Source: Verrucomicrobia bacterium CG1_02_43_26 (lineage in GTDB: Bacteria > Verrucomicrobiota > Verrucomicrobiia > Opitutales > CG1-02-43-26). From it: a stretch of DNA of 64,000 nucleotides. The position numbers were made by a program, and so were the translations under genes. Location: assembly GCA_001872735.1 (NCBI GenBank), contig MNWT01000014.1, positions 10,832 through 74,831 of the forward strand, written 5' to 3'. The notes under the pieces were generated by a model that was not told the DNA's origin, ran no database searches, and worked only from the letters and a program-made list of their open reading frames with translations. This document shows, piece by piece, positions 1 through 64,000 of the stretch (its first letter is position 1; each line of letters begins with the position of its first letter).

Positions 1-298
1 ACGCGTTAGTGTTGGCACCCTTAGCATGAATATCATTACTGATTTTTTTGTAGTCTCTTTTATCAGTCCCCTTAAAGAGCATGTGCTCTACGTAATGAGA
101 TATGCCCGAGCCAAGGAAACGATCCTCATGTATGCTGCCTGTTTTAACCCAAAGTTGAGTTGAAACGATTTCCGCACTATGGTTTTCTTTGGCAATAACG
201 GTTAGGCCATTAGTTAATTGAAAACGCAGAACCTCCTCATCAAGAAGGGTATCAACAATGTTATCTAAATTATCTGCGGTGGCCTGTTTTTTTACCAT
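1..298 (-). CDS. M16-family (pitrilysin/insulinase-like) zinc peptidase, N-terminal part; the gene runs off the left edge
   Basis: Reverse-strand frame starts at ATG 298-296 (MVKKQATADNL...) and stays open to base 1. My hand translation gives ...RFLGSGISHYVEHMLFKGTD, which contains the inverted zinc motif HxxEH. It is absent from the ORF track because it is truncated. Confidence 0.55.
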   Translation of the reverse strand, partial: MVKKQATADNLDNIVDTLLDEEVLRFQLTNGLTVIAKENHSAEIVSTQLWVKTGSIHEDRFLGSGISHYVEHMLFKGTDKRDYKKISNDIHAKGANTNA

Positions 299-418
299 AG
301 GTGCTATTTGTAGCAGATATGTTTTGGTTGGTAAAATACTTTCCCGCTTATAGGGATAAAAAAGACCCTCATACTCAATGGAATAGGAGGGTCCTGTTTT
401 ATTCTTGTAAATGATTAC

Positions 419-790
419 CTAAGCAACGTAGCTTTGGGGTAAGTTTGCTGGGATGTCTAAGCCGCGAGAATTATGACGACGTTTTACACGCAATAATCTG
501 GCTCGACGCCTGAGCTTTCTATCCAGTTTTTGAATCATTTGATCGATTGATTTATATAAATCATCGGTGGATTCTGTTACAATCATGTCAGGCCCATTAA
601 TTTCTATATGACCTTTTGCCATGAACTCGCCATGACGCTCTTTTTTATGATTGTATCCGAGTTCTACACGCACTCGAATGATTCTATCCTCATGGCGAAA
701 CAGTTTTTCAACTTTTTCACGAACCATGCTTTTTAGCGCTTCTGTCAGGTCCATATGGACACCGGATAGGATGATCTCTTTATTTGTCAT
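419..790 (-). CDS. hpf: ribosome hibernation promoting factor (HPF/RaiA family, short form with Arg-rich tail)
   Basis: 123-aa ORF. The pattern LTEALKSMVREKVEKL...RVRVEL...GHIEINGPDMIVTESTDDLYKSIDQMIQKLDRKL is typical of the S30EA/HPF fold. AGGAG Shine-Dalgarno upstream. Confidence 0.85.
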   Translation of the reverse strand: MTNKEIILSGVHMDLTEALKSMVREKVEKLFRHEDRIIRVRVELGYNHKKERHGEFMAKGHIEINGPDMIVTESTDDLYKSIDQMIQKLDRKLRRRARLLRVKRRHNSRGLDIPANLPQSYVA

Positions 791-856
791 TCGTTTTGCT
801 CCTTATTTTTGGGTTGTGGATAAAAAATTGATTTACAGGAACCGGGATAACTTATT

Positions 857-1672
857 ATGTATGTTACCATGATTCAAGAATACTCCCCCTCGAACTTCCC
901 TTTTGTGATCATTACTGGTGGTTCTTCCGGCATTGGTAAAGAATTCCTTCACTCTTTCCTTAATATACCCCATGAAGGTACTGTTTTCAACATTTCTCGA
1001 AGAAAACCTGAATTTTCTTTCATGCCAAAACGGCCATTTGAGCATTTTTCTTGTGATTTAAATTCCTTAGGGAATCTTGAAAGCACTGTTCAAAAGATCA
1101 TCGAGCGTATCGAATCATCTTCCGTAAAAGGGCCTATTTTGGTTGTAAATAACAGTGGTTTCGGAAGTTATGGCCATTTTGATCAGCTGGATATTGCACA
1201 TGAATTAAGCATGGTTGATGTAAACATAAAAGCAGTAATATCGTTGACTCATCGATTGTTACCCCTTTTGAAAAAGCAGTCTGGTGCCCTTATTAATATA
1301 TCATCTGTAGCTGGTTATGTTCCGATTCCAAACATAGCAACTTATGCCGCATCTAAGGCTTTTATCTTACATTGGGGGTTAGCGTTAAATGCAGAGCTTA
1401 AGGGGACTGATGTCCATGTTCTTACTGTTTGTCCTGGTCGTACAGAAACAGCATTTTTTGATAAACCGGCTATGGGTAATCGCACGGCTCGTAAAAGTTC
1501 TGGGCAAAAACCTGAAGATGTCGTGAAAGAGTCCTTCTGTGCACTCAAAAAGAGAAAGCCTGTATTGGTATGCGGTGCGAAAAATAAGCTGTTTGCATTT
1601 GTAACTTCAAAGATGCCAAAAGCTTTGTTTACCAGTGTTGCAGGTTTTGTTCTTGGAAGGAAAAAGCGTTAG
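857..1672 (+). CDS. short-chain dehydrogenase/reductase (SDR) family oxidoreductase
   Basis: TGGSSGIG cofactor-binding motif near the N-terminus and a YAASK catalytic motif. 271 aa. Confidence 0.8.
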   Translation: MYVTMIQEYSPSNFPFVIITGGSSGIGKEFLHSFLNIPHEGTVFNISRRKPEFSFMPKRPFEHFSCDLNSLGNLESTVQKIIERIESSSVKGPILVVNNSGFGSYGHFDQLDIAHELSMVDVNIKAVISLTHRLLPLLKKQSGALINISSVAGYVPIPNIATYAASKAFILHWGLALNAELKGTDVHVLTVCPGRTETAFFDKPAMGNRTARKSSGQKPEDVVKESFCALKKRKPVLVCGAKNKLFAFVTSKMPKALFTSVAGFVLGRKKR

Positions 1673-1771
1673 TCTGCGCTAGATTGGTATCGTTTTAAGA
1701 ACTGACTCTCGTATGCTATTGACGAAGCTGCATGCATTGTCTATGGTAATGCAAATTTACTAAAAATTGCA

Positions 1772-2527
1772 ATGCTACCATTTCAACGTCCCGATTATCG
1801 TAAAGAAGAAGAATTAAGACACATAAGTATAGAGACCGGCTTTGCGCCCTATGCTCATGGTTCTGCCCTCATAAGCTTTGATAATACGAAAGTTATATGT
1901 TCTGCGATCCTTGAGAACAAGGTGCCTCGGTGGATGATTCAGCAAGGGGTTGAAGGTGGATGGATATCGGCTGAGTATTCAATGCTTCCCTATAGTACGT
2001 TAGACAGGAAACAGCGTGATATTACTCGTGGCAAGCTTGATGGTCGTACTGTTGAGATACAGCGAATGATTGGTAGAGCGCTGAGAGCTGTCGTTAACCT
2101 TAAAAAGCTGTCCGGTTTTACATTGTGGATTGACTGTGACGTGATCCAGGCAGATGGGGGAACGCGTACCGCGGCCATTAACGGCGCGTATGTAGCGGCG
2201 CGTTTGGCTGTTCAAAAAGCCATGATCGATGGAAAGCTCAAAGAAGATCCCTTTACGGGAGTAGTTTCCGCTATAAGCGTTGGTGTGTATCAGGATGTAC
2301 CCGTACTTGATTTAAACTATGTGGAAGACAAGAACGCTACCGTAGATTTCAATGTCGTGATGACGGACAGTGGAGAATTTATTGAAATTCAGGGTGCAGG
2401 TGAAGGGGCGACTTTTCCGGAAGAGCAATTGCATAGTCTGCTTTCATTGGCCAAAAAAGGCATTTCAAAAATCAGCCATTTGCAACTAGATGCTATTAAG
2501 AATAATTCTAAATTAAAATCCAACTAA
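1772..2527 (+). CDS. rph: ribonuclease PH
   Basis: Full-length collinear similarity to RNase PH ([49 protein letters not shown]). Confidence 0.95.
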
Positions 2528-2594
2528 CGCTTTTAAATTTAGTCTTGTAATTCAAACAGGGCTGCTATTAACTATTTTTTTACCGAAATTTAAT

Positions 2595-3782
2595 ATGAAT
2601 ATTCACGAATACCAAGCTAAACAACTATTTGAAGAATATGGAGTGCCTGTTGCTAAAGGTACTGCTGTTAAAGCTCCAGACCAGTTCCCTTCTGCTCTTT
2701 CTGAGTTCTCGGAAGGCATGCTTGTTGTGAAATCTCAAATTCATGCTGGTGGTAGAGGTAAGGGCACATTTGTAGATGGCTACAAAGGTGGAGTAAAGCT
2801 TGCCAAATCTAAAGATGAGGCACGTGAGATTGCCCATGCAATGCTGGGAAATACGTTAGTAACCCATCAAACAGGTTCTGAGGGTAGGAAAGTTCAAACG
2901 GTTTATTTTACGGAAGCCAATGATATTGAAAAAGAATATTATCTTGCTATTTTATTGGATCGCGCTACTTCGAAACACATCATAATCGCTTCAACTGAAG
3001 GCGGCGTGGATATCGAAACGGTTGCAGAGGAGACCCCTGAGAAGATTATCAAAATCAGTATCGATCCGTTGTTAGGTTTAATGCCATATCAGGCTCGTGA
3101 AGTTGCTTTTGGTCTCGGCTTTGAATCGGATCAAGTAAAGCAGATGGTGAAACTTCTATTGAACCTTTATCGGCTGTATGCAGAGAAGGATTGTTCAATG
3201 GTTGAGATTAATCCCTTGATTACCACACCTGCTGGCCTAGTACTGGCTTTAGATGCTAAAGTGTCTTTTGATGACAATGCTCTTTTCCGCCACCGCGATA
3301 TACAAAACCTACGCGATCTCAATGAAGAAGATCCTAAGGAAATAGAAGCCTCGAAAGCAGAGCTCAATTATATAGCCCTAGATGGTAACATTGCCTGCAT
3401 GGTTAATGGAGCAGGCCTAGCGATGGCAACGATGGATATTATTAAGTATTTTGGAGGAAATCCTGCGAACTTTCTTGATGTTGGCGGAGGTGCTAACGAG
3501 GAGCAAGTAACAGCAGCGTTTAACATTATTTTATCAGATAAAAATGTTAAAGGTATTTTGGTGAATATTTTTGGAGGCATCATGCGGTGTGATGTGATTG
3601 CAAAAGGCATTATTGCCGCAGCAAAGAATGTGAGTATTTCTGTTCCTCTAGTTGTGAGGTTAGAAGGTACAAATGTGGACGCGGGGAAGAAACTGCTTGA
3701 AGAGAGTGGCCTTTCTTTAACCTCGGCATCATCGTTAGCAGAAGCCGCTCAAAAAATAGTGGCCCTTGTTGCGGGTAAGTAA
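2595..3782 (+). CDS. sucC: succinyl-CoA synthetase (ADP-forming) beta subunit
   Basis: [12 protein letters not shown] start, ATP-grasp region, [11 protein letters not shown] and [10 protein letters not shown] motifs. Followed directly by sucD. Confidence 0.95.
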
Positions 3783-3821
3783 TGAGTTATCAATGTTTAG
3801 AATAAAATCAGGAATTTAAAA

Positions 3822-4703
3822 ATGAGTATACTTGCAGATAAAGATACACGCCTTGTTGTACAGGGTATCACGGGTAATTCAGGTAGTTTCCACGCTTCAC
3901 AGTGCATGGCCTATGGCACAAAGCTGGTTGCGGGAGTTACCCCTGGTAAGGGCGGGCAAAAGTTTGAAAATAGCGTGCCTATCTTCAATACTGTGAGAGA
4001 TGCAGTAGAAAAAGAGGGTGCTAATGCTTCGGTTATTTTTGTTCCTCCACCGTTTGCTGCAGACTCTATTTTGGAAGCGCTAGATGCAGGTATAAAATTG
4101 ATAGTATGTATCACTGAGGGTATACCGGTCCAAGATATGGCGCGAGTGAAGACTAAACTTGAAGGATCTGATGCGCATCTCATTGGGCCGAATTGTCCAG
4201 GCATTATTACCCCTGGAGCACAATGTAAAATTGGTATTATGCCAGGTTACATTCATAAGCCAGGATCGGTTGGTATTGTATCTCGTTCAGGAACATTAAC
4301 TTACGAGGCTGTGTGGCAGCTTACTTGTGCTGGTTATGGGCAATCTACCTGTATTGGTATCGGTGGAGATCCCGTTGTCGGGACAACACATACAGATGCG
4401 GTCAAATTATTTAATGAGGATCCAGAAACGGAAGCTATCATTATGATTGGTGAAATCGGTGGTGATGCCGAAGAGGAAGCTGCTTTGTTTATAAAAAACC
4501 ACGTTAAAAAGCCAGTTGTCGCCTTTATTGCTGGTGCAACTGCTCCTGCCGGAAGAAGAATGGGACATGCCGGCGCTATCATATCGGGTAACAAAGGTAC
4601 CGCGGAAGCGAAAATTGCGGCATTAAAGGATGCTGGAATTGCGATTGCACCTACACCTTCTGATATCGCAAAAACTTTGCAAGGAATTTACTCTTACTCG
4701 TAA
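3822..4703 (+). CDS. sucD: succinyl-CoA synthetase alpha subunit
   Basis: [15 protein letters not shown] and phosphohistidine-loop GHAGAII motifs. 293 aa. Confidence 0.95.
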
Positions 4704-4879
4704 GTTGTGTGTAGATTATTTTTCCTTTTTTTAGTACGTAAGTCATTATTTGCGTTGTTTTCGGGCAATTCTTCCAATTTTTTAATTAAATAATCATTAA
4801 AACTGAGATCCAGTGAATCTGACAAGCAATTTATTTTTTCCAAGAGGTTATGGGGGATTTGAAGGATAATTTTTTCCAT
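4694..4879 (-). CDS. small ribbon-helix-helix (CopG/Arc-like) protein, putative
   Basis: Internal ATG (4879) of the 97-aa track ORF gives a 61-aa product, [37 protein letters not shown]..., with a beta-strand/helix/helix RHH pattern. AT-rich. Its 3' end overlaps the sucD stop by 10 nt (convergent). Confidence 0.35.
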
Positions 4880-4960
4880 AGGGGTGATAAGGTTTACCGT
4901 ATTAATTTTGGTTATTTTTTGATAATTTTCAATTAAATATTTGCAAATATATATCCTAAT

Positions 4961-5173
4961 ATGTCTGATAACAAAAAAAAATCGCATGAAAGAGCGCCTG
5001 GTATGACACAGGTCTCTATAAGCATACCAAAACGCCTAGTCGATAAGGTAGACCGACTGGCTAAAGTTGAACGGCGAAGTCGTTCAAATTACATCGTGAA
5101 GGTTTTAGAGGATATTCCTGAAGAAATATACCTCGAAGCCGCAGAAAGAGAAGAGCAGTTTGTAGCTCATTGA
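4961..5173 (+). CDS. ribbon-helix-helix (CopG family) DNA-binding protein
   Basis: 70 aa. VSISIPKRLVDKVDRLAKVERRSRSNYIVKVLED is a textbook RHH motif. Divergent from the other small RHH ORF. Confidence 0.5.
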   Translation: MSDNKKKSHERAPGMTQVSISIPKRLVDKVDRLAKVERRSRSNYIVKVLEDIPEEIYLEAAEREEQFVAH

Positions 5174-5248
5174 TTATTCGATGAGTTATGGATTTTAAGT
5201 TAAAAAGAGGCTCGTACAGAGTCAGCAAAAGAATTTATCAGTGGGCTG

Positions 5249-6175
5249 TCATCCTCTAGGATGAGCCTTCTGATGAATTTGTTTGAGTTTCAAGCTATCT
5301 ACATGCGTGTAGACTTGGGTAGATGATAGGCTCGAATGGCCTAATAACTCTTGAAGTAATCTTAAATCGGCACCATGGTTTAACATATGTGTCGCGAAGG
5401 AATGCCTTATTTTGTGCGGGGTAATGTCTTGGGGTAGATTTGAAAAGCGAAGGTGATTCTTTATAAGCTTTTGAATGCCAGATATTTGTATTCTTTTCTT
5501 GTTATTCCCCAGGAGGATTGCATCTGTAGCAATGGATTCAGGAGCAAAAATACTTTGAAAATGCTTTAAGCAGGCTAGTGCAACTTTTCCCAATGGGCAA
5601 ATTCGCTCTTTATTTCCTTTTCCGATAATCCTAGCGGTTCCATCGGCGAAATTAACATCACTGTAGTTAAGATTTGCAGCCTCACTCACGCGTAGTCCTC
5701 CCCCATATATAAGCTCCAATACCAATCGATCTCGCCAAGCCTCGAAAGGGGAGATTTCTTCGTTTTTAAGCATAGTTAGCGGGGATTGGAGGAGTAATGC
5801 TATCTGCTTCTCTGTTAAGAATTTTGGGAGCATTTTTTCAACTTTAGGCAGGGGGATGCCTATGGCTGGATTTGAGACGAGGTGTTTGTGCTTGAGCAGA
5901 TATTGAAAAAAGGCACGAATAGCTGAGATATGGTTATGCAAGGTTCGTCTGGAAAGTGTTTTTTGGGATTCAATGACATAATCCCGTAGAATTTTAGAAG
6001 TAATTGAGGTAAGGCTAGCATTTCCGGTGTTGTACTTACTGTGCCAAGCGAGGAAGTCTCTTATGGCTTGGTGGTAGTTTCGCTGAGTGTATTTCGAGTA
6101 CTGCCGTTCATAATGTAGGTAATTGATGAATTGCTCTAAGAGTTCAATTGCAGGTTTATGCTCGGGATTATCCAT
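5249..6175 (-). CDS. tyrosine site-specific recombinase, XerC/XerD family
   Basis: 308 aa. N-terminal SAM-like core-binding domain and C-terminal catalytic residues (GLRVSE..., HKIRHSFATHML, LGHSSLSSTQVYTH). Confidence 0.85.
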   Translation of the reverse strand: MDNPEHKPAIELLEQFINYLHYERQYSKYTQRNYHQAIRDFLAWHSKYNTGNASLTSITSKILRDYVIESQKTLSRRTLHNHISAIRAFFQYLLKHKHLVSNPAIGIPLPKVEKMLPKFLTEKQIALLLQSPLTMLKNEEISPFEAWRDRLVLELIYGGGLRVSEAANLNYSDVNFADGTARIIGKGNKERICPLGKVALACLKHFQSIFAPESIATDAILLGNNKKRIQISGIQKLIKNHLRFSNLPQDITPHKIRHSFATHMLNHGADLRLLQELLGHSSLSSTQVYTHVDSLKLKQIHQKAHPRG

Positions 6176-6192
6176 TTCACATAGTCATGAGT

Positions 6193-6218
6193 AAAAAAAT
6201 CAAAAAAATCAAAAAAAT
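6193..6218. repeat. three A7 tracts phased at 9 bp (AAAAAAATC x3), immediately upstream of the first flagellin promoter
   Basis: Read directly: gtAAAAAAAtcAAAAAAAtcAAAAAAAtaa. A possible UP-element or curved DNA. Confidence 0.8.
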
Positions 6219-6221
6219 AAT

Positions 6222-6248
6222 TAAAGTATATTTTTTGCCCGCCGATAT
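6222..6248 (+). promoter_or_regulatory. sigma-28 (FliA)-type promoter, flagellin copy 1
   Basis: TAAAGTAT-N11-GCCGATAT versus consensus TAAAGTTT-N11-GCCGATAA. Confidence 0.65.
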
Positions 6249-6334
6249 TAAGGTTGACGGAAAAAAGGAAGCTAACCTTCAAAAATAGCCCTCGGTAATA
6301 GGGAATTACCAAAACAATCAAGGAGGATAACGCA

Positions 6335-7141
6335 ATGTCAGGAATAATCATTAACACGAACATATCTGCAGTAGATGCAACAAATAACTTAAATAGAAGC
6401 AATACTGCGCTACAAAAAAGCTTAAACCGTTTATCTAGCGGTTCCAAAATTATATCACCTGCCGATGACGCTGGTGGTTTGGCTGTATCCATGAAAATGT
6501 CAGCAGCCCTTAAGCGCAACATGGTCACACAAGATAATATAGCAAATGCTGTATCGTTCTTGCAGACTCAAGACGGTTCTTTGAAAACCGCTGGCAAAAT
6601 CATGGAGCGTATATCAGAATTAGCCACACTCTATAGTGACCCTACTAAAAGTTCTACGGACAAGTCAAACTACTCAACGGAGTTTAATCAACTAACATCT
6701 CAGTTAACACAGATTCAAGCAGAATCCTTTAACGGGGTTAGCATGTTTGCTACATCCAGTAGTAGTTTGAGTGTGAGTATAAATGAGGATGGCACTCAGT
6801 CTGTTAATGTTACAAAAGCTAATTTAAATAGCTCTGTGACGACAATTACGTCTGCTACAACGCTTTCAGGTATTACGGTTGCCGATACAACTTCAGGTAT
6901 CAACAGTATCGCTACACTACGAGCCACCAACGGTGCACAGACAAATCGTTTACAATTCGCCGCTGATTTGCTCGTAGTTAATAAAGTTAACCTTGAGTCT
7001 GCTAATAGCCGTATTTTGGATACCGACATCGCGCAAGAATCAACTAATTTTGCAAGGCTAAACATACTGGTACAATCGGGAGCAGCTATGTTGTCGCAAG
7101 CAAATGCATCTGCCCAGGTAGCGTTAAAACTCCTAGGGTAA
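6335..7141 (+). CDS. fliC: flagellin (short, 268 aa), copy 1
   Basis: N-terminal NRLSSG.KI..ADDAGGLAVS and C-terminal SRI.DTDIAQEST....NILVQSGAAMLSQAN flagellin D0/D1 signatures. AAGGAGGA Shine-Dalgarno. Confidence 0.9.
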   Translation: MSGIIINTNISAVDATNNLNRSNTALQKSLNRLSSGSKIISPADDAGGLAVSMKMSAALKRNMVTQDNIANAVSFLQTQDGSLKTAGKIMERISELATLYSDPTKSSTDKSNYSTEFNQLTSQLTQIQAESFNGVSMFATSSSSLSVSINEDGTQSVNVTKANLNSSVTTITSATTLSGITVADTTSGINSIATLRATNGAQTNRLQFAADLLVVNKVNLESANSRILDTDIAQESTNFARLNILVQSGAAMLSQANASAQVALKLLG

Positions 7142-7171
7142 ATCCTGGCTACTGAAAACGAAAATCCCGTC

Positions 7172-7205
7172 AAAAAAGCCTCTTTTTATGAAAGAGGCTT
7201 TTTTG
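7172..7205 (+). terminator. intrinsic terminator after flagellin copy 1
   Basis: aaaaaaGCCTCTTTttatgAAAGAGGCtttttt hairpin followed by a T-run. Confidence 0.8.
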
Positions 7206-7241
7206 TATCCAAAAATAAAATACAAAATTTTAAAAAAAACT

Positions 7242-7268
7242 TAAGAAACTAACGCTTTTTACGATTAT
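7242..7268 (+). promoter_or_regulatory. sigma-28-type promoter, flagellin copy 2 (weakest match)
   Basis: TAAGAAAC-N11-ACGATTAT, with the same geometry as the other three copies. Confidence 0.45.
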
Positions 7269-7367
7269 ATAGTTACGCAAAAATAAATTGCACAAGGGTG
7301 CCAATCCCTTAATCAAAATGGACCTCGGTAATAGGGAATTGCCAAAAAAATCAAGGAGGATAAGACA

Positions 7368-8174
7368 ATGTCAGGAATAATCATTAACACCAATATATCT
7401 GCGGTTGACGCAACCAATAATCTGAACCGCAGTAACTCATCTCTACAAAAGAGCTTAAATCGCTTGTCCAGCGGTTTTAAAATTATATCACCTGCCGATG
7501 ACGCAGGTGGTTTAGCTGTGTCTATGAAAATGTCAGCAGCTCTTAAGCGTAATAGTGTTACTCAGGATAATATAGCGAATGCTGTATCGTTCTTGCAGAC
7601 ACAAGATGGTGCGCTGAAGACAGCCGGTAAAATTATGGAACGTATCTCTGAATTGAGCACACTTTATAGTGACCCAACAAAGAGCTCTACTGACAAAGCG
7701 AACTATTCAACCGAGTTCAATCAGTTGACATCGCAGTTAACACAAATACAAGCTGAAGCCTTCAACGGAGTCAGTATGTTTGCGACCTCTTCTAGCAGTC
7801 TGACAGTTGCCATTACGGAAGACGGTTCACAAAGTGTTAGTGTAGCAAAAGCAAACTTGAATAGCGGCGTCAGTACCATAACAGCTGCTACGACACTATC
7901 CGGTATCACCGTTTCAAATACGAGCACAGCGATCAATAGTATCGCCACGTTGCGTGCTACCAATGGTGCGCAAACAAATCGATTGCAGTTCGCATCTGAT
8001 TTGCTCGTTGTTAATAAAGTTAATCTTGAGGCTGCCAATAGCCGTATCATCGATACTGATATCGCGCAAGAATCTACAAACTTCGCTCGATATAATATAC
8101 TCGTACAGTCCGGAGCTGCAATGCTCTCACAGGCGAATGCTTCTTCTCAAATTGCGTTAAAACTCCTAGGATAA
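7368..8174 (+). CDS. fliC: flagellin (268 aa), copy 2
   Basis: Same signatures as copy 1. I count 28 aa differences from copy 1 by hand alignment. Confidence 0.9.
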   Translation: MSGIIINTNISAVDATNNLNRSNSSLQKSLNRLSSGFKIISPADDAGGLAVSMKMSAALKRNSVTQDNIANAVSFLQTQDGALKTAGKIMERISELSTLYSDPTKSSTDKANYSTEFNQLTSQLTQIQAEAFNGVSMFATSSSSLTVAITEDGSQSVSVAKANLNSGVSTITAATTLSGITVSNTSTAINSIATLRATNGAQTNRLQFASDLLVVNKVNLEAANSRIIDTDIAQESTNFARYNILVQSGAAMLSQANASSQIALKLLG

Positions 8175-8203
8175 ATCCTGATCGCAGTTATCCCAATCCC
8201 GTC

Positions 8204-8238
8204 AAAAGCCCCTTTCTTAAGGGGCTTTTTCTTTTTTT
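8204..8238 (+). terminator. intrinsic terminator after flagellin copy 2
   Basis: AGCCCCTTtcttAAGGGGCT hairpin followed by tttttcttttttt. Confidence 0.8.
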
Positions 8239-8253
8239 AGTTTATAAACAAGC

Positions 8254-8280
8254 TAAAGTTTTTCATTTAAAAGACGATTG
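8254..8280 (+). promoter_or_regulatory. sigma-28-type promoter, flagellin copy 3
   Basis: TAAAGTTT-N11-GACGATTG. Confidence 0.6.
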
Positions 8281-8381
8281 TATAGCTATCAGGATCTATG
8301 TTCTGAAAAGGGTGCCAGTCCCTTAATAAAATGGCCCTCGGTAATAGGGAATTGCCAAAAAAAATCAAGGAGGATACCAAA

Positions 8382-9188
8382 ATGTCCGGAATAATCATCA
8401 ACACCAATATATCTGCGGTAGATGCAACCAATAATCTTAATCGCAGTAATTCATCTCTACAAAAGAGCTTAAACCGCTTGTCCAGTGGTTTTAAAATCAT
8501 ATCACCTGCAGATGACGCTGGTGGTTTGGCTGTATCCATGAAAATGTCCGCAGCACTTAAACGTAACATGGTCACGCAAGATAATGTAGCGAATGCTGTA
8601 TCATTCTTGCAGACACAGGATGGTTCGTTAAAGACTGCAGGTAAAATCATGGAACGTATCTCTGAGTTATCGGCACTATACAGTGACGTGACAAAGAGTT
8701 CTACAGACAAATCAAACTACTCAACCGAATTCAATCAGTTGACGTCACAGTTAACACAAATACAAGCTGAGGCCTTCAATGGTGTTAGTATGTTTGCGAC
8801 CTCTTCTAGCAGTCTTACGGTTGCCATTACGGAAGATGGATCACAAAGTGTGAGTGTTACAAAATCTAATCTGAACAGTGCCGTTAGTACCATAACAGCT
8901 GCTACAACACTATCTGGTATTACAGTTGCGAATACAAGTACAGCCATTAATAATATTGCTACCTTGCGTTCTACAAATGGTGCGCAAACAAATCGTTTGC
9001 AGTTTGCGTCTGATCTGCTCGTGGTTAATAAAGTTAATCTCGAGGCCGCAAATAGCCGTATCATCGATACTGATATTGCGCAAGAATCTACAAACTTCGC
9101 TCGGTATAACATACTGGTACAATCGGGAGCCGCAATGCTTTCTCAAGCAAATTCATCTTCGCAAATTGCGTTGCGTTTGCTTGGTTAA
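8382..9188 (+). CDS. fliC: flagellin (268 aa), copy 3
   Basis: Start placed at MSGIIINTN (8382), behind the AAGGAGGA Shine-Dalgarno as in the other copies. The track ORF start at 8331 is the conserved leader that happens to be in frame. I count 15 aa differences from copy 2 by hand. Confidence 0.9.
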   Translation: MSGIIINTNISAVDATNNLNRSNSSLQKSLNRLSSGFKIISPADDAGGLAVSMKMSAALKRNMVTQDNVANAVSFLQTQDGSLKTAGKIMERISELSALYSDVTKSSTDKSNYSTEFNQLTSQLTQIQAEAFNGVSMFATSSSSLTVAITEDGSQSVSVTKSNLNSAVSTITAATTLSGITVANTSTAINNIATLRSTNGAQTNRLQFASDLLVVNKVNLEAANSRIIDTDIAQESTNFARYNILVQSGAAMLSQANSSSQIALRLLG

Positions 9189-9216
9189 TCCTGATCGCAG
9201 TTATCCCAATCCCGTC

Positions 9217-9250
9217 AAAGGCCTCTTTTCGAAGAGGCCTTTTGCTTTTT
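9217..9250 (+). terminator. intrinsic terminator after flagellin copy 3
   Basis: AAAGGCCTCTTttcgAAGAGGCCTTT hairpin followed by a T-rich tail. Confidence 0.8.
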
Positions 9251-9272
9251 CAGTTTTAACTATAAAAAAAGT

Positions 9273-9299
9273 TAAAGTTATTTAATATGTGGACGATTT
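9273..9299 (+). promoter_or_regulatory. sigma-28-type promoter, flagellin copy 4
   Basis: TAAAGTTA-N11-GACGATTT. Confidence 0.6.
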
Positions 9300-9407
9300 A
9301 TAAAACATCAGGGCTAATAGGCTCTGACAAGGGCGCCAATCCCTTAATCAAATGGCCCTCGGTAATAGGGAATTACCTGAAAAATCAATCAAGGAGGATA
9401 TAATCAC

Positions 9408-10214
9408 ATGTCCGGTGTAATCATCAATACAAACATTGCAGCCGTTGATGCTACGAACAATCTGAATCGTAGTAACTCGTCTCTGCAAAAGAGCTTAAAC
9501 CGCTTATCAAGCGGCTTTAAGATCATCACCCCAGCAGATGACGCTGGTGGTTTGGCTGTGTCTATGAAAATGTCAGCAGCAATCAAGCGTAATAGTGTGA
9601 CTCAAGATAATATAGCGAATGCTGTATCATTCTTGCAGACACAAGATGGCGCGTTGAAAACTTCTGGTAAGATCATGGAACGTATCTCTGAGTTATCGGC
9701 ACTATACAGTGACGTGACAAAGAGTTCTACAGACAAATCAAACTACTCAACCGAGTTCAATCAGTTGACTTCGCAGTTGACGCAGATACAAGCTGAAGCC
9801 TTCAACGGCGTCAGTATGTTCGCGACATCGTCCAGTAATCTTAGTGTAGCTATCAGTGAAGATGGATCACAGAGTGTTAATGTAGCAAAAGCTAACTTAA
9901 ACAGTGCTGTTTCTACCATTACAGCTGCTACGACACTATCTGGTATCACGGTTGCGAACACAAGTACAGCGATCAATAGTATTGCTACCTTGCGTGCTAC
10001 TAATGGTGCGCAAACAAATCGCTTGCAGTTTGCATCCGATTTGTTAGTAGTCAACAAAGTTAATCTCGAGGCCGCAAATAGCCGTATCATCGATACTGAT
10101 ATTGCACAGGAATCGACTAACTTTGCGAAGTTCAATATATTGGTACAGTCTGGTGCTGCTATGTTGTCCCAAGCAAATGCTTCTTCACAGATAGCATTAC
10201 GTTTGCTTGGTTAA
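9408..10214 (+). CDS. fliC: flagellin (268 aa), copy 4
   Basis: Same flagellin N- and C-terminal signatures. Starts MSGVIINTN. Confidence 0.9.
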   Translation: MSGVIINTNIAAVDATNNLNRSNSSLQKSLNRLSSGFKIITPADDAGGLAVSMKMSAAIKRNSVTQDNIANAVSFLQTQDGALKTSGKIMERISELSALYSDVTKSSTDKSNYSTEFNQLTSQLTQIQAEAFNGVSMFATSSSNLSVAISEDGSQSVNVAKANLNSAVSTITAATTLSGITVANTSTAINSIATLRATNGAQTNRLQFASDLLVVNKVNLEAANSRIIDTDIAQESTNFAKFNILVQSGAAMLSQANASSQIALRLLG

Positions 10215-10235
10215 TACCTCATTTATTTGAGAACC

Positions 10236-10265
10236 CACAAGAGCCTCTCTAGAGAGGCTCTTGTG
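10236..10265. terminator. perfect 30-nt palindrome between convergent flagellin copy 4 and rsfS (likely bidirectional terminator)
   Basis: CACAAGAGCCTCTCT/AGAGAGGCTCTTGTG. The T-run is weak. Confidence 0.6.
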
Positions 10266-10266
10266 C

Positions 10267-10626
10267 TTATTTAGAGAGGTCGATGACTTCTGCGTCTTGC
10301 CACAATTTGTCTAAATTGTAGTTGGAGCGCATGTCGGGAGAGAAGATATGTACCATGAAGTCAAACCCATCGATCACAGCCCATCCGCTATCGGGCTCAT
10401 AGTCTATGCGAATATTTTTGAGCTTAAGTTTGCTTAAGGTGTCTGAGATAGTTGATCTTAGGGCGCGCAAGTGGGGTTCAGAGTTTCCGGATGCAATAAT
10501 AAAGTAATCTGTGATAGAAGACTTACCAACGAGCTTCAGGATTTTAATGTCCATCGCTTTTTTATCATCCAATGCATTGTAGCATTCTCTTAAAATTCCC
10601 ATAACGACTGAGTTGTTATCTTCCAT
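10267..10626 (-). CDS. rsfS: ribosomal silencing factor RsfS (iojap-like)
   Basis: Internal ATG at 10626 gives a 119-aa product, MEDNNSVVMGI...DYFIIASGNSEPHLRAL...WAVIDGFDFMVHIF. The 177-aa track ORF is an upstream over-extension into nadD. The nadD-rsfS order is typical. Confidence 0.85.
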   Translation of the reverse strand: MEDNNSVVMGILRECYNALDDKKAMDIKILKLVGKSSITDYFIIASGNSEPHLRALRSTISDTLSKLKLKNIRIDYEPDSGWAVIDGFDFMVHIFSPDMRSNYNLDKLWQDAEVIDLSK

Positions 10627-11197
10627 ATAAATGATTTTGATTAATGTATTGATGTACTTTCTCTGGCAAAAAAGGGTAGGCTGTTTTCTTATCACGTAGC
10701 CGTTGCCTAATTTCTGTTGAACTGATGTCAAATTGATGACTTGAAATGAAATGCAAACCAGAAGTTGGAAATTGTATACTATGGCCAGGGCGTTTGACAA
10801 CTATGAAATCAATTAATCTTTTCAATTCATCGATATTCTTCCATTGCGGTAGCTGTTCTAACTGATCTTCCCCTATAATCCAGAAAAATTTATCCGCAGG
10901 ATAGGTTTTTTGTAGGTGTTTTACCGTATCAATCGTATAGCTGATACCTCCTTTTTTGATTTCCCAATCGAGAAGCTCAAATGAATCCATGCCTTCGATT
11001 GCCATCTTAACCATGCGGAGCCGGTCTTCATCTGATACGTTAGGTGAGTGCGGCTTAAGGGGTGATTTTGCTACCGGAATAAACAAAATCTTATCTAACT
11101 GTAGCTGTTCTAATGCATCTTGAGCAATAATGAGGTGCTTGAGATGAATGGGGTCAAACGAGCTCCCTAGGATTCCTATTTTTTTGCCCATATCCAT
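10616..11197 (-). CDS. nadD: nicotinate-nucleotide adenylyltransferase
   Basis: GILGSSFDPIHLKHL (GxFxPxHxxH) motif and ISSTEIR motif. 193 aa. Confidence 0.9.
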   Translation of the reverse strand: MDMGKKIGILGSSFDPIHLKHLIIAQDALEQLQLDKILFIPVAKSPLKPHSPNVSDEDRLRMVKMAIEGMDSFELLDWEIKKGGISYTIDTVKHLQKTYPADKFFWIIGEDQLEQLPQWKNIDELKRLIDFIVVKRPGHSIQFPTSGLHFISSHQFDISSTEIRQRLRDKKTAYPFLPEKVHQYINQNHLYGR

Positions 11198-12736
11198 TTA
11201 GTAAAAAAGAGTTCGGTCAAGACTACGATACTGAATTGCTTCCAGTAAATGATTCGTCTCTATACTATCAGAATCTTCGAGATCTGCAATCGTTCGGGCA
11301 ACTTTTAATATCCGGTCATAAGCTCTTGCGGATAAATGCAGTTCCTCCATAGCTCTTTGTAGGAGATCGCCGTCTGATGGTTTGATGCCGCAATGATTGC
11401 GAATTTGCTTTTGAGACATTCGGGCATTGTAGCAATAGCGGCTGCCCTGAAAACGTTCCTGCTGCTTTTGTCGGGATTTTTTTACCCTTTCGTGAATTTC
11501 CTTTGAGGTTTCCCCGGGGGCAGCGTTTCTTAACTCTTCAATTCGGAGAGCCGGTGCTTCTATGTGAATATCAATGCGGTCTAGTAAAGGGCCGCTGATG
11601 CGGTTACGATAGCGTTGAACTTGTGGGACCGTGCAGCGGCATTCGCGCTTGGAATCTCCCATATAACCACAGGGGCAGGGGTTCATGGCGGCAACGAGCA
11701 TGATGGACGAGGGAAGTGTTATTTTCGCGGCACTTCTGGAAATGGTGACTTCGCCATCTTCCAATGGCTGGCGAAGGACTTCCAGGGCTGAGCGTTTAAA
11801 CTCCGGTAGTTCATCCATGAAAAGAACCCCGTTATGAGAAAGAGACACTTCACCCGGCTTGGGCATAGAGCCCCCACCGAGTAAACCTACGTCACTTATC
11901 GTGTGGTGAGGGGAACGAAACGGCCGTTGGAAATATCTTTCAGAATTAGAAATGGTCATGCCGGCCGCGGATTGAATGCTTAGTATTTCTAAGAATTCAT
12001 CGGTGGTTGGGGGAGGCATGATGGTGTTGATCCGTTTTGCCACCATGGATTTTCCGGATCCCGGAGGCCCGATCATTAAAATATTGTGGCCACCGGCAAC
12101 GGCTATTTCAACCGCTCTACGGAGGGCTTTTTGCCCCTTGATTTCTGAAAAGTCTATATAATGTTCGTCATCAGGTTTTCGATTGAAAGGACTGTCACTG
12201 GGTTTGATGGGCTCTATGTGAATTTCTCCGGACAGGAAACGGGTTGCTTGATCGAGTGAATCTACGGGATACGAGATCACGTTTTCGACTAAAGCCGCTT
12301 CTTCCGCGGATTCTCGAGGGAGGAGTACAGCTTCTTTGCCTAATTTTCTTGCCAAAAGAGCAAGCGCTAAGGCACCCCGAACCGGTCTGGTTTTGCCGGA
12401 AAGACTCAGTTCGCCGGCGATTAATACCCTGTCTAGCATGTCGGATTGTAACTGACGTGTTGCTGCCAGAATACCAAGCGCTATAGGTAAATCATAGACA
12501 GGGCCTTCTTTACGAATATTTCCAGGTGCTAGATTTATTGTAGTTCTTGTTTCTGGGGGGCGAAAACCACTGTTCATTAAGGCAGAAAATACGCGGTCTT
12601 GGGATTCCTTCACTGCTAAATCAGGAAGGCCTACGAGAACCATCTTTAACTCGCCGATTTCTCCCGTGTTGACCTCAACATGCACAGGAAATGCTTCGAT
12701 GCCGATGAGGGCACCTGTTAATACGTTCGCTAGCAT
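11198..12736 (-). CDS. yifB: YifB/ComM family Mg-chelatase-like AAA+ ATPase
   Basis: 512 aa. Lon-like N-domain, Walker A GPPGSGKS and a C-terminal Mg-chelatase domain. Confidence 0.85.
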
Positions 12737-12753
12737 TACTTTTTTGAGAAAAA

Positions 12754-13812
12754 CTAGGCGATTGTTATACGATCATCAATATAAACGTCCTGAATGGCAT
12801 GGAGAAGTTCGATACCTTCTGACATAGGGCGTTGAAAAGCTTTTCTACCTGAAATAAGACCACAACCGCCGGCGCGTTTATTAATAACAGCGGTACGCAC
12901 GGCGTCAAAGAAATCATCCTTGCCAGAAGCACCCCCGGAATTAATCAAACCACAACGTCCCATATAGCAATTCATTACTTGGTAACGTGTGAGATCAATG
13001 GGGTTATCCGTGCAAAGCTCTGAGTAGACCCGTTTGTCTGTTTTGCCATAATTTTTTAAAGCCAAATAGCCACCGTTGTTGGTAGGTTGTTTTTGCTTAA
13101 TAATATCGGCTTCAAGGGTTACCCCTAAGTGATTAGCCTGGCCGGTGAGGTCTGCGCTGGTATGGTAATCCTTATCTTGAGAGAAAGCAGGGTTTCTTAA
13201 ATAGCACCAGAGAATAGTGGCTAACCCCAGTTCATGAGCGAGCTGAAAGGCCTCGGTGGTTTCTTGTATTTGGCGATCTGATTCATCGGAACCGAAATAG
13301 ATTGTTGCACCCACCGCGGCAGCGCCCATGTCATACGCTTGCTTTACGTGCGCGAAATAAATTTGGTCAAATTTATTAGGGTAGGTGAGGAGCTCGTTGT
13401 GATTGAGTTTTACAATAAATGGAATTTTGTGAGCGTATTTACGAGAGCACATGCCTAAAACCCCTAGTGTAGAGGCTACAGCGTTACAACCTCCTTCGAT
13501 AGCGAGCTTAATAATGTTCTCTGGGTCAAAATAATCCGGGTTAGGTGCGAAGCTTGCGGCAGCGGAATGCTCTATCCCTTGGTCTACCGGCAGAATGGAC
13601 ATGTAACCCGTGTGGGCAAGCCGACCATGGCTATAAATGCGAGCGAGGTTATTGAGTACTTGAGCCGGACGATCGCTGTTAACAAATATGCGATCCACAA
13701 AATCGGGACATGGCAGGTGTAATTTAGCAGAAGATACTTTGCATTTATAGTCGATCAGCTGCTCTGTATCATTTTCAATAAATCTTTGTAGGTGTGTGTG
13801 GTGTGAATTCAT
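12754..13812 (-). CDS. fbaB: class I fructose-bisphosphate aldolase (FbaB/DhnA type)
   Basis: Collinear with E. coli FbaB over the full length as I recall it ([45 protein letters not shown], ends ...DRITIA). Confidence 0.9.
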
Positions 13813-14042
13813 GGAATTTAGTATTCAGGGTTATTGTGAAAGCTAGATCTGTAAAAAAGTTATCATAAAAATATTGCCCGAACAAGCAACATTTGGAGCG
13901 GTATTCGTGGAAATTGGCAAAAGCTGTTTTTGAGTGATAAGACGAGGTAGCATTTTCGAGATCATAATTTTTGAGGAGTAAAGGTTAACGAGATCGCTTT
14001 CTTCTATTATACGGAAGTGTCAAGTGTTTTTCTGGTCGATAA

Positions 14043-14068
14043 TTGGGATAGTTGGGATAATTGGGATG
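14043..14068. repeat. three direct TTGGGAT(A/G) repeats with 9-bp phasing, inside a ~0.6-kb gene-free spacer
   Basis: aaTTGGGATAgTTGGGATAaTTGGGATGa, read directly. Confidence 0.7.
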
Positions 14069-14430
14069 ATTTTTAAAAAAAAGTTGAAATTTTGCATTTT
14101 AAGTGAGATTTTGAGCAGTACAATGACGTGGATTAAATTAGCTTTTAGTGGTCGAGTAGCATGTGTGCCTTTTTTGGAGACTACCTTGTGTTTGCAAAAT
14201 TATTGATCTCGATTATTTCCGCCGAGCAGATATTGCCTAATGGTATATCTCAAACAGGTAGATTGAGATTGGTATTTTGCTTTTCCAAAGATTTTTTTCT
14301 TATGCTCTTTTTCTTCGCTCCGGGGGTTGGGGGTTATGATGTCTGTGGGCTCCGGTTCAGGGGAATTATTTGATTGAATTAAATGTCGTGAAAAGATAAA
14401 CTCCGCCTAACTTTTAGAAAATTAGAAATC

Positions 14431-15129
14431 ATGAGGTTTTATTTTATAATCAGCACTTTATTTATTGGAGTACCCGCTTTAGTCGGACAGAATGTGACTA
14501 CAGGCTCAGTCTTGCATGCAATTTGTATGGATCCTGAAAATAGCTTCTATTTTATGAGACACGGCAGGACTGACTGGAATAAAGACATGTTAGAGATGGG
14601 GCCTCAAGATTTACAACTCAATAATGAAGGCATTGCAGAGGTAAGAGGTGTGCTTCATTTGTTAAGAGGGGTCGGTATAAATAGAATTATTTCAAGTCCT
14701 TTGAAAAGATGTAGAGAAACCGCAGAGATAATTTCAAAATCCTTAGGAGGAATTCCTGTGTTTATTGAACCAGCGTTGGAAGAACGATATTTTGGGAACT
14801 GGGCAATCCAAAAAGCAGAAGCTGAGTTATTGAAAAGACAATCTGGAAATGGTCCAGAGTTTTTCGCCAACATTAAGGATAGGGTTGAAACTTTGCTCCC
14901 TGCTGACGCCGAGAGTAAGGAAGATTTTAGGGATCGAGTTCTGGATTACTTTTACTGCTCCGGCTTTAGTGATGGGAAAGTGTTGATCGTTTCTCATGGT
15001 TGTGTTTTCGAATCATTAAAAGAATACATTAAATTAACTGAAGATACAGTTGGTAAAAAAAGATACGCTACTCCAATATTATTTGAAACAAAAGATGATG
15101 GCAGTTGGGGTTTGCATCTGGCAAATTAG
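14431..15129 (+). CDS. histidine phosphatase family protein (PGM-like branch), predicted secreted
   Basis: RHGRTDWN catalytic motif, downstream SHG motif and a hydrophobic N-terminal signal-like segment, MRFYFIISTLFIGVPALVG. Confidence 0.7.
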   Translation: MRFYFIISTLFIGVPALVGQNVTTGSVLHAICMDPENSFYFMRHGRTDWNKDMLEMGPQDLQLNNEGIAEVRGVLHLLRGVGINRIISSPLKRCRETAEIISKSLGGIPVFIEPALEERYFGNWAIQKAEAELLKRQSGNGPEFFANIKDRVETLLPADAESKEDFRDRVLDYFYCSGFSDGKVLIVSHGCVFESLKEYIKLTEDTVGKKRYATPILFETKDDGSWGLHLAN

Positions 15130-15189
15130 CCGAAATAAATCAATTCTCAAGTCTTAATTTTTCTGTTAATACTGAGTTTTTTCCTGCGG

Positions 15190-15912
15190 ATGCTTGTCTT
15201 TTTGCTATACCTTTACTTAATTATGTTTTTGCCATTTCAAAAGAGTTACTCACAGCCCCCTCCAATCGATTCTCCAAATAATATGGGTAATGACGGTCAA
15301 AATTGTTTGAATAATAATACATTGTCTAATTTTCCACCTGTTTCTTTCCTGCTCATGCGGCATGGCCAGACCGACTGGAGCTTTGATCATTTAGAGAGAG
15401 GGGTTCAGGATCTTGATCTGAATGAACAAGGGATTAAAACTGTACTCAAAACGGCACAAACACTAGCTTCACGGTATAGCTCTGTTGTCATTGTATCCAG
15501 CCCAAAGCTCCGAACAATCCACACTGCTCGAATACTGCAAGCTGCCATTGGTGGAGACATAATAATAAAAGAAGGGATAGATGCCCGGTACTATGGAGAC
15601 TTTTCAAAAGATAAGAACTTGGCTAGCGCCTATAGGAATGCCTACTTTAATGAGACAAACCTTTGCTTACCTGATGATGCTGAGGCAGATGAACATTTTA
15701 CTGAACGAGTAAGAAAATCCATCATTCAGGAACTTTCTAACTCCTGCTATAACAATATGCTTCTTATATTCGTAACGCATGGGGAAGTATTTCATTATTT
15801 AACTAAAGCGCTTATCGGGCAAGAGATGAAAATAGAGAAGGGAACAGCTTATCTTTTCTTGCCTCCCACAGATAAAGTAAACTTAAACTGGAAAGTACTT
15901 TGCCAAGAATGA
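15190..15912 (+). CDS. histidine phosphatase family protein, paralog of the preceding gene, predicted secreted
   Basis: RHGQTDWS motif, THG motif and a hydrophobic N-terminus. Collinear with the 14431 gene. Confidence 0.7.
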   Translation: MLVFLLYLYLIMFLPFQKSYSQPPPIDSPNNMGNDGQNCLNNNTLSNFPPVSFLLMRHGQTDWSFDHLERGVQDLDLNEQGIKTVLKTAQTLASRYSSVVIVSSPKLRTIHTARILQAAIGGDIIIKEGIDARYYGDFSKDKNLASAYRNAYFNETNLCLPDDAEADEHFTERVRKSIIQELSNSCYNNMLLIFVTHGEVFHYLTKALIGQEMKIEKGTAYLFLPPTDKVNLNWKVLCQE

Positions 15913-15920
15913 AGGCCTAA

Positions 15921-16067
15921 GGAAAAAAACCTCATCGATTAGTTTCTGATTTTTATCACGGCAGAATAATGGATGAAAAAGATGAAAGATCAAAGGCCAG
16001 AGTGATCTGTGACTATATAAGTGGCATGACAGATATACTTTATTCATGTCTACAAAAGACTATTTGA
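15921..16067 (+). pseudogene. 3'-terminal remnant of a dGTPase-like (HD-superfamily triphosphohydrolase) gene
   Basis: A short open frame ends ...SKARVICDYISGMTDILYSCLQKTI*. (V/I)xDYIxGMTD is the conserved C-terminal motif of dGTP triphosphohydrolases. No upstream HD domain is present. Confidence 0.45.
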
Positions 16068-16199
16068 TTCAGAATACGGAAATATTGACGATTTGTATTG
16101 AACCGCTAAGCCTTCTTCCTATTACTTAAATATCCCCTCTTGACTAAGTGATGTAAAAGTGTTACACTCGAGTTATAAGGAAAGAGAGATACAAGAAAC

Positions 16200-16424
16200 A
16201 TGGCAACGACTAAACCGAGATTAAACATTACATTAGAAAAAGAAGTGGAGAAAGAGCTTTCCCTTTTGGCGAAGCGGCGGTCGCAGTCCGTATCGAGCCT
16301 TGCGAAGGAATTGATTATGGAATCTTTGGAACGGAGGGAAGATTTTTGGTTGAGCCGAGTTGCGAAAGAACGTTCCGCAACAAGCAAGAAACGCCTTTCT
16401 CACAAAGATGTCTGGGGAGAGTAA
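16200..16424 (+). CDS. type II antitoxin, ribbon-helix-helix family
   Basis: 74 aa. PRLNITLEKEVEKELSLLAKRRSQSVSSLAKELIMESLE is an RHH pattern. Overlaps the downstream toxin gene by 17 nt. Confidence 0.7.
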   Translation: MATTKPRLNITLEKEVEKELSLLAKRRSQSVSSLAKELIMESLERREDFWLSRVAKERSATSKKRLSHKDVWGE

Positions 16425-16686
16425 TTACACTGTTGAGTATCTGGAAGCTGTCCTAAAAGAAGACATTCCGAGATTAGGGACATCCGTGCGCCGCTTAATC
16501 AAGAAAGCGATCGAAGAACGGTTGATAATTGATCCTGTTTTTTTTGGGAAACCCCTGCGCTATAGCTTGCAAGGGCATAGGCGGTTATGCGTGAGCGACT
16601 ATCGCGTTGTTTACCGTATTGAGCCGGAAGAGCAGCTGATTGTGATCGCGGCGATTGAGCACCGGAAAGATGTTTATGAAGGATAG
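16408..16686 (+). CDS. type II toxin, RelE/ParE family
   Basis: 92 aa from ATG 16408. The pattern ...GKPLRYSLQGHRRLCVSDYRVVYRIEPEEQLIVIAAIEHRKDVY is typical of RelE/StbE toxins. Confidence 0.8.
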   Translation: MSGESNYTVEYLEAVLKEDIPRLGTSVRRLIKKAIEERLIIDPVFFGKPLRYSLQGHRRLCVSDYRVVYRIEPEEQLIVIAAIEHRKDVYEG

Positions 16687-16704
16687 GCGAGAGAAGTTTT
16701 TTTC

Positions 16705-17667
16705 TTACACCCCCTCCAGCAAGACCGGAGCCTTGAGGCCGGGGATGTACTCTGAGAATGTATCCATTTCGTTCTTACGCCTGAGGGCGCGTTGTACCAT
16801 GCCCATTTTGGCATCCAGGTTATCTGCCATGGAGACGAAAACGGCTTCCGGAGTGGCGGCCATGACAGCGGCGCCCCATTCGAGCTCGCCCTGGTGGCTG
16901 AGGATGATGTGCTCTAGGCGTTCCAGGATGTCTTGGTTAAGTTTTGCTTGCATGCCCGCTTTGCGAACCATGCGGTAGCCCAGGACGACGTGCCCCTGGA
17001 GGAGACCGGTTTTGCTTTTTTTTGTGCTGAAATGACCTTCGTATTCAACTACTTTTCCGATATCGTGTAAGATGGCGCCCGCGATGGCAAGATCAGGGTC
17101 AACCTCAGGATATAGCGGGAGTAGGACAACGGCAGCTCTGGTGACGTGGACGGTGTGCTCGAGTAGGCCATGACGATACGCATGGTGCATGGCAATCGCG
17201 GCCGGCCAGTTGATGAAATCATCTTTGATGGATTCCAGGGCGGTTTGAACCGTTAAACGCAATTCAGGATTCTTGATTTTGTTTACGTAGCTATCTAACT
17301 CTGCCCATAGCGCAGACGGTTCTTCTGTGGATACCTCGACAAGATTGCCGATGGCGCCACTTTGGTTCGCTTCCTCTGCTGTTATCTCTACTATCTTTTG
17401 TATTTTCGGGCTAAAACGGCTTTGATAATGATCTGATACGCCCTCTATGGAGACAATGCTGCCATCCTTGGCCTGTTTGAAATATTCGAATTCGCGGGTG
17501 TCGCTAAAACAAGTAACGCCAAAACTGCCTGTTTTATCACCCAGCTCTACCATTAAGAAGTCGGTACCATTACGAGCGACCTTGGCGGCGATCTTTTTTA
17601 CGATTAACGTGGCTTGGAACGATTGCTTTTCGCCCTCAGGGATTTTTTTTAATTCGTCTACTGTCAT
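16705..17667 (-). CDS. OB-fold + HD-domain phosphohydrolase (YhaM-like 3'-5' exoribonuclease family)
   Basis: N-terminal OB-fold region (KVARNGTDFLMVELGDKTGSF) and an HD domain (HHAYRHGLLEHTVHV, ILHDIGK). 320 aa. Confidence 0.6.
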   Translation of the reverse strand: MTVDELKKIPEGEKQSFQATLIVKKIAAKVARNGTDFLMVELGDKTGSFGVTCFSDTREFEYFKQAKDGSIVSIEGVSDHYQSRFSPKIQKIVEITAEEANQSGAIGNLVEVSTEEPSALWAELDSYVNKIKNPELRLTVQTALESIKDDFINWPAAIAMHHAYRHGLLEHTVHVTRAAVVLLPLYPEVDPDLAIAGAILHDIGKVVEYEGHFSTKKSKTGLLQGHVVLGYRMVRKAGMQAKLNQDILERLEHIILSHQGELEWGAAVMAATPEAVFVSMADNLDAKMGMVQRALRRKNEMDTFSEYIPGLKAPVLLEGV

Positions 17668-17679
17668 TGTTTATTAAAT

Positions 17680-19062
17680 TTATCCTAATAACACCCAGGT
17701 GCCAATCGACAGGAAAATAAGACTACTGCAACTGTCATTGATGGCCGTTAAGAAAATCGAGGAGCTTTGAGCGGGGTCTAGGTGTAGGTGTTTCAGTAAA
17801 AGAGGCACGATGGCGCCGATGGAGCCTGCGATCAACATAGTGATCATAAGCGAAGAAAAAATAACGAAAGACAGGGAGAGATCTCTCGACATAAATAAAG
17901 CAACGGCTCCACCAATCAACCCAATAAACAACCCGTTAACCAACCCTTTAAGGGCTTCACTGATGAAAATTGACATATTATCAGATGTCTCAACATGGCC
18001 CAGAGCAATGCTGCGAATGGCAACGGCCAGTGTTTGAGCCCCCGTGTTACCTCCAAGGCTTGCCATTAGGGGGATAAAAACAGCTAAGAGGGGAAGCTGT
18101 TGTATAGACCCTTGAAAGAGAGATACCACCCAAGATGCCGTTGACGCGGTGGCTAAATTAACCAGCAGCCAAGGGAAACGGCGTTTTACGCTAAACGCTA
18201 CCGAGTCATGGATCGTTTCATCTGGACCCGCACCCACGATCTTTTGGAAGTCTTCCGTAGCCTCGTTTTGGATAATATCGATTACATCATCGTGCTCAAC
18301 AATGCCAAGAATACGGCCTTCGCTGTCGACAACCGGCAAGGCGTGGAAATTGAGTTCCGCCATTTTAAGTGCAATCTTCTCACTGTCCTCAAAAGGATGG
18401 CAAATGCCCTCAATGTCAGTAGACATGATATCTACGATTTTCTGATCCGGTTTGGCCAGAATCAAGGCCCTCAACGTCATCACACCCTTTAGTTTTCCGG
18501 CAGTATCGATGGCGTAAACATAGCTTGTGTGGTCAAATTCATCCTTTAGTTTGCGTATATGATGGATAGCTTCATCTACATGCATGTCAGGATGCACATA
18601 CATGAAATAAGGCGTCATTACTCCACCGGCTGTATTAGGATGATAAGTGAGGAGCTTGCGGACATCCTGAGCCATCTTTTGGCTCAATTTGTTTAAAATA
18701 CGAGCGCGGTCATCCTCCTTAAGCTCGTACATAAGGTCTGTGGCGTCATCGGGCTCAAACTCTTCTAAGATTTTCAAAGCACGCCACTCTCGCATCGCCG
18801 CGATAACTTCGGCGGAGTCCTCTGCGTCCATTTCCGAAAGGATTTCAGAAGCGTGCTCTACGGAAAGTTTTCTTAAAATAGTGCGACGTTCATCAACATC
18901 CAATCGTTCCAGAAAGGAAGCGATGATATGGGGTGGAGTCATTTCCAGCCGATCCTTTGTCAAACTTTCCAAATCCTCAAGCGGCTGCTGTAGAAGGTCT
19001 TCTAATGAATAACATTCTGGCGACAGCGTTTTGTGAGAGTGATTGAGTGGTAGGCCTCGCAT
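17680..19062 (-). CDS. mgtE: magnesium transporter MgtE
   Basis: MgtE N-domain, tandem CBS domains and a C-terminal 5-TM channel domain (GNTGAQT motif). 460 aa. Confidence 0.9.
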   Translation of the reverse strand: MRGLPLNHSHKTLSPECYSLEDLLQQPLEDLESLTKDRLEMTPPHIIASFLERLDVDERRTILRKLSVEHASEILSEMDAEDSAEVIAAMREWRALKILEEFEPDDATDLMYELKEDDRARILNKLSQKMAQDVRKLLTYHPNTAGGVMTPYFMYVHPDMHVDEAIHHIRKLKDEFDHTSYVYAIDTAGKLKGVMTLRALILAKPDQKIVDIMSTDIEGICHPFEDSEKIALKMAELNFHALPVVDSEGRILGIVEHDDVIDIIQNEATEDFQKIVGAGPDETIHDSVAFSVKRRFPWLLVNLATASTASWVVSLFQGSIQQLPLLAVFIPLMASLGGNTGAQTLAVAIRSIALGHVETSDNMSIFISEALKGLVNGLFIGLIGGAVALFMSRDLSLSFVIFSSLMITMLIAGSIGAIVPLLLKHLHLDPAQSSSIFLTAINDSCSSLIFLSIGTWVLLG

Positions 19063-19090
19063 GACAAATAAAAATGTTTACTGATTATTT

Positions 19091-19663
19091 TCAGCTATAT
19101 TTTTTAATAATATTAACAAATTGCTTGAAAGCAGGGTGTTCTGCGGAACTTATGAGGCTATAGAAAATAGTTTCTACGGGCAAGAGCGGAATAAACCGGT
19201 GGGAAAAGTAGTTTATAATAGCAGCCGTATCCGCTTCTCTGCGCCCGCCAATACAATCGCGCAATAGTACCACCTCGTAAAAACCGTCAATGGCTTCGTT
19301 ACAGGTTTGGAATACACAGACACTTGCCTCCAGCCCGCCGACATAAAGGCGTGAGATATTATGCTCCTTTAACCATTCCTTGATTTCAGAAGGTGCACAG
19401 GCAGAAAAAGCCATTTTGGCGGTATAAGTGTCCTCTGCTGTTAACAGTTCCAGTATGCGTTTATCCGTTTTACCCAGTTTACGAGGGTTTTGTTCTGTGT
19501 ATATGATAGGAATGTTAAGCAAAGAAGCACATTCTATTGCTAGGCAGGACCGTTTTACGATGTCTTCATAATGAGGTACAATGTCCTTAAAAATCTCCTG
19601 TATATCGACAAGTAAGAGGGCAGAGTGGGCAATCGTATCGGGGGAGTATCCTAGGGGTATCAT
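19091..19663 (-). CDS. isochorismatase-family cysteine hydrolase
   Basis: Start placed at ATG 19663 (MIPLGY...). ALLLVDIQ and GGLEASVCV motifs. The start overlaps the upstream stop as TAATG. Confidence 0.7.
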   Translation of the reverse strand: MIPLGYSPDTIAHSALLLVDIQEIFKDIVPHYEDIVKRSCLAIECASLLNIPIIYTEQNPRKLGKTDKRILELLTAEDTYTAKMAFSACAPSEIKEWLKEHNISRLYVGGLEASVCVFQTCNEAIDGFYEVVLLRDCIGGRREADTAAIINYFSHRFIPLLPVETIFYSLISSAEHPAFKQFVNIIKKYS

Positions 19664-20346
19664 TACAGTAATCCTTTGTTTATATGGTAAGTCTTGCGAG
19701 CCGGAATTTGTATGATTTCCTTTTCCGGTAAAATGTATGCTGTCAAATAGCCCCCATAAACGCAACCGGTATCAATACCCATAGCCCAGAGATCGTGGTG
19801 GACTTGCTTGTATGGGGTATGCCCGTAAATCACAAATGGAGGCCCTGCCCATAGCTTAGCCCATGGAGTTCCCTTCCAGCACTCGCTTCGTTTGTGACCC
19901 TTACCCTTTTTGTCGATTACCTGTATTCGGGTTATGTCTTTAATGCTTTGATTCTTCCAGGGTATTTTGGGCAGAAGGCCGCCGTGGATAATGAGGGTAT
20001 CATGCTTCTTTTTGTAAACATAGGGCACCATGTTTTCCATAAGTTCCCAATCCTTTGGGGTAAGGATTTTTACAGTGGGTTTGTCATACGCTTTGAGGAT
20101 GGAGCCCTTTTTCTTTTTGCGATAATTTAATAAACGCAATTCATGGTTTCCTAATATAAATTTTTTCTGATATTGCAGATTATGGACGATTCGGAATACG
20201 CCTGCGGTATCCGGGCCTCGGTTAATGAGGTCTCCAATAAAAACCAATTTATCATCCCCTCTTAATTTTACCTTATTTAAGAGATCTGCCAATTCAAGCG
20301 CACAGCCGTGCACATCACCTATAATAATAGTTCTGGGCATATTCAA
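19663..20346 (-). CDS. metallophosphoesterase (ApaH/PrpE-like Ser/Thr phosphatase or Ap4A hydrolase family)
   Basis: GDVHGC, GDLINRGPD and GNHE motifs in canonical order. 227 aa. Confidence 0.75.
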   Translation of the reverse strand: MNMPRTIIIGDVHGCALELADLLNKVKLRGDDKLVFIGDLINRGPDTAGVFRIVHNLQYQKKFILGNHELRLLNYRKKKKGSILKAYDKPTVKILTPKDWELMENMVPYVYKKKHDTLIIHGGLLPKIPWKNQSIKDITRIQVIDKKGKGHKRSECWKGTPWAKLWAGPPFVIYGHTPYKQVHHDLWAMGIDTGCVYGGYLTAYILPEKEIIQIPARKTYHINKGLL

Positions 20347-20425
20347 CCATTACTCATAGCAAAAAAAGCTTGAAAAAACGATTGTGAAATCTCCCGTAAT
20401 AGGCCATTTTATTAATCTGTAAGAT

Positions 20426-20932
20426 ATGAACAATTGGTCACTAAAGCCGCATTCGCGCAAAAACACGAGTACCGGAAAGGCATTTCTTCCCGGGGAGCGC
20501 ATTTTGTCGATTATTTACATGGGTAATGATGGTATTATGCACCGTATAGATATTCATGACCAAGAAGTGCTTCCTACGGATATTTCAGAAGATCAGGTGA
20601 TTGCGCGTTGGACGCGTGTTTTAAAGGAGAAAGAGGCAGAGGATAAGGCCGAAAAGCAAAATATGCTGCAGTCTACTGAAGAACTGTTTCTTTCTTTGTA
20701 TCAAGATGCGGACACTGCTGTGCTCCCGGAAAATGAACGAGACATTTTAAAACAACTACTCGGCCTCATGCTCGAGCGTAAACGCATTCTCAAAAGAGTA
20801 GGGGAGGCCACTGAGGATTTTCTAACCTACGTTCACGTTCCTACTAAAAAAGAATATGTGGTTCCTTTAAAAGATTTTTCTGTAGAGGATATTGAGAAAA
20901 TTAAAGAACAGCTCGATCATGTCTTGCGATAG
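20426..20932 (+). CDS. hypothetical protein
   Basis: 168-aa ORF with no motif I can recognise. Compositionally like the backbone genes. Confidence 0.5.
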   Translation: MNNWSLKPHSRKNTSTGKAFLPGERILSIIYMGNDGIMHRIDIHDQEVLPTDISEDQVIARWTRVLKEKEAEDKAEKQNMLQSTEELFLSLYQDADTAVLPENERDILKQLLGLMLERKRILKRVGEATEDFLTYVHVPTKKEYVVPLKDFSVEDIEKIKEQLDHVLR

Positions 20933-21455
20933 AACTATTCCCTGCTTTTTTAAAAACTCAAAATCTTTACTAATCTGGGCTATGTTATTAGCACTGGTGA
21001 CCTTGGTGACGGGTTGTGAAAAGAAAAATGAGCCGGCACATACCATGCGCTTTTATACGGAATCCAGCGCAAGCCTTCCGACTCGATGGGCAAAGTCTGT
21101 GCAAATGCCGGAAAGCGATTTAGTGTTTTCCGTTTTTCCTCAGCCCATTTTGTTTGAGGGAGATGTTACCGATGTCGCTTTGGCGGAGGTGGATATCGGC
21201 TATTGTCTTTTGTTTCAGTTTAATGATAAAGGGGCTAAAACCCTTAATAAACTCTCTGTGAGTGAACGGGGCAAAAACCTCATTTTGCTTGTAGACGGGC
21301 ATCCCATAGGGTTTAGGCGTATGGATCAATCATTAGAGGATGGCCGCTTGTATTTGTTTGTCGAGTTGGATGACGACAAGATTCCTATGCTCGCAAATGA
21401 ATTAAAAGATTCTTTGGCGAAGCATAAGAAGCGTAGCTACAAGATAGGAAGTTAA
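20919..21455 (+). CDS. hypothetical lipoprotein
   Basis: Lipobox-like LVTGC after a hydrophobic stretch. The start is uncertain (20892, 20919 or 20982). Confidence 0.5.
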   Translation: MSCDRTIPCFFKNSKSLLIWAMLLALVTLVTGCEKKNEPAHTMRFYTESSASLPTRWAKSVQMPESDLVFSVFPQPILFEGDVTDVALAEVDIGYCLLFQFNDKGAKTLNKLSVSERGKNLILLVDGHPIGFRRMDQSLEDGRLYLFVELDDDKIPMLANELKDSLAKHKKRSYKIGS

Positions 21456-22033
21456 CTTCCCGGTTTGATTGCGGGGATGTTTTTGAGCTCTTCGGGTAAA
21501 TTATCGGGCTCGTAGACAGGGAAAGACATTTCTAGCAAGGAAACTAAAGGGACATCAAAGCGTGCTTGCCCTTGGCTTCTGTCTACCAAAACGGTGACTG
21601 CCACAGGATCGGCAGCATGTTGGCGAGTGACATCAAGAGATTCCTGTACTCGGCCACCCTTGGTGATAACGTCTTCTACGATTAAGACTTTTTCTCCCGG
21701 TTTAAACTTAAATCCACGGCGCAGTTCTAATTTGCCATCTATTTTATCCAGGAAAATAAAGCGCTTTCCAAGTTGGCGAGCCACTTCTTGACCGAGACAG
21801 AGCGCGCCCATTGCCGGGGCAACAACGGTTTCGCAATCAACGTTGTCAAGTTTATCAATAAGCATGGTTGCTAGGCGGGTAACAGCTGCTAAGTCCTCAC
21901 AGACACGTGCGCATTGAAAGAAGTAAGCACTTCGCAGGCCGGATCTTAAAATAAAATGACCTTGGAGTAACGCGCCACTTTTACGGAATAGGGAAAGAAC
22001 TTCCTCTTGTGTTGCTTCTTGCATCGTATTCAT
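21452..22033 (-). CDS. pyrE: orotate phosphoribosyltransferase
   Basis: PRPP-binding loop VLIVEDVITKGG. 193 aa, with the overall type-I PRTase layout. Confidence 0.8.
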   Translation of the reverse strand: MNTMQEATQEEVLSLFRKSGALLQGHFILRSGLRSAYFFQCARVCEDLAAVTRLATMLIDKLDNVDCETVVAPAMGALCLGQEVARQLGKRFIFLDKIDGKLELRRGFKFKPGEKVLIVEDVITKGGRVQESLDVTRQHAADPVAVTVLVDRSQGQARFDVPLVSLLEMSFPVYEPDNLPEELKNIPAIKPGS

Positions 22034-22075
22034 TGTAGATTATTATCCTTAAAGCGTCATAAGTAACAATCAAGC

Positions 22076-23197
22076 ATGAAAGTCGTTCACCGGTATATTT
22101 TAAGTCAAGTGCTCATTGCGGCACTGCTTTCTATTGGCCTATACGTTTTTGTATTAGTCGTGGGGAATGCTTTACGAGGGGCTGTTGGGTTAGTCGCCGC
22201 GGGGCAATTGCCCTGGATCGCTTTCTTTAAGCTATTAGTTACATTGTTGCCCTATGTGTTTGCATACGCATTGCCTTTAGGTTTTTTAACCGCCGTGCTA
22301 CTGGTTTTGGGCAGAATGTCCTCACAAAACGAGTTAACAGCCATTCGTTCCGCAGGCATTAGTTTATATTCCATATCCTATCCAATATTTCTCTTGGCTA
22401 TGCTGGGAGCTTGTATCGCGCTATGGATCAACTTTTATTACGGGCCAAAGGCGAAATCGGATTATCGTAGTGGTATTGCGATGGCGGTCCAGGAAAACCC
22501 CCTCCGGTTTATTCAACCCAATTCCTTTGTAAAGCAGTTTCCCGGTTATGTCCTTTTTTTAGGCTCTAGGGAAAAGGATAAAGTTTCGGATTTCTGGATA
22601 TGGGAGCTTGATGAACAAAATCGCGTAAAGCTTTTCGTAAAAGCCAGAGAGGGCAATTTTAAATACGATGAAAAAGCCAATGCCCTTATTTTAACCCTTT
22701 ATAACGGTAGCGGTGAGAAAAAATCAGATAAAGACCCGGAAGACCCTCAGAGTAATGCTTTGCTGACAGTCTTTTTTAAAGAGTTAACCATTCAACTCCC
22801 CCTTGATGCGATTTTTGCGGCTGCTCGTTCAGAGAAAAAGCTCTCTATGATGACATTACCTGAATTAATAGAACACAGGGAAATGCTGGCGGAGCAGGGG
22901 CGCTATACCGAAAGAATCAAAACCCAGCTTCAGATACAAAAGAACCTGGCAATGGCCTTTTCTGTTATTCCCCTTATGATTATCGCCATCCCACTGGCAC
23001 TTAAAACAAGCCGCTCGGAAACTTACTTCAATATAGCGATCGCCCTCGGGCTCGCGTTGAGCTACTACTTTTTAATGATCGTGATGACGTGGTTTAACAC
23101 GAAACCACACTTGCGTCCTGATCTACTTGTCTGGCTTCCCAATATAGTGTTCCTTATCTTGGGAATAAGTTTGTTTCTTAAAGCAGCACGCCGGTAA
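22076..23197 (+). CDS. LptF/LptG family LPS export permease
   Basis: 373 aa. YjgP/YjgQ topology: 3 TM segments, a periplasmic beta-jellyroll region, then 3 TM segments. Starts MKVVHRYILSQVL. Confidence 0.75.
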   Translation: MKVVHRYILSQVLIAALLSIGLYVFVLVVGNALRGAVGLVAAGQLPWIAFFKLLVTLLPYVFAYALPLGFLTAVLLVLGRMSSQNELTAIRSAGISLYSISYPIFLLAMLGACIALWINFYYGPKAKSDYRSGIAMAVQENPLRFIQPNSFVKQFPGYVLFLGSREKDKVSDFWIWELDEQNRVKLFVKAREGNFKYDEKANALILTLYNGSGEKKSDKDPEDPQSNALLTVFFKELTIQLPLDAIFAAARSEKKLSMMTLPELIEHREMLAEQGRYTERIKTQLQIQKNLAMAFSVIPLMIIAIPLALKTSRSETYFNIAIALGLALSYYFLMIVMTWFNTKPHLRPDLLVWLPNIVFLILGISLFLKAARR

Positions 23198-23200
23198 ACA

Positions 23201-23235
23201 AAAAGCCCTCCCTTTAGAAAGGAGAGCTTTTTTTA
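23201..23235. terminator. intrinsic terminator between convergent lptF/G-like gene and orphan gene
   Basis: aaaaaGCCCTCCCTTTagaaAGGAGAGCttttttt (8 of 10 stem positions pair). Confidence 0.6.
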
Positions 23236-23261
23236 TTGTTAATGGCAAGTTGTATGGTGTG

Positions 23262-24812
23262 CTAATTTGTGGATAGCAGGGATTCTTCTTCCTCCTCCTC
23301 ATTCACGCTCACATTGAGATCCTTCATCTCTACAATTTTTAATTCGCTCTTTGGGGACAGATTTTCAAAGGATTCTTTTGCTTCATTAATGATGCTATTT
23401 ATGTATTGCTGAATGGCATTCGGAATGTTGACATCTGTTATCCCTTCAATGTTGTAAGAAAAGAATTTATTAAAGAGTATCTGGTTAACGAAATTTTCTT
23501 TCGCATACTTTTTGCAATCTCTATTCATGCCTTTATCCTCATCAATGGATTCAAGAAATACCTCTCTTAGCGAATTGCTCCATTTATCAGGGTCAGTTAG
23601 TGCAAACTCCTTAGATATATTATTTCTGAAAAACTTTAACATGCTGGCCGTAAGGTATATTGGCTTATTATCCAGCTGGCTGTTAAAACAAAGGTCATCA
23701 AAGTTGAGCTTGTATTTTTCCAGGCATAATAATGCGTCTATAGCCTCTTCTTTGCTAGCATAGCCATCTATAAATTTTTTGGCTGAATCGTCCTTCAGGA
23801 ATTCTAAAATGTTTGGCGTAAGGAATATAGGCTCTTGATCCGATTCCCTTATATAATATAGATCTTTAAAGTTAAGTTTGTTTTCATCCATGTATTTCAA
23901 GACCTTTAGCGCCTCTTCTTTACTGCCATAGCTAAACTCAATATCTTTTAAGACACTTTCCTCTACTCGGTTGATTCTGTCCTCGACATATTTATCAAGC
24001 GCAGAGACTAGATCGATTTTTTGCTCATTTGCGTACGTAATAAAGTTTTCCTCCAATCCTCTTTTGGATTCAACATTTGATTTTAAGTATAGCATATAGG
24101 AATGGGGTAGCTTTTTGCTTTCGCCTGCTTCTATTAAACGCTCACCTATCCTTTTGCTAAGGCTCTCATTGAATGGCTTTAGTTCCTCCTTCATTTTTGT
24201 GAGAGGAACATGTTTTAAAGCGTCACCCAGTGTTTTTACGCTCTCGTTTTCTGTAATAGTATTAAAAATGGCTTCACCAAAGGGAATGAGCTTGTCATCA
24301 TTCTTTAGCTTGGTTTTCTCTGGGTCGCCCATCAATAGATCTAGCACCACTTTACCCCAGTCCTGCAGAGTTTCCTTAGAGAGATTCTCTAATTTTGAAT
24401 TGGCGAACTTAGATTCGAGTTCCAAGAAATACTTAAGCTCCTTCTCGCTCGAGTTTACCTGAGATAAACAAAACTTTTGCAAAGCTTTTAGTAAAGGATC
24501 GGAGTACTGGGCATTTTTATCTATTAAGATATTAAAATTATCCTTCACCCATGTTTGAAATTCTGTAAAGCGGTCAACATTCGTGTGTGAAACGTAGCCA
24601 AGAGAAACGAAATTAATTGTGCCACGAATATAACTACTCGAAACATTATTCTCTTCATTTTGTTTAGTTAAATCCTCTAGCTTGCGAGGTTTTAACGCCA
24701 TATTATCTTTGAACTCCCCCTCCTTGTTTTCGGAGTTTGAGTTGAGATTCTCGATTTTCTTTTCAACCGTTTTCAGGTTGCCATCATTTTTTGGGGTAGT
24801 TGTGGTAAGCAT
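23262..24812 (-). CDS. hypothetical protein (orphan, AT-rich; N-terminal half paralogous to the next gene; internal ~55-aa tandem duplication)
   Basis: 516 aa with no signal peptide, a polar N-terminus and an acidic tail. See findings. Confidence 0.6.
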   Translation of the reverse strand: MLTTTTPKNDGNLKTVEKKIENLNSNSENKEGEFKDNMALKPRKLEDLTKQNEENNVSSSYIRGTINFVSLGYVSHTNVDRFTEFQTWVKDNFNILIDKNAQYSDPLLKALQKFCLSQVNSSEKELKYFLELESKFANSKLENLSKETLQDWGKVVLDLLMGDPEKTKLKNDDKLIPFGEAIFNTITENESVKTLGDALKHVPLTKMKEELKPFNESLSKRIGERLIEAGESKKLPHSYMLYLKSNVESKRGLEENFITYANEQKIDLVSALDKYVEDRINRVEESVLKDIEFSYGSKEEALKVLKYMDENKLNFKDLYYIRESDQEPIFLTPNILEFLKDDSAKKFIDGYASKEEAIDALLCLEKYKLNFDDLCFNSQLDNKPIYLTASMLKFFRNNISKEFALTDPDKWSNSLREVFLESIDEDKGMNRDCKKYAKENFVNQILFNKFFSYNIEGITDVNIPNAIQQYINSIINEAKESFENLSPKSELKIVEMKDLNVSVNEEEEEESLLSTN

Positions 24813-24875
24813 GTTAGAAATCTTACCCGAAAAAGAATTTCAGAAACAATAGCAAATCTCACAAGTTGCTGATTA

Positions 24876-25565
24876 TTAATTTTTGTCATTGTTTGGTACG
24901 GATAGGATAAACTCCTCATGCGCCATTTGGATAAGGTGCTTTTGCTCGCTCAAATTCTTCAGTAATTTTTTAAGGGCGTCACTTAATAAAACCGGCTTTT
25001 CATTACGTGTAATGGACTCAAAGAGTTTTTTCCCAAGCTCAAGTTGTATGCTCTCTTGGTTGAATTCTTCCCATTCTTTGACGTAATCGTTTTCTTCCTT
25101 AAAGGCATCAATTACAACAATACCCCATTCCTTTAGCATCTTCTCGGAACGATCTTTAGGCTTGGTTTTACTGACTTCCCATTCCTTATCGGCGATATCG
25201 TTTAAATCGTTGTCTTCAACCTTTCCCTTTTTCAAGGTAAGATTTTTTAATGACTTCAACAAAGGATCGTTATAGTCGGTGTTAAGATTGATCATGATAT
25301 TGAAATTGTGCTTGATCCACTTCTGGCACAATTCAACGCGCCCATTGCCCTCATCTTTATCATTCAAAGTATTCGTTAGGCTAGCGTATAGAAATTGACC
25401 CTTGGAGTAACCGATTTCATTTCGTTGGTCATATTCCCCTTTCAGGTTTTTTAGGGAGCGCGGGGAGAGGAGTTCGTTTTTTTCACCCTCTTCAGTGATG
25501 ATCTTAAAATTTATTTTTTTAACTTTGTCAGGACTTTGAGGCGGGGTTTTTAGTGGGGTATTCAT
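24876..25565 (-). CDS. hypothetical protein, shorter paralog of the 23262-24812 product
   Basis: Shared blocks NFNI(L/M)I..N..Y(S/N)DPLLK(A/S)L, L(Q/K)(D/E)WG.VV.D and (I/L)F..IT.NE......DALK. Start taken at MNTPLKTPP (25565); 25601 is also possible. Confidence 0.55.
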   Translation of the reverse strand: MNTPLKTPPQSPDKVKKINFKIITEEGEKNELLSPRSLKNLKGEYDQRNEIGYSKGQFLYASLTNTLNDKDEGNGRVELCQKWIKHNFNIMINLNTDYNDPLLKSLKNLTLKKGKVEDNDLNDIADKEWEVSKTKPKDRSEKMLKEWGIVVIDAFKEENDYVKEWEEFNQESIQLELGKKLFESITRNEKPVLLSDALKKLLKNLSEQKHLIQMAHEEFILSVPNNDKN

Positions 25566-25686
25566 AGCTATATCATAAAAAACTCTCCACAACGGGAACA
25601 AGCTAAATAAAAGAGCAACTTTCGAGGGAAAAAAACTTAAGCTTGAACTATAAAGTAATGAAAATTAGTATAGCAATTGTTACCCC

Positions 25687-28600
25687 ATGAAACGAAAGCT
25701 ACTTAGGGCAAAGGCACCCTTCTTTTCAGGAACTGTTCTAGTAAAAATACTGGTGCTTGCCGTTGGCTATTTTTTCTTAGGCAAATATGGCTTAGCATTT
25801 GCACCATTAGATGCAGGCATCACACCTGTTTGGTTGCCCGCGGGTCTCGCCCTTGGAGCCTTACTCTATTTCGGTTATAATTTATGGCCGGGTGTTTTTT
25901 TGGGCTCTTTGGCTGTTAATTTTGCCATTAGCCAGTCTTGGGGTTTTTCTATTACGGCAGCCGTAGGCAATACTGGCTCTATCTTACTTTCTGTCATACT
26001 GCTTAAAAAATACTTTTACATAAAGAAAACAATTGAGGATTCTCAGCACTTAGTTGGTTTTGTAGTAGTAGGCGTCTTCTTTACTTCGTTTGCTTCGGCT
26101 GTTATCGGAGCCTCTGGCGCCGCATTTTTCTCTCCGGTATCCGAAGGGTTCGCACTTGTCAATAAAGCCATTTACACTTGGTGGTTGGGGGATGCTATGG
26201 GCATTCTCTTATTAGTGCCGTTAGTTTTTACGTTTCAACCCTCTATTGATTACTTTTTTTCAAAAGAAAATAAATTGGCATCTATTTCTGGGTTCCTCAC
26301 GCTATGTGTACTGGCAGGGCTAGCAGGGCTAAGCAGTTTTGATATCATGACGGGTAGCGGGATATCCGGCATGTTGATCGCGTTTACGTTATCACCGCTC
26401 CTGATCTGGATGGCTATTGGGTATGGTGGGTTCGGTGCCAGTATAGGGTCCCTTATCATTGCATTCTGTATGCTTTATGCCGCTAAAGTATCACAGAACC
26501 AAGCGTTAATTGATAGTTTTTTGGCCAATTGGGCAATCGCCGGTTTAGGGATGACGGGGGCTCTTTTCTTAGGTGTTATCTGCATGGAGCGAAAGCGTTT
26601 TGAGCGAAACACGAGCAAGGCGCTTAAGGAAGTTGAGCATTCCAAGAAGTTATACCATGCCATCATCAACACGTCACCAGACTGGATTTTCGCAAAAGAT
26701 CGTGACTTCCGTTATATTATGGCAAATGCCAGTTTTGCCAAGGCTCTTGGTAAGAGCACAGATGAGCTGATTGGTAAGACTGAAGTCGAGGTAGGTATAC
26801 CCACGGAAATTGTATATGGTGATGTTTCCCAAAAAATAAGAGGTGTCAGAGATGACGACATGCGCGTCTTGAGTGGTGAAACGATACAAGTTCTCAACGA
26901 GAAAATGATCCTCCCTAACGGCAAGGAATATATTGCGACAAGCAGAAAGCTCCCTCTCAAAGATCATAATAACGAGATTGTTGCCGTTTTGTATTTTTCT
27001 CAAGACATCACAAGTAAGAAAAGAGCCGCTGAAGCCTTGATGAAAAGCGAAGCCCAGAATACTGCTATTTTAAATGCCGTTCCAGACACGATTATTCACG
27101 TCAATCGACAAGGAAAGTTCTTAGATGTTAAAGCCAATAGAGACGAGTCCATGTTCGAGGCAAATGACCGCTTAATCGGCTCGAGCATTCGCGAAAATTT
27201 CCCAGACCAGGTAAGAGATCAGTTCATGGGCTGTTTGTCTCAAATTTCCCGTAACAAGCGTACCGATACCCTAGAATTTAAATTGGAAAAGCCTTCCGGC
27301 TGGAAATACTTTGAAGCCCGCTTGTCTTATGTAGACTTGGAGTCTGCGTTAATTATCATTCGTGATAGAACCGAGAGTATCCTCTCCAAGGAAAAACTCC
27401 TCAACGCTAAAAACTATGCCGAACAACTCAATCACGAGTTGCTAGACACCAATGAACGGCTCAAAGACTCTATCAACGAAACAAAAGCGCTTGCTGAAAA
27501 AACAAAAGTCGCCGACCAAGCTAAGAGTGCTTTTCTTGCCATGATGAGCCATGAGATTCGCACGCCACTAAATGGCATCATTGGTTTTTCTGAGTTATTG
27601 ACAACCACCCAGTTAGATGATCAACAACGCAAATTCGCAGAAACGATTTCACGAAGCAGTGAAAATTTGCTCACCATCTTAAATGATATTCTCGACTTCT
27701 CGAAAATTGAGGCTGGGAAAATGGAGCTTGATAACCATCCCTTTAATGTTAAGGAAATAGTGCACGGGGTTGTAGAACTCCTCTCCCCAAACGCCAAATC
27801 AAAAAACCTATCTTTGACTTGTCAGATTACCGATGATGTGCCGGAAGTCATTCTGGGTGATAAAAGCCGAGTTCGCCAAATTCTCCTTAATCTGGTTAAT
27901 AACGCCATCAAATTTACCGATAAGGGCAGTATAACGATTTCTGTTGATTGCAATAATACGAACAGTTCAACGCTCCCGATGCTTGAGTTTACGGTAACAG
28001 ATACGGGTATAGGTATCTCACCGAATTCGCTCCCCAAATTATTTCAATCCTTCTCGCAGTTAGACTCTTCTACGACACGTACTTATGGCGGTAGTGGTCT
28101 AGGGTTAGCCATTTGTAAAAAATTAGTAGAAATGATGGAGGGGGAAATCTCCGTAAAAAGCTCTCCTAATAAGGGCTCGTCATTTACGTTCATATTTCCC
28201 GTTGTAGAAGAGAAAGTTTTGCCCGCGGAGCCCGTTCAAAAAGTAACGCAGTCGGGGCTTCAGCCTGTGATGGAAGTTTCTCAGGCTGTGCGTGCGCCCA
28301 GGGAAGATACAGAGGTACCTTTTTTGATCGGTAAAGCTTTTTCAGATGCTTACCCCTTAAATATTCTCGTTATAGATGACAATAAGGTAAATCGTAAGGT
28401 TGCTAGCATGATACTTCATCGCATAGGTTATGACCCTGCTTTTGCGGTTAATGGGAGTGATGCCCTTAACGTTTTGAATGAAAAAAAGAACATAGACCTT
28501 ATTCTTATGGATATTCAAATGCCTGTTATGGATGGCTATGAAACAACCCGTAGGATCAAGACGGATCCGGACTTGAAGCATATTTATATTATCGCGCTGT

Positions 28601-28791
28601 CTGCCCACGCCATGAAATCAGACCGCGAAAAGGGCATATTAGAGGGGATGGATGACTATTTAACAAAACCTGCTAAACTAAAAGACATCAAATCAGCTTT
28701 GGTAAGAGCGGTACAATTTATTAGGGAAGAAAAGAAAATTAGAAAAACACGGGGAGGCATTCCTATAAGTGGTGCTGAAGGGGGGACTTGA
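25687..28791 (+). CDS. hybrid sensor histidine kinase (MASE1-like membrane domain, 2 PAS, HisKA, HATPase, receiver)
   Basis: Polytopic N-terminus, PAS regions, H-box [13 protein letters not shown] boxes ([23 protein letters not shown]), and a receiver domain ([14 protein letters not shown] ... LTKP). Confidence 0.85.
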
Positions 28792-28856
28792 ACCCCCACG
28801 TCCTTGCGGACACTAGAACCTGAATCTAGCGCGTCTACCAATTCCGCCACCCCAGC
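28770..28856 (-). tRNA. tRNA-Leu (anticodon CAG), class II with long variable arm, CCA encoded
   Basis: Hand-folded. Acceptor GCTGGGG/CTTCAGC (two G:U pairs), anticodon arm CTAGA-TTCAGGT-TCTAG, variable stem GTCC/GGAC, T-arm GGGGG-TTCAAGT-CCCCC. 87 nt. Confidence 0.9.
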
Positions 28857-28914
28857 ACAATAATCTCGGGGAAATTACTAACGTTATTTTCTTTACCCGC
28901 AAAGTCAAGTCGCA

Positions 28915-30018
28915 TTATGCCTTGTTGCTAAAGTCGAATGTATGGCACTGAGCACTGTCTCTCATGACATGATCTAATAGCACAAGGGCCGCCATCGCTT
29001 CTACAATGGGAACGGCACGCGGTAGTACGCAGGGGTCATGTCGGCCACGCCCGATCAATTCCGTTTCCTTATGGTGTAAATCCACGGTTTGTTGTTTCTT
29101 AAGAATCGTTGCCGTTGGCTTAAACCCGACTCGAAAATACAGTTCCTCGCCATTGCTAATTCCGCCCTGAATGCCTCCGGAGTAATTTGTCTTGGTGGAC
29201 ACTTTGCCTTCCTTCATTTCAAAGGCATCATTATGCTCGGATCCCTTCATATGTGTTCCCGCAAACCCACTACCTATTTCAAACGCTTTTGTTGCGGGTA
29301 AAGATAGCATCGCTTTTGCTAAATCAGCTTCAAGGCGATCAAAAACGGGTTCTCCTAAGCCAACAGGTAGTGATTTTACGCGGCACAGGACGCCCCCGCC
29401 GACAGAATCCCCCTCTTCGCGCATCTTTTCTATTAAATGAATCATCTTCGCTGCGGCTGCGTCATCAGGGCAACGAATGATGTTTTTCTCAACATCATCT
29501 ATCGTAGGAAAATGGTCTAAGGGCAGGGCTTGTATATCGTAAACGCGATCCACATAAGCCCTTATCTCTATACCGTGGGACACAGAAAGAATCTTTTTTG
29601 CGATTGCACCAGCGGCAACCCGTCCAATTGTCTCTCTTGCTGATGAACGCCCTCCGCCTTCCGGATTGCGGTGCCCATATTTTGTTTGGTAAGTGAAATC
29701 GGCATGAGAGGGTCTAAATTTATCCCGCATTTCGTTATAAGCTTCCGGCCTTGCGTCTTTATTATAAACCAGCATCGCAATCGGGCTGCCCAGGGTCTTT
29801 CCTTGGTATAGGCCGGACAGAATCACGACTTCATCTGCTTCATTACGGGGAGTAGTAATAGCGCTTTGCCCAGGACGCCTACGATCCAGTTCTTTTTGTA
29901 TTTCCAAAGCCTCCAATGGTAAATTCGGTGGGCAACCATCTATCACGACGCCCACTCCGCCACCATGGCTTTCACCAAATGTTGTAATACGAAAGATTTC
30001 GCCAAAAATATTTCCCAT
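28915..30018 (-). CDS. aroC: chorismate synthase
   Basis: GESHG motif near the N-terminus, [10 protein letters not shown] and GRHDPCV motifs. 367 aa. Confidence 0.95.
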
Positions 30019-30034
30019 AATAATATTAAAACGC

Positions 30035-30367
30035 TTAATTGTTTGAGATATTCTCAGGCCGGTTTGATTCCAGCGCCCTCATTATCTCTTGTTGTATGTC
30101 TTTGGGGCAACCTTTAATCAGAGCCAGGAATTTAGACTGAAAGTCGTGGTTTTTGTAAGTGGCAGTCTCGCAAAGGTATAGCAATATATGTTTCTTGTTT
30201 ACGCGGTAAAACCGTTTTTTGCCGCTGACAAAAATGTGCCCTAGGATCCGTTTTTGTTCAATTGCACGTCGTACAAATTCGTCCGTGGAGCCGATAAGAT
30301 TTGCTACTTCAGGGGCAGTAAACCATTCCTTTGCTTTCATCAGTTGATCAAGTTTTTCGTTCATCAT
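30035..30367 (-). CDS. small helix-turn-helix DNA-binding protein (excisionase/MerR-like HTH), putative
   Basis: 110 aa. [27 protein letters not shown]...[12 protein letters not shown] resembles an HTH_17-type motif. Confidence 0.4.
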
Positions 30368-30456
30368 AATAGGGTATTGGGTTAGTTTTTGAGATGTTTT
30401 TGTCTTTGATTAAGAGGGATTTGTAACATTTTTTTACATAAAGAGAAATTTTAATG

Positions 30457-30486
30457 TTGTAATAGATAATTTCCTTAGTGTATAAT
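30457..30486 (+). promoter_or_regulatory. sigma-70-type promoter for the XRE-family gene
   Basis: TTGTAA-N18-TATAAT, ~28 nt upstream of ATG 30515. Confidence 0.5.
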
Positions 30487-30514
30487 ATACGACAGTCAAT
30501 CCTAGAAAAGACAA

Positions 30515-30931
30515 ATGAATTATATCAATTCCACAGAGAAAATCAATAAAAAAGATAAAGAATTAAGGCGCACATTTGCTCTTCGCTTCCGTGTGCTCAT
30601 GGCTTACCATGATGTTGCCTTACACGATATTGCCAAAGCGGTCGGCTATCCGATTTCTACAATTGGTACATGGAGGAATGGACGTATTCCGTCATCTCCA
30701 GAAGCTATCCATAAGTTAGCAGACTTTTTCCGTGTCACGCCTGAGTTTTTATTATTAGGCCGTGTCAAACACGATGAAAGCCAAGCAGCTATGGAGGTTG
30801 TGAACCAAATCCGCGTTCTTCTAAGTGAGCTCGATGACCACACGGTCATCAAAGACATGCTGAAACTGGAAAGACCAGCAGCTGTTAATGAAGATGCTCA
30901 GGAAGACGACTTGGTCGCCCAATCCGTCTAA
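30515..30931 (+). CDS. XRE (Cro/CI-type) helix-turn-helix transcriptional regulator
   Basis: 138 aa. LHDIAKAVGYPISTIGTWRNGRIPSSPEAIHKLADFFRVTPEFLLLG is an HTH_3 pattern. Confidence 0.65.
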   Translation: MNYINSTEKINKKDKELRRTFALRFRVLMAYHDVALHDIAKAVGYPISTIGTWRNGRIPSSPEAIHKLADFFRVTPEFLLLGRVKHDESQAAMEVVNQIRVLLSELDDHTVIKDMLKLERPAAVNEDAQEDDLVAQSV

Positions 30932-30939
30932 TAAGCTTT

Positions 30940-31407
30940 TTAGTCCACAATGGGCTCTTTTTCTTCAGCGATTCGCTTGAATTGCTGAAGGTATTTCATA
31001 CCTGTGGGTTTCCCGAATCGGTAGATCAGGTACATAACCATCTGCCAAAATAGACTTATGCCGGACTGGGTTAAGTCTATTGTCTGGGTGAGTAATGTTC
31101 CTCCTTCTTGGTCTGTAATATGGTATATTTCATATACCACGTTCTCTTTATTGAATTCCGGGTTGTTGCATGCGATTATAAGCTCATCGGGCGGTTTGTA
31201 TGACACGATTTCCGCATTAGAAGGTAATTTTTTACCCTTCATTTTATAGGTAATCTTGTATTTATAGCCTTCCCGTCTCGAGCCATAGGATACAGGTACT
31301 ATTTCTTGTACTTTCGGGTTCCATTTGTGCCAGGTACGAGTGTCGTTCAAGAGCTCCCAAACAACCTCTTTCCGGCAATGAATCAGAGTACTGTCCTTTA
31401 ACTTCAT
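30940..31407 (-). CDS. SRPBCC (START/polyketide-cyclase-like) superfamily protein
   Basis: 155 aa. The N-terminal I.C..E.VWELL.D...W.KWNP pattern is typical of SRPBCC proteins. Confidence 0.5.
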   Translation of the reverse strand: MKLKDSTLIHCRKEVVWELLNDTRTWHKWNPKVQEIVPVSYGSRREGYKYKITYKMKGKKLPSNAEIVSYKPPDELIIACNNPEFNKENVVYEIYHITDQEGGTLLTQTIDLTQSGISLFWQMVMYLIYRFGKPTGMKYLQQFKRIAEEKEPIVD

Positions 31408-31466
31408 TGGGGTAATTTTGAGGTGAATTACCCTATTATAAAGGTAGCGTTATGCCTTTGTAAAAA

Positions 31467-32237
31467 CTAAAGCGCTTGCCGTTCGTAATCCAGTGCGGCA
31501 AGCGCGTAAAGCGCCGCTGTTTCTACCCGCAACACATTCTTGGCCAATCGAACTGGTAAAACGTTAACCGACCTTGCCATCTCGTATTCCGAAGGAGTAA
31601 AGTCGCCCTCTGGCCCAATCAGAAAAATCAACTGTTTCAAGTTTTTAAAATCTAATTTTTGGAGGGTGTTTTTTAAGGGGACACTATTCGCTTCCAAACT
31701 CCCCATCAAGCATACTTCATTATCAGAAATCGAGGCAGATAAGCTCTCTATGTAATGCTTAAAGGTTTGTATCTCAGTAATCTGGGGTATGCACAGGTTA
31801 CCGGATTGCTTGCAGGATTCAATGGCAGTGTGCTCCCAGCGTTGCCCTTTGTTTTCTTTACGTTCCGCGTTTAATTGAACCTCGGTACGTTCTGTTTGTA
31901 GGGGAATGATCCTGGTCGCCCCAATTTCGGTTGCCTTGCGTATAATGGATTCCATGGTTTTTCCTTTAGGAATCGCCACAGCCAGGGTAATTTCAGGATA
32001 TTGTCTGGTAACTGCTTTTATATTGCCTGCTGTCACAACAGCGGCATGTTTACGTATTTCAGTCACATTTCCTTCGCAAAAGCAGTTATCGGCACTAAAC
32101 AGCGTTACTTGGTCACCTACCTGTGCTCTCAAAACATTTACCAAATGGTGAGATTCCTCCTTCGATAAGGTAAATTTATGTTCTTTGTTTGGGCTATTTT
32201 TGGGTAAACCTGAATAAAAGCAGCAAAATTTCTTCAT
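31467..32237 (-). CDS. rsmE: 16S rRNA (uracil1498-N3)-methyltransferase RsmE
   Basis: PUA-like N-terminus with HHLVNVLR, and a C-terminal SPOUT region (FLIGPEGDFTPSE, LRVETAAL). Confidence 0.85.
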   Translation of the reverse strand: MKKFCCFYSGLPKNSPNKEHKFTLSKEESHHLVNVLRAQVGDQVTLFSADNCFCEGNVTEIRKHAAVVTAGNIKAVTRQYPEITLAVAIPKGKTMESIIRKATEIGATRIIPLQTERTEVQLNAERKENKGQRWEHTAIESCKQSGNLCIPQITEIQTFKHYIESLSASISDNEVCLMGSLEANSVPLKNTLQKLDFKNLKQLIFLIGPEGDFTPSEYEMARSVNVLPVRLAKNVLRVETAALYALAALDYERQAL

Positions 32238-32295
32238 TATAACTTATTGCGGTTAAGGGACTTGTGTTTTTATTTAAAATTATTTAAATTTTTTT

Positions 32296-32323
32296 GAACA
32301 AAGTCTGATTAAGGGCAGTCTAC
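32296..32323 (+). promoter_or_regulatory. ECF (RpoE/AlgU-like) type promoter candidate, sRNA candidate A
   Basis: GAAC-N19-TCTAC, preceded by an AT-rich box (TAAATTTTTTTGAAC) that is identical in copy B. Confidence 0.4.
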
Positions 32324-32329
32324 CTATAT

Positions 32330-32436
32330 GAATCTACTGGTCAACGAGTAAGATTAAAATTTTCAAGTTGGTTTGTAGTTTGTCTTTAGGTTTTGAAATA
32401 ATCGCTCACTCAAAAGGTGGGCGATTTTTCTTTTTT
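32330..32436 (+). ncRNA. candidate small RNA A (5' end approximate), ending in an intrinsic terminator
   Basis: Identical 25-nt block GGTTTGTAGTTTGTCTTTAGGTTTT (32370-32394), then hairpin AATCGCTCAC/GTGGGCGATT followed by tttttctttttt (32400-32436). No protein-coding potential. Confidence 0.5.
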
Positions 32437-32496
32437 AGAAAATTACCCGGTAGAAAGAAATTTTGCTACATGCTCAATTTTTTTTTAAATTTTTTT

Positions 32497-32524
32497 GAAC
32501 GAATGTCAGAATAAGGCTGTCTAC
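32497..32524 (+). promoter_or_regulatory. ECF-type promoter candidate, sRNA candidate B
   Basis: GAAC-N19-TCTAC with exactly the same spacing as copy A. Confidence 0.4.
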
Positions 32525-32530
32525 CCTTAT

Positions 32531-32633
32531 AGATAAACCCAATCATATTGGTGAAAATTTCAATTTAGATAGGTTTGTAGTTTGTCTTTAGGTTTTAGAA
32601 GGCCGTCTCTGTGGAGGCGGTCTTCTTGTTTTT
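32531..32633 (+). ncRNA. candidate small RNA B (5' end approximate), paralog of A
   Basis: The same 25-nt block at 32572-32596, then a 13-bp hairpin AGAAGGCCGTCTC/GAGGCGGTCTTCT followed by tgttttt (32597-32633). Confidence 0.5.
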
Positions 32634-32654
32634 CAGCTATTTTGCGGGCTTTAA

Positions 32655-33293
32655 TTAAGGTGCTAGACGCTCAATTATCCAGTTGCCTTTATCATCCAAG
32701 CGATATTGAAAGCGGTCGTGGAGGCGTTTATTCCTTCCTTGCCAGAATTCAAAAGCAATTGGGGTTATGCAATAGCCGCCCCAGTTGTCAGGAAGATCAA
32801 TGGGGTGATCTTTGAATTTTTGCTCAAATTGATCGAATCGATCATCCAAAAATGCTCGGTTAGGGACAACCTGGCTTTGAGGAGATGCCCAAGCGCCAAT
32901 CTGACTTTCACGTGGCCTTGTTTTGAAATAAGAGGCAGACGCTTCTGATGACAACTTTTCGGCACGCCCTAAAACTTGAATTTGCCTGTTTAAAGGAAGC
33001 CAAAGAAATAGAAGAGAAACATTCGGATTTAGAGTAATATCTTGTGCTTTTCGGCTACCATAGTTGGTGTAAAAGACGAATCCGCGGGAATCGAAAGACT
33101 TCAGGAGTAGGGTGCGGTTGCATGGGAAGTTGTCCTGACGGATCGTTCCTAGAGTAAAGGCATTGGGTTCTTCTATGTTTGAGTTAACCGCTTCATCGAA
33201 CCATTGCTGAAATTGCTGAATAGGATCTGCCTTAAGAGCCGTTTTTCTTAGGCCTTTCTCCGAATATTCCTTGCGCATATCATGAATTTCCAT
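32655..33293 (-). CDS. pdxH: pyridoxamine 5'-phosphate oxidase
   Basis: 212 aa. FVFYTNYGSRKA, IEFWQGR..RLHDR, and the characteristic C-terminal ...ERLAP. Confidence 0.9.
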   Translation of the reverse strand: MEIHDMRKEYSEKGLRKTALKADPIQQFQQWFDEAVNSNIEEPNAFTLGTIRQDNFPCNRTLLLKSFDSRGFVFYTNYGSRKAQDITLNPNVSLLFLWLPLNRQIQVLGRAEKLSSEASASYFKTRPRESQIGAWASPQSQVVPNRAFLDDRFDQFEQKFKDHPIDLPDNWGGYCITPIAFEFWQGRNKRLHDRFQYRLDDKGNWIIERLAP

Positions 33294-33381
33294 TGCGTAT
33301 AAACGTTTATTTGAATAGGAATGTTATTTGATTGGTAGTCACCTACGTCTAGCATTAAGGCTAAAATCAATTTTCAGGGCA

Positions 33382-34635
33382 ATGGTAATATTTCCGTTTA
33401 TCACAGATGAGGTTCTAATGGCTCTGAAGTCAGAATTTGAAACCCCTCTATTTGTCTATAGCGAGGCAGAGCTTATGCGCAACGCAAAGACTATGCTGGA
33501 TTTTCATAACCCTTACGGTTTAACCGTTCGCTATGCCATGAAAGCTTTACCAAACGCAGCTATTTTAAGGTTATTTGATAGCATGGGAATCCATATCGAT
33601 GCCAGCTCTGGTTTCGAAGCTGAGCGTGCGCTTTTGGCGGGTATTAAGGGAGAGAAAATTAGCCTGAGCAGCCAGGAGCTTCCCAGGAATTTAAGTGCGC
33701 TACTGGATTCAGGTATCTTATTTAATGCTTGTTCCCTTAGGCAGTTAGAGGCATTTGGCAAAATTCGTCCGAATCATGAAGTGGGAGTTCGTTTTAACCC
33801 AGGTCTTGGTTCAGGGGGAAGTCGTAAGACAAATGTAGGCGGCCCGTCCGCGAGTTTTGGGATATGGTACGAGAATTGGAAGGATGTAGCGGCTACAGCA
33901 GCCAAATACGGTTTGAAAATTGTACGAATTCACACCCATATCGGTTCCGGAGCAGAGGCAGAAGCTTGGCAACGTGCTGCTGAAATGAGCCTTGATATTG
34001 TGCGGCAATTTCCTGAGGTGACGATATTGAATTTGGGAGGCGGTTTTAAAGTGGGGCGCGTACCGGAGGAAAAGAGCGTGGATACCCGTTTAATCAGTTC
34101 CGCTATAACCCAAAAGCTGGAAAACTTTGCTGAAGAAACAGGCCGACAACTTCATCTGGAGGTCGAGCCAGGAACTTATCTTGTGGCTAGTGGCGGTGTA
34201 TTAATAACAACGATTGATGACATTGTCGCTACGGGGCAAGAGGGTTATGAATTTATTAAACTAAACGCTGGCCTCACGGAAATTATGCGTCCTGCCTTGT
34301 ACGGTGCGCATCACCCGATCATGGTGTTAACTGATCAATTAGCGCGAGCACCGTTTAGTTACAAGAAATATGTTGTTGTTGGGCATTGTTGTGAATCTGG
34401 CGATTTAATAACCTGCGGCGAGACTCCAGAAACAATCGCCTCAATAGAGCTGCTTGAGGCAAAAGTAGGTGATACATTAGCCATTGGGGCAGTTGGCGCC
34501 TATTGCTCAGCCATGTGCGCTAAGAATTACAATTCATTCCCAGAAGCGGCCGAAGTTTTATTAAGGGAAGATGGTACTCCAATTCTCATTCGCAAGCGCC
34601 AAACCTTAGGTCAAATTATTGAAAATGAGCTATGA
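33382..34635 (+). CDS. lysA: diaminopimelate decarboxylase (PLP-dependent Orn/DAP/Arg decarboxylase fold)
   Basis: PLP-lysine motif YAMKA, HIGSG, GGGF, EPGT and CESGD motifs. ATG 33382 is preferred over the TTG at 33328. Substrate assignment within the family is not certain. Confidence 0.7.
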   Translation: MVIFPFITDEVLMALKSEFETPLFVYSEAELMRNAKTMLDFHNPYGLTVRYAMKALPNAAILRLFDSMGIHIDASSGFEAERALLAGIKGEKISLSSQELPRNLSALLDSGILFNACSLRQLEAFGKIRPNHEVGVRFNPGLGSGGSRKTNVGGPSASFGIWYENWKDVAATAAKYGLKIVRIHTHIGSGAEAEAWQRAAEMSLDIVRQFPEVTILNLGGGFKVGRVPEEKSVDTRLISSAITQKLENFAEETGRQLHLEVEPGTYLVASGGVLITTIDDIVATGQEGYEFIKLNAGLTEIMRPALYGAHHPIMVLTDQLARAPFSYKKYVVVGHCCESGDLITCGETPETIASIELLEAKVGDTLAIGAVGAYCSAMCAKNYNSFPEAAEVLLREDGTPILIRKRQTLGQIIENEL

Positions 34636-34691
34636 TTCCGTAGGGATAATTTTACTTGCGTTAGTTTTTCCTGTGCTATAAAGTCCATGCC

Positions 34692-35240
34692 ATGGACATG
34701 ATCACTAAGTACATTGAAATCCCCGATCCCTTACACCCCGCTTTAGTACACTTTCCTATAGCGCTTATTATTTTGGCAACCCTGTGTGCCTTAATAGGCT
34801 TACTTCCCGGTAAGTTTTTTCCTCGCATGACAGCATTTGTATTAGTCCTGGCAGCTGTCGCCGCCCAGTACACATTGCAGGCCGGTGAAGATGCCGCAAA
34901 TCAATTTCTTGCTGCTTATCCCTCTGCAGAAGCCCTCTTAGACGAGCACGCTCAATGGGCTCACTGGACCTACCGAGGCTCTTTTGCGGTGGCTTTATTA
35001 GCCGTTGTTTCCATGTTCATGTTAAACGTGAAAAAAGTTTCATGGCTCCTAAGGCTTTTAACCTTTGTCGGTACGCTCTTTCTTAGCTTTTCTGTCTACC
35101 AGACGGGTATGCACGGCGGTTGGATGGTCTACGGTAAAGCACTAAAATTATCCGAAGTGCCAAGTGATGCCACAGACGGTATGATTGTCCCCGTGAACGA
35201 GCCTTCCCAAAGCCATACTTCGTCCACAAGCCACAAGTAA
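34692..35240 (+). CDS. DUF2231-like integral membrane protein
   Basis: N-terminal HPALVHFPIALIIL motif and four hydrophobic segments. 182 aa. Confidence 0.5.
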   Translation: MDMITKYIEIPDPLHPALVHFPIALIILATLCALIGLLPGKFFPRMTAFVLVLAAVAAQYTLQAGEDAANQFLAAYPSAEALLDEHAQWAHWTYRGSFAVALLAVVSMFMLNVKKVSWLLRLLTFVGTLFLSFSVYQTGMHGGWMVYGKALKLSEVPSDATDGMIVPVNEPSQSHTSSTSHK

Positions 35241-35255
35241 AGTCATTTTCAAGTA

Positions 35256-35296
35256 ACAAAAAAACTCGAAAACGATTTGTTTTCGAGTTTTTTTGT
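35256..35296. terminator. bidirectional intrinsic terminator (A-run, 9-bp stem, T-run)
   Basis: aaaaaaaCTCGAAAACgatttGTTTTCGAGttttttt, between convergent genes. Confidence 0.8.
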
Positions 35297-35319
35297 TTTT
35301 GTAAGGAGGTGATTTTACC

Positions 35320-35685
35320 CTAACTGACTCTAATAGATTTGGACTTTCTTTCCTTGGAATTGGTTAAGTTAATTTCCAGAATGCCATCCTTATACTGAGC
35401 CCTAAGTGAGTCCATATCCAGTTTGTTATTAACGCGTAGGCTTAATTGATAGTCCATCGCAGGAATCTCTTTATGGATCAATCTGTAATTATTTGAGGCG
35501 GGTTTAGATTTATTCGCGTTAAGATAAAGAATATTATTTTTTAACGTAAGCTCAATATCTTGCTTAGCGACACCCGGAAGGTGCACATTTATCTGAACTC
35601 CCTCGGGATGCGCCATGACTTCATAGTCCGGCTTCCTGAAGGCTGTTTGCGTTAGCGTTCTTTTTTCTTCTAGCAATGTTGTCAT
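35320..35685 (-). CDS. Hsp20/alpha-crystallin family small heat-shock protein
   Basis: 121 aa. Alpha-crystallin domain pattern (V.LPGV.K.DIEL......L.L...) and a C-terminal KDGILEINL motif. Confidence 0.75.
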   Translation of the reverse strand: MTTLLEEKRTLTQTAFRKPDYEVMAHPEGVQINVHLPGVAKQDIELTLKNNILYLNANKSKPASNNYRLIHKEIPAMDYQLSLRVNNKLDMDSLRAQYKDGILEINLTNSKERKSKSIRVS

Positions 35686-35705
35686 ATGTTTCTAAGGTGA
35701 AGTTG

Positions 35706-36143
35706 TTACTTAATTTCAATGCGACGCGGTTTTTTGGATTCCATCCTGGGGAGTGTTAGGTGCAGAATTCCATCTTTTAGTTCAGCGGAGACGCGATCTT
35801 TATCAACATGATCGGGAAGAAGGATACTGTTTGAGAACGAACGCTCTTTGTGCTGTTTGAACCCCTTATCCTTTTGATCAAATACTTCTTGCGCCTCAAC
35901 GGTGAGGGTATTTTCTTCCACAAAGATATTAATATTTTCCTTTTTCATGCCAGGAAGTTCCAATTGCGCATAGATATTGGAATCGTCTTCGTAAATATCA
36001 ATTAGAGCGTGGCTTTGTCCTCGTGACTGTATATTGGATAGCTCATTTAGCAAGGTGTTGAAATTTTGAAAAGGATCCCAATTGCCAAAATTCAGGTTCT
36101 CCAAAATTCCACCTCTAGATTCAGATTTGATTAGATTACTCAT
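35706..36143 (-). CDS. Hsp20/alpha-crystallin family small heat-shock protein
   Basis: 145 aa. LELPGMKKENINIFVEENTLTVEA ... AELKDGILHLTLP, with an I-x-I-like tail (RIEIK). Confidence 0.85.
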   Translation of the reverse strand: MSNLIKSESRGGILENLNFGNWDPFQNFNTLLNELSNIQSRGQSHALIDIYEDDSNIYAQLELPGMKKENINIFVEENTLTVEAQEVFDQKDKGFKQHKERSFSNSILLPDHVDKDRVSAELKDGILHLTLPRMESKKPRRIEIK

Positions 36144-36184
36144 ATTAATTCATGTCCTTTCAATTCAAGTTCACCTGATTGTAT

Positions 36185-36200
36185 TGCTAAAAGCGTGCCA
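36185..36200 (-). promoter_or_regulatory. sigma-54 (-24/-12) promoter candidate for the hsp20 operon
   Basis: The minus strand reads TGGCACGCTTTTAGCA versus consensus TGGCACG-N4-TTGCA. GG and GC are correctly spaced, and the -12 element lies ~41 nt upstream of ATG 36143. Confidence 0.55.
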
Positions 36201-36351
36201 ATAATTTGGTTTCGCTAAGTTGTTCTAGTCGAAGGAATTAAAGATTGGTGAATTTAATTTCAGTACGAAAAAATGGCACATATTTTGTGGATCTGTGTCA
36301 TTTTTTCTCGTTTTGCCCGAAGGCAGAGCTTTTAGTTGTAACTAAAAAAAT

Positions 36352-36429
36352 TGGCGTCCCGTAGGGGATTCGAACCCCTGTCGCTGGAATGAAAATCCAG
36401 TGTCCTGGACCTGGCTAGACGAACGGGAC
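36352..36429 (-). tRNA. tRNA-Glu (anticodon UUC), CCA encoded
   Basis: Hand-folded. Acceptor GTCCCGT/ACGGGAC, anticodon arm CTGGA-TTTTCAT-TCCAG, T-arm AGGGG-TTCGAAT-CCCCT. 78 nt. Confidence 0.9.
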
Positions 36430-36643
36430 ATGCCATATAATGTAGAGAATCTTACGAAAAATCGTTTCTATTGCAAGACTTTTTTAACAAATTTATGTGA
36501 CGAGTAGCGACACTTGAGAAAACACGTTGATAGTTAATGAAATAGGCGTGAAAATTTTTCCCGTACACGTGTATTTGACTTTTGTAATATATTCCAATAG
36601 CCTCATCTCTTATTTATATTATCACCGTAGACAGCTTCTTTAA

Positions 36644-39083
<2,440 letters not shown>

Positions 39084-39092
39084 CAGGCTTTA

Positions 39093-48131: not shown

Positions 48132-50432
48132 ATGGCGAAAGCAAAAGAGACCAAAAAGAAGCAAGTAGTAAAAAAGAAGGCACCTGTGGCAAAAAAGACC
48201 GCAAAGAAGAGTGTCGTGGCGAAGGCAAATACTGCGAAGAAAAAAGTTGCTGTGAAGAAGCCTGTCGCGAAAAAGGTTGCGAGTGTAAAAAAACAGGTTG
48301 TAAAGAAGAGCGCCGTGGCGAAGCCCAAGGCTACGAAGAAAAAAGTTACCGTGAAGAAACCTGTTGCGAAAAAGGCTACCGTGGCAAAGAAAGTTGTGCG
48401 GAGTAAGGCAAAGGAAGTAGCGCGGGATAAGAAGGTGTCTGCGAAGAAGAGTAAAGTTTTGGAGAAAAAAGTTTCTCAATCGAAGAAGGTGGTTGCCAAG
48501 AAAGGCAAGGATACGAAGCCTGTGGTAGCAAAAAAGGTTACTAAGCCTCCGGTGCCAGCGAAGAAAGCTATTCAGGAGAAAGCGCACGATAAAAATAATA
48601 GTGCCAAGATGAAAGAATTTGATAACAAAAAGGCAAGTAAGAAGCCTTTTGTGGCGGCTCCTGTTGAGGAGAAGCAAAAGAAGGGGGATACTAAAGGGTT
48701 GGGTAATAAAGTGACTGCAAAAAAGATTGAAGTTGAGATTGAGGATGCTGAACGTGGTGACGGCGATGACGGTAATGATGGTAAGTTGAATGAGAAGATC
48801 AAGCAGCTGATTAGCCATGCGAAATCCCAGGGGTATTTGACCGTTCAGGATATTAATGAGTCCCTTCCAGAAGGGATTAATAATCCTGAAGAGATTGAGA
48901 ATGTTATTTCTATTTTAGAGAATCTGGAAATTGATATTCTGGATACGGAAGAAATAGAGCATTACAAAGCGCGGATGCAGCAGACTGAAGATAAGATGAT
49001 GAAGTCTGCCCAAGGGGATGTGCTTGATGATCCTGTTCGGATGTATTTGAAACAGATGGGCCAAGTACCTCTATTGACACGTGAGCAGGAGGTCGATATT
49101 TCCAAGCGCATTGAGAAGGCCGATAGTGATGCACAGACAGCTCTGTTTTCCGTGCCCTTGACGGCGAAGTTTCAGATTGAGCTGGCTGAAAAGTTGGCTA
49201 ATCGAGAAGAGCGTTTTGACCGTGTTATTTTAGACAAGAAGATTGATAGCCGAGAGGAGTACTTTGAGACGCTCCCCAAGACGATTGAAGAAGCGAAAGC
49301 TTTGTTGATTAAAACAGACAAAGCATGGAAAGAACTTCAGGCGGCTCCGGTGAAGAGTAAAAAAGCAATTCAGACGCGTTATAATAAATATACAGAACAG
49401 TTAAAAGAAGTCCTCAAGAAATTTTACTTCAAGCTAAAAGTGTTTGAAGAGCATTTGGATAGCCTTGTGCCTGTTGTGCATGAGATTGAAGATGCTTATA
49501 ACAAGATAGCGATCGCAGAGAAATCCTCATCAATTCGCGCGAAGAACATAGACGTTAAAGCCTTGAAAGCTAAATTGAAAGGGTTTGAAGCGGAGTACCA
49601 GATGGATCCCGAAGCGTTTGTGAAGATGATACGTTTTGTGCGCAAGAACCTGGCGGATTCTCACCAAGCAAAGACGGAGATGGTGGAAGCTAATTTGCGC
49701 CTAGTAATTAGTATTGCAAAGAAGTACACGAATCGCGGTTTGTCTTTCCTGGATCTGATTCAGGAAGGTAATATGGGCTTGATGAAAGCGGTGGAGAAGT
49801 TTGAGTATCGCCGTGGGTATAAGTTTTCAACGTATGCTACGTGGTGGATACGCCAAGCGATTACCCGTTCGATTGCAGACCAAGCGCGGACGATTCGTAT
49901 ACCGGTGCATATGATTGAGACGTTGAACAAGGTGATCCAGGTGCAGAAGCAATTGTTGCAGGAATTGGGGCATGAGCCGACTCCTGAAGAAGTAGCGGAA
50001 GAAATGGAAATGCCGGTTGAGAAAGTGCAATCTATCATGAAAATGGCACAACAACCGATATCCCTGCAGAGCCCAGTGGGGGAGAGCGATGATACGAATT
50101 TTGGTGACTTTATTGAAGACAAAGGCGCTGAGAACCCGTATGACATGACCGCCTTCAGTTTGTTGCGCGAGAAGATACTTGATGTGCTTTCCAGCTTGAC
50201 GGAGCGTGAGCGTAAGGTGCTTTCCCTTCGATTTGGTTTAGCGGACGGTTATAGCCGGACGTTGGAAGAAGTCGGACAGCTCTTTAAAGTAACGCGTGAG
50301 CGGATTCGCCAGATTGAGGCCAAGGCTTTGCGTAAGATGCGCCACCCGACCCGTTTGCGCCAATTGCACGGTTTCTTTGAAGGTGATACGGATACCTCTG
50401 GACCTGGCTTTGATGCGTTTTCACAGAGTTAA
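48132..50432 (+). CDS. rpoD: RNA polymerase primary sigma factor RpoD with a long Lys/Ala/Val-rich N-terminal extension
   Basis: Region 1.1 ([14 protein letters not shown]), region 2 ([39 protein letters not shown]) and region 4 ([30 protein letters not shown]), preceded by ~200 aa of KKxVAKK-type repeats. Confidence 0.95.
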
Positions 50433-50438
50433 ACTATT

Positions 50439-50918
50439 ATGAGACGAGCGGCACTGACATTTCTACTGGCTATTATAACCCAGATGGTGTGTGTTAATGC
50501 CGTTATTGCCGGCGAAAGAAAGTATACTGTAGTATTGCATAATGAAACGAGTATACCGCTTTTCCTTCAATTTGTAGATGTGGAAGAAAGCATTGAGACG
50601 GATGGGGCGCATAACAATCTTTATGAGGTTAGCCCCAAAACGGTCTTAACCCTATTTGACGGCGTGACGAAGGCGGAAATTGGTGGCCGCCAGTTGATGC
50701 AATTTGCTAATGTAGTGCCCTATTCGGCACCCGTAGACGAATGCCGGATACTCTTGTTTAATGAAACGAAAGGCAGCCTGATACGCTTTAGATACCTGAG
50801 CCCTGACGGCAAGGAATATCAAGTACAGTTAGCCTACAGAATAGAGAATAAGCGCATCGGAAGCGATGAGCGCGGGGATTACCACAAGACCTATTTTATT
50901 GTCTTTAATATGCTATAG
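50439..50918 (+). CDS. hypothetical secreted protein
   Basis: 159 aa with a signal-like N-terminus, MRRAALTFLLAIITQMVCVNAVIAG. No recognisable motif. Confidence 0.5.
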   Translation: MRRAALTFLLAIITQMVCVNAVIAGERKYTVVLHNETSIPLFLQFVDVEESIETDGAHNNLYEVSPKTVLTLFDGVTKAEIGGRQLMQFANVVPYSAPVDECRILLFNETKGSLIRFRYLSPDGKEYQVQLAYRIENKRIGSDERGDYHKTYFIVFNML

Positions 50919-51039
50919 CGGTGAAGGGGGTTGTTTAAGTTGCAGGAGGAGTGAAGTTTTATTCGAATTGCATGAATTTTTAATAAAAAAACTTGCAAAA
51001 AGATCTTAATGAGGGTAGAATAAAATAAAAAGCGAGGGC

Positions 51040-51663
51040 ATGAGAACACGGGAGAAAGCAGTAGATGAGTTTAGAAAACATTTAAAAGAGGGGTGTGTGT
51101 ATAGGCGTTCTGAAATGAGTTCTTGGTCTAATGCGGTGGATCGTCATTTAGCTTTATTGCAAGAGGATCATACCCTTGAGAAATTATCTGGTGGGCTTTA
51201 TTTTTATCCTAAAAAATCTGTATTTGGTTTAACGAGGCCTTCAGAGGAAGCTGTTGTAATAACCTTTCTTAAGGATGATCGATTTTTGATAACGACACCG
51301 AATCATTACAACGCCCTTGGGGTTGGGACCACACAGTTGTACAATGAAACTGTTGTATACAACCGCAAGCGCCATGGCTTATTCAGATTTGGGAAACGGC
51401 AGTATCGCTTTGTGCGCAAAGATTATTTTCCACTACAGTTAAGCGAAGCGTTTTTGATGGTGGATTTGGTTGATAACCTTAACCAGCTAGCGGAGGAGAA
51501 TAAGAAGGTTATACTTGAACGTGTTGCGGAAAAAGCAAAGGCATTAAATCGCAAGGAACTTTTGGTAGCTGTTAAAGAATATGGTGGTGTGCATTCCAAG
51601 AAGTTTTTTGGCAGCTTATTTAGTAAAGATTTGAAGCATTATGAAAGCCCCGTACTTGCATGA
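51040..51663 (+). CDS. DUF6088/AbiEi-antitoxin-like protein (orphan)
   Basis: 207 aa. The N-terminal winged-helix-like segment ends ...LEKLSGGLYFYPKKS (the G.Y..P pattern of AbiEi/DUF6088), with collinear downstream ALG..T pattern. TTGCAA-N17-TAGAAT promoter upstream. Confidence 0.4.
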   Translation: MRTREKAVDEFRKHLKEGCVYRRSEMSSWSNAVDRHLALLQEDHTLEKLSGGLYFYPKKSVFGLTRPSEEAVVITFLKDDRFLITTPNHYNALGVGTTQLYNETVVYNRKRHGLFRFGKRQYRFVRKDYFPLQLSEAFLMVDLVDNLNQLAEENKKVILERVAEKAKALNRKELLVAVKEYGGVHSKKFFGSLFSKDLKHYESPVLA

Positions 51664-51776
51664 ACATTCGGAGTTTTCGGATACAGGGGTAGGCCGAGCT
51701 TTCGGGAGATATTGAGCCGAATACAGGATAATATCGAAAGGCTGTAATAGAACTGCGAGTCACGAATTTTTTTGTG

Positions 51777-52874
51777 CTACACGTAGAGTATCAGTTTTTC
51801 GTCCTGGTTTTCAGTTTTTTTGATATAATCGGAAAACAAGAATTGAGGCGTTTGGCCATCATTGTTTTTGATGGATTTTATTTTATTCCACTCTTTATTG
51901 CTTAGGCCATATTTGAGTAGCACATTTTTAATAAAGTTTAAACTTTCGTGAGCAAGGTGAAGGGGAGTGTTGCCGAGGGTATCCTTGCATTGAAAGAGTG
52001 CACAGATAGCTGATATTGACATAATATTACTCTTGAGGATTCTTTCGAGAAAGTCTCCTCGGAGTTGGCCTGTTTGAGCGATGAGGTGGATGCCCTTTTG
52101 CTTTTTGTCTTTATCGATGTATAAATCGAAGATGGGCTTTGCGATTTCTTGAATATATTTGAGATTGGAGGAATCTGTTTTTTTTGAGAAGTCTTTTAGG
52201 ATGTAAAACAGACTATTAACATCCCTATTTTTAATGATCTTAGCGAGAATGATCTCGGATGGTGTATTGATGGATGGATAAGTTTTGTTTGTGAAAAATT
52301 CGGATACGTCAAAAAAGATCTTTATTTTTTCGATGGGGAGATTTGCTTTAGGATAGAGCTTGAGAAAAAGATTTATTAACTTTGGAAACTGACGGTTTTC
52401 AACGGCTATATGGAGGGTGGATTTGGGATTTTTTTCTCCCCCCGTTACTTTTAAAAGACAAAATGTGTTGATGAACTTTATGTTTGAGGTGACGAAATCC
52501 ATGCGGGATGGCGTGTAATAGAGTGTCTTAAGTGATTGAATAAGAGAGTTATTTTTTGCAGCTTTCTGTAAGGGATTATCCTTTTCTTGAGAGATGGAAT
52601 TGCCGGAAGAAGAAATCTCAAGAGAGAGCAGAGCATAGATATCTTCATAATAGAAACCCAGGTCATGAAGCGATTGTAGAAAGGTGTGCAAGTAGCCTTT
52701 TCCTGCTTCGACATGCATGAGCTTTATGATTTTTTTAGTGAGCTCTTTATCCTTAAAGATCTCTTCAGGAATTTTTTTACCGGTGAGTTTTTGGAGCGAT
52801 AGTGCATATGAGTTGTTATTGATTACCGTGAAGTTCTTTTTTTCGATTTGCTGCTTGTAGACTTTTTTAATCAT
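51777..52874 (-). CDS. ankyrin-repeat-containing hypothetical protein (AT-rich orphan)
   Basis: 365 aa. Ankyrin-like cores DTLGNTPLHLAHES...LLKYG, NNDGQTPQFL and STLHIAVEN...LINLFL in the C-terminal half. Confidence 0.55.
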   Translation of the reverse strand: MIKKVYKQQIEKKNFTVINNNSYALSLQKLTGKKIPEEIFKDKELTKKIIKLMHVEAGKGYLHTFLQSLHDLGFYYEDIYALLSLEISSSGNSISQEKDNPLQKAAKNNSLIQSLKTLYYTPSRMDFVTSNIKFINTFCLLKVTGGEKNPKSTLHIAVENRQFPKLINLFLKLYPKANLPIEKIKIFFDVSEFFTNKTYPSINTPSEIILAKIIKNRDVNSLFYILKDFSKKTDSSNLKYIQEIAKPIFDLYIDKDKKQKGIHLIAQTGQLRGDFLERILKSNIMSISAICALFQCKDTLGNTPLHLAHESLNFIKNVLLKYGLSNKEWNKIKSIKNNDGQTPQFLFSDYIKKTENQDEKLILYV

Positions 52875-52980
52875 AGGGCTATAGGGGGGTAAATGCGGGT
52901 GGCTTTAATCTATCATGATGGACATATTTTGAGGGAGTTGACAAGCGTGCGTTGTCAAAATAGAATTTGCAGCACGAGAT

Positions 52981-53613
52981 ATGTCGAGCGGCTGGATATT
53001 ACTAAAGTGTTGGGTGATTGGGATAGCGATTGCGGCACCCGTTGGGCCAATCGGGATGTTGTTTATACGCAAGACCCTAGAGCTTGGCGTTGCTGGAATG
53101 GTAGGAGTTGGCTTGGGGGCTGCGATGGCGGACATAGTCTTTTGCATAATTGTGGGAGGAGGGCTAACAACGGTCTCCCTGTTTTTGAACGATTATTCTC
53201 TTTATATAAAGCTTATAGGCGGGCTAATCTTGTTATACTTGGGTTTTAGGGAATGTATTAAGATAGAAAGAGTGTCTGCGGGGGTAGTATCGAGGCGGAA
53301 AGTGATTCTCACTTTAGTGCCCCTGACCTTTGTGTTAACGCTTTCTAACCCGGTTGCGATATTTAGTTTTATAGGTGTGTTTTCAGCGGTTGGGCTAGTG
53401 GGATCCACCTTATGGGATATGGTTTGGATGGTTTTGGGGATATTTCTAGGTTCTCTAAGTTGGTGGGGAATATTGGGCATTATTACCTTTAGTTCGAAAC
53501 GCTTTATGTCACAAAACGCGCTACGAATGATTAAAATTGTGTCTGGGATCGTATTAATCAGCTTTGGGCTGTGGGCAATTGGAACCGTCATTTGGCATAA
53601 AGGAGCATTGTGA
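52981..53613 (+). CDS. LysE/RhtB family amino-acid exporter
   Basis: 210 aa with six hydrophobic segments. The N-terminal IAAPVGPIGMLFI motif is typical of LysE-type translocators. Confidence 0.7.
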   Translation: MSSGWILLKCWVIGIAIAAPVGPIGMLFIRKTLELGVAGMVGVGLGAAMADIVFCIIVGGGLTTVSLFLNDYSLYIKLIGGLILLYLGFRECIKIERVSAGVVSRRKVILTLVPLTFVLTLSNPVAIFSFIGVFSAVGLVGSTLWDMVWMVLGIFLGSLSWWGILGIITFSSKRFMSQNALRMIKIVSGIVLISFGLWAIGTVIWHKGAL

Positions 53614-53698
53614 TGTTGGCTTGTTGTTACAATAGTTGTTATTTGTAAGATTCTCGTGTTTGACAGTTTAGGGGAAATGCGTATAATCAGTATCCCTT

Positions 53699-54883
53699 AT
53701 GCCAGAGTATTCTAATTTTAAGTTTGAAATACAAAACAGAGATAGCGAGAGCAAGGCGCGTTATGGTGTTTTGAAGACACCGCATGGTGATTTAGAGACA
53801 CCGAACTTTATCTTTTGCGCGACCAAAGGGGCGATGAAAAGCGTGACAACGGAGCATCTAAGAGCTGCCGGCGCTGATATTATTCTTTCTAACACCTACC
53901 ACATGTTTGTGCAGCCCGGGCCTGATCTGGTTGCTAAACACGGCGGGTTACATAAGTTTTTGAACTGGGATAAACCCATGTTGACGGACTCTGGCGGCTT
54001 TCAGATATTTAGCTTGGGGCACGGCGGTGTAGCCTCTGAGATTAAAGGCAACCGGCAGTTGACTTCTCAGAAAATGCTCAAAAAAATTGACGAAGACGGC
54101 GCGATCTTTCGTTCCTATGTAGACGGTACGATGCATCGATTGACGCCAGAGCTGTCTATTGATATACAACGTAAGCTTGGCGCGGATATTATTTTAGTAC
54201 TAGATGAGTGTACGCCCTTTCACTCGGATCGTAGATATACGGAACGTTCGATGCAGCGAAGCCATCGTTGGGAGAAAAGAAGTTTGGAAGAATTCATTCG
54301 TGGGGACAATGGTGCGCAGTGCTTGTACGGGATTGTGCAAGGCGGCATTTATCCTGATTTGAGAAAAGAAAGCGCTTCCTTTGTGGCTAGCGAAGATTTT
54401 TTTGGACAAGCTATTGGTGGGAGCCTAGGAGGCGGCAAAGAACAGATGTTTGACGTGGTCTCCTTTACAACGCCATACCTGCACCCGGATCGCCCAATAC
54501 ATTTGCTGGGCATTGGTGGTATTAGAGATATTTGGAATGGGGTGGAACAGGGGATTGATACGTTTGATTGCGTGCACCCGACCCGTTTGGCAAGACATGG
54601 GGGTGCTCTCGTACACCCTGCTATGGGAGAAGGTAAAGAGCATATCAATATTAAGAATGCTCGCTTTAAGGAAGATCTAGGGCCGATCGAAGCTGGGTGT
54701 GATTGTTATTGCTGCCAGAATTTTACACGAGCTTACGTGCATTACCTGTTTCAGGCAAAAGAGCTGATCGGGGGGACGTTGCTGACGATCCATAATATAC
54801 GCTTTATGTGCCGTTTAGCAAAAACGATACGAGAAGCGATTCGCAATGGGGAGTTTCAGGCCGTTAAGAAGACCTGGATGTAG
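53699..54883 (+). CDS. tgt: queuine tRNA-ribosyltransferase
   Basis: TPNFIFCATKGA, LTDSGGFQ, and zinc site CDCYCCQNFTRAYVHYL. 394 aa. Confidence 0.95.
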   Translation: MPEYSNFKFEIQNRDSESKARYGVLKTPHGDLETPNFIFCATKGAMKSVTTEHLRAAGADIILSNTYHMFVQPGPDLVAKHGGLHKFLNWDKPMLTDSGGFQIFSLGHGGVASEIKGNRQLTSQKMLKKIDEDGAIFRSYVDGTMHRLTPELSIDIQRKLGADIILVLDECTPFHSDRRYTERSMQRSHRWEKRSLEEFIRGDNGAQCLYGIVQGGIYPDLRKESASFVASEDFFGQAIGGSLGGGKEQMFDVVSFTTPYLHPDRPIHLLGIGGIRDIWNGVEQGIDTFDCVHPTRLARHGGALVHPAMGEGKEHINIKNARFKEDLGPIEAGCDCYCCQNFTRAYVHYLFQAKELIGGTLLTIHNIRFMCRLAKTIREAIRNGEFQAVKKTWM

Positions 54884-54917
54884 GTTGGCTGAATCGACTG
54901 TATTTAAAATAAAGAAT

Positions 54918-54952
54918 AAAAAAAGCGCCCGAAACTATCGGACGCTTTTTTG
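54918..54952. terminator. bidirectional intrinsic terminator between tgt and rpsA
   Basis: aaaaaAGCGCCCGAaactaTCGGACGCTtttttt. Confidence 0.75.
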
Positions 54953-54984
54953 TTTTATAAAAGAGAACTTGTATCTACAAGAGC

Positions 54985-56652
54985 TTATTCTCCTTGGTTC
55001 TTCTCTACGATATCGAAAGCATCGCTGAGGCTTGTGAGTTCGTCTTGCTTAATTTTGTCATAAGCAACGATTTCACGAGCGAGCTGATCGGTATTGTAAG
55101 AAGCAGCCTTGATGGAGAGGCCGATACGGCGTTCATCTCTGTCGATCTTGATAACACGGGCTGTCACTTCTTGGCCAACGCTGAGAACATCTTTGATCTT
55201 TTCAATGTGTTCTTCACCGATTTGGCTGATGTGGACAAGGCCATCGATATCATTTTTCAATTCAATGAAAGCGCCATAGGCAGTGATCTTAGCGACCTTA
55301 CCGGAAACGATATCACCGACCTTGAAGTTCTTTTCGATGTTTGACCAAGGATCTTCGTGGAGTTGTTTAACACCAAGAGAGATACGTTGTTGAGAAGGAT
55401 CTACGTCTAGGACGATCGCTTCAATTTCGTCACCCTTCTTGAGGACTTCACTTGGATTGTTGATCTTACGAGTCCAGCTCATATCGGAGACGTGGATCAT
55501 ACCATCGATACCTTCTTCGAGTTCAACGAACGCACCGTAGGTAGTTAGGCTGCGGACTTTACCGCGAACACGGGCACCTGCTGGGTAGTTGTGTTTTGCC
55601 ATTTCCCATGGGTTTGTTTCAAGTTGACGGATACCAAGGGAGATCTTTTGCTCATCCTTTTGGATACCGAGGACGACAGCGTCCACTTCGTCACCAATGC
55701 GAAGGACTTCGCTTGGTTTAGTGATGCGCTTTGTCCAGGAAAGTTCTGTAACGTGTACGAGACCCTCAACGCCTTGTTCGAGCTCGATGAACGCGCCATA
55801 AGGAACAAGGTTAACGACTTTACCGTGTACATGCGCACCAATTGGGAATTTCGCTTCGATGTGCTCCCATGGATTGGAAGTGGTTTGTTTAAGACCGAGG
55901 GAAACGCGCTCGCGATCGCGGTCGATTTCGATGATAATGACGTTGATTTCTTCGCCCACCTTAAGCATTTCACTTGGGTGAGAGATACGACCCCAGCTCA
56001 TATCTGTGATATGGAGGAGACCATCGAGGCCATCGAGATCGATAAACGCACCGTAGTCAGTGATGTTCTTAACGGTACCACGGCAAGTTTCACCCACTTT
56101 AACTTCATCGAGAAGCTTACGACGTTTGACCTGACGTTGCTCTTCGATGAGCTCACGACGGGAAACGACGATATTTTTGCGATCAAGATTGATCTTAAGG
56201 ATTTTAAAGTCGTACGTTTGGCCGACGTATTGATCCAGATTCTTGGGAGGTTGGATATCGATTTGAGAAGCAGGAAGGAAAGCGTCTACGCCGATGCTGA
56301 CGATTAAGCCGCCCTTGACCTTGCTTTTAATGCGGCCGGGGATAATGGTACCCTCTTGGCATTTATTAAGGATATTCTCCCAATTCTTTTTCTGTTCTGC
56401 CTTATCGAAAGAAATAACGGGATAACCGTCTTTGTTTTCAATCTTTTCCAAGAACACTTCGACATCGGAACCGATGGATAATTCGCTTGTGTCGATGAAT
56501 TCGTGCGCAGGGATGATACCCTCTGATTTGGCACCGATATCAATAACGACTTCGTTTGGGCGAATTTCTGTGATTGTTCCTTTGATTATGGATCCCTCTT
56601 TTAGGGCTCCGATTCCGCTCTGTTTGAGCAGTTTTTCCATTATAGAACTCAT
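54985..56652 (-). CDS. rpsA: 30S ribosomal protein S1 (six S1 domains)
   Basis: 555 aa with six repeats of the S1 OB-fold pattern (G..V.G.V......GAF(V/I)(E/D)L..G(V/I)(E/D)G(L/M)(V/I)H(V/I)S). Confidence 0.95.
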   Translation of the reverse strand: MSSIMEKLLKQSGIGALKEGSIIKGTITEIRPNEVVIDIGAKSEGIIPAHEFIDTSELSIGSDVEVFLEKIENKDGYPVISFDKAEQKKNWENILNKCQEGTIIPGRIKSKVKGGLIVSIGVDAFLPASQIDIQPPKNLDQYVGQTYDFKILKINLDRKNIVVSRRELIEEQRQVKRRKLLDEVKVGETCRGTVKNITDYGAFIDLDGLDGLLHITDMSWGRISHPSEMLKVGEEINVIIIEIDRDRERVSLGLKQTTSNPWEHIEAKFPIGAHVHGKVVNLVPYGAFIELEQGVEGLVHVTELSWTKRITKPSEVLRIGDEVDAVVLGIQKDEQKISLGIRQLETNPWEMAKHNYPAGARVRGKVRSLTTYGAFVELEEGIDGMIHVSDMSWTRKINNPSEVLKKGDEIEAIVLDVDPSQQRISLGVKQLHEDPWSNIEKNFKVGDIVSGKVAKITAYGAFIELKNDIDGLVHISQIGEEHIEKIKDVLSVGQEVTARVIKIDRDERRIGLSIKAASYNTDQLAREIVAYDKIKQDELTSLSDAFDIVEKNQGE

Positions 56653-56818
56653 ATGGAATTTGGTTAGTAGTTAATGTTCTTTGTTGCGACTCATTTCACC
56701 GTGAAATGAACGAAATTCGATAATGCTTTGGATTTGAGGAAATTACAAGTGAAAAAAGCTGGTGCGTGGGTAGTTTTTTTTGAATAAAAAATGGCTAAAC
56801 TCAGAGGTGAAGTTGCCT

Positions 56819-64000: not shown

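Follow-up and report, generated by a model that had tools for sequence, protein, structure and literature searches.

What is the function of two closely similar units that lie side by side between two genes, point in the opposite direction to both of them, and appear to encode no protein? The question is raised by a gap of 417 bp between rsmE and pdxH in the window, i.e., the whole 64-kb stretch of DNA analyzed here (GC ~42%). The earlier note had described this gap as gene-free and both flanking genes as lying on the minus strand, and the coordinates confirm it. The only open reading frames in the gap are two unsupported TTG-started frames of 48 and 77 aa, in line with the view that it holds no credible coding potential. 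It does hold two plus-strand units, unit 1 at 32285-32436 and unit 2 at 32486-32633. Based on the evaluation of their sequences and those of their relatives, we lean toward the interpretation that they are free-standing, ECF-driven small RNAs of an Opitutae family. The features assigned to the locus are as follows.

31467-32237, minus strand: rsmE, 16S rRNA m3U1498 methyltransferase family (Pfam Methyltrans_RNA and PUA_4, homologues)
32270-32293, plus strand: A/T-rich, UP-like stretch upstream of the unit 1 promoter, including most of the 15-nt box
32285 and 32486 (start positions), plus strand: shared 15-nt box TAAATTTTTTTGAAC, present in both units
32294-32299, plus strand: unit 1 -35 element TTGAAC, conserved in the family
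32318-32323, plus strand: unit 1 -10 element GTCTAC (family consensus gCGTCT(a/t)nC, 17-19 nt after TTGAAC)
32329-32436, plus strand: predicted unit 1 transcript, ~108 nt (from the fold; start placed from the -10 position, +/-3 nt)
32370-32394, plus strand: unit 1 G/U-rich core of 25 nt, GGTTTGTAGTTTGTCTTTAGGTTTT, identical in unit 2
32371-32380, plus strand: part of the core that is invariant across the family, here in unit 1, GTTTGTAGTT (from the conservation in relatives)
32400-32436, plus strand: unit 1 intrinsic terminator, hairpin 32400-32426 (11 pairs), then a T run
32495-32500, plus strand: unit 2 -35 element TTGAAC, as in unit 1
32519-32524, plus strand: unit 2 -10 element GTCTAC, as in unit 1
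32530-32633, plus strand: predicted unit 2 transcript, ~104 nt (start placed likewise; fold)
32572-32596, plus strand: unit 2 G/U-rich core GGTTTGTAGTTTGTCTTTAGGTTTT, identical to the unit 1 core
32597-32633, plus strand: unit 2 intrinsic terminator, hairpin 32597-32626 (13 pairs), then a T run
32655-33293, minus strand: pdxH, convergent with unit 2 (context only)

Direct comparison of the two units revealed a graded similarity. The 15-nt box is identical, the motif TTGAAC-N19-TCTAC recurs with the same spacing at 32294-32323 and 32495-32524 (equivalent to TTGAAC-N18-GTCTAC), and the core is conserved at 25 of 25 positions, all of which had been recognized in the earlier note (the motif there as GAAC-N19-TCTAC). 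Ten of 12 positions match in the -10 region, falling to 22 of 41 in the variable 5' part, the poorly conserved middle of the earlier description, and to 23 of 42 in the terminator. The terminators had been claimed to differ in sequence while both fold, one with a 10-bp and one with a 13-bp stem; this holds true except that the first stem comprises 11 pairs, not 10. As the core is identical and the terminators have diverged yet still fold, what is under selection is the sequence of the core and the foldability of the 3' end, not the 3' sequence. A third copy of the 25-mer core does not occur in the 64-kb window at up to three mismatches, with zero expected by chance. The tandem duplication has a period of ~201 bp and takes in a fragment resembling the pdxH 3' end (32464-32479 and 32661-32676). 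In addition, rsmE codons 2-5 (32222-32234) show a perfect inverted match of 13 nt to the spacer that separates the two units (32455-32467), which was the single inverted repeat seen that could explain an inversion. The 13-nt match and the pdxH-like fragment may be the footprints of an inversion and a duplication behind the present arrangement.

Extension of the analysis toward other genomes followed three independent routes. A scan with 20 nt of the core only, covering one genome per species, matched three Opitutales/Verrucomicrobia MAGs, all showing the same promoter-core-terminator layout. The second route was based on rsmE synteny and used no RNA sequence. RsmE homologues at 40-47% identity are found in Opitutales, including Opitutus terrae and Pelagicoccus, and units were detected upstream of rsmE in O. 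terrae PB90-1, in Pelagicoccus (two in tandem), and in two low-GC relatives with two units each. In O. terrae PB90-1 (CP001032.1, plus strand), CGTCT is at 58,485-58,489, the predicted RNA of ~95 nt at about 58,495-58,591, and the rsmE ATG at 58,656. Together with its GC content and the divergence of its pdxH, the RsmE comparison suggests that the window stems from a divergent, low-GC member of the Opitutae. The third route, a metagenome scan with the promoter plus a 10-nt core as query, resulted in at least 119 loci; approximately two thirds are true members, and the other third of the listed loci are chance matches inside genes, without terminator. Over all routes, at least 83-93 distinct units were collected from soil, freshwater, and marine Opitutae, including the cultivable and fully sequenced O. 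terrae PB90-1. The use of pdxH as a further route was discarded, its nearest homologue being only 55% identical; contigs with the exact pdxH protein came from metagenomes only, and their intergenic regions were all identical.

A covariance model was trained on 81 relatives and on no sequence of the window, which was then searched with filters off. Unit 2 ranked first (32553-32634, 32.6 bits, E 2.8e-5), followed by unit 1 (32351-32438, 30.1 bits, E 1e-4), while the next matches (E >=0.013) were bare terminators. Since a model lacking the window sequences places both units on top, family membership is free of circularity. Across the collected relatives, the same model gave at least 89 matches in 77 sources. 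The search for core and unit in relatives and the covariance model, both proposed in the earlier note, thereby yielded a conserved Opitutae family, present in O. terrae PB90-1 and Pelagicoccus, and a model that finds the two units and nothing else credible in 64 kb. Over 10-25 nt, the core does not change between hosts whose GC content ranges over 30-65%, whereas the stems co-vary. Tandem arrays of two to three units, each unit with its own promoter and terminator, exist in at least 12 relatives, and the copy number per array varies from one to three among relatives.

Scanning against Rfam 15 at the gathering score retrieved only tRNAs from the window and eight relatives. At E <=10, the region gave chance-level matches, the best being trpB with 28.9 bits vs a cut-off of 59. 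Full-text literature searches, whether directed at sRNAs of Verrucomicrobia or Opitutus, at the core sequence, or at an RNA linked to rsmE, brought up nothing relevant, which agrees with the suggestion in the earlier note that the RNAs may be undescribed. Judged by their sequence, the two window units are thus sibling genes of an apparently undescribed family conserved across Opitutae (Verrucomicrobiota). As an aside on their surroundings, units in relatives often have a tRNA gene no more than a few hundred nt upstream (L011 2328-2409, L040 13134-13215, L045 4537-4620, L090 4236-4320, and L028 7537-7618). L123 has an integrase-like ORF and a tRNA downstream of a unit that is no longer next to rsmE. 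With respect to a mobile-element origin, no plasmid or phage similarity of the units was found, and this origin is not supported.

The promoter consensus of the family, tTTGAACG-N15-gCGTCT, was obtained from 93 units among the matches listed. The metagenome set had been selected by TTGAAC and GTCT, so only the other positions and the other sets are informative. TTGAAC is present in 21 of the 21 units recovered independently of the promoter, and 17-19 nt after it these units carry GTCT (12-13), GCCT (7-8), or ATCT (1). Outside the search pattern, TTGAAC is followed by G (88/93), GTCT is preceded by C (74/93), another C stands three nt after GTCT (81/93), and T is favored at -1 to -3 before TTGAAC, each among the matches listed. 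Promoters of the ECF type are characterized by AAC at -35 and CGT at -10 (PMC8103513, PMC5758882). The family consensus contains both hallmarks. Upstream of its three tRNA genes, the window has TTGACT/TTGCAA-N16/17-TAnnnT; therefore, the housekeeping promoter of this organism is of the classical type and the units use another class. Taken together, the sequence comparison supports assignment of the unit promoter to the ECF and not the housekeeping class, as the earlier note had proposed. The same spacing is found in sigmaE promoters of E. coli, rpoH P3 among them. The significance of the promoter derives from its conservation in relatives and not from its count in the window, where two occurrences were found vs 1.1 expected at up to one mismatch, which is not beyond chance. 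Sigma32, the -35 of which TTGAA resembles, was considered and rejected: -10 and spacing fit the sigmaE type, and the unit -10 does not fit the CCCCATnT of sigma32.

None of ten small window ORFs contains an ECF sigma domain, and neither an ECF sigma factor nor Hfq was detected among the 1,578 ORFs of all loci (phmmer with approximate E. coli RpoE and Hfq queries). Of the matches to the motif in 957 kb of locus sequence, 101 correspond to units, and 25 appear to be chance occurrences inside genes. As no further gene was found behind the promoter motif, no regulon is defined. In marine-type relatives, the unit nearest to rsmE consistently has CGCCTA instead of CGTCTA as -10; examples are the second units of L011 (2818-2965), L015, L023, L032, L040, and L118. 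Siblings with CGCCTA and CGTCTA might differ in how efficiently they are transcribed or in the sigma factor that reads them.

With the start placed ~6 nt downstream of the -10 element, the predicted transcript length is ~105 nt. In the alignment of relatives, compensatory changes occur in 12 of 12 pairs of the 3' helix, and 96.7% of terminator cells are paired vs 71% in shuffles and 44-70% in slid controls. RNAalifold, applied to the two subgroups with enough members, gave a 5' stem-loop with some compensatory changes, a G/U-rich stretch of ~35 nt that is nearly invariant and predicted to be unpaired, and the terminator, which is adjoined by U-rich sequence. The sole invariant across the whole family is GUUUGUAGUU. 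Around it, the related short boxes GUAGUU and GU(U)CUUUAG recur in varying order, G and U together make up 71% of the 37 nt surrounding the box, GC-rich hosts included, and UAG appears 3.2 times per unit vs ~1.05 expected from composition. As far as can be judged from the predicted folds, this RNA layout is that of trans-acting base-pairing sRNAs. The idea of a duplicated pair of ~100-nt sRNAs, put forward in the earlier note, stands in so far as the units are conserved, non-coding, and of sRNA architecture, with predicted transcripts of 108 and 104 nt; the Hfq dependence and the envelope-stress role that the earlier note attached to them are its assumptions. In relatives of the O. terrae-like and marine subgroups, AAGUCGGCAAGG comes after the box (e.g., L009 2891-2910, which is O. 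terrae; alignment A3). This resembles AAGUCGUAACAAGG, the 16S rRNA segment around U1498, the target site of RsmE; the resemblance was noticed post hoc, is absent from the window units, and may be coincidence.

From these elements, the most likely mode of action can be proposed for free-standing sRNAs. Each unit would be a self-contained transcription unit consisting of a promoter of the alternative-sigma ECF type (TTGAAC-N17/18-GTCTAC), a ~105-nt transcript, and a strong terminator, and the transcript would comprise a 5' stem-loop that varies and a G/U-rich, unpaired region with the invariant box GUUUGUAGUU. The RNAs would be transcribed when a putative ECF sigma factor responds to the stress that induces it. 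Being exposed, the G/U-rich box would then pair in trans with C/A-rich sites (about AACUACAAAC) in the 5' regions of mRNAs, and the pairing would alter translation or stability of these putative targets.

The strongest challenge to this proposal comes from the neighborhood of the units. According to the earlier note, nothing lies downstream for the units to regulate in cis. This is correct for the present genome, in which rsmE, the conserved neighbor gene of the family, is divergent from the units, but it does not apply to the relatives: among the matches listed, 77 of the 89 related units are immediately followed by rsmE in the same orientation. The distance is below 600 nt in 73 of those, often with only 25-100 nt from terminator to start codon, and larger distances are mostly due to a second or third tandem unit. 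The linked RsmE proteins span 30-100% identity to that of O. terrae. Because of this arrangement, a cis-acting leader or attenuator is a serious alternative and the main rival. Here, TTGAAC/GTCT would be the promoter of rsmE, the terminator a regulated attenuator, and the G/U box the site of a read-through factor, and the short RNA would be a by-product or have a second role in trans. The depth of the linkage across RsmE divergence speaks for this possibility, as does the L047/L067 lineage, in which 24-30 nt separate the terminator from the rsmE ATG, no separate promoter is visible, and rsmE may depend on read-through. However, the window pair has its promoters, cores, and terminators all intact despite being inverted relative to rsmE and facing the pdxH 3' end, which favors free-standing sRNAs, and seven relatives have unrelated genes downstream of the unit. 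Moreover, every unit of the arrays with two or three units has its own promoter and strong terminator, and neither a conserved sensor or aptamer-like fold nor a terminator/antiterminator alternative was seen, the only structured parts being the terminator and the variable 5' hairpin. The O. terrae-like group and the low-GC L012 also carry TTGnnn/TTCAnA-N16/17-TTCACT between terminator and rsmE ATG, which could be a promoter of rsmE itself, with TTCACT being poor as a -10. Overall, we consider a cis or dual role rather unlikely. The tight linkage nevertheless exceeds that of most free-standing sRNA genes, so that a cis role may exist in the family. A combination of both functions, to which we attach a low probability, would be a dual-purpose ribosome stress switch: the unit is fired by the ECF factor, the terminator sets the extent of run-on into rsmE, whereby a stress signal would reach the m3U1498 methylation of 16S rRNA, and the terminated RNA also acts in trans. 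The resemblance of AAGUCGGCAAGG to AAGUCGUAACAAGG would suggest feedback through rRNA mimicry, a weak lead given its post hoc nature.

Two further explanations concern the RNA itself. The repeated G/U-rich boxes (GUAGUU, GU(U)CUUUAG, UAG triplets) could titrate an RNA-binding protein, making the RNA a sponge or decoy. Several related boxes per RNA fit this idea (UAGUG UAGUUCA UAGUUUG UAGUU in O. terrae), and GGUAGUUAAU is carried twice by Pelagicoccus unit b, GUCUUUG repeats occur in L006, the UAG frequency given above is elevated, and the amplification of the gene in tandem raises dosage, as for sponge RNAs. On the other hand, two to five boxes per RNA are far below the numbers in sponges of the CsrB/RsmZ/CrcZ type, the enrichment of UAG is modest as one UAG is fixed in the core, and no candidate protein was identified, so that titration appears improbable to us. 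It is very improbable that the units have no RNA function at all, i.e., that they are a dispersed repeat of the REP/MITE kind or merely a promoter and terminators serving neighboring genes. Seen from the window alone, such a reading could draw on the promoter pattern not exceeding chance and on there being just two copies. The conservation pattern contradicts a dispersed repeat, though: exactly two copies exist in 64 kb and none elsewhere in the window, each relative's genome has one conserved locus, and the core is kept through the whole range of host GC while the stems co-vary. Copies at many loci, named in the earlier note as an observation that would speak against sRNAs, were thus not encountered.

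Comparison with known systems places the putative sRNAs beside several types without homology to any of them. Similar to the sigmaE-dependent sRNAs MicA, RybB, and MicL of E. coli/Salmonella and to VrrA/MicV of Vibrio, the units combine an ECF-type promoter (GAAC...GTCT/TCTnA with sigmaE-like spacing), an RNA of ~80-110 nt, an intrinsic terminator, and a conserved single-stranded region upstream of it. sRNAs of the MicA/RybB/MicL type constitute the repressor arm of an ECF regulon (PMC8103513). Likeness in sequence or structure to MicA, RybB, or MicL is absent, and the units belong to another phylum, the Verrucomicrobiota. The seeds of RybB and MicA are 5'-terminal, whereas the box of the units is internal and G/U-rich. 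In their arrangement, the units resemble tandem sibling sRNAs: they are adjacent paralogues with their own promoter and terminator each and a common core, and from the sequence they would qualify as such. OmrA/OmrB, PrrF1/PrrF2, NgncR_162/163 (NmsR) of Neisseria, and AbcR1/2, all of them proteobacterial families, are likewise adjacent paralogues with own promoter and terminator, and they also share the identical functional core, the diverged flanks, and a copy number varying among relatives. Their sequences and regulators are unrelated to those of the units.

With regard to the presumed pairing surface, the units recall GcvB, the G/U-rich R1 region of which base-pairs with mRNAs at C/A-rich sites in their 5' regions. 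An unpaired, conserved G/U-rich region is common to GcvB and the units, for which the pairing itself is only predicted; their complementary C/A-rich sites would be situated in 5' UTRs without Shine-Dalgarno sequence. Sequence homology to GcvB is lacking, the promoter is of another type, and the units show no linkage to gcvA. Finally, 5' leaders with terminators (attenuators, riboswitch-derived SreA) are also located upstream of one gene on the same strand and end in a terminator, as do the units in most relatives. The units differ from them by having no conserved ligand- or protein-binding fold, by their multiple tandem copies with own promoters, by the inversion in the window, and by being unlinked from rsmE in several lineages.

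Searches for targets of the proposed trans action were of very low power and did not rise above background. A duplex scan of the window gave a best value of -17.5 kcal/mol vs a null best of -18.9 +/- 1.8, and AACTACAAAC was not enriched in 540 5' regions, which were taken from the flanking DNA of relatives only. Upstream of rpsA (54985-56652, minus strand; ribosomal protein S1 with six S1 domains), AACUACUAAC is located at 56663-56672, 11-20 nt before the ATG, and is one mismatch away from the complement of the sRNA box; being a single match, it is not significant. Start codons inspected in the window (e.g., 1772, 25687, 32237, 33293, and 48132) are not preceded by Shine-Dalgarno-like sequence, and the upstream regions of these genes are A/U- or A/C-rich. 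If this absence is general, translation initiation and sRNA targeting in the lineage would be independent of Shine-Dalgarno sequences.

Very little is known of regulatory RNAs in Verrucomicrobia; of ~600 sRNA families tabulated in a survey from 2022, only eight are counted for the whole PVC group (PMC9029176). The family described here is easily recognized by its ECF-type promoter, GUUUGUAGUU box, and terminator, and its presence in the cultivable, fully sequenced O. terrae PB90-1 makes it directly testable. It would offer a first entry to an ECF sigma regulon of the phylum and would exemplify post-transcriptional control where genes appear to lack Shine-Dalgarno sequences. The near-universal position before rsmE offers a natural test of a coupling between an sRNA and an rRNA-modification gene.

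Apart from the gap, the window contains two further sets of tandem genes. At 6335-10214 on the plus strand, four tandem ORFs of 268-285 aa are found, the first of which carries Flagellin_N and Flagellin_C and is a flagellin; from size and spacing only, the remaining ORFs are taken to be paralogues, and terminator-like matches of the covariance model lie between the four ORFs. At 56819-61981 on the minus strand, three tandem paralogous genes of the SNF family (sodium:neurotransmitter symporter) encode ~570 aa each.
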